64,000 nt of DNA from contig OX597830.1 in assembly GCA_951406725.2 (NCBI GenBank), positions 33,232,001 to 33,296,000 on the forward strand, written 5' to 3'. Origin of the DNA: Octopus vulgaris (taxonomy: Eukaryota). Under the pieces are notes generated by a model that saw only the letters and a program-made list of their open reading frames with translations, was not told the origin of the DNA and did no database searches. Position 1 is the stretch's first letter, and each line of letters starts with the position of its first letter. Positions 1-64,000 of this stretch are shown one piece after another. The position numbers were made by a program, and so were the translations under genes.

Positions 1-1314
1 TTTGAACTTCTTAGCTTCAGTAGTTTTTGAGGTAACAGAGTAGACGCTCAGTTAAGTCATCTGTCAAGCAAACATACAGGCCAAAAAGCTACGACACTTA
101 TTTGGATATGTTGGAGAAAGAAGTGATGATGATAGTGAATCATAGCAAACCTATTATATATAATCTCTGTTACTATGAATGTCTGTATGAAAGACTTTGA
201 AGCAGAGGTTAGCTAGTTGCTTAAAATGGAGATGATATCTTCATCTCTGGTTTCTAGCTATATGGCAGTTTTAAGTAATGCAGAAGAATACTATGGTTAT
301 TGACATGGGAAGTGTTAAACATTGTAGTTAGGTACATGAAATGCCATGTTTAAGTGACAGCATAATATGTTTGCAAACTATGCAGAAAATGCAGGAAAAG
401 TATGAGTGGTGTACAAGTGTGTTAACATCTTACTCACAATATACATCCACCACACTGCTGATGCTGTGCAATAAACATAATTACAACGATCAACAGTCTT
501 ATTATTTTCTATGAAGATCATAATGTTCAATGTAACAGTAGCTATGCTTTAAATACATTAAGAAAAGAGTTTGATTCACAATAACTAATGAATGGTTAGA
601 GGCAAGAACACAAGTATAACAGTAAAATATATATAAATGAGTAAATAAAAAAAATAAATAAGAATTCATGCAAGCAGTTTGATTTGCTGGATAATTTAAT
701 CCCTAACATTGGCGAACAATATATGTGATAATCTTCTAAGAAGGACCATCCTTATTTTGTTTTTTAATACAAGAATGTTATCCCTAAGACTTTAGTCTAT
801 GACATGTAATTTTCATTTTAATGATACTAGAAAATTGGTTGTGGAAGGATGTTGTATGTCTGTGAAGTAGCTTCAACTGACTTGTTAGAAAAGAAATCAA
901 GAATTAGAGAAAGGAAACAGTAAAAGAAAAAAAAATTAAAAGAAAGAGGAAAATGTGATATGTAATATCCTCCATCGCTTCTTATCAGATCAATGCTTTC
1001 GAAACCGAAATAAAATCTTGTTTATGTCATTTATGTTTCGCAGTACTTTTGTTTCCTAATTCCAATTATTTAATTTAGCTATCATGATAGAATCATTCTT
1101 GGTTTCCCTCCCTGAAACTCCAACATCCTATATTCTGCTACGAACATCCATGTGACTATGCCGTTGAGATATTTGTTCCATTCTATGGCAGTAGCGATGT
1201 TGGATGACAAGCAAAGGCATGTCTATTACATACACCCCCACCGCTATTCATATAGCAACAAAGTTTACTAAGATGTCAAATGGTCAGAGGCAACAATGAT
1301 ATTACATTTCTCAG

Positions 1315-1362
1315 ACATGATGGATAACTGTCTAGCTGACGGCATACAAGAACTTGCGTCTG
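1315..1362 (+). other. Candidate 48-nt symmetric (phase 1) micro-exon, (x)MMDNCLADGIQELAS(x)
   Basis: Acceptor attacatttctcAG, donor TG|gtaagc, length divisible by 3, one open frame. No homology recognised. Confidence 0.25.
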
Positions 1363-1466
1363 GTAAGCATGCTTGTGTATAGCAGCAGGAACTGTTTCAT
1401 CCTTGCTTAGCACGAGGAAAATAAATGCTGGAACTGATGATGCTGAAGATGGTATTGATAATGGTA

Positions 1467-1612
1467 AGTGTAGCATAACCTATGATGATGATTAGAATGA
1501 TTATGATGACAGTAACAAAGGTAGTGGTGGCGGTGTTGGTGGTGGTAGTGTAGCATAACCTATGATGATGATTAGAATGATTATGATGACAGTAACAAAG
1601 GTAGTGGTGGTG
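1467..1612 (+). repeat. Direct duplication, period 80 bp
   Basis: agtgtagcataacctatgatgatgattagaatgattatgatgacagtaacaaaggtagtggtgg occurs twice (tagcataacc at 1471 and 1551). Confidence 0.9.
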
Positions 1613-2200
1613 GTGGTGGTGTTGGTGGTGGTAATTACCATGAAAATGTTAATTAAAATGAGAGTGCTGATGTTAATGGTTATAATGATGCGCAAATGAT
1701 TATGACTGTAGTGGTAGAATTTTATAGGATAGAGATGAAGATTATAATGGTAATGTACACCGAGATTATTGGAATGTTAGTGTATAATGGTGATAATGGT
1801 GGAGGTAGTAGTATTAGTGGGTGGTGGTGGTGGTAGTGTTGCACTGGCAGCAACAACAGCCATGGTGGTGGTGGTGGTAGTGGTGATGGTGGTGATGGTG
1901 AAGATAATGATGATAAGGAAGAGAATTCCTAAGATTTAGATTTTTTTAATAATGATTTATAACAAGATTTATAACAAGATAATGCTATAAGCAGCGATAT
2001 CACCACTGAAGTTCATGACGTAGATAGTAATTATGATAATGAGGATAATGACGATGACGATGTCGATGCTGACAACAATGACGATGATGACACTGATGAA
2101 GATTTTAATGGCACTGATGGTGACAATAGTTACAGAGCTGTTTGTATGTTGTTGTTACTGTTGCTGTTCGCATTACTATTATTATTATTTTTTTCTTTCT

Positions 2201-2588
2201 TTCTTTTATTTGTTTCAGTCACTTGACTGCGACCATGCTGGAGCATCACCTTTAGTCGAGCAAATCGACCCCAGAACTTATTCTTTGTAAGTCTAGTACT
2301 TATTCTATCGGCCTCTCTTGCCAAACCGCTAAGTGACGGGGACGTAGGTACACCAGCGTGGTTGTCAAGCGATGTCGGGGGAACAAACACAGACACACAC
2401 ACACACAGATATATATGTATATATACGATGGGCTTCTTTCAGTTTCCGTCTACCAAATCCACTCACAGGGCTTTGGTCAGCCCAAGGCTATAGTAGAAAC
2501 CACTTGCCCAAGGTGCCACACAGTAGGACTGAACCCGGAACCATGTGGTTGGTAAGCAAGCTACTTACTACACAGCCACTCTTGCGCC
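2201..2588 (-). mobile_element. tRNA-derived SINE, family A (internal TA/TG microsatellite, ...gactgaaacaagtaaaaga tail)
   Basis: Reverse complement starts ggcgcaagagtggctgtgtagtaag (A-box-like) ... gggttcagtcc (B-box-like); matches many other copies in the window. Confidence 0.9.
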
Positions 2589-2590
2589 AG

Positions 2591-2591
<1 letters not shown>

Positions 2592-2649
<58 letters not shown>

Positions 2650-2802
2650 CATTATTGCTGATGTTGTTATTATTACTGTTGCTATTATTTTTTTTGTAAC
2701 TATTTTATCATTATATGTAATCCCCCCCATACACACACTTTATGTCTGTCTTTGAATTGTTCCCCTCATCCTTCGCCCTGGTGGCAAATAAATGAAATCA
2801 TT

Positions 2803-2840
<38 letters not shown>

Positions 2841-2864
2841 GATCATCATCATCATCACCATCAT

Positions 2865-2921
<57 letters not shown>

Positions 2922-2951
2922 TTTTATTATTATTATTATTATCAGTAGTAC

Positions 2952-3017
<66 letters not shown>

Positions 3018-3068
3018 CAGCAGCAGTAGTAGTGGCAGTAGCAGTGGTAGTCGTAGGAATAATAATAA
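2592..3068. repeat. Compound trinucleotide microsatellites (ATT)n, (ATC)n, (AGT)n
   Basis: Directly visible; explains the poly-I/D/S/T ORFs. Confidence 0.95.
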
Positions 3069-4011
3069 AAACGTGGATTTGGTTGTAACATATAGAAAAG
3101 ACTGTTAATTTTCCCTGAAGATACAACACAGTTTGCATCAATAAAATCGGAAAGCTCTGACAGAAATCCTCAGGGAATTCAATTCTTCTCTCTTTGCTTT
3201 AACATGTGCAGCAGGCAGTCCATAATTCTACAGCACAGAAAGAATATCCATTGCCTTCTAGTTGACAGACGTTCTTTACACTCGTCAGATCATCAAATAA
3301 AGTCCAGCTTTATTGCTTTAGTGTCCGATAGAAAAGTTCCGGAGCCAATAAGTTAGTATTGACTGTTGAACTTGTGTGTTGACTTTTGCTTCTTCAACTC
3401 AACAAAGAGACTAACGGGAGGAAGGTGGGGCGGCGAGGGTGGGGGTTAAACAGGCAGGCTAAGAAGAAAACGGTGAAGAGAGAGAGAGGTAGAAGAGGAG
3501 AAAGGGTAGGTGAAGGAAAATGTGATGATAAAGTAATGTAAAAAAAAAAAAAGAACAAACAGAACATAACAAAAAAAAAATGAAAAACGAACAAAAAATA
3601 AAATTAAATAAAGAAAGTAATTTGAAGTGTAAATCGAAAAAGACTAGGAATCAAAAAGATAAAAAAAAAAAAGCGGAAATTTGGTGGGATATGTATTGTC
3701 TCTCGTGTAGATGAATAGACATGTGAGAAAAATCTATTTATTAAATATCTGAAAGGGACAGTGTTTTGGTAATTGGGGAATGAGACGGAGGATGAAAACG
3801 CTGGCATTGATGAGGTTGTAATTGTGAAAGTCTTGTTAGTAAAACGTTGTTTCTCTGCTCTTGTGATGTTAAGAGTGGCTGTAGTTGATTACCAAAGTCG
3901 GTGCTGTTAATAGACAATAGTAAAATGATGTTCGGGATGATGACAAAGATGTTGTTGGGTTTGTGGCATATTGATGTTCATTACAGGTGTGATAATAAGA
4001 GCATTCTTCAA

Positions 4012-4218
4012 AGGTGGGGAACTGGCAGAATCGTTAGTATGCTGGGCGAAATGCTTAGTGGTATTTCGTTTGACTTTATGTTCTGAGTTTAAATTCCGCC
4101 GAGGTCAACTTTGCCATTCATCCTTTTGTGGTCTATAAATTAAGTACCATTACTGGGGGCGATATAATTGACTGGCACCCCTCCCCACAAAATTTCGGGC
4201 CTTGTGTAGAAAAGGATA
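4012..4218 (+). mobile_element. tRNA-derived SINE, family B
   Basis: ctggcagaatcgttag...ttctgagtttaaattccgccgaggtcaactttgcc...aattaagtacc; related copies at ~11585, 28856, 48389, 51915, 55838. Confidence 0.85.
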
Positions 4219-4389
4219 ATAACAGCAGTCTTCTGTTGCATATATATATATGTGTGTGTGTGTGTGCGTATATGTATATATATATATATATACTTGCTTG
4301 TGTGTATGTATGTGTTGTGTGTTGTCTGTTGTGTGAGTGCATGTGTGTGTGCATGTGTTTGCACCTGTGCGCGTGTGTGTGTGATGTCC

Positions 4390-4690
4390 TTCTAGGTACC
4401 ATTCGCTTTGAGTACCTAGGACCTTTTAATGCAGCTGTCGCCAACCATGTGCATCACATGCTTGTACAATGCAGTCTTCTCTCTTGCAAATTGCATCTAA
4501 TTCCTCTTTGGCAGAAGTTTTCTCTTTTGGTATTTTGTGCATTTATATTGTATCATTGATGCACAACGACATCACGTGTCCAGTCAAACATGCTTGCCTC
4601 ATTTCTCTCTTGCCTTTGAAAATCCTCTGCCTACGGAGACTAGGTTTCTCTACCATGGAACTCCACACTTCATACTCAAGCATCATATGA
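4390..4690 (-). mobile_element. Degraded RTE-clade LINE, C-terminal ORF fragment
   Basis: Minus strand reads ERNEASM...RGIRCNLQERRLH...SCIKRS with stops and frameshifts, resembling the RTE C-terminal 'ERNEASMLRWMC...GIR..QERRLRWYGHV' region. Confidence 0.65.
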
Positions 4691-5037
4691 TGTGCCCTTC
4701 ACTGAAAAGGAAAAGTGCTTTGTGGCCAGGTGAGAGAATGAGACAGAGACAGAGACAGACAGACAGACAGAGTAATTCCTTGACCTTCTACACTCTGTTC
4801 AGACTTTGGTTACTACAATTTCAGAATACTCACACTTGCTTCTGTTTAGATCACCAAAATAACAAAAACATTGGTTTCAAATTTTGGCACAAGGCCAGCA
4901 ATCTTAAGGGAGAGTTGAGTCATTCACATCAACCCTGGTGTTCTACTGGTACTTATCTTATCAACCCTGAAAGGGATGAAAGTAAAAGTCAAATAAATAA
5001 AAATAATAATATTAACTTCCAATGGAAGTCAATCTTA

Positions 5038-5221
5038 TCATCATCATCATCGTTTAACGTCCGTTTTCCATGCTGGCATGGGTTGGACGGTTCGACCGTG
5101 GTCTGGGAAGCCAGGAGGCTGCAACAGGCTCCAGTTTGATCTGGCAGTGTTTCTACAGCTGGATGCCCTTCCTAACGCCAACCACTCCGTGAGTGTAGTG
5201 GGTGCTTTTTACGTGCCACCG
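5038..5221 (-). mobile_element. SINE family C, 3' part with (GAT)n tail
   Basis: catcatcatcgtttaacgtccgttttccatgctggcatgggttggacgg...ggatgcccttcctaacgccaaccactcc; many copies in the window. Confidence 0.85.
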
Positions 5222-5785
5222 ACATTTTTATTTATTTATTTTCCTTTCATCACATCTTTTATATCCTTGTCATCTCATTACCAGATGTTGTAATGCTGTT
5301 ATAATGTTTGTTTGGACTCTTAAGTAGTATCATTCTTTGCACACAGCACTCTTGTTTATCATTGTGCTAAGCACTCTTGTTTTTCTCTCGAACGGACTTT
5401 GGTGCACTTTTATAACCCAAGAAGACATCTCCATTTAGTTGGTTAACACTGCATAGCTGCATCCATAGGGACAGGGTAATCGAAACCCTACCACATTCTA
5501 GTGATGGGGCCAACACACAGTAATTCGAACAACTACCCTTATGGCAACTTACGGGTTTGGTGTGAGTTCAGTTCACACTAACACACCAGCTTCGATGCGA
5601 ATTCAACGGGGAGCTAACACACTGACTCTTACCAACCTCTACTGACTTCTTGTCACTACTCATTATGAGATTTTGGCTAGTTCGCTCTTCCAATCCCCCA
5701 GGGGTGTCAATGACTCGCCAAAACACAATTTGAACTCAGAACATGAAGATGACTGAAATGCTGCACTAGATTTCCCTGGTATGTT

Positions 5786-6337
5786 TTCGGTTGTCCGAAA
5801 GTTCGTGCCGATTTATAGTAGCTTCCCTTTCGACTTATTTTAGAACATGGTTGAGTCCATAAAATACCTCCATTTAGAGCACAGTTTAAGCTATCTGTTC
5901 ATGGAAGAAGATTTATGTTCCTATAACCTGTGTTAATTCTGTAACATTTTAAAATGGAAGATAAGAAAGTTCATTTTCAGCACTTGATGCTTTGGAACCA
6001 GACAAAAATTGCTGCAGCTCGGCTGGGATGTGTTACCTCACCCTCCATATTCACCAGATGTTGCTCCTTCGATTTTCCACTTATTCAGGTCTCTGCAGAA
6101 TAGTCTTAATGGTAAAAATTTCAATTCCTTGGATTATGTAAAAAGATACCTTGATGAATTCTTTGCCACAAAACCGCCTCAATTCTGTGAAGATGGTATT
6201 TTCAAACTAAAAGGAAGATGGAGATGCATTGTGCAACAAAATGATTCATATTTGTTTGATTAAAAATGTAATGGCAAGTATTTATTGACTTTTTTTCTTT
6301 CCTTTAAAAATTGGCACGAACTTTCCGGACAACCCAA
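5786..6337 (+). mobile_element. Internally deleted mariner (Tc1/mariner, mellifera-subfamily-like)
   Basis: TIRs ttcggttgtccgaaagttcgtgccgattt / aaattggcacgaactttccggacaacccaa followed by TA. N-terminus MEDKKVHFQHLMLW (ATG 5954) is fused out of frame to the C-terminus TRQKLLQLGWDVLPHPPYSPDVAPSIFHLFRSLQNSLNGKNF...RWRCIVQQND (to 6263). Confidence 0.92.
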
Positions 6338-6571
6338 TATAATGATTCCACCAACTTGCTGCTGCCTTCTAGATAACAAAAATGTATAGGGAGCCTTCCA
6401 GGCAGGTGAAAAAAATATATTTACTAGATAGTTTTTGTGCTTAACTCTCTTATGCATCTGTCATATATGAAGGCTACCTTTGCAATTAAGCTGTATGTGA
6501 TCCCATTAAAACTAGTGTGCAACCATTGTTTACACAATGGGCTCTGTGTGTGGTTTCTTCCTACTCACTTT

Positions 6572-6887
6572 CTGCATACTGTTGTTGTTTGTTCCTTCTC
6601 GAGCCACACCTGGCTCATAAAGGTCGGTTTTCTGGTTTCCTTGGTGTATAGGTTCCCCACCTGGATGGGACGCCGGTCCATCACAAGTAAGCCACTAGAT
6701 GCAGGAGGAAAGAGTGAGAGAAAGTTGTGGCGAAAGAGATAGTAGAAGTTCACCATTACCTTCTGCCGGAGTCACATGGAGCTTGGGTGTTTCACTCATA
6801 AACGCACACATCGCCCGGTCTGAGATTCGAACCCATGATCCCTCGACTGCAAGTCCACTGCTCTAACCACTAGGCCATGTGTCTCCT
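6572..6887 (-). mobile_element. tRNA-derived SINE, family D variant
   Basis: Reverse complement head ...acatggcctagtggttagagcagtggact...atgggttcgaatctcagaccggg with clear A and B boxes; shares gagagaaagttgtgg segment with 49396-49783. Confidence 0.8.
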
Positions 6888-7589
6888 CTTCTGCATACTG
6901 AGTACAGAACCATTTCTCTGACTACAAAAGACTCTTGCCTTTTGCCATGTTTTTGGGACCGAAAATTACAATACAGCAATGATGAGCAAACTGCAACCAA
7001 CAGGGCTTTCTGAATGGAATGCCAGGTGAAAAATTACCACAAACTTTTTGGTATTACCACCCAGCAGATGATGAGCCATATTTGGAATTTCTTCATTAAA
7101 TCTTCCACAGATTTTGCTAGAGTTAAGAACAGAAGTCAAAACATAAATACGTTCACTTAGACAACCAGTTTTAAACACTGCTGATATGGCCCAGATGGTT
7201 GTAAATAAACAGGAGAAGAGCAAGGACTGAGCAGTGATGGCTCCCTACCTGTATGCTAAATTCATCAGCAAACTTATTGTTAACTCTTGCTCTGCTGATT
7301 GCAATCACTCTCTATCACTCTCTCTATCTATCTATCTTTTTCTTTCTCTCTCTCCTCTTTCTCTCTCTCTTTCTCTTTCTCACTCTCGTTTTCTATGCAT
7401 ATACAGGATCTGAAAACTCTAACAAGGAGTAGTTAATGAAGTACTTGAGTTTTGTATTAAACTCAATTACTATTCAGTAAGTAAGCCAGTTAAAGTTTCC
7501 AGCATGAACAATATATCTACATACATAATTCATCTAACTTGATGTCCTCTTTTCCCCCTTTTGTTAAATTCAAATGCACTTCTACTTAA

Positions 7590-7617
7590 TTATATATATA
7601 TATGTATATATATATAC

Positions 7618-7651
<34 letters not shown>

Positions 7652-7753
7652 ATACATACATATATATATATATATATATATGTATATAAATATATGTGTG
7701 TGTGTGTAAGTATGTATGTATATATGTATATACATATATATATACACATATAC

Positions 7754-7788
<35 letters not shown>

Positions 7789-7894
7789 CATATATATAGG
7801 TATGTATACATAAATATATATGTATGTTTGTATGCATGTATATATGTATAAGTATGTTTGAATATATATCTATAAACACACACACACATATATG

Positions 7895-7941
<47 letters not shown>

Positions 7942-8386
7942 ATACTTATATATGTATATATATGTACACATACACACACACACACATATATATACACACA
8001 CATACACATGCTTAAATTGTGGCACTTTAAAAACAAAAAAAACTAATATGTTATAACAGCCTCATTGTCTTTCTTTAAACAATATTTTTTCAGGAAGATG
8101 GTGGGAACCATCATTCCAATACATTCTTGAAGTCACTGTGACATTTTATCAATGATGTCTATGGGATATACAGCAAAATAATGCTAGACATAAAGTGTAG
8201 GTTTGTTTGTGTCATGCTGTTTTCATATGGCTCTGTGTTATAGTAAGTGTTTGGTGTCTGTACACAAGTACTTAATTTTATATATCATAAAATTTATCCA
8301 TACTTAATTATCTATCTATCTATTCATCCATCCATCCATTTGTCTGTGTGTTTGTCTGTCTGTCTGTCTGTCTGTCTATCTCTTTG

Positions 8387-8456
<70 letters not shown>

Positions 8457-8460
8457 AGTA

Positions 8461-8543
<83 letters not shown>

Positions 8544-8731
8544 TTATTTATGAATCGATAAACATTTGTATATACACATTCATACCTATATCTCATACTT
8601 ATATATGCATACATATATAAATGTATATATATATACATATAAATATATGCATATATATATTCACATATATGTATACACACACACACATATATATATATGA
8701 GTATATATATCTGTGTGTGTGTGCATGTGCA

Positions 8732-8774
<43 letters not shown>

Positions 8775-8925
8775 GTATGAATATATATATGTATGTATAT
8801 ATGAAATGTGCATATATAAAATACAAATGTACATGTAAAGATATATGCTATAAATATATATGTACACATGCACTTATACATACACATGCACACATCCATA
8901 CACTAATTCACATGCACACCCATAT

Positions 8926-8968
<43 letters not shown>

Positions 8969-9471
8969 TGGTGGGATAGATACCCTAGTAAACAGCATAC
9001 ATGTACAAATATGTGTGTACGAGTGTGTATGCATTTGTATTTATGTGTGTGACTGAACAGATGAGTGTATATAACCTGTAAAATGTGACTCACTCCAACA
9101 CATGATGAATAATTCAATTTATTTATTGAGAAATTTACTCATATCTACTCTAACGTGGTTATTTATCAATTTTAGTTTACTTTGTCACATCATTTTTTTT
9201 CCTCTTCAAATTATTGAATCAGTCTATGCCAGGGCACATCCAATGATGCATTTTAAAACAGTATATATATATACATGTAATATACAGAAGCTGTAGCAGC
9301 AGCAGCAGTAGCAAAACAATAACAGCAGGAGCAGCAGCAATTATGGCTTGAGTTTTAATAACAATAACCACAACACCAGTACTTAACAACATTATAAGGA
9401 GTAAATGTTAGCAAACAATTCTGGACACATACATATACACATATACATATATACATGTATATACATATACA

Positions 9472-9511
<40 letters not shown>

Positions 9512-9579
9512 TATATAAATGCTCTAATATCTACACAGCCTTGGTTATTTTTTCTTATTACGCAAAAAATTATTATATA

Positions 9580-9613
<34 letters not shown>

Positions 9614-9786
9614 GATATATATATATATATATATATATATGTTGGCCTGCTCGTTTAGCCAGCAGGGTGGCGTCATTTGAAGGCTAAAAAAACAATGCAA
9701 AGCGCATTGTAACCAGTGATGTGTAGCAACATCTGATAGCCTTGTCGCTCACGGTGATCACAGTGATATATATATATGTATGTATG

Positions 9787-9832
<46 letters not shown>

Positions 9833-9956
9833 AGAAACAGCTGTAAGACTAACTTTCTCTTTCTAAATGTCCTGAAAATTCCACACACCCTTGGCTTGTT
9901 GTCTCATTTTATTTAACACACACACACACACATATAAATATACTTGTGTATATATG

Positions 9957-9988
<32 letters not shown>

Positions 9989-10040
9989 CATATATATGTA
10001 TGTATATATATACATATATGTGTGTGTGTGTATATATATG

Positions 10041-10082
<42 letters not shown>

Positions 10083-10159
10083 AACATATATATATATATA
10101 CATATACATATATTTATATACACACACACACACAGATATATAAACATGTATGTATGTGC

Positions 10160-10210
<51 letters not shown>

Positions 10211-10230
10211 TATACATATATATATATGTG
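7590..10230. repeat. Clusters of (TA)n/(TATG)n/(CA)n/(TCTA)n microsatellites
   Basis: Directly visible; source of the [12 protein letters not shown] ORFs. Confidence 0.9.
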
Positions 10231-11584
10231 CACACATGTATATGTAATTGCTCTTGCAATTACTATATTTGTTTTTTTTTTCCATTTAAAAAATAAATGA
10301 CTTATTTGAAGCAATAATTGTAGAGTTTTGTACAAATCTGAATCTCCTCCCATTTTATTACATAATCAGGAATGATATTTGACCCAGTATTAATCATGAA
10401 ATTGTTGAATAAAAATTGACATTTTTCTTTTTCAAGTATGTGGTCAGCACTGAAATTTATTTTGCAATGTAACTGAAATTGTTGCTATGGAACTATGTGT
10501 TTTGTAATGCATATTTTAATTGCATTTGTTTTTGATTGATTGATTTTTGATTTTAATAAAGGAAGTGGTTCATTTGTGTAACTTTCTAAAACTGCTTATT
10601 AAGAAAGAAGATAAAATAAAAGATATTTCGATTTAATAAGCATTGTTTTTTAAAGAACAAAATTGGGATATTTTAGCTTTGTGGTTTCTGTTGTGCAAGT
10701 GGTGGGCTCAGTGTATTGCTGGTAATTAGGGTGAACACTCAAAGAAACTTTTAAGCAATCAAGCAAACCAGATTAAAAACAGAGGCATTTAACCAATCTG
10801 TTTGAGTAATGGTTACGTTAAATAATAGTGAGGAATGAAGTAGTGCTTAACAACAGTAACAAAGTTATAAGAAGCAATTATGAACAGAATTAAATAACAA
10901 CAGTAAGTCAAACAAAAACGAAAGCGAAAGTAGAAAACAGTTTTAGGATCATCCATTTAGTAATGCATCAGTCTGTTTTTGTTTTTCCAAATTCATGCAT
11001 TTCTACTTTTATTAATTCTACTTTTATTAATTGAATTACGAGGAAACATAACAGCAGAAAAATAGAGGTGGGTTAAGCAGCAGAAGATGGAACAAGTGGC
11101 ATGCTCTACCATGCCCTGTGGTCATGACTGATGGTGCTGCCGTGGAGAATGACCAGTGACACACTCAACCTTGCTTGCATAGCTCATTTTTCAGATGGTC
11201 TGCTGTTATCCTAATTTTGTGGAGGCAATTGGTAGCAAAGAGACCAAGAACTCCTGAGTGCTCGATGGCAATTGGTACAAACTGTCAGCGACCTCTCAGG
11301 CCCCTTTATCTATTTATTTCTTTAAGGTGAGATTATAGCAATTGAAAATTGCAGATGTTGGATATGTCTAACGATTTTCTTGTTTTACATCACTACAATA
11401 AAATTAGTGATACCGTGACAACAAACTGTTTAGATATAAAGTTTGAGAAACAATGGTAACTATATTACCAATGTACTAGATAGAACCCAGTGTACTAAAA
11501 TTAGCATATAAAACAAATGGCAATGGGCATGTACTATTTGACTGCTAACTTAAAGGTATTTAGTTAGGTGTCTTTTATCTTTTA

Positions 11585-11752
11585 TTAGTATGTCAGGCAA
11601 AATGCTAAGCAGTATTTCATCTGTCTTTATGTTCTGAGTTCAAAATCTCCCAAGATCAACTTTGCCTTTCATCCTTTGATAAATTAAGTACCAATGGAAC
11701 TTTGGGGGTTGATGTAATCAACTAAGCCATGTGTCTTTAGTAGAAAGGAATA
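11585..11752 (+). mobile_element. SINE family B, degraded
   Basis: ggcaaaatgctaagcagtatttc...ttctgagttcaaa...ctttgcctttcatcc...aattaagtacca. Confidence 0.75.
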
Positions 11753-12291
11753 TTATAATAACTTTATGATTCCAGAAATTAAAGTTAGTCCACACTTAAC
11801 TATGTAATGCATTAAGATTGTTATAATTTGGTATTCGATACATGTTTATTCTGCGAAACTGATAGAAATAAACAAAAGCAGTTGTATTTCTCATACCATC
11901 ACTACTATCACTCAACATGACTGTTGCTGTGTATATCATCACCATTATTTAATGTCCAGTTTTCTGTGCTTAAATGGATCATGTGGAATTTCTAGAGGCT
12001 GGATATCTTTCATATCAACAACCTTCACCTGTTTCTGAGCAAGGTAAAACTTGATCCATGGCAAGACATATTTCATACAGAAGACTGGAACTGAACAACA
12101 CTGCATGTATGATGGTGATGCTCATTTACAGCCATTACATTATATCATAACAAGGGTACATACAAGTAAACATGTGCATACTTGTGCATACATACATATA
12201 CATGCATATACACATCAATACACATACACACACACATATCACGCACATATTATATATATATATACATACATATTATATGTATATACTTTTG

Positions 12292-12432
12292 AAGTGGTTG
12301 ACGTTATGAAGGGCATCCAGCCATAGAAACCATGCCAAATCAAACTGGAACCTGGTGCCACTCTCCAGCTTACCAGTTCCAGTCAAACCGTCTAACCCAT
12401 GCCAGCATGGAGATCAGATGTTTGATGATGGT
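12292..12432 (+). mobile_element. SINE family C, 3' part
   Basis: gtggttgacgttatgaagggcatccagcc...aacccatgccagcatgg...gatgatg. Confidence 0.75.
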
Positions 12433-12442
12433 GATCATTATC

Positions 12443-12481
<39 letters not shown>

Positions 12482-12499
12482 TGTCTGTCTGACTGTCTT

Positions 12500-12968
<469 letters not shown>

Positions 12969-13561
12969 AACCTAAGATAATTAACACCTTGATGTCCTAA
13001 GAAAAAAAAAATTTTGGAAAAAATTTGGAAAATATTTTGAATTAAATTTGTAAGTTACTCCTTTTAGCATATGTTCTGCTACTTATTTAGAAACAATATC
13101 AGGGATTATACTCCCTTGTTTTGATAAGTCATCTGTATACAAACTGGCCACAGACGAACACACAGACACAGGCTTTTATCAGCAGCTTGACCAACAATAT
13201 CAGCAATACACTTTCCCTCTAGCTGCTTCCTAACATACTGCCACACATACACAGGCGCACACACACATACATGTAGGTAGGTTCTCACACCTAAATAAGA
13301 TAGCCTTCATTCTTAAAACAATCCGAACATTAACATTAGTTATACAGAATATATTCATACCCTTTGGTTTTCAGTAATTCTTCCCCTACCAGATTTGACC
13401 GCAGTTTGACCTCGATTTATTCCAACGGACTTTTTCGTCGGCCTTCACCCCCCCTGACGTCAACGCACATTGAGAGACAGTTTTGTGCATTCCATGGGCT
13501 CCTAGGGAGCGTTTTGTTCGAATAGCTTGCTGCGCATTTGTTTGGAGATTTAAATTCCTGG

Positions 13562-13647
13562 ATTTTCCTGAAGAGAAAGCTGCAAAATGGTCTCCTTATT
13601 CAATCCGAATTTGGAAATTTGCAGCCTTTGAAACATGTGTAGAAAAT
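13562..13647 (+). ncRNA. Type I hammerhead ribozyme, canonical core
   Basis: Stem I ATTTTC/GAAAAT; core CTGAAGA (13568-74); stem II GAAAGCTGCAAA/TTTGCAGCCTTT; GAAA (13630-33); near-palindromic stem III A-CATGTG-T; predicted cleavage after GUA (13641); AATAAA at 13648. Confidence 0.85.
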
Positions 13648-13698
13648 AATAAAAGGAATTCTGTAGAATCTTCGTTCAGCTCCATTTCTTCCCTTCAC

Positions 13699-13880
<182 letters not shown>

Positions 13881-13888
13881 AATATATA

Positions 13889-14178
13889 GGTGCAGGCATA
13901 GATGTGTGGTAAGAAGTGGTTATCACACAACCACATGGTTATGTATTCAGTCCCATTGTGTGGCATCTTGGCATCTTCTACTATAGCCTTGGGCCAACCG
14001 AATCCTTGTGGGTAGAGTTGGTAGATAGAAACTGAAAGAAGACTGCAGTATATGAGTGTGTGTGTGAGTGTGTTACCCCCTCCCTTATTGCAGCTTCCCA
14101 ACCAGTGTTGTTGTATTTGCATCCCTTCAAGGTGGTGCTCCAGCATGGCTACAATCTAATGACTGAAACAAAGAAAAA
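13889..14178 (+). mobile_element. SINE family A, degraded
   Basis: ggtgcaggcatagatgtgtggtaag...gtgctccagcatggctacaatctaatgactgaaacaaag. Confidence 0.8.
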
Positions 14179-14556
14179 GTAAACGATACATATATAATTT
14201 GGTTGACTACACAAGGAGATTGAACCCAGATCAAACGGCTTGGAAGCAAGCTTCTTAACCACACAGCTATGGCTCTTGGGAAAATATTGGCACAAAAAAT
14301 TGCTAACAACAAATATTGCAGGAACCATGACAAAAACAATGGCAATAGAAACAGTTTAAAAAAAAAAAATAATGCTTCAAAAATTGAACAAATTTTGATT
14401 TTTATAAATTTTCTGTCACTGATGGTTTTATTAATTTTTGTATTATTTTTCTAACGTCTTTATTTAGTGAAGTTATGAAGCTAAACCTCTTAGAAATGAA
14501 ATTCTTAAAACTTTGTTGTTAATTCCAAATAATTGCAAATACACGTTTCAAGTAAA

Positions 14557-14634
<78 letters not shown>

Positions 14635-16301
14635 TGGGTGAGAATAACAGGATGTTGCTAGTTTTTCATCTAATGGGTACATTCTGATCATATCTGCATT
14701 AACAGCTAATTTTCTAGCTTTTAATATAGTTATCATTAGATGTGCAATCATGGGATGAGATGGGTGATACCTCTCTCTTCTAATGTCTTCACATTGCAGC
14801 ATAAAAGAAAGATTGTCTTTTTTTATGCTATGAGGCCTAACGCTAGTAAAAGAAAAAAGTATAAAGATGAATTTATTAGACATCATTGCTAGGAATATAG
14901 AAAAGCTAATCAAAAATATCAATTTTCAGCAAAACATCAGTGCTAATAATAAACAAAATTTCTCATGTAAGGAATTAAAACTAAATGGAAAGAAGAATAA
15001 AGTGTTTTTCTTTTCTTTTTTAATGACACAAGGTAATATGATGTGTTTGTTCAGTGAGATATTTCATTAAACCATGCTTGCATAAGAGAGTAATAAATGT
15101 CTTAGTTAATAAAAAATTCAACACCAAGAAAGCAATAGTTTGTATCCTGTCACTTGGTGCTGTTTGTGTCACAGGCACAACTTACAACAAATGAGTACCA
15201 AAAATTCATTGTTGCAATGTAGTGGCAGAACTATAAAAGAGAAAAAGAAAGGTCATTGAATATAGCTTGGAGAAGGCGATGACTGACCATTCCACTATGC
15301 ACAGCCTGAAACACAAGTTCTTTAGAGGTGTCTCTGTAGCCAATGGGTTTATGGAACACAATACTAACACCCCTTTTCCTGGAAATCTTCAGGTAATTTT
15401 GAAACAAAATTAACTGTAGCCATTCACTTTCATTATTCTTCAATTTATTCATACTATTGTTCTCCTCATCTTCCTCATCTGCCTCACCCTCGTTCTCATT
15501 CTTGTTGTTCACCTCCACTTTTATATTAATTTTAAATAAGTTGGATTTTCATTTTGTTTCTATATTGATACTAAATATTTTCAATTCTTATATCAAAAAG
15601 TTAAATTTTCCTATGTTACTTTCAATGTAAATAGCAACTTACACTAATGTTATCATAAACCAAACAAAAGCTTACATTACATACACAAGCAATCTAATCA
15701 TCCTATGTCTATTATCGATAATCTTATTAGGAATATTTCATTTAGGATTTCTAAATTGTTGGCTAATGAACAAATAGATAATGGTCATACTGAATATTGA
15801 AAAGCACTAAAAAGAAATGGATTCAGTAATGAATTACATATATTCCTTCTGATATATAAGAAACTGAACTGAAAATATTTGGCACTACCCAAAAACTAAA
15901 GAATGTAGCAAGAAATTCTACCATCCTTCTAGTCATTATCTAAATAAAAACAAAACTACATAGGGATTAAAAACTAATCTCCCTGATATTATTAATGATC
16001 ATAGAAGCTATCATTAGGATTGCACAGCTGGCCATAGAACAATGCCCAAAGCAAGTAAAAGATAAAAGTTGTGTACCCATAAATTGGAGAAACTCTCCTG
16101 ACAACCAAACCAATAATGAGGTTAAAAAAGAATGATAATCATAAATCAAAGGCAGGCAATAACAGAAAATATGCTTCTAAAACTTCCTCTAGTACTGAGA
16201 GCAAAAACAGAGCTGTATGCATATTCATACAGAGACACACATGCACACACACATACACACACACTCACATACACATATAAATATGCACGTGTATATACAC
16301 C

Positions 16302-16377
<76 letters not shown>

Positions 16378-17014
16378 TTCATATTAACAGTAATAAGTAA
16401 GAGTATGGGGACTTGTACATCCATAACAATTATTTTATAATTATATGCAGCATATTATAATGACCTACATATGTTTTCACAGCAGTGACAACTTACTGTG
16501 GCAAATGCTACCTTGCAATATTATCAGTGCAGCTTCATTAGAGTCATATAGGCATATGTAAGTATATACATACATATCTAAATATATACATATATATATA
16601 TATATATATATCATTTGACTATGTGTATGTATGTGTGTGTACATACATACACACACACACACACACATATATATAAATCAGAATATACACACACACACAC
16701 ATATATATATATATACACACAGATGCACATATATATATGTATACAGCTATATATATACATATATATGTGTGTATATATGTATATATATATAGCTGTATAC
16801 ATATATGTATATATGTATGTGTGTATGTATATATATATATATTCTTTTCTTTTTTTCATACTTTCACTTATTTCAGTCATTTGACTATGACTATGTATGT
16901 GTGTGTACATACATACACACACACACACACATATATATATACATATATATACACACACACATATTCATACATGCCTATATATACATATATACATATACAT
17001 ATATACAGAGATAG

Positions 17015-17053
<39 letters not shown>

Positions 17054-17780
17054 GAAAATTGAAATTACATGTATAAGAAAAAACAAAACTGGAGTGCTAC
17101 CTCTAAAATTATTAATTATATCATCGTTCATGTGTTTCAGTCAAGATTCTGACCAAATTACGTTATCCAGAACATATTTTCTAAGATTTCACTTCATCAG
17201 TGTTTCTTATAGACTTCTATTGTTCTCTGATGTAGTGAATGCCTACAAAATATACCAGGCATGGATTACATGTTTCAGTCTTAATCATTACTGTGACATA
17301 TGAGGTCATTAAAAGATTTCTGAGCCAGCAATGTGCACCCTGCAATCTATGTAAATGTGAACACTGATAGAGAGAATCCTTGAATAAATACACACATTCC
17401 ATTTACAACTGCTTGTTGATCTATAAAGATTCATGTGAAGATTTACATTTCGGTTTTATGTCATACAATTTATAGATATACATATATGGAATTATAACAC
17501 ACATACATGTTCACATACGTTTGTGTGAGAGAAGTGGTTGGTGTAAGGAAGGACATCTAGCTGTGAAAAATTATGCCAAAGCAGACACTGAAGCTTAGTG
17601 CAGCGTTCTGTCCATCCAGCTCCTATCAAAGTTTCTAAATTCATATATCATTAATACACAAACAATATTATAATCAGTTAATAATGTAGATTAAAAAAAT
17701 ATGAATATGAATATAAACAAGTTACAGAAGACTCTCACCAATTGAAATATAAAAGATGACAACCAACTAAGTTTACTCAC

Positions 17781-17934
17781 TCATAAAACCATTACATGTA
17801 AACCGCAAACCAATTGGTTAAAATAAATGTGGGTTCTATGCCAGTGATATCGGTGCACCCAACAAACCATGACATTTAAACTGCATGTGGCTTGGTCAAA
17901 ACCATATTCAAAAACTTCAGCTTGTTGGAGCCTT
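17781..17934 (-). other. Candidate 154-nt exon, probably non-coding or terminal
   Basis: Minus strand: branch-like tgactgac, polypyrimidine cttcttcctttttatacctcttAG, donor GTGAGT. The only open frame ends in TGA at the donor. Confidence 0.25.
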
Positions 17935-18170
17935 CTAAGAGGTATAAAAAGGAAGAAGTCAGTCATTTTACTACAGCTGTCAAGAAGTCAACTGTCAGTA
18001 AAATACATTTTAAAATCTCATGATTACTACAAACATACGAAAGCTCTAATTGAACTTTATGAACATTACAAAATATTCTTATAATGTTTAACAGACGTCA
18101 ACATTGAAAACAAAAATTTAAGATGTGAAAATCAGACCATGTTTTAACTTTATTCAACTGTATATATATG

Positions 18171-18232
<62 letters not shown>

Positions 18233-18238
<6 letters not shown>

Positions 18239-18431
18239 ATCCAAACAAGAAAACACAAAACAAACACAGCAACGCGGGGCGTGGAACAAATAAAGATTAT
18301 TGGACGCTCAGGAAAGAAGGGAAGAAGGAGGGTTTAACGTTTAGTGGAGCTCTTTGTCGGAAACATAGGAGAAGGAAAGATTCTGAGAAGGGAAGACAGA
18401 GGAGAAAAAATATGGCGGTACTACAAGGTCA
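18233..18431 (-). mobile_element. Putative PLE pseudo-LTR fragment in (TA)n with a decayed hammerhead-like motif; same family as 60628-60802
   Basis: Reverse complement tcctatGTTT-CCGACAA-AGAGCTCCACT-AAACGTT-AAAC; homologous to 60628-60802; TA arrays on both sides. Confidence 0.65.
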
Positions 18432-18916
18432 CATATATATATATATATATATATATTCATTAATAAACACACGCACGCATGCACACACAGACACACACAT
18501 ACACACATTAGACTAGGCATGAATTTTTAATATTTGTGGTCATTCATACTATTCTACATTGGGAGTGAATTGTATCAGAAAAAAAATGAATGAAAAATCA
18601 GCAGTATCTATGTTATGAAGGGAAGGTAGAAAAAACTTTTGTGAGAGTGGTTATTACATAGAGATGGAAGGTAAGATGTGAGGTTAAAAATAAAAAGGAA
18701 AAAAAAACAAAACAAATAGAGTTATTTTAAAAATGAAATAATATTGGAGGCCAAATATAATTTCAAATTAAATTTAATTAAAATAATTTTTAAAGGATTA
18801 AGACATTAAAAAATTAAGGATTAAAAATTAAGACATCCAAAATAAAAATCTCAAAAAGTAAAAAAAATCAAAATTAAAAAATTAGATTTTTAAAATTTAA
18901 AAATTTAAAAGAACTA

Positions 18917-18966
<50 letters not shown>

Positions 18967-19581
18967 AATATTGTAAGATAACTTGCATTTATCCCTAAGG
19001 CATCATGCCTGTCTTTGACCATTGTCACTCACTATAGTATTATTAAAGTTATCTAGGGATCCTACTGAACGATTTATTATAGAAATGATTACAGCATTTG
19101 TTAATTCTTGTCTATGGTTAATAAGGTTAGTTTCTGATGCAAGTATTTAGAATGGCTCCTCAAGGCATAGTTTACATTTCCTTTATCCTATTTCATATGG
19201 TGTTTTTGACCATTTCGATTCATGATTTGTTTTGTTGTTCTTAGGTTACCATATTAGCTTGCTAAGTGATGTTGCCTTTTCCTTATTTTTGTGTTTGAAT
19301 GAAGAGTGAAGCTTAAAGGTTGTTGCACAACATTCTCTGTAACAGTAAGTTTTATTTTGAGTTACTACTGCACATTCATAAACTCTGTTCTTCAATGCAT
19401 GTATCATTCTTTCAGTATCCTGCTTGGTTATAATCAGAAATGATTCTGATGAAAGTAGCATTAATTCTCTCAGGTGTTCAATTTTTCTCAACTGATCAAT
19501 AGGCTGACTGAAGAAACTTATCAACAACAAACCTATAATGACTACCAGAAACAACTGTGAGCCAAATTTAGTATTCTGTTA

Positions 19582-19751
19582 TTCTGTTATTTGTTTCAGT
19601 CATTTGACTGCAGCCATGCTGGAGCACCACCTTTAGTTGAGCAAATCGACCCCAGGACTTATTCTTTGTAAGCCTAGTACTTATTCTATCGGTCTCTCTT
19701 GCCAAACCGCTAAGTGACGGGGGAGGTAAACACACTAGCATCGGTTGTCAA
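19582..19751 (-). mobile_element. SINE family A, 3' half
   Basis: tgtttcagtcatttgactgcagccatgctggagcaccacctttagt...aagcctagtacttattctatcgg. Confidence 0.85.
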
Positions 19752-20044
19752 ACTGAAGGAATATTCAGGCTTCATGTCTGTTTTGGTATGTTTTTTATGG
19801 CTGGATGCCCTTCCTAATGCCAGCCACTTTACATTGTGTACTGGTTGCTTTTACACAGCACTGGCATGAATGCTTTTTACATGGTACCAGCACCTATGGG
19901 CCCACAAAATTGGGGATGCATAGCTGGAGGGGAAAGCAAGAAACGAGCCCGTATGCAAGGGAAACCATGCTTTTACTAAAGCTTGGAATGTCTTTTCAAG
20001 TACAGCCAAACTGCTGAGAGTCTCAGTTCCATGTCATTCCTTCT

Positions 20045-20315
20045 AGTGCCATTGGACTGGCCCCTGTGCATGTGGCAAGTAAAAAACACCACTTGAGTGT
20101 AGCCGTTGCCAGTACTGCCTGACAGGTCCTCATGCCAGTTACATGTAAAAGCACCCACTACACCCTCGGAGTGGTTGGCATTAGGAAGGTCATCCAGCTG
20201 TAGAAATTCTGCCAGATCAAGATTGGAGCCTGGTGCAGTCATCTAGTTCGCCATTCCTCAGTCAAATCGTCCAATCCATGCTAGCATGGAAAACAGACAT
20301 TAAACGATGATGATG
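20045..20315 (+). mobile_element. SINE family C
   Basis: catgtaaaagcacccactacaccctcggagtggttggcattaggaagg...catggaaaacagacattaaacgatgatgatg. Confidence 0.85.
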
Positions 20316-20435
20316 AGGAGGAGGATTTGTGTGTGTATGTGTGTGTGTGTGTGTGTGGTCTATTAGCTGGGTCCAATAGAAGAGCTACCTATGATAGCAA
20401 AACGGTTCTATGAATCCATATATTACACCATATGT

Positions 20436-20531
<96 letters not shown>

Positions 20532-20957
20532 TGATACATATCCATACATACAGAGAAAGAGACTGAAAAGAAGGAGACATGTCTATAACAATATATTTCA
20601 AATAATTTCTATGCAAGAAAGAATGTTAGAGAGGCAACAGAAATAATATAATAAAAAAAAAACAAAGAACCTCATGAACATTAAAATTGCGTTTATTTAG
20701 TCAAAAATGTTAATGAGTCTTAAACGCCATACTTTATTTTCGGTTGTACTTTGTTGTGAATTGCAATGAAGTGGTAAAGGTCTACAATAACTTTATCAAC
20801 ACGAACATAATTCACAAAAAAACAGTCTTTGTTTTTGCAAGGCGTTTTTTGTTCATTATATTTTTCATGATACCCCTTTCCTTTCATTTTGTGTCATAAT
20901 TTTTATTCAGTTCAGATAATTTCATAATTTTATTATTATTATTATTGTTATTGTTAA

Positions 20958-21029
<72 letters not shown>

Positions 21030-21475
21030 TATCATCATTATTAAAAAATTATTTTGCTCTCTGTTACTTTGCTTCTCTTTCTTTTTCAATTTACTACCTG
21101 AAAATATTCCTACACCTTTGTTTAATTCACTCCTATGAACTTGTTTTTCTTTTTTATTATTTTTAGCTTAATATATTTAATTATTCTTCTATTACGGTTT
21201 TTATTGCATTTATATATATACCTGTTTTTATCTATAAAAACACACACACACACACAAAACATACACATACACACATACATGCACAACCACATAAATATAT
21301 TCATAATATATATATGTAATATATATATTCATATACACTTGTATATTCATACATATGTGTATATTTATGTATATATATATACATGTGTATATATACTTAT
21401 ATATTACATATGTATATATCTTATATGTATGTTTCATCGATGTTTTTTATGTATATAATAAATAATTATATATAC

Positions 21476-21510
<35 letters not shown>

Positions 21511-22139
21511 GTGTGAGTGTGTGATACCTCTCTATTTCTAACTTTCTTTGTTCCTCTCATTTCATCTCTCCTCTGTTTTATTTCTATTTTGCTTTCTTCT
21601 TTTCTTTTATTTGTTTCTTTTAATTTTAAATTCCTGTCTTTAATGTTTTCGTCAATCAAGTAATTCCACTGACAAGGTTTTTGACATAACTGTTTTGCAA
21701 AGAATCTTTTATTTTTTTTTTTTTTTTTACAATATTATAAAATAAAATAAAATACTGTTCTGCTTTCATTATTATTATTATCATTGTCATTATATTATTA
21801 TACATATATATATATATTTTTTTTTTTTTTCATAGTTAATCTGAAGAGTATAAAATTTCCCTCTCCACCATTTTCCAAGAACAAATTGATGGGTTTGGAA
21901 TCTCACTGTCTGCTGCTGATTGTTTAAACTGGTTAATAGAACTTTGTGTTACTGTCTTTGGCGCAATGAAATCGAATTACGCTTGTTGAGCTGAGATGCT
22001 AAACTTAATTTTAAGTTGTAAAGATAAACAAATTAGTCCAGCTGTTACTCAACTTTAGACTGTCAGTGTAGTCTCAATAGAAATAATTAAATTTACTCTT
22101 AATGAAGACTACTAGCTTTTTGCATGCCTCCCCTCCACC

Positions 22140-22155
22140 CCTTGTGCCCCTCTCC

Positions 22156-22189
<34 letters not shown>

Positions 22190-22386
22190 ATTTTTGTCTC
22201 TGTTACTCTCTTTCTCTCTCCAGCTATCTCTTTCTGTTTGCTGACACTGTCAACCCACACCCTTCCCTCTGTAACACTTTCTCTTCTCCCTCGTTGCCAT
22301 TTCTTCCACCCACAATCTTTTTCCTTCCCATTCTTTTACCAAACCTTTCATTCTCTCTCTTCTCCAATTTTCTCTGTCTCTGTGTT

Positions 22387-22437
<51 letters not shown>

Positions 22438-22814
22438 TACTCCTCAATCTGTTTCACTCACTCTTACCTTTCCTTTTTTTCTTCTTTCCCCTTTGTTTTC
22501 TTACATTCAATTTCTTCATCTCTATTCTCTCATTCACTGAACTTTCTCACCAACACTCTTATCCTTCACTTTTTCTCATTCGCCATTCTTCGCTATCACC
22601 TTCCAGATTTCCTTCAATTAACGATGGTACTGTTCTTTTCTTCTCTCCACTTTCACTCTTTATTTACTTACATCTTTCTTTCATTTTCCCTCCCTCTCAC
22701 TCTCTCTTTCTCTTTTTACACACATTTCCCCCTTATTTTTCTTTCCTCTCCCCACTCTCTTATCAATTCTCTTTATACCTTTATAATATCAAGTGTGTGT
22801 TGTTGTATTTCTTC

Positions 22815-22848
<34 letters not shown>

Positions 22849-22925
22849 GTCACTTTCACTTTCGTTCTTTCTATCTCTCATTTTCGCTCTTATTCTCTCT
22901 CTCACTCTCTCTCTCTCTCTATTTT
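22140..22925. repeat. CT-rich low-complexity tract
   Basis: Pyrimidine-rich strand with (CT)n runs; explains the 301-aa S/L/F ORF. Confidence 0.85.
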
Positions 22926-23445
22926 ACTGCAAGATAAGATCAATTTTTGCTACACAGATTTTTGTTTCCACATAAACAGACCAGAACACATACAGAACAA
23001 GACCTAGCAGTATGGCACATTAGAGTATGGTTTTGGCATAGTATGGGCCTAGTGTGGTGTGGCTTGGTTTATGTAGTATGGTGCAGTGACAGTGTGGTGT
23101 GGTGTAATATAGAGTAAGTGAAAGAGTAGAGTGGCTTAGTGCATTGACAGTGTAGTGAGATGGGGTAGAGCGGGAAACAGGGTTGGCGAAAGCACATCAA
23201 AAACTCAATAAACACATCATAAATAACATAAAATTGAATATGGCAGATATGATGGTTTAACTCACATCTCAAAAACAGAAAACTAGACAGTAAACAAAGC
23301 AAAACAACAGCAACAATAACGATACTATATCTGCAGCTGCTGATGTTGATGATGATGATGATGATAATGATGATGATCATGATGATGTTTATGGGCAACA
23401 ATAGGAATAATAAAAATAATGATACATAAGCATTTATATATATAA

Positions 23446-23506
<61 letters not shown>

Positions 23507-23826
23507 CATATGTATATTCTATAAATATATAAATATGCATACATATACATATACATATGCATACATCTATATATACATACCTACATACATGTCTATATAT
23601 ATATATATATGTATGCAAAAATATATATATATAAATATATAAATATATATATGTACACACACATATATGCATACATACATAGATATATACATACATACAT
23701 AGATACATACATACATGGACATACATACCTACACACATACACACACATAAAGATAGATAGATAGACAGATAATTACATACATACTTATATATACATAGAT
23801 TCTTAGGTATATATATACTTATATAC

Positions 23827-23869
<43 letters not shown>

Positions 23870-23897
23870 TTTATTTAGTGTATATATATATACATAT

Positions 23898-23947
<50 letters not shown>

Positions 23948-24337
23948 GTATATATGTTTACTATTTACATATATATTTATACATATGCTTCTTTAAATAT
24001 ATATATATGATTTTGTGCGTGTGAGTAGTATAAAGCAAAATAGTTTTTAATTGAATCATATGCAATTTGAAGTTTGTTTTCTGTTACATAGAAAAACCTA
24101 TTCTGTGATACTGTATTTAGAAAATTGGTGTTTGATAGCCGTCATACCTATTTTATTGATGTAGATTATTATGTTTTTATAGTTTCTCACTTGACGTTCT
24201 TTGCATAGTGGAGTTTAAAGTGATGTCTAACTCCAAAGACGTATATTTATGCATACATATGCACACACATGCACACACACACACAAACACACACATGCGC
24301 ATACACGAACATACATGCACACATATTCAGGCAAACG

Positions 24338-24369
<32 letters not shown>

Positions 24370-24489
24370 CAGAAATATATATATATAGAAATATGTGCAT
24401 ATAGATATATATGTGCATGCATGTGTCTGTTGGAATATATATGTATAGGTATATGTATTTATTTATATATATGTACATATATATGTATA

Positions 24490-24539
<50 letters not shown>

Positions 24540-24560
24540 CATACACACACATACAGATAT

Positions 24561-24598
<38 letters not shown>

Positions 24599-24867
24599 GT
24601 ATGTATGTATGTATATATGTGTGTTTGTTTTTGTATGTATGTATATATATATATATATATATATAAAATCATAAAAGTAACAGATTTTTCTTGTATACTG
24701 TTGATGTGCTGTTATTGGTGTTGGGAACTGAGGTTGGGGTAACAGTAGTTTTGGGAATGGTAATCAGCTAATAAGCTAGGAATGACAAAATAGAATCTAA
24801 TTCTATTTGTTAAGGAACTAAAATACAATTACTAGTTGATAACAACAACAATAACAACAACAACAAC

Positions 24868-25295
24868 AATTATGTGAAGAATGAGAAACTGCTTGAAAAT
24901 CTCATACATACTTTTCACATTTTCTCAAATGATGTAGGTATGGAATTTGGGGTCAAAAAGTGTGCTTTTTTTTAAAATGAATTGGGGAAGATTTGAAGGA
25001 AACCAGGGAATTAAAGTGCCTAATGGGCAAACAGTGAAAGTGGTTGAGAAAGGTCAGCAGTGTGGGTATTTGGGGATACTGGAAGCAGATGAAATTAAAC
25101 GTGAAGAAATTAAGCAAATTACCAGGCGCAGGAGTGGCTGTGTGGTAAGTATCTTGCTTACCAACCACATGGTTCCGGGTTCAGTCCCACTGCGTGGCAT
25201 CTTGGGCAAGTGTCTTCTGCTATAGCCCCGGGCCGACCGATGCCTTGTGAGTGGATTTGGTAGACGGAAACTGAAAGAAGCCCGTCGTATATATG

Positions 25296-25326
<31 letters not shown>

Positions 25327-26800
25327 ATGTGTTTGTGTGTCTGTGTTTGTCCCCCAAACATCGCTTGACAACCGATGCTGGTGTGTTTATGTCGCCGTAA
25401 CTTAGCGGTTTGGCAAAAGAGACCGATAGAATAAGTACTAGGCTTACAAAGAATAAGTCCCGGGGTCGATTTGCTCGACTAAAGGCGGTGCTCCAGCATG
25501 GCCACAGTCAAATGACTGAAGCAAGTAAAAGAGTAAAGAGTAAAGAGAGTAGAGAGTATAGAAGGAGGCTGAGGAGATTATTGCAGTGAAAGCTGAAGGC
25601 GAAAGAAATATTATTGGAGCAATAAATGCATGAGCAGTACCCAGAATTAGATATGGAATTGGAATCGTAGACTAGACCAAAGACGACATACAGAAACTTG
25701 ACAGGTAAACTAGAAAGCTTTTGACAAGGTATGGAGCCCACCTTCTCAAAGCTGAAATCAACTGATTGTACCTGAAGAGAGATTAGAGTGGAAGAGGCTT
25801 AATTTCTGTGGAAGAGTGCGTACAGATGGTAAGAAAAAGCCTATTTACAGGACAGCACAGGGAAACTGTTAAAGACGGTGAGTAAGGAACAGGTGATCAA
25901 ATATTGAATATGAGAAAAAGGACAAGAATGAAATACAAAGAGAGCACGTTAGACAAATTGAAGAGAAACTTCTGCGTGGTCAGTTTTGGAGAGCCACTGA
26001 AGATGTTTGTGGAACAAAATCCTGGGCTTGGTGAAAAAAAAAGGCAATTAAGAGAAACATGGAACTTCATTGTAGCAGCCCAGGATCAAGCAATAAAAAA
26101 AAGCAACATGATGGGAAAATGTATATGGGGAGAATGTGTCAAAAAAGTGTAGAGTGTGTGGAACTAAGAATGAGACAGTGGCATACATTGTTGCAGAATC
26201 TCCCTAGTTGCCACATGAAGAATTTAAGAAATGGAGGCATGACCAAGTAGTAAAAGTTTTACATTGGAAGCTTTGCCAGAAATGGGGAGGCATGGTATGA
26301 ACATTGGGTTGAAAGAATGCTGGAGTCAAAGAATTGTAAGATTCTGTGGGACTTTTCTAATCAAATAGACAAGAACCTGGAAATAATTGACCAACCATAA
26401 CAATAATATACAAGGAAAAGTGAAGTTGCCTACTAATTGATCCATTGTATCCATTTGATTCCAGGATTGTAAAGAAAGAACATGGAAAACAAAAAATGTG
26501 CAATCGCTTAAAATTTGAAATTGCAAGGATTTGGAAAATGAAAAGTGTAAAGGTTGTGCTGATAAAAATTGGTGCATTGGGAACTGTAAGCAAAGATATA
26601 GACAAATGATTGAAGGAGGTTGGAATAGAATGTCTTGTAGAGCTTCTACAGAAAGTTTGCCTCTTAGGGACAGGGAAGATTATCAGGAGGGTTCTAAGCA
26701 CTTGAAAGACTCTTGAAAGATTATGGATACCAAAGGTTACAGGTAATAACCAGCTGCCCACCTTAATTCTGCCAGGAATAAGAACGAACCTGAGTCAAGT
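24868..26800 (+). mobile_element. Degraded 5'-truncated R4/Dong-like non-LTR retrotransposon (RT C-terminus, CCHC region, REL endonuclease) ending in (TAA)n
   Basis: Across stops and frameshifts: FSNDVGMEFGVKKCA...YLGILEADEI...KLDR.TRKLLT...LYLKR..GRGLISVEEC...IVAAQDQAIK...RHDQVVKVLHWKLC...KILWDF...LKFEIARIWKMKSVKVVLIKIGALGTV...LQKVCLLGTGKIIRRVL*. Followed by (AAT)n at ~26802-26921. Confidence 0.88.
25125..25550 (+). mobile_element. SINE family A, full length, inserted in the R4/Dong-like LINE
   Basis: ggcgcaggagtggctgtgtggtaag...ccgggttcagtcccactgcgtggc...aagtaaaagagtaaagagtaaagag; the LINE reading frame resumes after it (IKQIT|REYRRR). Confidence 0.92.
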
Positions 26801-26865
26801 CAATAATAATAATAATAATGATAATAATAATAATAATGATGATGATAATAATAATAATAATAATG

Positions 26866-26921
<56 letters not shown>

Positions 26922-27061
26922 TCTTTTTACTATTGGCACAAAGTCTGTACGTATGTATGTTTGTGTGTATGCATGTATGTAAGTATGAATGTATGTATGT
27001 ATGTATGTATGTATGTATGTTTGTATGTATGCATGTATGTATGTATGTATGTATGTATGTG

Positions 27062-27470
27062 TCTCCTCTATTTCTTAATTATTATAAATCTTCCACTGTG
27101 GAGGGAGCTGGTTTCCAACAAAGATACAAGGCTCCATCTTTAATTAACACAGACAAATTTGCATCTGGAACTTAATAAAAGTCTTGCATATTTTTACCGT
27201 TCCACTCCCAGATTGCACTTGTAATGTACGAATTAACCAGTCGATTTCTCTTTCTGAAAATCTCAGTTTATCCAGATTCTCCTTTAAGCATTTACTTTCA
27301 AAACCTAGGGCTCCAATTATTATTGGTATGAATATGAATTTCTAATGTGAGATATAAAAGCTGGGGGTTTCGAATCTGTTGTCCATAGATGTCCTCTTTT
27401 TCTTTGATTTTCAAAGAGATATTTATATCTGCAGGGCAGCTGACCTCTATGGTACATATCATTGCTCCTC
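27062..27470 (-). mobile_element. 3' end of a second REL-endonuclease LINE, flanked by (CATA)n
   Basis: Minus strand: ICTIEVSCPADINISLKIKEKEDIYGQQIRNPQLLY/KFIFIPIIIGALGFESKCLKENLDKLRFSEREIDWLIRTLQVQSGSGTVKICKTFIKFQM (one frameshift). (TATG)n on both sides. Confidence 0.8.
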
Positions 27471-28282
27471 TATGTATGTATGTATGTATGTGTAGATGTG
27501 AGCATGTGCCTTCCAGTGTTAGTTTGTTTACATCCCCATAACTTAACTGTTCAGCAAAGGTTTTCTATAAAATAGTATTGATAAATAAGTCCTGGAGTCG
27601 ATTTATTTTGACCAAATCTTTCATGCCGGTGCCTTATCCAGGCTGCAGACCAATAACTGAAACAATTAAATATCAAGGAAACAGTATGTATATATGCATA
27701 TATGTATATATGCATGTATGTATGTATGTATGTATGTATGTATGTATGTATGTATGTATGTATGTATGTATGTATGTATGTATCTATGTATGTATGCATG
27801 CATGCATGTGTGTATATATGTACACACACATACAGATAAACATAATGTTTTGCTTGGTTGAGTATGCGTTCATTTTGGGCACATGTGCATTCAGCATGTA
27901 CTTGAGTGAGTGTATGAATATTGCAGATATTGTGATAATGAAACAATTAATAATTAGACGCAATGACATGTTATTCTGTAACACAGCAATCTTGTATTTG
28001 ATGTCGATTTTATATATACATATAAATATATAATATTAATGTGGGCAGCTGGGCACAATATAAAACCTTATAGGCAAAATTTTGTCATCACTAATTGTCA
28101 CTTATATTGTCAGAAATAAGAGATAAACCACTTATAACTGCATAAAAGTACATTTATATTTACTAATATAGATGTATATACACGAAGCAAGCAAGTAAGC
28201 GGCTGTATAAATATAGTATGAAAATGAATACTGATATTATAGGGATTTCTTAAATATATTTTCGAAATGGAAATTGTAGCTA

Positions 28283-28604
28283 AGACACCCGTGCCAGTGA
28301 CACGTAAAAAGCACCGTCCGAACGTGGCAGATACTACCGCCGCCTGATTGGCGTCCGTGTCGGTGTCACGTAAAAGCACCAGCTGATCGTGGCTGTTTGC
28401 CAGCCCGCTCCGGCCCCTGTGCTGCTAGCACGTAAAAATCACCCACTACACTCACAGAGTGGTTGGCGTTAGGAAGGTCATCCAGCTGTAGAAACACTGC
28501 CAAATCAGACTGGATCCTGGTACAGCCTCCTTTGCTTACCAGACCCCGGTTGAACTGTCCAACCCATGCTAGCATGGAAAACGGACGTTAAGTGATGATG
28601 ATGA
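28283..28604 (+). mobile_element. SINE family C with internal repeated cacgtaaaagcacc units
   Basis: Three cacgtaaaa(a)gcacc-like units, then gtggttggcgttaggaagg...catggaaaacggacgttaagtgatgatg. Confidence 0.85.
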
Positions 28605-28984
28605 GTTGAAGCCAAGTGAGACAAAATTTGTAAAATTGTAAACAATGGCCACCCATCAGAATATATTAGGGGAAATCAAATTACATTAATAATTGCCAAA
28701 TTTGATTTTGTCATAGTTTTAACAATTAAGATTAAGCCATCAAAATGGTTTAAATTAGGGGTTAATATAACTGTTTTTGCCTAAAGAAGTGTAATTACGA
28801 CAGTGGAAAACTAGAGCGCTACACAAGTTACTCTAACATAAATAATTTAGTCTAGTGGTGAGTTGGTGCAGTTGTTAGAGTGTTCAGCAAAATTTCTTGA
28901 GATATTTGTTTGAGACGTGAGTTCAAATTGTGGTGAGATCACCTGAAAATTAAAAAAAATTTTTTTCATGAGTGTCAACAAAAA

Positions 28985-29320
28985 GGTGCAAGCCAGCCTA
29001 TGTGGTTAAGAAGCTCACTTTGCAACCATGAGATTTTCCATTCAGTCCTACTGTGTGACACCTTGGACAAACGTCTTCAACAATGATCCTAGACTGACCA
29101 ATTCCTTACGAGTGAATTTAGTCAACAGAAACTGTACAAGTGTGTCTTTGAGCATGTGTTTGTCTCCTCTCCACCTGTGTCCATTTCTTTGCATTGCTTT
29201 AACTTAGCAGTTGTGGCAAAAGAGATCAATAAAAATACTTGGATTGATTTGATCAACTAGACACTTCAAGGTGATGCTCCAGCATGGCCACAATTCAATG
29301 ACTGAAACAAGTAAAAAAAT
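28985..29320 (+). mobile_element. SINE family A, old and degraded
   Basis: tgtggttaagaagctcactttgcaacc...gatgctccagcatggccacaattcaatgactgaaacaag. Confidence 0.75.
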
Positions 29321-29469
29321 AGAAGCTAAAATACAACACTAACATGCAATCATTCAATCACCATGATCTCTATCTTTCTCCTCATCACTAAATAATGATC
29401 ATCTCCTTAGCGCTGAATTATCTTCAGACGCTCTCAAAAGCATAAGTCTTCTTCAGTTCACACTTTAAG

Positions 29470-29650
29470 ATTATCTCTACGGATTATCTATTGAAATTAT
29501 AGCCAGCTCTGATTTGTGATGACATTTTGTATCTGAATACATCTAATGTAAATAATGTGATTGAAGATGGAAAAATAGGTTGTGGGTGTATATGCACATT
29601 TCAGGAGTTGTTGCTCTTTCATCAGTGCTGCATCCAATCCATTAACCATC
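29470..29650 (-). mobile_element. Dispersed repeat with a decayed hammerhead motif; second copy at 58925-59105
   Basis: Reverse complement CTGATGA-AAGAG-caacaa-CTCCT-GAAA-TGTG-CA; ~180 bp clearly homologous to the 58.9-59.1 kb segment. Confidence 0.65.
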
Positions 29651-29934
29651 AGAGAAGAATGGTGCATTGGATCTTTGTGGTCCTAGGAGCACTATAATCA
29701 GGAAAAACAGATTGTATGGTAATGACTGGAATGCTTGTTGATAAGACCTTGAATGGACTAAACAATGATATCAACAACATCATAAAGGGAAACAAGAACA
29801 GCAACAACCAAAACTGGTCGGTCTCTTCATGGTTATTTACATCAATATTGCCATAGTCGTTAGCACATACCATTAAAATCTTGCTCATCTGCCATACTGC
29901 CAGTACCACTATCACCACCACCACCACCATCACC

Positions 29935-30123
29935 AGCGGTTAGGGTACTGTACTCATGATTGTAAGATCGTGGTTTCAATTCCTAGCCCAGGTGGTGCAT
30001 AAACCCTGCCAAAACAGCCATAAACCCTGCCAAAACAGACACAGAAATCTAGTGCAGGCTCCTGCTTGGCCAGCTCCTGACAAACTGTCTAGCCTATACC
30101 AGCATGGAAGACGGACGTTAAAC

Positions 30124-30159
<36 letters not shown>

Positions 30160-30207
30160 ATATAGCATTATCATCATCATCATTTAAAGTCCGTCTTCCA
30201 TGCTGGT
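29935..30207 (+). mobile_element. SINE family C-related copy with (GAT)n tail, followed by an inverted copy of its own tail
   Basis: accagcatggaagacggacgttaaacgatgatg...atcatcatttaaagtccgtcttccatgctggt. Confidence 0.75.
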
Positions 30208-30272
30208 GCGTGTGTGTATATATTTATATATCATATATAAAGATTGAAGATAGATAGATAAACACACAGACA

Positions 30273-30315
<43 letters not shown>

Positions 30316-30540
30316 ATACTTAGCATTTTATCATATCTACAGTTGATTGTAGATTCCATCTTTGCTTCTGTTCCTTAGTTTGGTAAATTAAATGTAAGCA
30401 TAACCAATTAGGTTTTTAGGTTCCATAGAAATGGTAAGGTTCTGCCTTTCCAAACACAATTGCCATACTGATAGGAATCTCAAGACCAACTGCCTTGACC
30501 ACATGGACATTTTACTTAAAAGAATGCACAAAAATTACAT

Positions 30541-30662
30541 TTTCTTCTTCTTCTTCTTCTTCTTCTTCTTCTTCTTCTTCTTCTTCTTCTTCTTCTTCTT
30601 CTTCTTCTTCTTCTTCTTCTTCTTCTTCTTCTTCTTCTTCTTCTTCTTCTTCTTCTTCTTCT
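30541..30662. repeat. (TTC)n
   Basis: Directly visible. Confidence 0.95.
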
Positions 30663-30921
30663 TTCTTTTCTTTCCTCCTCCTCCTTGTTCTCTTTCTTTC
30701 TTTCTTCTTTTCTTTCTCACCTCATCCCACTTTCTCTCTTTGAGAACTTTTGTTTATTTGATTAAGTAAGTTTCTACTGGTTTTAATCTATTTAAAAAAA
30801 ATAAAATGAAAAAAAATCAAGAAAAATAAGTATAAAATAACTGAGAAAATAACAGCCAAACAAACAAATAGAAAACTCTATTTACTTTCCAGCAACTCTC
30901 CTTGATCTATCTGTTATTACA

Positions 30922-30995
<74 letters not shown>

Positions 30996-31309
30996 CCTCT
31001 TCTTTTTTCCATTTCGCATCCCTTTCTTTCTTTATTCATTAAGAGCAAGCTATTGGATCATTTCAGACAGAAAGAATTATCTATTTCTGTTTCCCATCCA
31101 CCCACCCATCTACCCACTCACCCACCTCCCCGCTCGTTTCTAATGCCGCCCACACCTGCCCCCACCCCCTTCCATACGGGTTGTCTTGTTATTTTATTTC
31201 CCACTCTCTCAATTCCCTCCTCTTTCTTTCCTTTCTGCCTTTCGTTCTTTTTATTTCCTCCCTCCAAACGCTCATCCCTCCCCCTCCTCCCCTCCCCCAC
31301 CACATAAAC

Positions 31310-31341
<32 letters not shown>

Positions 31342-32107
31342 TTTACTCAAACACCACAGACTCCACCACTTGAATAACGAAGACATTCGGAAACATCATA
31401 TGCTGCAAATATACAAACATTCTTTTCCCCCAGAGGAAAAGAAGAAAGATTCTTTTCATAGATTTCTCTCAACATAATTGGTTTAGGGATCTCTGACCTG
31501 CTCACATGTTTGGATTTAGTTTCCTAAAAGAAAGCAACTTTTCCACTCTTCATCTTAGCTAAGAGAAGGTCTGTTCTCTTTTATTGAACCGCTTTGGAAA
31601 TTAAGCAATTATCTAGACTGTAGGAGTTTGGTTGCAGTGCACCACAATCAGTTTGGTAAGCAATAGTTGGTGCTTAGATCTGGAAATGATAATGAGAATG
31701 TGTGAAGCGCAAAAGAAAATAGTCGTTAAATTTGCCAATAAATAAAAACAGTAGAATCTAACATAATTTAGAGAAGGGAATTTTCAGCAAAGACATTCTA
31801 CAAACCTGGTTAGAAAGCATATATTTATGTACATCTCTGCATGTATGTAAGTATACATAGTTATATCAGATAGATGTAAATACATATATATGTGTATATA
31901 TATGTAAATATGTGTGTGTGTATGTGTGTATATATGTATTTATATGTATGTATCTATCTATCTGTCTATCTATCTATCTGTTTATCTAACTGTCTGTCTA
32001 TCTATCTATCTATCTACCTATCTACCTATCTATCTATGTATCTATCCATCCATCCATCTATCTATCTATCTATGTATCTATCCATCCATCCATCTATCTA
32101 TCTATCT

Positions 32108-32557
32108 AGATGGGTGAATGTAGCAAGAATGGCACGTATGAATGACGAAGCCACCTTGAGCATAGTCCTATGAACCCAGAAATCGAAAACAGAGAGTTGC
32201 TTATTTGCAAAAAAAAAAAAAAAGAAATATAAAATGTGACATCATTGACCGAGGTTACCGTGGTCTTTTCCGTAGGCTTTTCTTTGCACGGGTAAACCTC
32301 ACCTGTCCTCCCCTTTACACTTCATATTGACATTTCTGTGATAACGATCCCTATTGATCAATTTTTTTCCTCCCCCCTTTTTTTTAAACCCCCTTTTTTT
32401 TGTCCTCTTTCTCTCCTTTTACGATCCCTTTTGATCGAAACTCCCCTTCCTTTTTTTTTTTTTTTTTTTTTTTTTCTTTCTTAAACCTTCAAAAGAAAAG
32501 CTCTACCTTGTAATTTGTTCTATCTGTGTGCAGCCCTGTGTGGCTAATAAAGAAACA
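32108..32557 (+). mobile_element. Probable 3' end of an L1/Tx1-like retroelement inserted in (TATC)n
   Basis: Short ORF end RWVNVARMARMNDEATLSIVL*, pyrimidine-rich UTR, AATAAA just before the (TATC)n array; (TATC)n on both sides. Clade assignment is inference. Confidence 0.45.
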
Positions 32558-32616
<59 letters not shown>

Positions 32617-32669
32617 ATATATATATATTTATGTATGTATGTATATATATGTATAAAAATTATATATAA

Positions 32670-33095
32670 AAAGGGAGAAGAACATAAAATACACAAAGAG
32701 ACGACACAAAAAATGGACGGGTCATTCGAAGCCTTTAATCTTCAGTCAGGAACCAGATCATCGTAGCAAATTTCGGCTGATTAATCCTGATATTGCTCCG
32801 AAATGGTCAGCCCCAATGTAAAACTAATCTGCGAGCATTAGATTTCTTGGAAAAAGGATTGAATGTAAATGAAACAAGGACAGAAAAACAGACGAAGCCA
32901 CACGAATATAAATACAAAAAACAAAAACAAAAATAAAAAGAAGAATGGTAATAGCAGGACAACAGCAGGTGTCTTACGACTTTAGACAAATTTAACTTAT
33001 CTAGCAGGCATTTTTTTGAAAAAATGCCTTTTCAGTGGACGAAGACAATGTTGAACCGGCAGCGGTCACCAGCGGAATGGCTGCAGGTCACGTGA
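32670..33095 (-). mobile_element. Structured repeat fragment next to (TA)n, possibly PLE pseudo-LTR derived
   Basis: CpG-retaining island with several hairpins (GGCTGA...TCAGCC-GAAA; GGCATTTTTT/AAAAAATGCC) and an end organised like the 45541 and 18233 elements. Confidence 0.4.
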
Positions 33096-33520
33096 GAGTA
33101 GAGAGAGAGAGAGAAAAAGAGAGAGAAGGAATTAAAGAGGGGAGAAGAAACAGAGCGCGCCAAGCATGCACGCTCTCATTTTACACACACAAACACATAT
33201 CTATATCTATTTATCTATCTATCCTATCACTCTCTCTGTCTCTGTCTGCCTTCTATATATATATATATATATATATATAGTACAATGTGTGTATGTATAC
33301 ACACACACACACACATTGTACTATTTGATTATTGGTCAAATCAGCCTAAAAGTACTCAATCCAATGAAATATATGTATCTCTTAATGAATATAGATGTAA
33401 TGCATGAGCTACCTCATCTTTCATCAAAGTACAGTGATTGAATGGGCAAGCTTCTTTGATTACTGCACTAAGTGAGCATGAAACTTTAAGTAATCCATGT
33501 ATAACTCCTGTACTCATTAA

Positions 33521-33576
<56 letters not shown>

Positions 33577-33580
<4 letters not shown>

Positions 33581-33786
33581 TGTGTGGTAAGAAGCTTGCT
33601 TCCCAATCTCATAATTCTGGGTTCAGTCCCACTGCATGATACCTTGGACAAGTGTTTTCTGATATATCCCTCGAGCCGACCAAAGACTTGTGAGTGGATT
33701 TGGTAGATGGAAAATAAAGAGGCCCGTTGTATATATATATATATATATATATACATACATACGTACATACATACATACATACATTC

Positions 33787-33818
<32 letters not shown>

Positions 33819-34102
33819 ATGTATTTATGTATGTATATATGTATGTATATATTTGTGTGTGTATCTGTGTGTATATATTTGTGTGTGTATATATTTGTGT
33901 ATATATTTGTGTGTGTATCTGTGTTTGTCACTCCACCATCACTTGACAACTCATGTTGGTGTGTTTACATCCTTGTAACCTAGCAGTTCGGCATCAGAGA
34001 CAGATAGAATAAGTACCAGGCTTAGAAAAAATAAATCCTGGGGTCAGTTTTTTTCTACTAAAGGCAGTGCTCCAGCCAGGCCACAGTCAAATGACTGAAA
34101 CC
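33577..34102 (+). mobile_element. SINE family A with expanded internal microsatellite
   Basis: Head tggctgtgtggtaagaagcttgc, ~190-nt TA/TG block, tail aaatgactgaaac. Confidence 0.88.
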
Positions 34103-34162
34103 TATAGAACAATAAAACAATAAAAGAAATATATATATACATGAACGTTTGTGCATGTGCAT

Positions 34163-34215
<53 letters not shown>

Positions 34216-35349
34216 CATATGTATGTATAAGCTCCTTGAAGAGCAGAAAGTGGGTCATTTTCAGTGCAGCACTCTACCCAAATTTTAGGCTACTCTCTCA
34301 AGTAACATCGAAATTCTGCAAATGTAGAAAATGCAAGTTTCTCATCAGTAAAACGAATATGTAGATTTAGCAAAAATTAAAATATAATCCAAATAAGAAA
34401 ACAATAAAAGAGTTTATCACATCTTTAACACATAAAGTACGATGGGCCATGATCGTGACCATCAAGCACAGGTCGACAGGCCACGATTTTGGCCCAGATA
34501 GATGCATTTACTGTACAAGACTCACCTTCTTCATCCAAAAATGGCTTTAAAAATACCCCTGCATCCAACACACTCAATGTAGGCTCAAAACTCATTCAGA
34601 ATGGTATGTATGTTTACAAAACATGTGCTGCCATCTATTGGTGAATAATGGCCTACGGTATGTTTATATTGAAAGTGGATGCTATAAATTCCTAATAATT
34701 ACTAGTAATAACATAAAGTCATACAGGTAAGTGGAGGAATAAAAACATTATTTTAGAGGTAATTTATTTTAAATAAGTATAACCTTTTAAATAAGTATAT
34801 TTTAAATAAGTATAGTCTAGGGGGCATCCTATGCACTTGTGCATCTTATAAGCCATTAAATACGGTAATTTGTTGGGGTCTAATGTCACTGAAATGCTGT
34901 GGTAACCCCCAGAATGTAGGAGGACTAATGGTTCAACTAATGACTTTTCAGATGATGTAAAACTTGCCACCATTATATACTAAGAAGATATTTTAACTAT
35001 TTTTTTGTTTTTTTATGTGTGCATGTTAGTCTCATTTTCATAAAATGTGCTCAGAAGTCCATGCTATGTAAGTGCAAATCCCAGCGCTTTATCGGTTAAT
35101 GACCATTTACAATTGTTTCAGTACCAACTCTGTTTTTAATGCCAATTCATGCAAAAGTTCCATGTGGTAAGTTAACCAAATATTGGTAGTTTTAAACATT
35201 AGAATGGCACTTCTCCAGACCTGCATTGAAAGGGAACTCTTATCTTTGACAATAAGACTCCATGAAATACAATATGCTCACAACAGTAGCATTTGTCTTC
35301 ATGAAAAATATATAGCAGAATTTAAACCCATGATTAAAATGTATACATC

Positions 35350-35464
<115 letters not shown>

Positions 35465-35669
35465 TATATACATGCCAAAAATTAGTTTACGTGATCTAGA
35501 CAGAACTGTTTCTGAAAGCCCTGATTTCATGTAGGACTTCCTAGGCAAAATGTTATACTGCATAAGGGACCTTTTTGAGTTGCTGTCTTGGAAGTAATCA
35601 TAGTAAAAGCAAATTACACAAATGTACACAAGTGGTAGATGCCTGCCAGTAACACTGATTGCATTGTAA

Positions 35670-35741
<72 letters not shown>

Positions 35742-35993
35742 GACAAAGAGTAAAAAGTCGTTTGGGGTATGTGAAGTCAAATTCCTAGGTACACACGTAT
35801 GCACACACACACACACACATCACGCATGGAGAGTGTGTGTTTGTGTGTTTGTGTATGTGTGTGTGTTCGTGTGTGTGTGTATGTATGTGTGTATTGTGTG
35901 TAATGTTCCTGATTTCAATATGCACCCTTTCAAAGTGAAAAGTTAAAATAAATCTTATTTATTTGCTGAGTAAATATATATATATGCATATGT

Positions 35994-36050
<57 letters not shown>

Positions 36051-36233
36051 CATATATGTATATATAAATGCATATTTAGGTATATATCTATCTATCTATT
36101 TATATATATACATACATATATGTATATATATGCATGTATATATAAATATATATGTATATATATATATATAAACACACACACACACACATGCATATATATA
36201 TACATGCATATATATATGTGCATATATATATAC

Positions 36234-36306
<73 letters not shown>

Positions 36307-36329
36307 GATATAGATATATATATAATATG

Positions 36330-36380
<51 letters not shown>

Positions 36381-36869
36381 TATGCTTAAACTTTTTGAAA
36401 TTGGTATGAAGTTAAATCACTTTTCTGTGTGATTTTTTTCTGCTTAGATCTTGGCCATATGCTTTGGCTTGTTTTGGCTGCAACACAGAGCAGACTTTCC
36501 AGATTATTTGTCTATAGATACCTTACAATCTATGTTATGGGATGTAACTTCACAAGCCATAAACTAACTGCCTGATATCTTATCAATTCTTGTGCACTAC
36601 AACCTCACCTCATATGCAACTTACCAAAATTAAAGAACTATTTTTTTGCTCGATTTTTTTGCTTCTTTTCTTTTAATTCTTTTTATCGTTTTTGTTTTTT
36701 TGGGGTTTTTTTTGGGTTTTTTTTTTTGCTTTCATGTCTGCTCTGGGATTTCAGAAATTGCTGAAGCTGTGAAGTCATGATTTAGATATGTTATCTTTGC
36801 TTCATTTATAAAATGTTTTAAATATTTTTCTTCTTCTTTTATACTTTGAAAATGTTTGTAGGTTATATA

Positions 36870-37126
36870 TTCTTTTATTCTTTTATTTGTTTCACTCATT
36901 TGACTGCAGCCATGCTGGAGCACTGCCTTTAGTCGAACAAATCGACCCCAGGACTTATTCTTTCTAAGCCTAGTACTTATTTTATAAGTCTCTCTTGCTG
37001 AACCGCTAAGTGATGTAAACACACCAGCATCAGTTGTCAAGCAATGTTGGGGGGAAAAACACAGACACACAAACATACACACACACACATATAAATATAT
37101 ATATATACATATACACATATATATAT

Positions 37127-37172
<46 letters not shown>

Positions 37173-37334
37173 GATGGGCTTCTTTCAGTTTCCGTCAACC
37201 AAATCCACTCACAAGGCTTTGGTCGGCCCAAGGCTATAGTAGAAGACACTTGCTCAAGGTGCCACACAGTTGGACTGAACCCGGAACCATGTGGTTGGTA
37301 AGCAAGATACTTACCACACAGCTGCTCCTGTGCC
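36870..37334 (-). mobile_element. SINE family A, full length
   Basis: Reverse-complement match to the 25125-25550 copy. Confidence 0.9.
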
Positions 37335-37624
37335 TCTGCAAAATACATTCAAATATTGGCAAGATATGAAAATGTGTGTGTGTGTGGGGGGGGCAATGGG
37401 CGGTAGGGTGGGCTTGGAAGGAGTGTCTTTCTGTTCCCATTCATTGCAGTTTTGGTTAATATTGGGTCAAATATCTTCTATAATTATGCTTTTTAGAGAA
37501 GAAGTTGCTCGTTAAATGTAACCCCAGTTATTATATTATTGCAATTTTGTCTGCAATGGGAGTATCTTGCAGCCGTTCTTGGCTGAGCTGGACTATCTGG
37601 TCGCTTCGATTTATACTTACACGT

Positions 37625-37664
<40 letters not shown>

Positions 37665-37940
37665 CCCCCACCACCACCACCACTACCATCATCATCATCA
37701 TCATCATTTCACCATTGTCATCATCATCATCACAGCCATCATGATCATCATCACTATCATCATTGTCGTCATCAACATCATCATCAGCGCAATCATCATC
37801 ATCATCATTATCCCCACCACCACCACTACTATCATCATCATCATCATTTCACCATTGTCATCGTCATTATCACTACCACCACCATCATCATCATCACCAC
37901 GGCCATAATTATCATCACAGCCATCACCACCATCACCACC
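37625..37940. repeat. (CAT)/(CAC) trinucleotide tract with an internal duplication
   Basis: atcatcatttcaccattgtcatc occurs twice; explains the poly-H/I/S ORFs. Confidence 0.9.
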
Positions 37941-38153
37941 GCTGGCTTTATGCTCGGATGGAGGGGTTAAAATATGAGAGAAAGTGGGGTGAAGGCAAGG
38001 AAGGACAGGTTCTTGTGGAAGAGCTGCATAATTTAATTAGATGCATATGCACTTGTGTAGCTGGAGGACAGTAGGGGTAGTCTGCCCCAGTTGGCACTTT
38101 TAAAGGGGCAGCACTTTTGGGTCTGCTGAAGGCCATATGTGTTTTTTGTGGGG

Positions 38154-38193
<40 letters not shown>

Positions 38194-38194
38194 T

Positions 38195-38355
38195 ATGAGG
38201 GGTTTCTTTCAGTTTTCGTCTATCAAGTTCACTCACAAAGCTTTGTTCAGACCAAGGCTATAGCAGAAGATACTTGCCCAAGTTGTCACACAGTGAGATT
38301 GAACCCAGAACCATGTGGTTGATAAGCAAGCTACTTACCACACAGCCACTCCTGT
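38195..38355 (-). mobile_element. SINE family A, 5' half
   Basis: ttctttcagttttcgtctatc...gaacccagaaccatgtggttgataagcaagctacttaccacacagccactcc. Confidence 0.8.
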
Positions 38356-38751
38356 ACTTATATTTAATATTAGTATATATATATCACATAGCCCAGATTA
38401 TCAAGGAATGCTACTTGAGAGAGCCTCACATCTCATCCAGGGAGATATTTAACTCTCTTCTAATTTACTGTAAGAAGCAAGAACTATGCTCTACCAAGCC
38501 ATACAATCTAATTGTCAGGATCTTAATGCTAATTATATATTGTTTTGAAATTCTATTTTTTTATATAAGGGGTTATTGAGTCAGTAGATGCAAAAGGGTC
38601 TTTCAGAGCGAAAAGAACTCAGAATAGCAATCCTTGGTATGGTTAATTTCTTCGTTAGTATATGTGATCATTCTGATGATGTGTCCACATTGCCTGTCAA
38701 AGAAGCAGTGATAGAATAAGGGGGGAAAAAAATCGAACAGATGCGGTGTTA

Positions 38752-39125
38752 GAGTAGCAGGAGGAGGAGGAGTAGCAGAAGGAAGAAGAAGAAGAAGAAG
38801 AAGAAGAAGAAGAAGAAGATGAGGAGGTGTATGAAGAGGAGGTGGTGGAGGTGGAATAAGAAGAAGAGGAGGAGGAGGTGGAAGAAGAAGAGGAGGAGGT
38901 AGAAGAAGAAGAAGAGGAGGAGGTGGAAGGAGAAGAGGAGGAGGAGGTGGAAGGAGAAGAGGAGGAGGTGGAAGGAGAAGAGGAGGAGGAGGTGGAAGGA
39001 GAAGAGGAGGAAGAGGATGAGGAAGAACAAAAAGGGGAGGAAGAAAAAGAGGAGGAGGAAGTAGAAGAAGAAAAAGAAGAAGAAGAAGAAGAAGAAGAAG
39101 AGGAGGAGGAGGTGGAGGAGGAATA
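38752..39125. repeat. (GAA/GAG/GTG)n purine-rich tract
   Basis: Directly visible; includes a stop (gaataag) and no splice context, so the poly-E ORF is not treated as coding. Confidence 0.85.
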
Positions 39126-39270
39126 ACAATTGCAAATCAGCATCATCATCTGCAGCAGCCATAAAAAGACAGCAACAGTTACTGCAGTAAAATTACTACA
39201 TCATTGCCCTCACCGCTTTCACCCTTTCCTTCTCTCCCACACATATATATATACATATGTGTGTGTGTGT

Positions 39271-39318
<48 letters not shown>

Positions 39319-39504
39319 TAGGCAACATTAGATGTTGCTCTGGTAACCTGCTTAATTCAATAGGTAATTGGAGTTAACCAACATAGTGCCACTAATTGTC
39401 TGCGTCGATGGCACTTGGCCAGCGATGGCTAATGAATTCATCAATGTTCAACTAAGAATTACAATATCAAAAAATACTCCCTCCCTCATAGACATACTCG
39501 TATG

Positions 39505-39539
<35 letters not shown>

Positions 39540-39695
39540 TACACACTGTCATATATGAATGTATACACACATGCCTACTTAGATGAAAAAATCAAAAATG
39601 ATTTTCTGATTAAGGGAAGGAGAAAAAAATAACTTGGTTATTATATATTATACATCATATACATACATACACGCACACATATACTTATATATACA

Positions 39696-39746
<51 letters not shown>

Positions 39747-39757
39747 ACACACACATA

Positions 39758-39797
<40 letters not shown>

Positions 39798-40787
39798 CAC
39801 ACATATATATATATGTATGTATGTATGTACATATACATATATATATATATGTATATGTATAGTTGTCGTTTTTATTCATTTGTTTCTCTAATTATTCAAT
39901 CTCCCCTCCTCCTCCTCCTCATCTTTCTAAAAAAAAAAAACTAAAATATAAGGAGAATAGATACAATAGTAAAACATTAAATATAAAACAAGAACAAAAT
40001 TAATAAAACAAAAAAAAAACAAAACAAAAAAAAAAGCCGTAAAGAAACTAAAACTTCTGTAACAAGGTATTTCGAAGATTAAAAAGGATCTTCTTTATAA
40101 ATGTTGACTTGGAATTATGGTTATTATACAGATAGAGAAAATTAAGAACCAATTTGTATTAGCAAAAGATATAGAAAACAGAAAAATCAAACAAAAAAAA
40201 ACATTAAAAAAAAATAATAATAATAATATCACCAACAACAAGAATTTACTCTTTCATCTTACATTTCTTTCTTTTTTTTTTACAATTTTTTTTTACCATT
40301 TTTTTCTTCTCATTTTCACTTTCATTTGTACTTGGCTTTATATCAATGTGTTGTCGTTGTTGGTGGTGCAGTGTTATTTTTTTTGTTTTTGTTTTCTTAT
40401 TTCTTTTTTTTATTTTCTTCCGTTAAAAAAAAAAATAATAATAACAACAACAACAACAACAATGTTAATGTTAACTCTAAAATATCTAAGACTAAATAAA
40501 GTTTTACCCTTTTGAATATAATCACTCTTTTATAAAGTAATTCCTGTCTGCTATGCTATTCCACACCACACCAATACCGTTCCATACCAAAGTGCACCGC
40601 TCTCTACCATTCTGCACTACGCCATGCTAAACCTCATCAACACCACACCACACCACAGCCCTGCCACAACACCAAGCTTACCGTTTCCTTCGCCTTTCAC
40701 ATTGCTGTTGCATTCTCTGGCGGTTGTTTGGTTTAATCAACTTCATAGTTCTGAGAGAAAGAGGAACAGATTGAGATGGAGAAGGAC

Positions 40788-40819
<32 letters not shown>

Positions 40820-41204
40820 GTTGTCACTTTTAACCTCTAATGTGCTGGTAATATTGAAAGAGGTGGAGCAGAAGTAGAACTAAACTCGTTGGTAATTGTT
40901 ATGTTTGAATCAAGAACAAAAGGATTTTAAGTAATTGATTTTGATAAACTAGGACTAGCGGTATTTTTTTTTTTACTTTATGAACACACTAACACCTCCC
41001 ATGCTCAAAGATCTATGCCTAAATACCCTCCCCTACCCTGTTTTCTTTATTTTCGTTTTTATTCTTGCCCTTATTTCCTTGACTGAATATTTCCAGTGAA
41101 TTATCAGTAAAATAGAAAACATTTTACTATAGAAGTAAGCCTTGTGGCTGAACTGTTTTTGTTATTGAAATTTTGTAGGGTCAAACTGGCAAACTAATTC
41201 TGAA

Positions 41205-41513
41205 AGAAGCTTGCTTCCCAACCACAAGGTTCCAAGTTCTGTCCCACAGTGTGGTACCTTGGGCAAGTCTCTTCTACTACAGCCTGTAGCTAATCGAAGT
41301 CTTGTGAGAGGATTTGGTAAACTGAAACTTAAAATAGCTGGTCATATATACATATGTATATTTGTGTGAGTGTGTGTGTGTGTATATGTGTGATTGTCTG
41401 CCTGTGTCTGTATTTGTCCCCCATCAATGCTTGACAATCGATGTTGATGTGTTTACATCAACATAACTTAGTGGTTTGGTGAAAGAGGTCAAGAGAATAA
41501 GTACTAGGCTTAA
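41205..41513 (+). mobile_element. SINE family A, degraded
   Basis: aagaagcttgcttcccaaccacaaggttcc...agaataagtactaggctt. Confidence 0.8.
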
Positions 41514-41519
41514 ACAAAT

Positions 41520-41978
41520 GACCCTCTTTGGTCATGAATGACCATGGGATTGCACCTAGAAAGTTACCCTCCGAAACACAAATCCAGGCAAGGTTGTTTA
41601 TGGAAGAACAGCAATCACCCATGCATACCACCCTCCCCTCTCCACACCATCAATGTTATCCAAGGGAAAGACAAAGGGGCCGATTTAGTTTGGCACCAGT
41701 GACGTTACAACTCATTTCTACAGCTGAATGAATTAGAGCAACATGAAATAAAGTGTCTTGCTCAAGAACATGACACACAGCCCAATCCAGGAATTGAACT
41801 CACTACCTCGTGATTGTGTGACAAGGCTGGCCCTTTGAAATACAGGTACAACTCATTTTTGCCAGCTGAGTGGACTGGAGCAAATTGAAACAAAGTGTTT
41901 TGTTCAAGGACGCAACCCGTCACTGGGAATTGAACTCACAACCTTACAATCGTGAGTCAAAAGCCACATGCCTTCACA
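41520..41978 (-). mobile_element. Two adjacent family D-related SINE copies
   Basis: Two copies of actcattt...cagctga.tg.a.t.gagcaa...aaagtgt.ttg.tcaag...ggaattgaactcac (reverse complement of a tRNA head plus central domain). Confidence 0.75.
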
Positions 41979-42767
41979 CTTTATATATACATTGATAAAC
42001 TTATGCACCTGGATCTTAGAGGGTTAATTTTGAATTGAGTGGAGATGCTGTGAATGCTGGGTTTTGAAAGAGTTTAATGTAAGTTCAATACAAGAATTTG
42101 AAATATTATTCATATTTAGCAGAGTTGCGTAAATGATATTTTTGGTTTTGCATCTTCACTCCGATGGGCATTCACTTGGATTTGTTGAATTGTAGAATCT
42201 GCATAATTTTGTTTGCAACAAAGTCACCTTACTTCACATTAAAAGAATCACAATACCCAAAGAGACTATTTGTATTTCTTCTCTTTTCCAATTACCATTA
42301 TAAAGCTGTATACATTCCAATGAACGCTAATTTATAATACTCAACTATAACATCTATATTGAAAGTCCAGAACAGTTTAAGAACATGAATTCCGTTCAAA
42401 ATGATAGTTATATGTTTTGACTTTTACAGGTTTCTTTTAAATCTTTCCCAAACATTGTATAAGAAATATCTTTCTTCCTCTTTTTCTTTGAATTATATTC
42501 CCTCCCACAATTTTGCAGAACTTATATTTAACAAGATATCTACACTATTGTGCTAATTTTCCAGTCCTATTCTTGAATAATTTGAGGGATGAAACTATAA
42601 TGGAATAATATTCTTGACACTGTTAGTTTTGCCGTTTATTTGACATCCCATTACTAATAACATTGGATAAATCTTAAACTGTGTTATAAATACTTGGACA
42701 ATTTAATTCCATGCTGCACAAGCATACACACAAGCATACACACATACACACACATACATACATATAC

Positions 42768-43020
42768 AGTGGAGACCTGTGGTTTTGTGGTTAGGGTGTT
42801 GCGCTCATGTTTATAAGATAGTGGGTTCGATTCCTGGACTGGGATATGCATTGTGTTCTTGAGCAAAGCACTTCATTTCTCATTGCACCAACCTGCTCAG
42901 CTGGCAAAAGAAAGTGATCCTGTGACAGACTGATGACCGTTTGGATAGTGGTGAAACATATATTCTACAGAGTCTTGAAAACTGGCTCTGTGAGCCAATG
43001 GCTTGGAAAGGACTTTTGAT
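42768..43020 (+). mobile_element. Family D-related SINE
   Basis: gtggttagggtgttgcgctc...gtgggttcgattcctgg...gtgttcttgagcaaagcacttcatttc. Confidence 0.75.
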
Positions 43021-43049
43021 CCTCTTTGATATATATATATATATATATA

Positions 43050-43943
43050 CTAGCAGTATCGCCCAGTGTTGCTCGGGTTTGTAAGGGAAATAACTATATA
43101 AGCATTTTTAGAGAGTTATAGCCAAAAAATAGCAAAAAATGGGAAAAAAAAATGATGGTAAATTTTTTTTTAAATCGTTGACTCATCGTAGACATTTTTA
43201 GAGAGTTACTTCCCTTATATAATAGCGAAAAATATGCATTAAAATGGGAAAAAATGATGGTAAATTTTTTAAATCGTAGACTCATCGTAGACGCACGCTA
43301 ATACCCAGAAGGGCTCGATATGAATCACGACTATAAGATACCCGGTTTTGGTTAAACTGCACCGCAAAATGTGGGAGTAGTTAGGATTCTAAATCATAGG
43401 AGACAGACACACAACTTTACTTTAATATATAAAGACTAGCAGTATCGCCCGGCGTTGCTCGGGTTTGTAAGGGAAATAACTATATAAGCATTTTTAGAGA
43501 GTTACTTCCCTTATAAATTCGGGCTTTCTTAGCCATTTTTATTTTGGTGTCTTCAAGCCATGAAGTCGTTGTTCTAAAAGAACGCTGGTTTCCTTCACAA
43601 CGCATTACGACGTTGATTTCTTTACACTCCCTTCCCCACAGCTTCACGAGGGAGGGAAGAAGGGGAGAAGCAAACAGGTGTAGCTGTGAGCGTGGACGCC
43701 AACTCCGCCGTCATCGACATACGATGCATTTTATGCATTAAAATGGAATAAAAAATGATGTTAAATTATTTTTAAAATCGTAGACTCATCGTTGACGCGC
43801 GCTAATAGTCAGACGGGCTCGATATGAATCACGACTATAAGATACCCGAATTTGGTTAAACTGCACCGCAAAATGTGGGAGGAGTTAGGAATCTAAATCG
43901 AAGGGGACAGACACTTACACAACTAGAGTTTTATATATATAGA
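43050..43943 (-). mobile_element. Head-to-tail dimer of non-autonomous Helitrons (units 43436-43943 and 43050-43435)
   Basis: On the minus strand each unit starts TC(T)... and ends with a hairpin (CCCGAGCAACGCCGGG) followed by ...CTGCTAG; junction CTAG|TC; inserted between A and T with no TSD. Confidence 0.85.
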
Positions 43944-43949
43944 TATATC

Positions 43950-44107
43950 ATGATCATCATCATCATCATCTTCGTTTTCCATGCAGGCATGGGTTGGACA
44001 GTTCGACTGGGAGTCTGGGAAGCCAAGAGGCTGCCAGATCAGACTGGCAGTGTTTCGACGGCTGGACGCCCTTCCTAACACCAACCACTCCGAGAGTGTA
44101 GTGGGTG
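43950..44107 (-). mobile_element. SINE family C, 3' part
   Basis: catcatc...cgttttccatgcaggcatgggttggacag...cccttcctaacaccaaccactccgagagtgtagtgggtg. Confidence 0.85.
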
Positions 44108-44670
<563 letters not shown>

Positions 44671-44927
44671 TATATATAATTAATATATTAACCAAAAATA
44701 CATATATGAGAGAAAAGCACACTCGAAAGAATAGAGCAGTAATTATTGCAACAAAAATGTCATGTCTTGGACATAGAGTTACCCAAGGTTTCTCATCCAC
44801 AAACCCAAAACCTTGTGGACAGCTCATCAGACTCTATATAAATGCACCTTTTAAAATATCTATGTCACAGACATGAGGAAATGCTCAGAACTCAAGGAAT
44901 ACATCCAAGATATAAAATTTTGTTGTA

Positions 44928-44958
<31 letters not shown>

Positions 44959-44960
44959 AA

Positions 44961-45230
44961 CAACTGCAGTGTGGAAGGTGATTATAAGCCATTTAAGAAA
45001 CACACAAAAACCGTTAGATTCACTTCAACATTTAAATTTGATTTGCCAAAATATTTTCATCGCTTTGAGACCGTGACCTGTTCACTGAAGCATGGAATTT
45101 TGTCAGTGAACAGGTCGTGGTCTCCAAGCAATGAAAATATTTTGACAAATTAAATTTAAATGTTGAAGTGAATCTAACGGTTTTTGTGTGTTTCTTAAAT
45201 GGCTTATAAACACCTTCTACACTGTAATTA
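44961..45230. repeat. Long palindrome (128-bp arms, 14-nt spacer), putative inverted PLE pseudo-LTR
   Basis: Arms 44961-45088 and 45103-45230 differ at 11 positions by manual alignment; the ORF track gives near-identical peptides on opposite strands. Confidence 0.92.
45099..45149 (+). ncRNA. Type I hammerhead-like motif with G3-C8 swapped core; mirror copy on the minus strand at 45042-45088
   Basis: TTTGTCA | GTGAACA | G | GTCGT-ggtctccaa-GCAAT | GAAA | ATAT | T T | TGACAAA. The mirror arm has GTCAC...GCGAT, giving consensus stem II GTCGC/GCGAT. Confidence 0.6.
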
Positions 45231-45285
45231 TTTTTGTTCCAGCACATGATCTCAGATCAGGTCACTTGCTATGCATCTCCGTAAG

Positions 45286-45356
<71 letters not shown>

Positions 45357-45374
45357 TGTATATATATATATGTA

Positions 45375-45800
<426 letters not shown>

Positions 45801-46211
45801 CTCAAAACGAAGGTGTTTGTGCATGTGTATAAGAGAGCATGTATGTGCGTGTGGAAGAGGGCTGGTGACCTTGAAGTGTGCATGCATGTTTGTGTAGGTG
45901 TGTAGATGGTGAGGGGCTGGGAAGTGGTCAGTGCTAGTGTGTGCATGGTGATTTGATGTGATGTGGTGTTGTGTGGTATGGTGGTGTATGGCATGATGGT
46001 GTTTTGTGTGGTGGTGTTGGGATGTTGGGGAGGCAGGAGTGGGGAAAGCAAGGGTGGGATGTGGGTTAGGTTGAGGTTGGGGGTATATATATATATTTGT
46101 TTTTTATATATTAATTATATAAATATATATTAAGTATGATATATATATTAATTATATATATATTTATATTTATATATATATATATTAATTATGAATATAT
46201 ATATATATATT

Positions 46212-46242
<31 letters not shown>

Positions 46243-47626
46243 ATGCAGGAACCTACACCAGACTTCTCTGTCTGTTTTGGCATGGTTTTTCCAGCTGGAT
46301 GCCCTTTCTGACACCAACCGCCCAGCAGAGTGTACTGTGTGTGAGTGTGTGTGTGTGTGTATGATTATTTTGACTGTTTTTGTGTTACAATGATTCCAGC
46401 ACCTCCCACAGTGTACCATTTATTTACAGTAAGAATGATTCTGTTCAGCAAACCCTTAAACACTATCAATAAACCTAGAACAGACAATGTCTCCTTCAAC
46501 ACCTAATATATGCGATAGATATTTTTCATGAAATAAATTCTTTCTGTTTTTTTTTTTCACAGGGTCCCCTTCCTACAAAATACACTGTACAATGATATAG
46601 GCTTAGTTTTGATATCAGAGATGAGATAAGTTAAATCTGTGATTAGGTTTTGTGAATGTAATCTCAAGTTACAGTGTAGTATAATTTTGAATCCTGGTTA
46701 TAAGGTTATGATAATATCTCTTATTGCATGAATGCCTGAACGTGTCAATATTTTGGTTTATCTCCCACATAATTCTCAAGTTTCTTGCCTATTCAATGAC
46801 TCATCTGTCATAGATTTCCCTTGCATTTTTTGTAAATATTCAATAGGAGAAAACTTCTATATATGAGATTATAAATAATTCCAGAAGTTTCTCAAACTGA
46901 CCAACCTTTTTCAGATTTCTTAAGTTTTTGCAAAGAGGCTCATTTACCATATGCTGACAATGCATTAGCCAAGAAAACAAGCTTGCAATTTTTGATTCGT
47001 CCTTACTCTCATTTTTGAAGAACAGCCAAAGTAAATATTCCTTGCATGACAACTGCTATAGAGGATATATTTATTGATAAAGCTACAACTGCATAAAAAA
47101 TATTAGTTTTTATTTCAGAGCTTGTAAAAACATCAGCGTTGTGCATTTGTTTACTGCTTGTGTAGATTAAGTACGCTGTGTACTAGAGCACTTCTCCTAA
47201 ATTTAGAACCATTGCTCTTAGATCTGGGCAATAAAACAGCCTTTACTTATCAACATTATAACCTATACTTGATTGTTGACATGTATTTCTGCTTGTAGTT
47301 TTTTTTTTCTACTGACTGTTTCAAATTTCTTTGCTTTTCTGATTTTCTCTTCCTGTTCAAACATATTCAATGCAAATGTAGCTTCTTTCATCCTCACTGC
47401 TGCTGCTGCTTCACACTACATAACTCAAAGTGAACCCTCCCTCAAACTACTACCTCTCAAAACTGTACAGTTTGAGACTTAATGCTCCACGTATATTTTC
47501 CTTTCTGGTTCAAAAGTGCAGTTGTTCAAAATGAATATTAACTCATTAAGTTATTTATAATTTGAACTTTATTTTTGCCCCTGAACATTAAGTCATCACT
47601 GAAGGCTTCATATTTCATGTAATATG

Positions 47627-47818
47627 TCATTAACATGTCAGAGTTTGTCATTGACAAATCAGTGTGACAGAGTCTGTCATTGCCAAGTCAGAGTGGCAGA
47701 TCTTCTATCATTAACAAGTCAGAGTGGCAGATCCTCTGTCATTGACAAGTCAGAGTGACGGAGCCACTGTCATTGACAAGCCAGAGTGGCAGAACCTCTG
47801 TCATTGACAAGTCAGAGA
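47627..47818 (+). repeat. Minisatellite, ~31-bp unit, about 6 copies
   Basis: Unit ctgtcattgacaagtcagagtggcagatcct repeated with variation. Confidence 0.85.
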
Positions 47819-48388
47819 AATTAGAATCTTTTCCATTTCAGATTGTTTACTAAGACTGAACAGGCTGAAAATACAACGGCTAATTAGCAAAACAGCTCAC
47901 CTCAAGGATTGGCCTTGTTATTTAGCCTGAGATTATCCTGTTACAGGATATGCATTCTTCACTCAAGGAAGAAATGAAAGAAGGAAGAAAGGAAGGTTTT
48001 AAAAATAAATTAAAGTGCCTCCTCTTAATTATTCTCAGACTAATTAAAAAGATCATTTTTAATACTTGCAATGAAGTAAATATAAAGTTTTCTAAAGTCT
48101 TTTAAGAGCAAATGATTAATTCCTGTTCCTTGATGTTACATAGATATCAGATAAATTGCTTCAAGAATCTAATCTGTCACAAGTAGTAATGCTCATATGA
48201 TCTTGTATCAATTTTCAACAATAGGTAATTTAAACCAATGTGAAATAAAAATATCTGCCTACAAAGATGTTAAAACATCTGCAGTGTATTGAAGTCATGA
48301 GGTATGAGCTGTTAACTTAATGCACAACCAGTTTGAGCAATTTGCTTCTCATATGTGAAGAATGGTTCTTATCATTGTTAAATCTTGG

Positions 48389-48605
48389 GAGGTGGTGAGT
48401 TGGCAGAACCATTATTAGCATGGTAGGCAAAATGCTTAACAGCATTTCATTTGTCTTTACATTCAGAGTTCAAATTCCACTGAGGTCATCTTGCCTTTAA
48501 TTTGTTCAGGGTTGATAAAATAAGTACCAGTTGATGACTGGGGTTGATGTAATTGACTTAAGCCTTCCCCTAAAATTGCTGGCCTTGTGTCAAAATTTGG
48601 AACCA
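48389..48605 (+). mobile_element. SINE family B
   Basis: ggtggtgagttggcagaacc...ggcaaaatgcttaac...cagagttcaaattccactgagg...taagtaccagttg...ggccttgtgtcaaaattt. Confidence 0.85.
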
Positions 48606-49395
48606 TTATTGTCAAATCTTGGTCATTACTGATTCACTGAAAATGGTGATCACTGTTAAAGCTTACTGTGTGTGAGGATGTGTGTGTGTGTGTGTGTTAT
48701 AATTTTGCTGACAGTGGCTTTGTTATTTCACTGGTGGGGATTTATTCAAACAGTGAAATCTGTATTGACAATAAGGTTTTGGTATATTTTCTGTTATTAT
48801 GGGAAGGACGAGATTGATTAAAGTGAAAAAGGCTACAGATGGAGACAGGTGATAGCATATATGCATGGCAGTGGTCAATATTCAGTTTGAGATGGAGGTA
48901 TGTGGGGTGTTAAAGAGGATGAGGTAATGGATAGTTGTACACTAGGAAGCATAGTTACAGGGTGGTGGGTGCTGGTACGAAATTCCAGAGATAGTTACTA
49001 ATTAGTGTGTAATAAATCAACATTTATAAGAAGTTCGGAAAGTAGGTGAAAAAAATAAAAAAAACAGACATGAAAATGTGCGATATCCCTTCATACACTT
49101 TTTCAAAACCTTGCCTCATCCATCAAAGTTGAGGGCCATCAAAAGAGAGTTCACTTCTTAAATATCATTTTCTGAATAAATATTTCTTTATGCATCCTCT
49201 ATAAAAAAAAAAAGAAACCTATATAAAGCTACAATACATGTATAAATAACTCAATCATCAAAACTGTTTTATAGATATCTTAAATAACATTTCCTTAAGG
49301 TTATTAGCACTATCTTCCAAAAGACAGATGTTTAACTAAAATCCAGCAAACTTCAAGAAAGATCAAGAAAAGTAAAATTTATGGCTAATGCAACT

Positions 49396-49783
49396 GGATG
49401 GGAGCACTCCGTCAGTTACGACGACGAGGGTTCCGGTTGATCCGAATCAACGGAACAGCCTGCTCGTGAAATTATCGTGTAAGTGGCTGAGCACTCCACA
49501 GACACATGTACCCTTAACGTAGTTCTTGGGGATATTCAGCGTGACACAGAGAGTGACAAGGCCGGCCCTTTAAAATACAGGTACAACAGAAACAGGAAGT
49601 AAGAGTGATAGAAAGTTGTGGTGAAAGAGTACAGCAGGGATCACCACCATCCCCTGTCGGAGCCTCGTGGAGCTTTAGGTGTTTTCACTTAATAAACACT
49701 CACAACGCCCGGTCTGGGAATCGAAACCGCGATCCTATGACCGCGAGTCAGCTGCCCTAACCACTGGGCCATTGCGCCTCCAC
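49396..49783 (-). mobile_element. Young full-length tRNA-derived SINE (family D) with a 12-bp TSD
   Basis: Head gtggaggcgcaaTGGCCCAGTGGttagggcagc...GGTTTCGATTCCcaga; identical TSD gctaatgcaact at 49384-95 and 49784-95; CpG-rich. Confidence 0.92.
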
Positions 49784-49824
49784 GCTAATGCAACTAGACC
49801 TCTAACCAAATATAAAAATGGTGG

Positions 49825-50125
49825 ACAATACATTGGCTGGTTTAATCCATCTCTCAAACTACAAATTTATAGCTAAATGCATTTTTAGATTCTGGTGCAA
49901 ACATTTTCCTGATCACAAATATAATAAAACAGAACAAACTGAACAAGTTGAACCCATGAATTTATCCACAGGTTTGCCTGATTTAACCCCTCGATATTTA
50001 ACCCCTCAATATGCCAGGCAAAACTCACCAAATTGTAGTTGTATAAATACAAATACATGTTTACCCTTAGTGAATTGTGAATGTAAAAAAATTGTCTGTT
50101 CTGCCACAGATAACACCTGTTTATG
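49825..50125 (+). pseudogene. Old Penelope-like element ORF relic (linker region upstream of GIY-YIG)
   Basis: YIGWFNPS / FIAKCIFRFWCKHFPDHKYNK ... NCSCINTNTCLPLVNCECKKIVCSAT resembles the PLE 'IIWFNPP...KHFP..H...CNC....CPL...C...VVY.AT' segment. Confidence 0.55.
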
Positions 50126-51348
50126 CTCTCACTCCAGCAGACATTTGACAGGTAATTCTTTAAAATAAGATAATATAATTAAATCAGAAAAATAGCAACT
50201 TCATTATAATTGCATATCTGAAACTTACTGTATTCCCACCTCGTTTATCAATTGATGCATGCAACAGTAACTTACTTTTTCAACTTTAAGAAGGGTGGGC
50301 ACCGAGTCATAGAGACTCTGCCAAAGTAGACAGAGAAGACCAATGGAGTTTTTATTAATAAATTATGGTATTAAATAAACATCTAACCATCACTTAACTA
50401 CAATAATTAACTACTACTAAATGAATATGGTTATGGGTTTGATTCGCATGTGGAATCAAATTCGCCAGTTATTTTCAACCTTTGTGTTGAGTTGACTGAT
50501 GCCATAAGACCAAAATTTGGCCAATTAAAATAATTGACCATATTTGTACTGACAATTGTGAATAATAAAACAAGAAGTGAGACATTTGATCATCATTAAG
50601 CTAATAATTGAATGTGATATTGGGAATATGATCAATACCAAACTCAACATTGTTGTTATTCCTTAACGTCCATTTTGCATGCTGATGTGGGTAGGCTGCT
50701 TTGATAAGGGTGGCCTGGGAGCAGTGTTGGTCTCAACTCTTTACTTTGGCCAATTTTCTATGACTGGGTGCCCTTCTTAATACTGGTCACTTTACAGAGT
50801 TCACTGGGTGCTTTTTTTCATGCCCTAAGTGCTAGTGGGGTCACCAAATAACATGCAAAACAAGATTCCTTCACAGAATGGGGATGCAGTATTGAGGGAG
50901 GTAGCTTTGTGCCAGATGGAACGAGAGAGATGGCATTAAATGGTTTTAATTCAGGTGTAAGGCTGTTAAGTCCTACTCGACCGGATAAGGTCCATATTAC
51001 ATTTGAGTACTACTGACATTGAGTATAAATAAGGTTTGGGAAACTTGCTGTGAATAAGGTATAGGACAGCTAAACATTACTAAAATGATGGCCATTTATA
51101 AATGCAGTCTGTATACAAATGAACATTATTAATTCAATGTTTATGCATGAAGTGACTGGTATGGCATAGAACAAGAAGTCTTTAAATAATATGTGAAATG
51201 TTAATTATTTGAACAATTTTTAAAACTAATGACTGTGAACAAGGTATTAGTTAATTAACTATTAAGCTGTAAGATATTAATAAATATATTAAAACCAATG
51301 ACAAAAATGATATCAAGACCAACTTCTTTCACCTATGAAATGGATGTT

Positions 51349-51672
51349 CTGGCATTCCATTGGTTATGATGATGTGGGTTCCAGTTGATCTGATCAATGG
51401 AACAGCCTGCTTGTGAAATTAATGTTCAAGTAGCTGAGTACTCCACAGACATGGGTGCCTTTAATGTAGATCTCAGGGAGATTCTGTGTGAAACAAAATG
51501 TGACAAGGCTGGCCTTTTGAAATAAGTACTGCTCATTTTTGTCAGCTGAGTAGACTGGAGTAGTGTGAAATAAAGTGTCTTGTTCAAGGATAAAATGTGC
51601 CACCAGAAACTGAACTCATGACCTTACGATTGGGAGCTGAATACCCAAACCACTAAGCCATGCAACTTCACA
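51349..51672 (-). mobile_element. SINE family D-related, degraded
   Basis: gggttccagttgatctgatcaatggaacagcctgcttgtgaaatt...ctgaactcatgacc...ccactaagccatgc; homologous to 49396-49783. Confidence 0.85.
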
Positions 51673-51914
51673 GTGAAAAAGGGTGTTAATGCTATATAGT
51701 CGACAGTACCATATTTTCTGGTATACCAGTCAAACTTTTCAGTCTAAAATTTAGAACCAAAGAAGGTAGATTGACTGTCACACCATGGTGACTTCAGGGA
51801 GCCAAGCATTCCATTTGAAATACTTCAGGATTTAGGAAAATAGTGATAATATTTGAATCTTTACAATAAATAATTACACTGCATATGATGTCGACTTGTA
51901 TACCTGAAAATTCA

Positions 51915-52103
51915 GTAACCATGTTGGACAGAATGTTTAGTGACATTTTTTTCTGGCTCTTTAAGTTCTGTGTTCAAATGTCTCCAAAGTCCATCATTGC
52001 ATTTTGGGGCTGACACAGTAAGTACCAGTTGAATACCAGGACCAATGCAATTGACTTCCGTGTCTCCTCAAAATTGCTGGTCTTGTGCCAAAATTAGGAA
52101 GAA
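51915..52103 (+). mobile_element. SINE family B, degraded
   Basis: gttctgtgttcaaatg...taagtaccagttg...aaaattgctggtcttgtgccaaaatt. Confidence 0.7.
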
Positions 52104-53197
52104 TTAATTAGTTAGCCAATTAATTAAACTAAAAGCTGCCAGGAAGAATGTAAAGATATCATTAAATGGTGTATGAAATGTTAATTATTTAGACAATTTT
52201 AAACTAATAACTGTGAAGAAAGTATTAATTAATTAACTACTATTAATCTATAACTTAGACACACAATATCTGTTAACCAATAGCAAACCATTGACTGAAA
52301 ATGCAGTGAAGAACAAAACTTATACCTATGAAACAGATGTTAATGTTGTATAGTTGACAATAACTTCACGAATAACAAGGTATTATGCATGGTGTATTAA
52401 TTAGTTAGCCATTACTAAACTAACAGCTGCCAGAAAGAAAAGGGAAGGAAGAAAATGCAAGTGACAACAATTAGTTAATCTACCTTACTGATGACCAAGC
52501 TTCTGACATTTGCATTTAATTAGATGATCATTGGTAAAGTAATAGCTGTAAATCAGATATATGATTTGAAAATTAATCAATTGCTCATTACTCAAACTAT
52601 AACGGTGAATCAAAATGCGCGATGTTAATTAGTTGACAGCATAAAACTAATGACAGTCGGTGTGCAAATATATAAAAACAGCCTGAGAGGTTGACAATAA
52701 CAATGTGAAAAGACTGACACCAAACATATTACGATTGCTTGACCATAGAATTTCTAATGAGTTGCGACAGTCTGCATCAATTTGTTTCATTATAAATAGC
52801 GCATGGTTCTAATAAGGATTCTTTGTTGCTTGTAACGGACAAGTTAGATGCTTAAGGAAGATACAATAATTCTCAATGGATCTAATCGAAGATAATACAT
52901 TTGCTGAAGATGTAGAGACACCAGGGTGGTTGGTTGGTTGGTGGAGAAAGACTGTTCGTAGAGTCACCACCATCACCACAAACACTGTCACCTCCATAAC
53001 AACAACAACAACAACAACAACATCATCAGCATCAAGAACAACAACAACATTCGCTAATACTAATTCTGCCATGACTGCTAATGTTGTTGCTGTTGTAACT
53101 GCTGCTGCTGCTGCTGCTGCTTCAACATGTTATGGATAATAATCAAGAAGTTAGTTGGAAATCAGGATTAGAGGAACATTATCTTTGGCTTCTTCAG

Positions 53198-53250
53198 TTC
53201 TGATGAAGTTTATGAGAAAACAGTGAAGAAGACTACAAGAGATTTCCAAG
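53198..53250 (+). other. Candidate 53-nt exon (SDEVYEKTVKKTTRDFQ)
   Basis: Acceptor tctttggcttcttcAG, donor AG|gtgaaa, at least one open frame. No homology recognised. Confidence 0.15.
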
Positions 53251-53617
53251 GTGAAAATTAACAAGTACTGCCAAATAATTTTCTCTACCATTGTAAAAGA
53301 AAAAAACAAAAACAAAAACACAAATAAACATCAACACCAAGGCAATTTTTGAAGAGGCTTGTTTTGCTCTCTGTTTAAAGTACATCAAGCCAATGACATG
53401 TCTGATAGTAGGAAGCCTGCTTCGGTTCAGCTTAATTCCAAATAGTGATGGAAGAACTTTAAGTTAATTAGACTCTACTGTATATTGGTTGAATTAGTGA
53501 AAGGAAAAAAAAAATAATAAAACAGAGGTGGGGTGGGGGGAGAAAGCACAAACTACTCACACACACACACACAGACATACAACTATGTATAAATCTGTTC
53601 TTGTAATTCTCACTCTT

Positions 53618-53670
<53 letters not shown>

Positions 53671-53692
53671 CTGTGTGTGTGTATATATATAT

Positions 53693-53742
<50 letters not shown>

Positions 53743-54317
53743 AATATATATACACACGTATATACACACACACACACACACACACATATGCATGTATTAA
53801 CGACATTGATTGATTAATAGATATAGATAAATCCACCTCTATCTTGTGTCTCTATGTTTGTAGGCACACACATATACATGAATGTATATATGTGAGCATA
53901 CATGCATGCACACACACACACATACACACACACACATACATACACACATACATATATATATATAACCAAAATATAACCAAAGATAGGTAGATAGATATAT
54001 AAAGGGATAGTAGTCATTGTTTTGTAATTTCCGATCAGAATAAATTCTGTGTAATCTAGTTAGTGCCATGTTTTGAAATCTAGAAGAGGAGAACATGTAA
54101 GTTACATCTGAGTTGTCGGCTCAAGGTGTTAGTAAGATTTAGATGAACTGCCATGGAAATCATGTTACAGACTTAATAACCAAAGTGTCATTTGTCCAAG
54201 TAATAGTAGCTCCAGTCAGGAATTCTCTAGAATAATAATTTCGTCTCAGAGATAGAACTGATAGAATAAATTTAAGAAATGAAAGATTTGTAAGCTTCTT
54301 TGTAAATGTGTGTGTGC

Positions 54318-54354
<37 letters not shown>

Positions 54355-55029
54355 TGTGTGTGTGATTTGTAAAAGTAGATGGAAAGCCGATACCTTGATA
54401 AGTATAATGATAGGAAAATGCATGGTGGGTTAAAGCAGAAAGAAGATTCCAGAGTAAGAAATCTGCAATCCAATTCCATTTCTCCATAAGATTCATTTCA
54501 AGTCATTTAAACACTACTGACATGTCTTTGAGAAGAGCATGATTGTCACTCACTCGCATAATCTCATCCTACATGTGCTTTATTTCTTCTGTAAAGAAAT
54601 AGCTGTCTTTAATGCGAAAGAAACATCCGATGATGAAGTACATGTGTGTACATGTGTATACATGCATTTGTAAATCTTAGTTTAACATTGGAGTAGTTTA
54701 AACAGAATTTAAATTACTCCACTGTATTTCTATCTGCAGCATCTGACAGTATTACTACAATGTTGGGAGGTACAAAATAATTGTCACAATTTGCAATAAT
54801 TTAATGAAAAGGAATATATTTTACAAAAGAAAAACAAAAAACAGAATGGAGGAAGAAAAAAAAAAAACATCAATGCAGAACCAAATGCCTCAGTTGGTCA
54901 CATGCCATATGGTTCCACAGAATATCCTGAAGTAAGCCAAAGCACTCATGGCATTACCATGAGTGATGGTGAGGCTAAGGTTTTGGAAAAATCAAGCACC
55001 TTTAAGGGCATCACCAGACACCTTGTTAA

Positions 55030-55250
55030 CCCTTTTGTTACTGTATTTATTTTGAGATGCTCTGTGTTTCTTTCAATTACTTTAAATATAACAAAGAATT
55101 TAGTAAAATAACTTAGTTATCATTCAGCTAATGTTAGGAACATAAATTGTGACTAAGGTTTGGTGGAAGATTTTAATTCAAAACTTATGAAAACAAGACA
55201 TTGGTACTACAGAGCCAGAGCCGGTTTCAGCCGGGTTGGTAACGAAAGGG
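55030..55250. mobile_element. piggyBac-type MITE
   Basis: TTAA|CCCTTTTGTTACT...GGTAACGAAAGGG|TTGA: CCC...GGG termini, 13-bp TIRs, TTAA-like target site. Confidence 0.8.
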
Positions 55251-55657
55251 TTGATGACAAGACCTTCACCGTTAACAGGCCAACCCCTCCAAACATCACA
55301 AATGCCACAGGCTGGAAGAGATCAGACAATTTGTGTAAGGGTGTCCTTTGTCAGCTATTCCATTATAACAGTTATATGAATTCAAGGGAAGTTTTGTTTC
55401 CATTAGTGTTAAAGTAGAGCAGCTATATCAGAGTTCTTCACAGTGGTGTTGAATAGTCTTAGCGCTTAATAATATAAACATGTGTGCAAGTGTTAGTTAT
55501 TGGTATTAGAGTAGCAATGGATATAGCATAGGTGTGCCACTGAAGCAGCATTGCACATGGATGGATGTCACTTAGAGGATTTTATCCTTGGAATCTATTT
55601 ATGAATACAAGTTTGCAGGTGTTTTCTGGGGGTGTCGTACTATTAGCATTGGAATAA

Positions 55658-55688
<31 letters not shown>

Positions 55689-55760
55689 GTATATGTATGT
55701 GTGTGTGTATGTGTATATATGTATGTACGTATGTATGTATGTATAGATAGATAGATAGAT

Positions 55761-55833
<73 letters not shown>

Positions 55834-55837
55834 TAAG

Positions 55838-56019
55838 GGTGGTGAGCCAGCAGAATCATTAGCATGCTGGACAAATTGCTTAGTGACATTTTGCCTATCT
55901 TTACGAGGTCAAATTTGCCTTTCATCTTTTTGAGGTTGATAAATTAAGTACCAGTGAAACACTGGGATTGGTGTATTTAGCTAGTCCCCTCCTCTAAAAT
56001 TTCAGACCCTGTGCCTTTA
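55838..56019 (+). mobile_element. SINE family B
   Basis: ggtggtgagccagcagaatcattagcatgctggacaaattgcttag...aattaagtaccagtg. Confidence 0.8.
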
Positions 56020-56095
56020 GTCTTCTGCTATAGCCCCGGGCCGACCAAAACCTTGTGAGTGGATTTGGTAGACGGAAACTGAAAGCAGCATGTTG

Positions 56096-56126
<31 letters not shown>

Positions 56127-56340
56127 ATGTGTTTGTGTGTATGTGTTTGTCCCCGCAACATTGCTTGACAACCGATGCTGGTGTGTTTATGTCCCCGTCA
56201 CTTAGCAGTTCGGCAAAATGACTGATAGAATAAGCACTGGGCTTACAAAGAATAAGTCCCAGGGTCGATTTGTCGACTAAAGGTGGTTCTCCAGCATGGC
56301 CGCAGTCGGATGACTGAAACAAGTAAAAGAGAAAGAGAAA
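56020..56340 (+). mobile_element. SINE family A, 5'-truncated, abutting the family B copy
   Basis: gtcttctgctatagccccgggccgacc...gactgaaacaagtaaaagag. Confidence 0.88.
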
Positions 56341-56443
56341 TATATATATTTGCATGTGTGTTGATATATGCTTAATATATATATATGTGTATATATATTC
56401 ATATATATACATACACATTTACCTTCAAGGAATTCTCACACCA

Positions 56444-56483
<40 letters not shown>

Positions 56484-57109
56484 CACTTGGGTAGGTTGTG
56501 TATAAACTTATTCAGCAGACCTTTTCCTTTCCCTCTATCATACTTTCACATCCCTCAGTATATACTCCTCTCAGTAGGGAGTGTGTCTTGTCTTCTGAGT
56601 ACCTGGTTACACCACTAGTACTGGTGCCACGAAAAACAGTCAGTACACTCTGTAAATTGGTTGGTGTTAGGATGAGCATCCACGCTTTTTCCTAACGTCA
56701 CTACATGGCATAAAGAAGAGCATGGACGCTGTAGTAGTGGGAATAGTACACCCCTCCCAAGGGACAAGTGGTATGAACCAGCCATTACAAAGTGAGACGA
56801 TGTCAACCAGTACAGAGAGTTGTGTGTCAGTCATTGTAGAGTTGTTGTATGAGTTCTCAGTTGGGGTTAAGTGTCAGTTACGTATTATAGTCAAGTTCAA
56901 GCTACAGTCAAGGTAGGCAGTTCAAATTTGAGGTCTTGCAAAGCTATCAGTAATAGCATGGTAGACAAAAATGGTGTAATACCATTCCGGTATGGAAGAG
57001 ATAGAGTGTTATCTGATACCAAGAAGTATTATGGCTACTAGAATAGATACAACAGCTACAGTCACAACAGTGACCAAACATAACAGATGTGGAAAATACC
57101 ACACAATAA

Positions 57110-57310
57110 CAGTAGCAAAGTTGGAAATGAAACTGGTCACAAATGCTAATGAGCATGGGGTAGGAGCTGTACTCTTACACAAATGTGACGGTGACAGTAG
57201 AAAGGCCACAGTTCACATGTCGAGGACATTGTTGTCAGTGGAAAAAAAAAATTATTGCTAGATTGAAAAAGAGGCATTGGCAATTATATTTAGTATCAAG
57301 AAGTTCCACT
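57110..57310 (+). pseudogene. Ty3/Gypsy RNase H-like domain relic
   Basis: LVTNANEHGVGAVLLHKCDGDSRKATVHMSRTLLSVEKK/NYC*IEKEALAIIFSIKKFH matches the 'DAS..GVGAVL......ASRTL...EKNY..IEKEALAIIF..KKFH' motif. Confidence 0.85.
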
Positions 57311-57408
57311 TTTATGAGTTGAAGATGTAATTAAGGACATAATGTGGAACATTGTATGAGCGTTTTCAATAACCTTGGAGGATATAAAACAGAATGAGTC
57401 AAAATATA

Positions 57409-57798
57409 ACTCTTTACTCACTTTAACTCTTTTACTTGTTTCAGTCATTTGACTGTGGCCATGCTGGAGCACCGCCTTTAGTCGGGCAAATCGACACCAG
57501 GACTTATTCTTTGTAAGCCTAGTACTTATTCTATTGGTTTCTTTTGATGAACCGCTAAGTTACAGGGGCGTAAACACACCAGCATCAGGTAAGCGATGTT
57601 GGGGAGACAAACATATACACACACATACATATATATGACAGGCTTCTTTCAGTTTCCGTCTACCAAATCCACTTACAAGGCTTTGGTTGGCCCAAGGACA
57701 TAGTAGAAGACACTTGCCCAAGTTGCTATGTAATGGGACTGAACCTGGAACCATGTGGTTGGTAAGCAAGCTACTTACCACACAGCCACTCCTATGCC
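57409..57798 (-). mobile_element. SINE family A, inserted in the Gypsy relic
   Basis: Reverse-complement full-length match to family A. Confidence 0.9.
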
Positions 57799-57884
57799 TA
57801 TGTTCATAAATGAAACAAAAAAAACATTGTGGTCAAGAAAAGAAAGCAAAAAAGGGTTTGGTACGAAAAAGACCAAGAACTAAA

Positions 57885-58250
57885 CATATTCAACATGTGA
57901 CAGCATACTGATGTATGCCTAAAGGGTTGTGATACCAGAGACACTACAAAAAAAAAAAAAAATGAAAGAATTTCTCATTGGACATCCAGGGCTTTCAGGG
58001 ATGAGAACAATAATGCACAGTTGTGTATATTGGCCAAAGATGGACAAGGAAATTGAAAACTTGGTAAAAGGCTGCAAAGGATGTGCTCTGGCAGCAAAAT
58101 TGCCTACTAAAAAATGGGAGCCTTGGCCAGAATTAAAAATTCTATGGTCGAGATTACGTGGGTCTGTTCGATGGTTCTTACTACTTAGTTTGACAGTTTT
58201 ATAAAATGGCCTGCAATTGTTATATGCAAAAGACTAACCACTGCAATGGT
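57885..58250 (+). pseudogene. Ty3/Gypsy integrase zinc-binding (HHCC-type) domain relic
   Basis: RVVIPETLQKK..KEFLIGHPGLSGMRTIMHSCVYWPKMDKEIENLVKGCKGCALAAKLP...PWP...WSRL. Confidence 0.85.
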
Positions 58251-58385
58251 AAGCCTCGTGGTATGAAGGAAACTCTGTATCTACACAGTCATATTTATGC
58301 TTACACATGCACACACACACATACACACGCACACATGCACACACACACGCACACTCTCCCTCTCACACAACACACACACACATGT

Positions 58386-58551
58386 ATGACGGGCTTCTTT
58401 CAGATTCCAGTTTCTGTCAGACAAATCCATTCACAAGGCTTTGGATAACCTGAGGCTCTAATAGAATACACTTGCCCAAGGTCCCACACAGTGGAACTGA
58501 ACTTGGAACTATGAGATTGGGAAGCAAACTTCTTACCACACAGCCACACCT
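58386..58551 (-). mobile_element. SINE family A, 5' half
   Basis: gacgggcttctttcag...cacttgcccaagg...cttaccacacagccacacc. Confidence 0.8.
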
Positions 58552-58924
58552 AGGAAGTTTTATAAAATGTTCAGTACATGTTTTCATCTCTTTTATTTAA
58601 AGGACAAAAATAAAAAAAACAAAACATTAAGTTATATTTAGAAAAATGCATTATTACTGGACAGTGAAGTATTATTCACAATAGGCAGAACTTTTGACAA
58701 AGTGCCATATAATGGTTGCTAGTTTTCAAATGCCAGTATGGATATATTGATTAAAAGATGTCAGATTAAGGTTATAAGAAAGCTGAGCATTAACCCTTTA
58801 GCTACTTGTAGGGACACCATATTTCATTATGCAATCCCATAATATGCTACAAAGAATATTAAATGCATTATAAGTCAATACTGAGTTCTACTGTGTTAGC
58901 AGTGCTATTAAATCACTTTTTTAA

Positions 58925-59105
58925 GGTGATTTCTGCAGATTTGCTATAGACAGTATAGCCAGCACTGATTTGTTATGACATTTCATATATGAATACATTT
59001 AAGGTAAATAATGTGATTGGAAATGGAAAAATAGGTTGTGGGTGTATATACACATTTCAGGAGTTATTGCTCTTTCATCAGAACCCATCCAGCCCATTAA
59101 TCATC
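58925..59105 (-). mobile_element. Second copy of the hammerhead-bearing repeat at 29470-29650
   Basis: Reverse complement CTGATGA-AAGAG-caataa-CTCCT-GAAA-TGTG-TA. Confidence 0.65.
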
Positions 59106-59190
59106 CATGAACTCATTACTAAAATATCTAGTAAATATAGACACAGGCATCACTGTTTGATAAGTAGCTTGCAATATATATAAATATATT

Positions 59191-59531
59191 GGTGCAGGTA
59201 TGGCTGTGTGGTAAGTAGCTTGCTTACCAACCACATGGTTCTGGGTTCAGTCCTACTGTGTGGCACCTTGTGAAAGTGTCTTCTACAATACCCATGAGCT
59301 GACCAAAGTGTTGTAAGTGGATTTGGTAGATGGAAACTGAAAGAAGCCCATCGTGTGTGCATGTGTGTATGTTTGTGTGTCTATGTTTGTCCTTCCCCGC
59401 CACCGCTTGACAACTGATGTTGGTGTGTTTACATCCCTGTAACTTAGCAGTTCAGCAAAAGAAACTAAAGGCAGACACTAAAGGTGGTGCACTAGCATAG
59501 CCGCTGTCAAATGACTAAAACAAATAAAAGA

Positions 59532-59562
<31 letters not shown>

Positions 59563-59820
59563 TATGGATATATATGAATATATATATCAATGTGTGTGTG
59601 TGTGTGTGTGTTTGTGAGTCTATGTTTGTCCCCACCACTGCTTGACAACTTGTGCTGGTGTGCTTACATCCCTGTAACTTAGCAGGTCAGCAAGAGAGAC
59701 CAATAAAATAAGTACCAGACTTTAAAATAAATAATTGCCAAAGTCGATTTGTTTGAGTAAAACCATTTCAAGATGGTGCCCCAGCATGGCTACAGTCAAA
59801 TGACTGAAACAAATAAAAGA
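59191..59820 (+). mobile_element. SINE family A (59191-59532) followed by a second 3' half (~59600-59820)
   Basis: Head ggtgcaggtatggctgtgtggtaagtagcttgc; two tails aaatgact(a/g)aaacaaataaaaga. Confidence 0.85.
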
Positions 59821-60567
59821 TAATTGTTAAAAGATATTTTATATAAGGGGGGGGCCAACAAATTATATTTGCACCTGTAATGAAGTATCCAAAGATTGCA
59901 TATTTCTGGGATTTGTCCCAGTTTTAAACAATAGCCTTGGTGTCCCAAAAGAATAATTCATGACAAACATTCGTCCCAGTTCTCTCGCTTATACTTTTAT
60001 TTCAAAAATAAATTTCCGTAAATATTTTCCTGTTTATTATTTTCGCTTGTGTTTCTTTGTTGTTTCTTTGTTGGTTTTTTTTTTTTTTTCTTGAGATTTT
60101 TGCTTTCAACAAATCAGCTTTTTAGAAAAGTACAGCTTTGAATTAAAGCAACACAGATTGTGAAAGAATATTTCCTTTGATTGGTACTCAATGATCTGAG
60201 GAAAGAAACAGACTGGTTGTTTCCACAATCAATGCCATTATTCGTGTATTTTTAATTTCAAGATTGTTTGAAATTCAATGAAATCTTTGCAAATGAAAAG
60301 GAAGAATTGGGAAAGGCAAAAACTTCAATGGAGTACAATGCCAGTGATTAGAGGTGTGTTTGTTTTTATGTTTTTATACATTGTGATTTTAGCCATTTTA
60401 ATTTTTGTTAAATTTCCAATAAATGATTTTACAAACTACACTATCAATAATTCTTATTCTCATATATAAAGACTTGTGAAATATATTACACATACACACA
60501 CACACATTTACAGATAAATAGATACATCTATATACATACATATATATGTATATATACATACATAAAT

Positions 60568-60614
<47 letters not shown>

Positions 60615-60627
60615 CATATGTATATTT

Positions 60628-60802
60628 ATTTTCCTCTGTCTTCCCTTCTCTGGATTCTTCCTTCTCCTATGTTTCCGATGAAGAGCTCCGCTCAAAACGT
60701 TAAACCCTTCTTTTTTCCTTCTTTCCTGAGCGTCCAATAATACTATATTTGTTCCATGTCCTCGTGTTGTGTTTTTTTGTGCTTTCTTGTTTGGATTAAC
60801 TA
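60628..60802 (+). mobile_element. Putative PLE pseudo-LTR fragment with a minimal hammerhead-like motif (60671-60705)
   Basis: GTTT-CCGATGA-A-GAGC-tcc-GCTC-AAAA-CG-TT-AAAC; homologous to 18233-18431. Confidence 0.7.
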
Positions 60803-60947
60803 TCATCATCATCATCATCATCGTTTAGCGTCCGTTTTCCATGCTAGCATGGGTTGGACGGTTCTACTGGGGTCTGAGAAGCCAGAAGGCTTCATCAGGC
60901 CCAGTCAAATCTGGCAGTGTTTCTACGGCTGGATACCCTTCCTAACG

Positions 60948-60950
<3 letters not shown>
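60802..60950 (-). mobile_element. SINE family C, 3' part
   Basis: catcatcgtttagcgtccgttttccatgctagcatgggttggacgg...cccttcctaacgcca. Confidence 0.85.
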
Positions 60951-61018
<68 letters not shown>

Positions 61019-61023
61019 GTATG

Positions 61024-61064
<41 letters not shown>

Positions 61065-61223
61065 AGCATGACTGCAGTCAAATGACTGAAACAAGTAAAA
61101 GAATAAAAGAATACAAGCTTAAAAGCTGCACTCAATGTGGACTTTTAAACTAGCTCCTCTGGAGAGCTCATTGGGCCCATGGACCAAAACTAAGGAGAAC
61201 TAAACAGCACGACTATACAAGGA

Positions 61224-61640
61224 GGATCTTTTCGGTTTGAACGGCAGTTTTTTCTAGCGGTGTCATATGAAATTATCACCCATAATTATGATCCTTGAAT
61301 TGATCTATTGCATTTCAATCTCTTTTAGGGTTAGAGTTAGGGTTAGGGGTGGGGAAGGGTATCTTTTTTCTTCACAAAAGTAAATAAACCCAATCTGCTT
61401 CTTAAACGAGGGACATATTCATATGGCACAGAATGTTTTCACCTCAATAGACGTCATTGATTGGTTGAAATTGCAGAAATTGAAGAAAAAACAACAAATA
61501 TCTTACAAACTATAGAATTTTCTCAATAAAGCCAAGAGAAAAAGATGTTTTATAAACACATTCTACCACTATACGAAGTTTGAAATTTTTTAGTTATCTA
61601 GAAATTATGTTAAAAACTGCTGTTCAAACCGAAAAGATCC
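61224..61640. mobile_element. MITE with ~28-bp TIRs and an 8-bp TSD (Merlin-like), containing internal TTAGGG repeats
   Basis: TIRs ggatcttttcggtttgaacggcagtttt / aaaactgctgttcaaaccgaaaagatcc; flanks tacaagga / tacaaggg; internal ttagggttagagttagggttagggg. Confidence 0.85.
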
Positions 61641-62166
61641 TACAAGGGTTCTCCTGACCCACTTCCTGTTATTGTAGGAAATGGAATTTGTGCAGGTATA
61701 ATCATGTATGCTTCTACTTGTTCCATTGTAAATTGCAGCTTTCCACTTCTTTCCAGCTTCTAGAGATGAAGTCTTCGCAGCTGCATCAAATGATGGGAGA
61801 AGTGTATCACCATTAGTGGTGGCTTATGTAAAGAAGGACTAATAATTATATCAAGTTTCGCTTACCCCAGTCCTTAGGAACTGGGTCAGGGTAAATCCTT
61901 AATGAACGTCCCTTCTAATACATCTACAATGATTATATGCCCTGGTGGTGTTTGATCAGAGGTTGAGGACGGATGAGAATTAATTCTGCAAAGCAATTAA
62001 TCATTCTATTGTTCCAGTCCTGAGTTGAATTCCGACTGTTGGCCAATTGGTCCCAAAGTTCTTATCTCAATGTAAAATTAATGAAGCGACATTCATTTAT
62101 ATCCCTCCCTTGATCTCTGGCATCATCTGACAAATGCCAACCAAGATGGCATGAATCAGTCAGAAA

Positions 62167-62579
62167 TGGCTGTGTGGTAAAACACTCAATGCCCAACTGC
62201 ATGATTCCAGGTTCAGTCCCACTGTGTGGCACCTTAGGCAAATGTCTTCTACTATAGCCTCAGGCCAAGCAAACCCTCATGAGTCGATTTGGTATATGGA
62301 AACTGAAAGAAGCCTGTCGTGTGTATATGTGTGTGTGTGCGTGTGTGTATCTAAGTGTGTGTGTCTTGGTGTCTGTATTTGTCCCCCACCAACTTGACAA
62401 CCAGTGTTGGTGTGTTTATATCCCCATAACTTAGCAGTTCTACTAAAGAGTTCGATAGAATAAGTACTAAGCTTAACACATAAAAAGTACTGGGATCGAT
62501 TTATTCAACTAAAATTCTTCAAGGCTGTGCCCCAGCATGGCCACAGTTTAATGACTGAAACAAGGAAAAGAATGAAAGA

Positions 62580-62615
<36 letters not shown>

Positions 62616-62833
62616 ATACATATATATGTGTGTATATATAAGTATATATTTATACGTATGTATATATGTATGTATATATGTACTTGTATATATATATATA
62701 TATATATATATACATACATAGGTATAGAAGTGGTTGTGTGGTAAGAAGCTTGCTTTCCAACCACTTCTGTTAGTGACTTCTGCTATAGCCTTGGGCTGAA
62801 TGGAAACTGAAAGCCCATCATATATATATATAT

Positions 62834-62904
<71 letters not shown>

Positions 62905-63131
62905 TACATATGTACATATTTGTGTGTCTTTGTTTGTCTCCCCCACTATCACTTAAAAACCGATGTTGGCATGTTTAGATCCCTGTAACTTAGCGGTTCG
63001 GCGAAAGGGACCAATAGAATAGGTACTAGGCTTTCAAAGGATAAGTCTTGGGGTCAATTTGTTCGACAAAAAAAGTGGTACTCCAGAATGGCCTCAGTTA
63101 AATGACTGAAACAAGTAAAAGAATAAAAGAA
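62167..63131 (+). mobile_element. Two tandem family A SINE copies (62167-62580, 62721-63131)
   Basis: Each has a tggctgtgtggtaa-like head and a aatgactgaaacaag tail. Confidence 0.85.
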
Positions 63132-63418
63132 TGCACCGTCCAACCCATGCCAGCATGGAAGGCGGATGCTAAACGATGATGATGATGATGATGACACACA
63201 CTTAGACACGAATCTTTGTTTACTGAGAGTTTTTTAAAATACATAACAAAAATATGATAAACAAAAATTCTTGTCAAAAGCATGTACACACAACAAGTTT
63301 GAAGATAATTTTATTGACTGTTAATTTTATCATTAGACCGACTACATTTACTATATTTATATTTACGCCATGTTTCAATCAGTTTAACCTCTGGGACCAT
63401 TTACATAAGCAAGAATAA

Positions 63419-63465
63419 AACACCTGATGATGATCAGAGAGTAAGCCAATTGAAATGTTATGTCA
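63419..63465 (+). ncRNA. Strongly decayed hammerhead-like remnant
   Basis: aacac-CTGATGA-tgatc...caatt-GAAA-TG-TT-atgtc; core and spacing fit but the stems are eroded. Confidence 0.3.
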
Positions 63466-64000
63466 ATATAAATATTGCAAATATGAGATGAGGTTAATAG
63501 CATGGAAAATTATAAAGTTAATAACTTAATAACCACATCTCATAATTTTAGATATTGAAATAAATGTTTTTGGTTAGATTTCCTGAGCCAAACATGATGA
63601 AAATTTTGGCATTGTTGTAAAGAATATATGCTCTAAAACGAAATTTACGCTAGTCTTTTACTTTCATAATTTATGAGGGGAATGTGTGTGTGTGTATGTG
63701 TATAAGTGTGTGTGTGTGTATGTGCCCTGTGGTGTTTGCATTCTGGTTATGAATCATCTTCATCATCATCGTCATCATCGTCATCACAGTCATTGCTGTC
63801 ATCATCGTCGTCATCGTCGTCATCATCATCATCATCATCTCTTCAACATCATCATCATCTTCATTTACTGGTCACAGTTATTGAACTGCAGCCGTGCCGA
63901 GTCACTGCTTTCAAAAGCGTTAGTTAATTATATTTGGACAAGTACTACGAGAGGGAACACTTCAGCAGCACTATTGCCACCTCCCCATCCCCCCAGGAAA

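Follow-up and report, generated by a model that had tools for sequence, protein, structure and literature searches.

Penelope-like elements (PLEs) carry minimal type I hammerhead motifs, whose hallmarks are an extra nucleotide after A9, a G10.1-C11.1 pair, and a palindromic stem III (PMC4209133). At the pair between core positions 3 and 8, a natural U3-A8 has been published (PMC3088659), in PLEs too (PMC4209133), and G3-C8 has been published as an engineered variant (PMC11167929, PMC3884650, PMC8495972), with only partial rescue by the engineered double mutant (PMC4209133, PMC11167929). Minimal PLE hammerheads are slow in vitro (PMC4209133, PMC11167929); their cleavage in isolation is poor, insertion in vitro can proceed without them, and it has been proposed that they are passengers (PMC4209133, PMC11167929, PMC8557442). 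PAc, a Poseidon-clade PLE of Anolis carolinensis, has a naturally C3-G8 hammerhead at the junction of pseudo-LTR (pLTR) and ORF, AT-rich targets, and two internal RT start sites, inside the ORF start, which explain its 30–40-nt tail (PMC11167929). The tail of PLEs is often found at one end only (PMC8557442). Non-LTR retrozymes are linked to PLE pLTRs and likewise combine a type I hammerhead with low GC (PMC7229834; bioRxiv 10.64898/2026.07.22.740005); they are non-coding tandem repeats of 150–450 bp (PMC7229834).

The locus described here lies in a stretch of 64,000 nucleotides from Octopus vulgaris (contig OX597830.1; hereafter the window) and belongs to a PLE family with a G3-C8 core. The family shares with the minimal type I hammerheads of PLEs the layout, the additional nucleotide that separates position 9 from position 10.1, the G10.1-C11.1 pair, the palindrome, and the position in the pLTR, but has G3-C8, a double transversion, instead of U3-A8 (PMC4209133). 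Its stem I is 7 bp long, against 4–5 bp in the Schistosoma motifs (PMC4209133), and the motif here is known from sequence alone. The canonical C3-U4-G5-A6-N7-G8-A9 core is absent from the family, and the Watson-Crick 3-8 pair is present. Compared with PAc (PMC11167929), the family has the same hammerhead position at the pLTR-ORF junction, AT-rich targets, and a similar tail near where the ORF begins. What had to be engineered in PAc, the C3G/G8C double mutant, is the natural state here; the ORF of PAc starts in stem II whereas the ATG here is ~57 nt after the cut site, and the tail here is longer (~55–60 nt). Penelope and Poseidon elements lack a CX3CxxC linker, which the protein here has; the CX2-5CxxC linker and the CCHH feature of the Neptune and Nematis clades (PMC8557442) are matched, as read by eye, with a hammerhead core that is non-canonical here. 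With retrozymes the family has in common the type I hammerhead, the tie to PLE pLTRs, and a low GC. Unlike the retrozyme repeats (PMC7229834), the unit here is coding and 4.26 kb long, and short copies are its truncations.

The window locus

The first-pass annotation had described a palindrome between microsatellites whose right arm has the layout of a hammerhead with a G3-C8 core, and both descriptions were confirmed. The arms pair over ~44965–45227 (~263 nt; −196 kcal/mol, z −24, 0 of 100 shuffles equally stable), and stem I, the core, GAAA, AATATT, and U17 of the right arm read as claimed (Table 1). The left arm has the short 3' end and the right arm the long one, with 45229–45282 as a right-only unpaired extension of the palindrome, which fits the pattern of the family. 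Flanking (TA)n is usual for other copies of this PLE family, and the sequence of the central junction differs between copies. A target-site duplication (TSD) is not discernible at this locus.

Table 1. Features of the element and its flanks, in positions of the window
Feature	Position	Strand	Source
(AT)n microsatellite, left flank	44928..44958	.	repeat annotation
Left arm, inverted 5'-truncated pLTR copy ending at the family's short 3' end	44961..45088	-	
Left hammerhead-like motif (G3 45085, C8 45080, U17 45049)	45042..45089	-	
Central junction with remnant of family leader	45089..45098	+	
Right hammerhead-like motif (predicted cut 45142/45143)	45099..45149	+	
Right stem I, 7 bp	45099-45105/45143-45149	+	
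Right core GUGAACA: G3, C8, A9	45106, 45111, 45112	+	
Extra G between positions 9 and 10.1	45113	+	
Right stem II, 5 bp, CpG-decayed	45114-45118/45128-45132	+	
GAAA, G12-A15.1	45133-45136	+	
Stem III palindrome AATATT	45136-45141	+	
U17	45142	+	
pLTR body, ends at short 3' end (~45228)	45150..45228	+	
PLE 'tail' reaching long 3' end	45229..45282	+	
(AC)n then (AT)n microsatellite, right flank	45286..45542	.	repeat annotation

The minimal type I layout with its palindromic stem III, present in family copies, is decayed in the window. The right stem II lies where it had been placed but is damaged by a G10.1-U11.1 wobble and a single C-A mismatch. Folded in isolation, the 51 nt do not outperform shuffled sequences (z −0.55). 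The suggestion that the two arms together restore stem II as GTCGC/GCGAT did not hold, since intact copies have GTCGC/GCGAC with a Watson-Crick G10.1-C11.1 pair. The left arm carries the same core on the minus strand and a truncated 5' strand of stem I, as had been noted, but stems I and II each contain a mismatch as well, and a hammerhead was not returned in its 56-nt or 66-nt folds; the left motif is probably inactive. The two folds are antisense to each other and would both be buried in the one long hairpin that a transcript across the locus would form. The pLTR body includes an ATG at 45199, homologous to the one at which the PLE ORF begins in tandem copies. The tail, which in full elements is part of the ORF's first 32 codons, is interrupted here by a stop at codon 16 and has lost 6 nt, and no ORF of ≥120 aa adjoining the element within the window pointed to a PLE (judged without a Pfam scan). 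The locus is a decayed insertion in which a PLE end is present head-to-head, an ordinary fragment of such an element. Because of the CpG decay in stem II, the broken left arm, and the hairpin burying both folds, this copy is probably dead. Taken singly, it is weak evidence for a hammerhead.

Rfam, searched at E up to 10, returned no hammerhead family in the region, nor for an intact G3-C8 copy or a canonical sister copy, and its miRNA matches in the region reflect the long hairpin and the microsatellites. As the canonical sister motif is missed too, the blank is not caused by the 3-8 swap. The prediction that scans for CUGANGA would overlook the family is accurate for a strict descriptor, which misses the motif by construction, but does not account for the Rfam result.

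Several further observations were made in the window. Between both 3' ends, at 45229–45275, there are two small tail hairpins, a GATC-centred palindrome and, in intact copies, ACTTGC/GCAAGT; sister families retain similar sequence in this region, and the hairpins are candidates for an RT start-site structure. Head-to-head insertions, such as 44965–45227 and many other family loci, would if transcribed give long, nearly perfect RNA hairpins, which may be Dicer or ADAR substrates. Upstream of the element, a dispersed repeat at 44520–44660 presumably belongs to a SINE-like family common in such genomes, and a 31-bp minisatellite of 5.6 copies is found at 47646–47817.

Family size and fixation of the G3-C8 pair

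An exact 30-mer from the element body occurs 2,370 times in the 2.8-Gb genome. When a pattern that admits either C or G at position 3 and at position 8 and requires an intact stem II was searched, 8,060 matches were found, against 1 for the reversed-pattern control. Among the first 100 matches listed, a hand count gave 81 G3-C8, 16 C3-G8, 3 G3-G8, and 0 C3-C8; uncompensated states make up 3 of these first 100. The canonical C3-G8 pattern alone has 1,603 matches genome-wide. G3-C8 motifs with intact stem II accordingly number at least ~6,400 (8,060 minus 1,603), a lower bound, as decayed copies like that of the window escape the pattern. Evidence for the hammerhead at the family level is far beyond chance.

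The proposal of a naturally compensated G3-C8 core was upheld. The pair is present in 105 of the 108 arms that cover both positions, in copies picked regardless of their core, and in 53 of 55 pLTRs for which RT/EN similarity was the sole criterion of choice; the whole motif is intact in 48 of the 55. A search for another base at position 3 found 149 copies; among 100 of these that were listed and read by eye, 5 are compensated (4 A3-U8 and 1 U3-A8) and none is C3-G8, as expected from decay after insertion. Columns with ≥10% variants are concentrated in loop II (5 of 8 non-CpG columns) versus the core and stems (1 of 35; P = 3e-4, Fisher’s exact test, with columns not independent), and the sole variable column of the core and stems is an A-to-G change that leaves a wobble pair. 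The core varies at 1.4% per site against 4.7% in the downstream pLTR, a modest contrast in these raw rates. The family is also present in contigs of four sequencing runs with four organism labels, where variants of ≥5% are located in loop II and at the same wobble position and none at positions 3 or 8; such assembled contigs cannot show RNA ends, strand, or expression. A metagenome scan gave 2 weak matches among 33 candidate stretches.

Loop II is 8 nt long in ORF-bearing copies, and the window copy falls in a 9-nt-loop group whose UTR is ~67–85% identical to theirs. The 9-nt-loop group is probably the older one, and G3-C8 is kept in both subfamilies.

The parent element

The first-pass annotation had suggested a PLE origin with inverted pLTRs and had proposed that RT and GIY-YIG sequence be looked for in longer copies, where it was indeed found. 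Some copies reach beyond the motif on its 5' side, where the leader has 537 matches, and these run for variable lengths through a microsatellite-rich UTR of ~1 kb into an ORF. The motif in the pLTR lies ~1 kb downstream of the ORF encoding RT and GIY-YIG and, in tandem copies, again just upstream of the ATG. Pfam GIY-YIG scored above cut-off in two of the three family ORFs scanned (530 aa and 313 aa), and the third ends inside the domain. No match to Pfam RVT_1 was found at E 0.1 in the RT part of the scanned ORFs; the RT part is 23–33% identical, by tblastn, to other GIY-YIG-bearing loci of the same genome. In the 807-aa ORF of locus L184, read by eye, there are what we take to be RT motifs. 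The same ORF, again by eye, has a CX3CxxC linker, a GIY-YIG domain with two inner Cys, and downstream His residues (definitions of the linker and CCHH from PMC8557442).

The most complete arrangement of pLTRs and ORF is seen in L182, in which direct pLTR copies flank the ORF in a unit of 4,261 nt, accompanied by one inverted copy; the ATG is 92 nt after G3, corresponding to 45199 in the window. An intact natural copy of the motif is that at L182:9496-9545. In L181 the upstream pLTR is truncated and leads straight into the ORF, and in L180 a tail fragment lies upstream of it. The ATG-to-stop span is ~1,067 codons, and no unbroken frame over it was found among the 20 regions examined. ORF-bearing copies are 97–99% alike, which marks the family as recently active. 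A first search by GIY-YIG family returned other PLE families, with a fragment of this element in only 1 of 30 loci, apparently by chance. The features of C-terminal EN+ PLEs are all present, namely the RT and GIY-YIG ORF, (partial) tandem pLTRs, a one-sided tail, and variable TSDs in AT-rich DNA, and the element is almost certainly Penelope-like.

Insertion anatomy

Among 128 arms, 67 have the long 3' end, 49 a short end ~60 nt earlier, and 12 another end (138 arms were found, and 10 were dropped with five loci of one duplicated segment). The inverted pairings, 32 in all, comprise 25 of long with short, 1 of short with short, none of long with long, and 6 others; ~23 of the 25 long-short pairings are independent, as L182 is counted twice and L112 and L118 look like copies of the duplicated segment. 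Most copies are only ~200–350 nt long, and many are one-armed. As for target sites, 13 of 25 pairs share ≥8 nt, against a mean of 8.1 and a maximum of 12 in mismatched pairs, values inflated by TA repeats; clear duplications of 12–14 nt with variable sequence are found at L094, L100, L111, and L126.

One inverted insertion sits in a larger segment that recurs many times along contig C1 (L102, L103, L107, L109, and L110, probably L112 and L118). A fixed palindromic unit, considered from the recurring 151-nt arm spacing, was rejected, for these loci share flanks and belong to the larger duplicated segment. At L026:1501-2180, there is a three-unit array of a short inverted arm plus a full arm, with (AT)n between the units, the only short tandem among 30 loci. 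A 3' hairpin and microsatellite flanks are hallmarks of Helentrons, and a Helentron was dropped as a candidate after the RT/EN parent had been found.

Sister families with a canonical core

A divergent PLE relative by protein similarity (about 40–54% identity) carries a canonical core and a similar stem II in the 3' UTR at 5 of 12 loci (L213, L215, L216, L217, and L221; three of them near-duplicates, with GAAA intact in L221 only). Fetching 30 loci with the canonical pattern yielded three sister types, and 5 of the 30 loci have a fragment of EN upstream. Protein identity to the sister families is ~45%. The sister pLTRs align with those of the G3-C8 family through the tail and both 3' ends, and their C3-G8 motifs occupy the homologous pLTR position, with compensatory changes in the stems. 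All 5 of the 5 sisters compared match the family at the other 11 core positions, against an identity of 44–53% in the downstream pLTR. One sister type has stem I GUCA/UGAC and U17 in common with the G3-C8 family and looks to be its closest relative.

Covariation of the stems, a check proposed for the genome-wide copies, was seen over 12 aligned motifs (3 G3-C8 and 9 canonical). Both partners change in seven of the 13 pairs, among them 3-8, 2.1-1.1, 10.4-11.4, and 15.2-16.2, and 92% of cells pair, versus 23–48% in slid controls; the canonical motifs of this set were fetched with a pattern that requires such a core, and the shuffle control is inflated by the kinship of the sequences. The 3-8 pair is C-G in 9 of the 12 motifs, those 9 having been selected on the canonical pattern, G-C in 3, and unpaired in none. 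Homology to the canonical sisters is the strongest line of evidence pointing to a hammerhead, and the G3-C8 motif very probably descends from a canonical one.

In a second PLE lineage of the same genome, there is a hammerhead-like motif whose core is U3-A8, whose stem II is 4–5 bp long, and whose palindromic stem III reads ACAUGU. The motif is found at 6 of 30 loci (L038, L040, L041, L044, L049, and L055), on the sense strand and ~450–950 nt after the GIY-YIG match. C-G, U-A, and G-C at positions 3-8 thus all occur in PLEs of one genome.

Proposed mechanism and alternative explanations

A probable reading of the locus is that two 5'-truncated pLTR ends of an autonomous PLE lie head-to-head in it, that the family has a fixed G3-C8 hammerhead, likely still weakly self-cleaving when dimeric or when helped by the element's protein, and that the copy in the window is probably dead. 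During insertion, the endonuclease would nick both strands of an AT-rich target, reverse transcription would start at two internal RNA sites to produce the short end and the tail, and the two cDNAs, both terminated early, would be joined head-to-head to give a locus like that of the window (by analogy with PMC11167929 and PMC4209133). In tandem transcripts, two hammerheads 4.26 kb apart may pair via their AAUAUU palindromes and cut after U17, which would release unit-length RNA, perhaps with protein help as in PAc. The stem III dimer was not obtained when two motifs were cofolded at minimum energy, so that it is proposed from the palindrome and the literature. The flip from C3-G8 to G3-C8 would be a single event of this lineage, likely retained because catalysis requires the 3-8 pair. 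It is a fixed compensatory change and not a product of chance, given the thousands of G3-C8 motifs, their presence in RT/EN-picked copies, and the canonical sisters with compensatory stems. Measurable cleavage by intact copies is somewhat favored, and the self-cutting fold is likely to be under selection, as judged from sequence comparison.

The same PLE might instead carry a vestigial or structural hammerhead, with G3-C8 fixed by a founder, negligible cleavage, and stems kept for protein binding or as a promoter, a reading that we regard as unlikely. Since the family is young, fixation could be due to one founder instead of continuing selection; yet the only core differences from the sisters are the two 3-8 partners, which are complementary, in pLTRs that have diverged downstream to ~50%. 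G3-C8 has also persisted in both loop subfamilies, and uncompensated states are rare, as counted above, neither of which suits a vestige. The function of PLE hammerheads is itself in doubt from work on other elements: catalytic mutants leave insertion in vitro unaffected and no reads end at the cut site in Anolis RNA-seq (PMC11167929), and Naiads spread without hammerheads, their authors suggesting that hammerheads may merely parasitise PLEs (PMC8557442).

The first-pass annotation had called the family retrozyme-like. A non-autonomous retrozyme family, with short hammerhead repeats, circular RNAs, and borrowed PLE proteins, would agree with the small size of most copies, with the three-unit array of L026, and with the proposed derivation of retrozymes from PLE pLTRs (bioRxiv 10.64898/2026.07.22.740005). 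It is already contradicted for the bulk of copies, which are 5'-truncated ends of an autonomous 4.26-kb PLE: they extend 5' variably through the microsatellite-rich UTR into the ORF, the unit between hammerheads is coding, and short tandem arrays occur in 1 of 30 loci, which makes this explanation highly improbable. The variable central junction, the unequal arms, the many one-armed copies, and the continuation into an RT and GIY-YIG ORF all speak against a MITE or foldback DNA transposon with a merely accidental likeness of its palindrome to a hammerhead, although such an element might show a long inverted repeat and TA-rich flanks, as well as the inverted match of 9 nt that links the leader with the long 3' end. 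Its target-site duplications would be fixed, and those observed are 12–14 nt of variable sequence. The end pairing and the target duplications together rule out the MITE, the least probable of these explanations, and leave little room for a retrozyme.

Implications

In a search through the text of mainly open-access papers, no natural G3-C8 pair and no report on this kind of PLE family were found; a prior listing of a natural G3-C8 may exist. We tentatively suggest, as a reading that could well prove wrong, that a recently active animal PLE family with thousands of copies depends on a G3-C8 hammerhead that is catalytically active, which would be the first natural example of the flipped pair with good support. 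If so, the one genome would hold this family together with canonical C3-G8 sisters and a PLE family with U3-A8, and so offer a matched set from nature in which PLE hammerhead catalysis can be tested. Sister families that differ at only two core positions are in any case a ready comparison. Descriptors of the hammerhead should treat positions 3 and 8 as a pair, not as C and G. If catalysis is under selection, a fixed compensatory flip of a pair of the active fold, in a lineage that produced thousands of copies, is the kind of evidence that nature should offer, and a flip across a dead single-mutant intermediate would, if the reading is true, show in vivo selection for hammerhead catalysis during the life cycle of PLEs.
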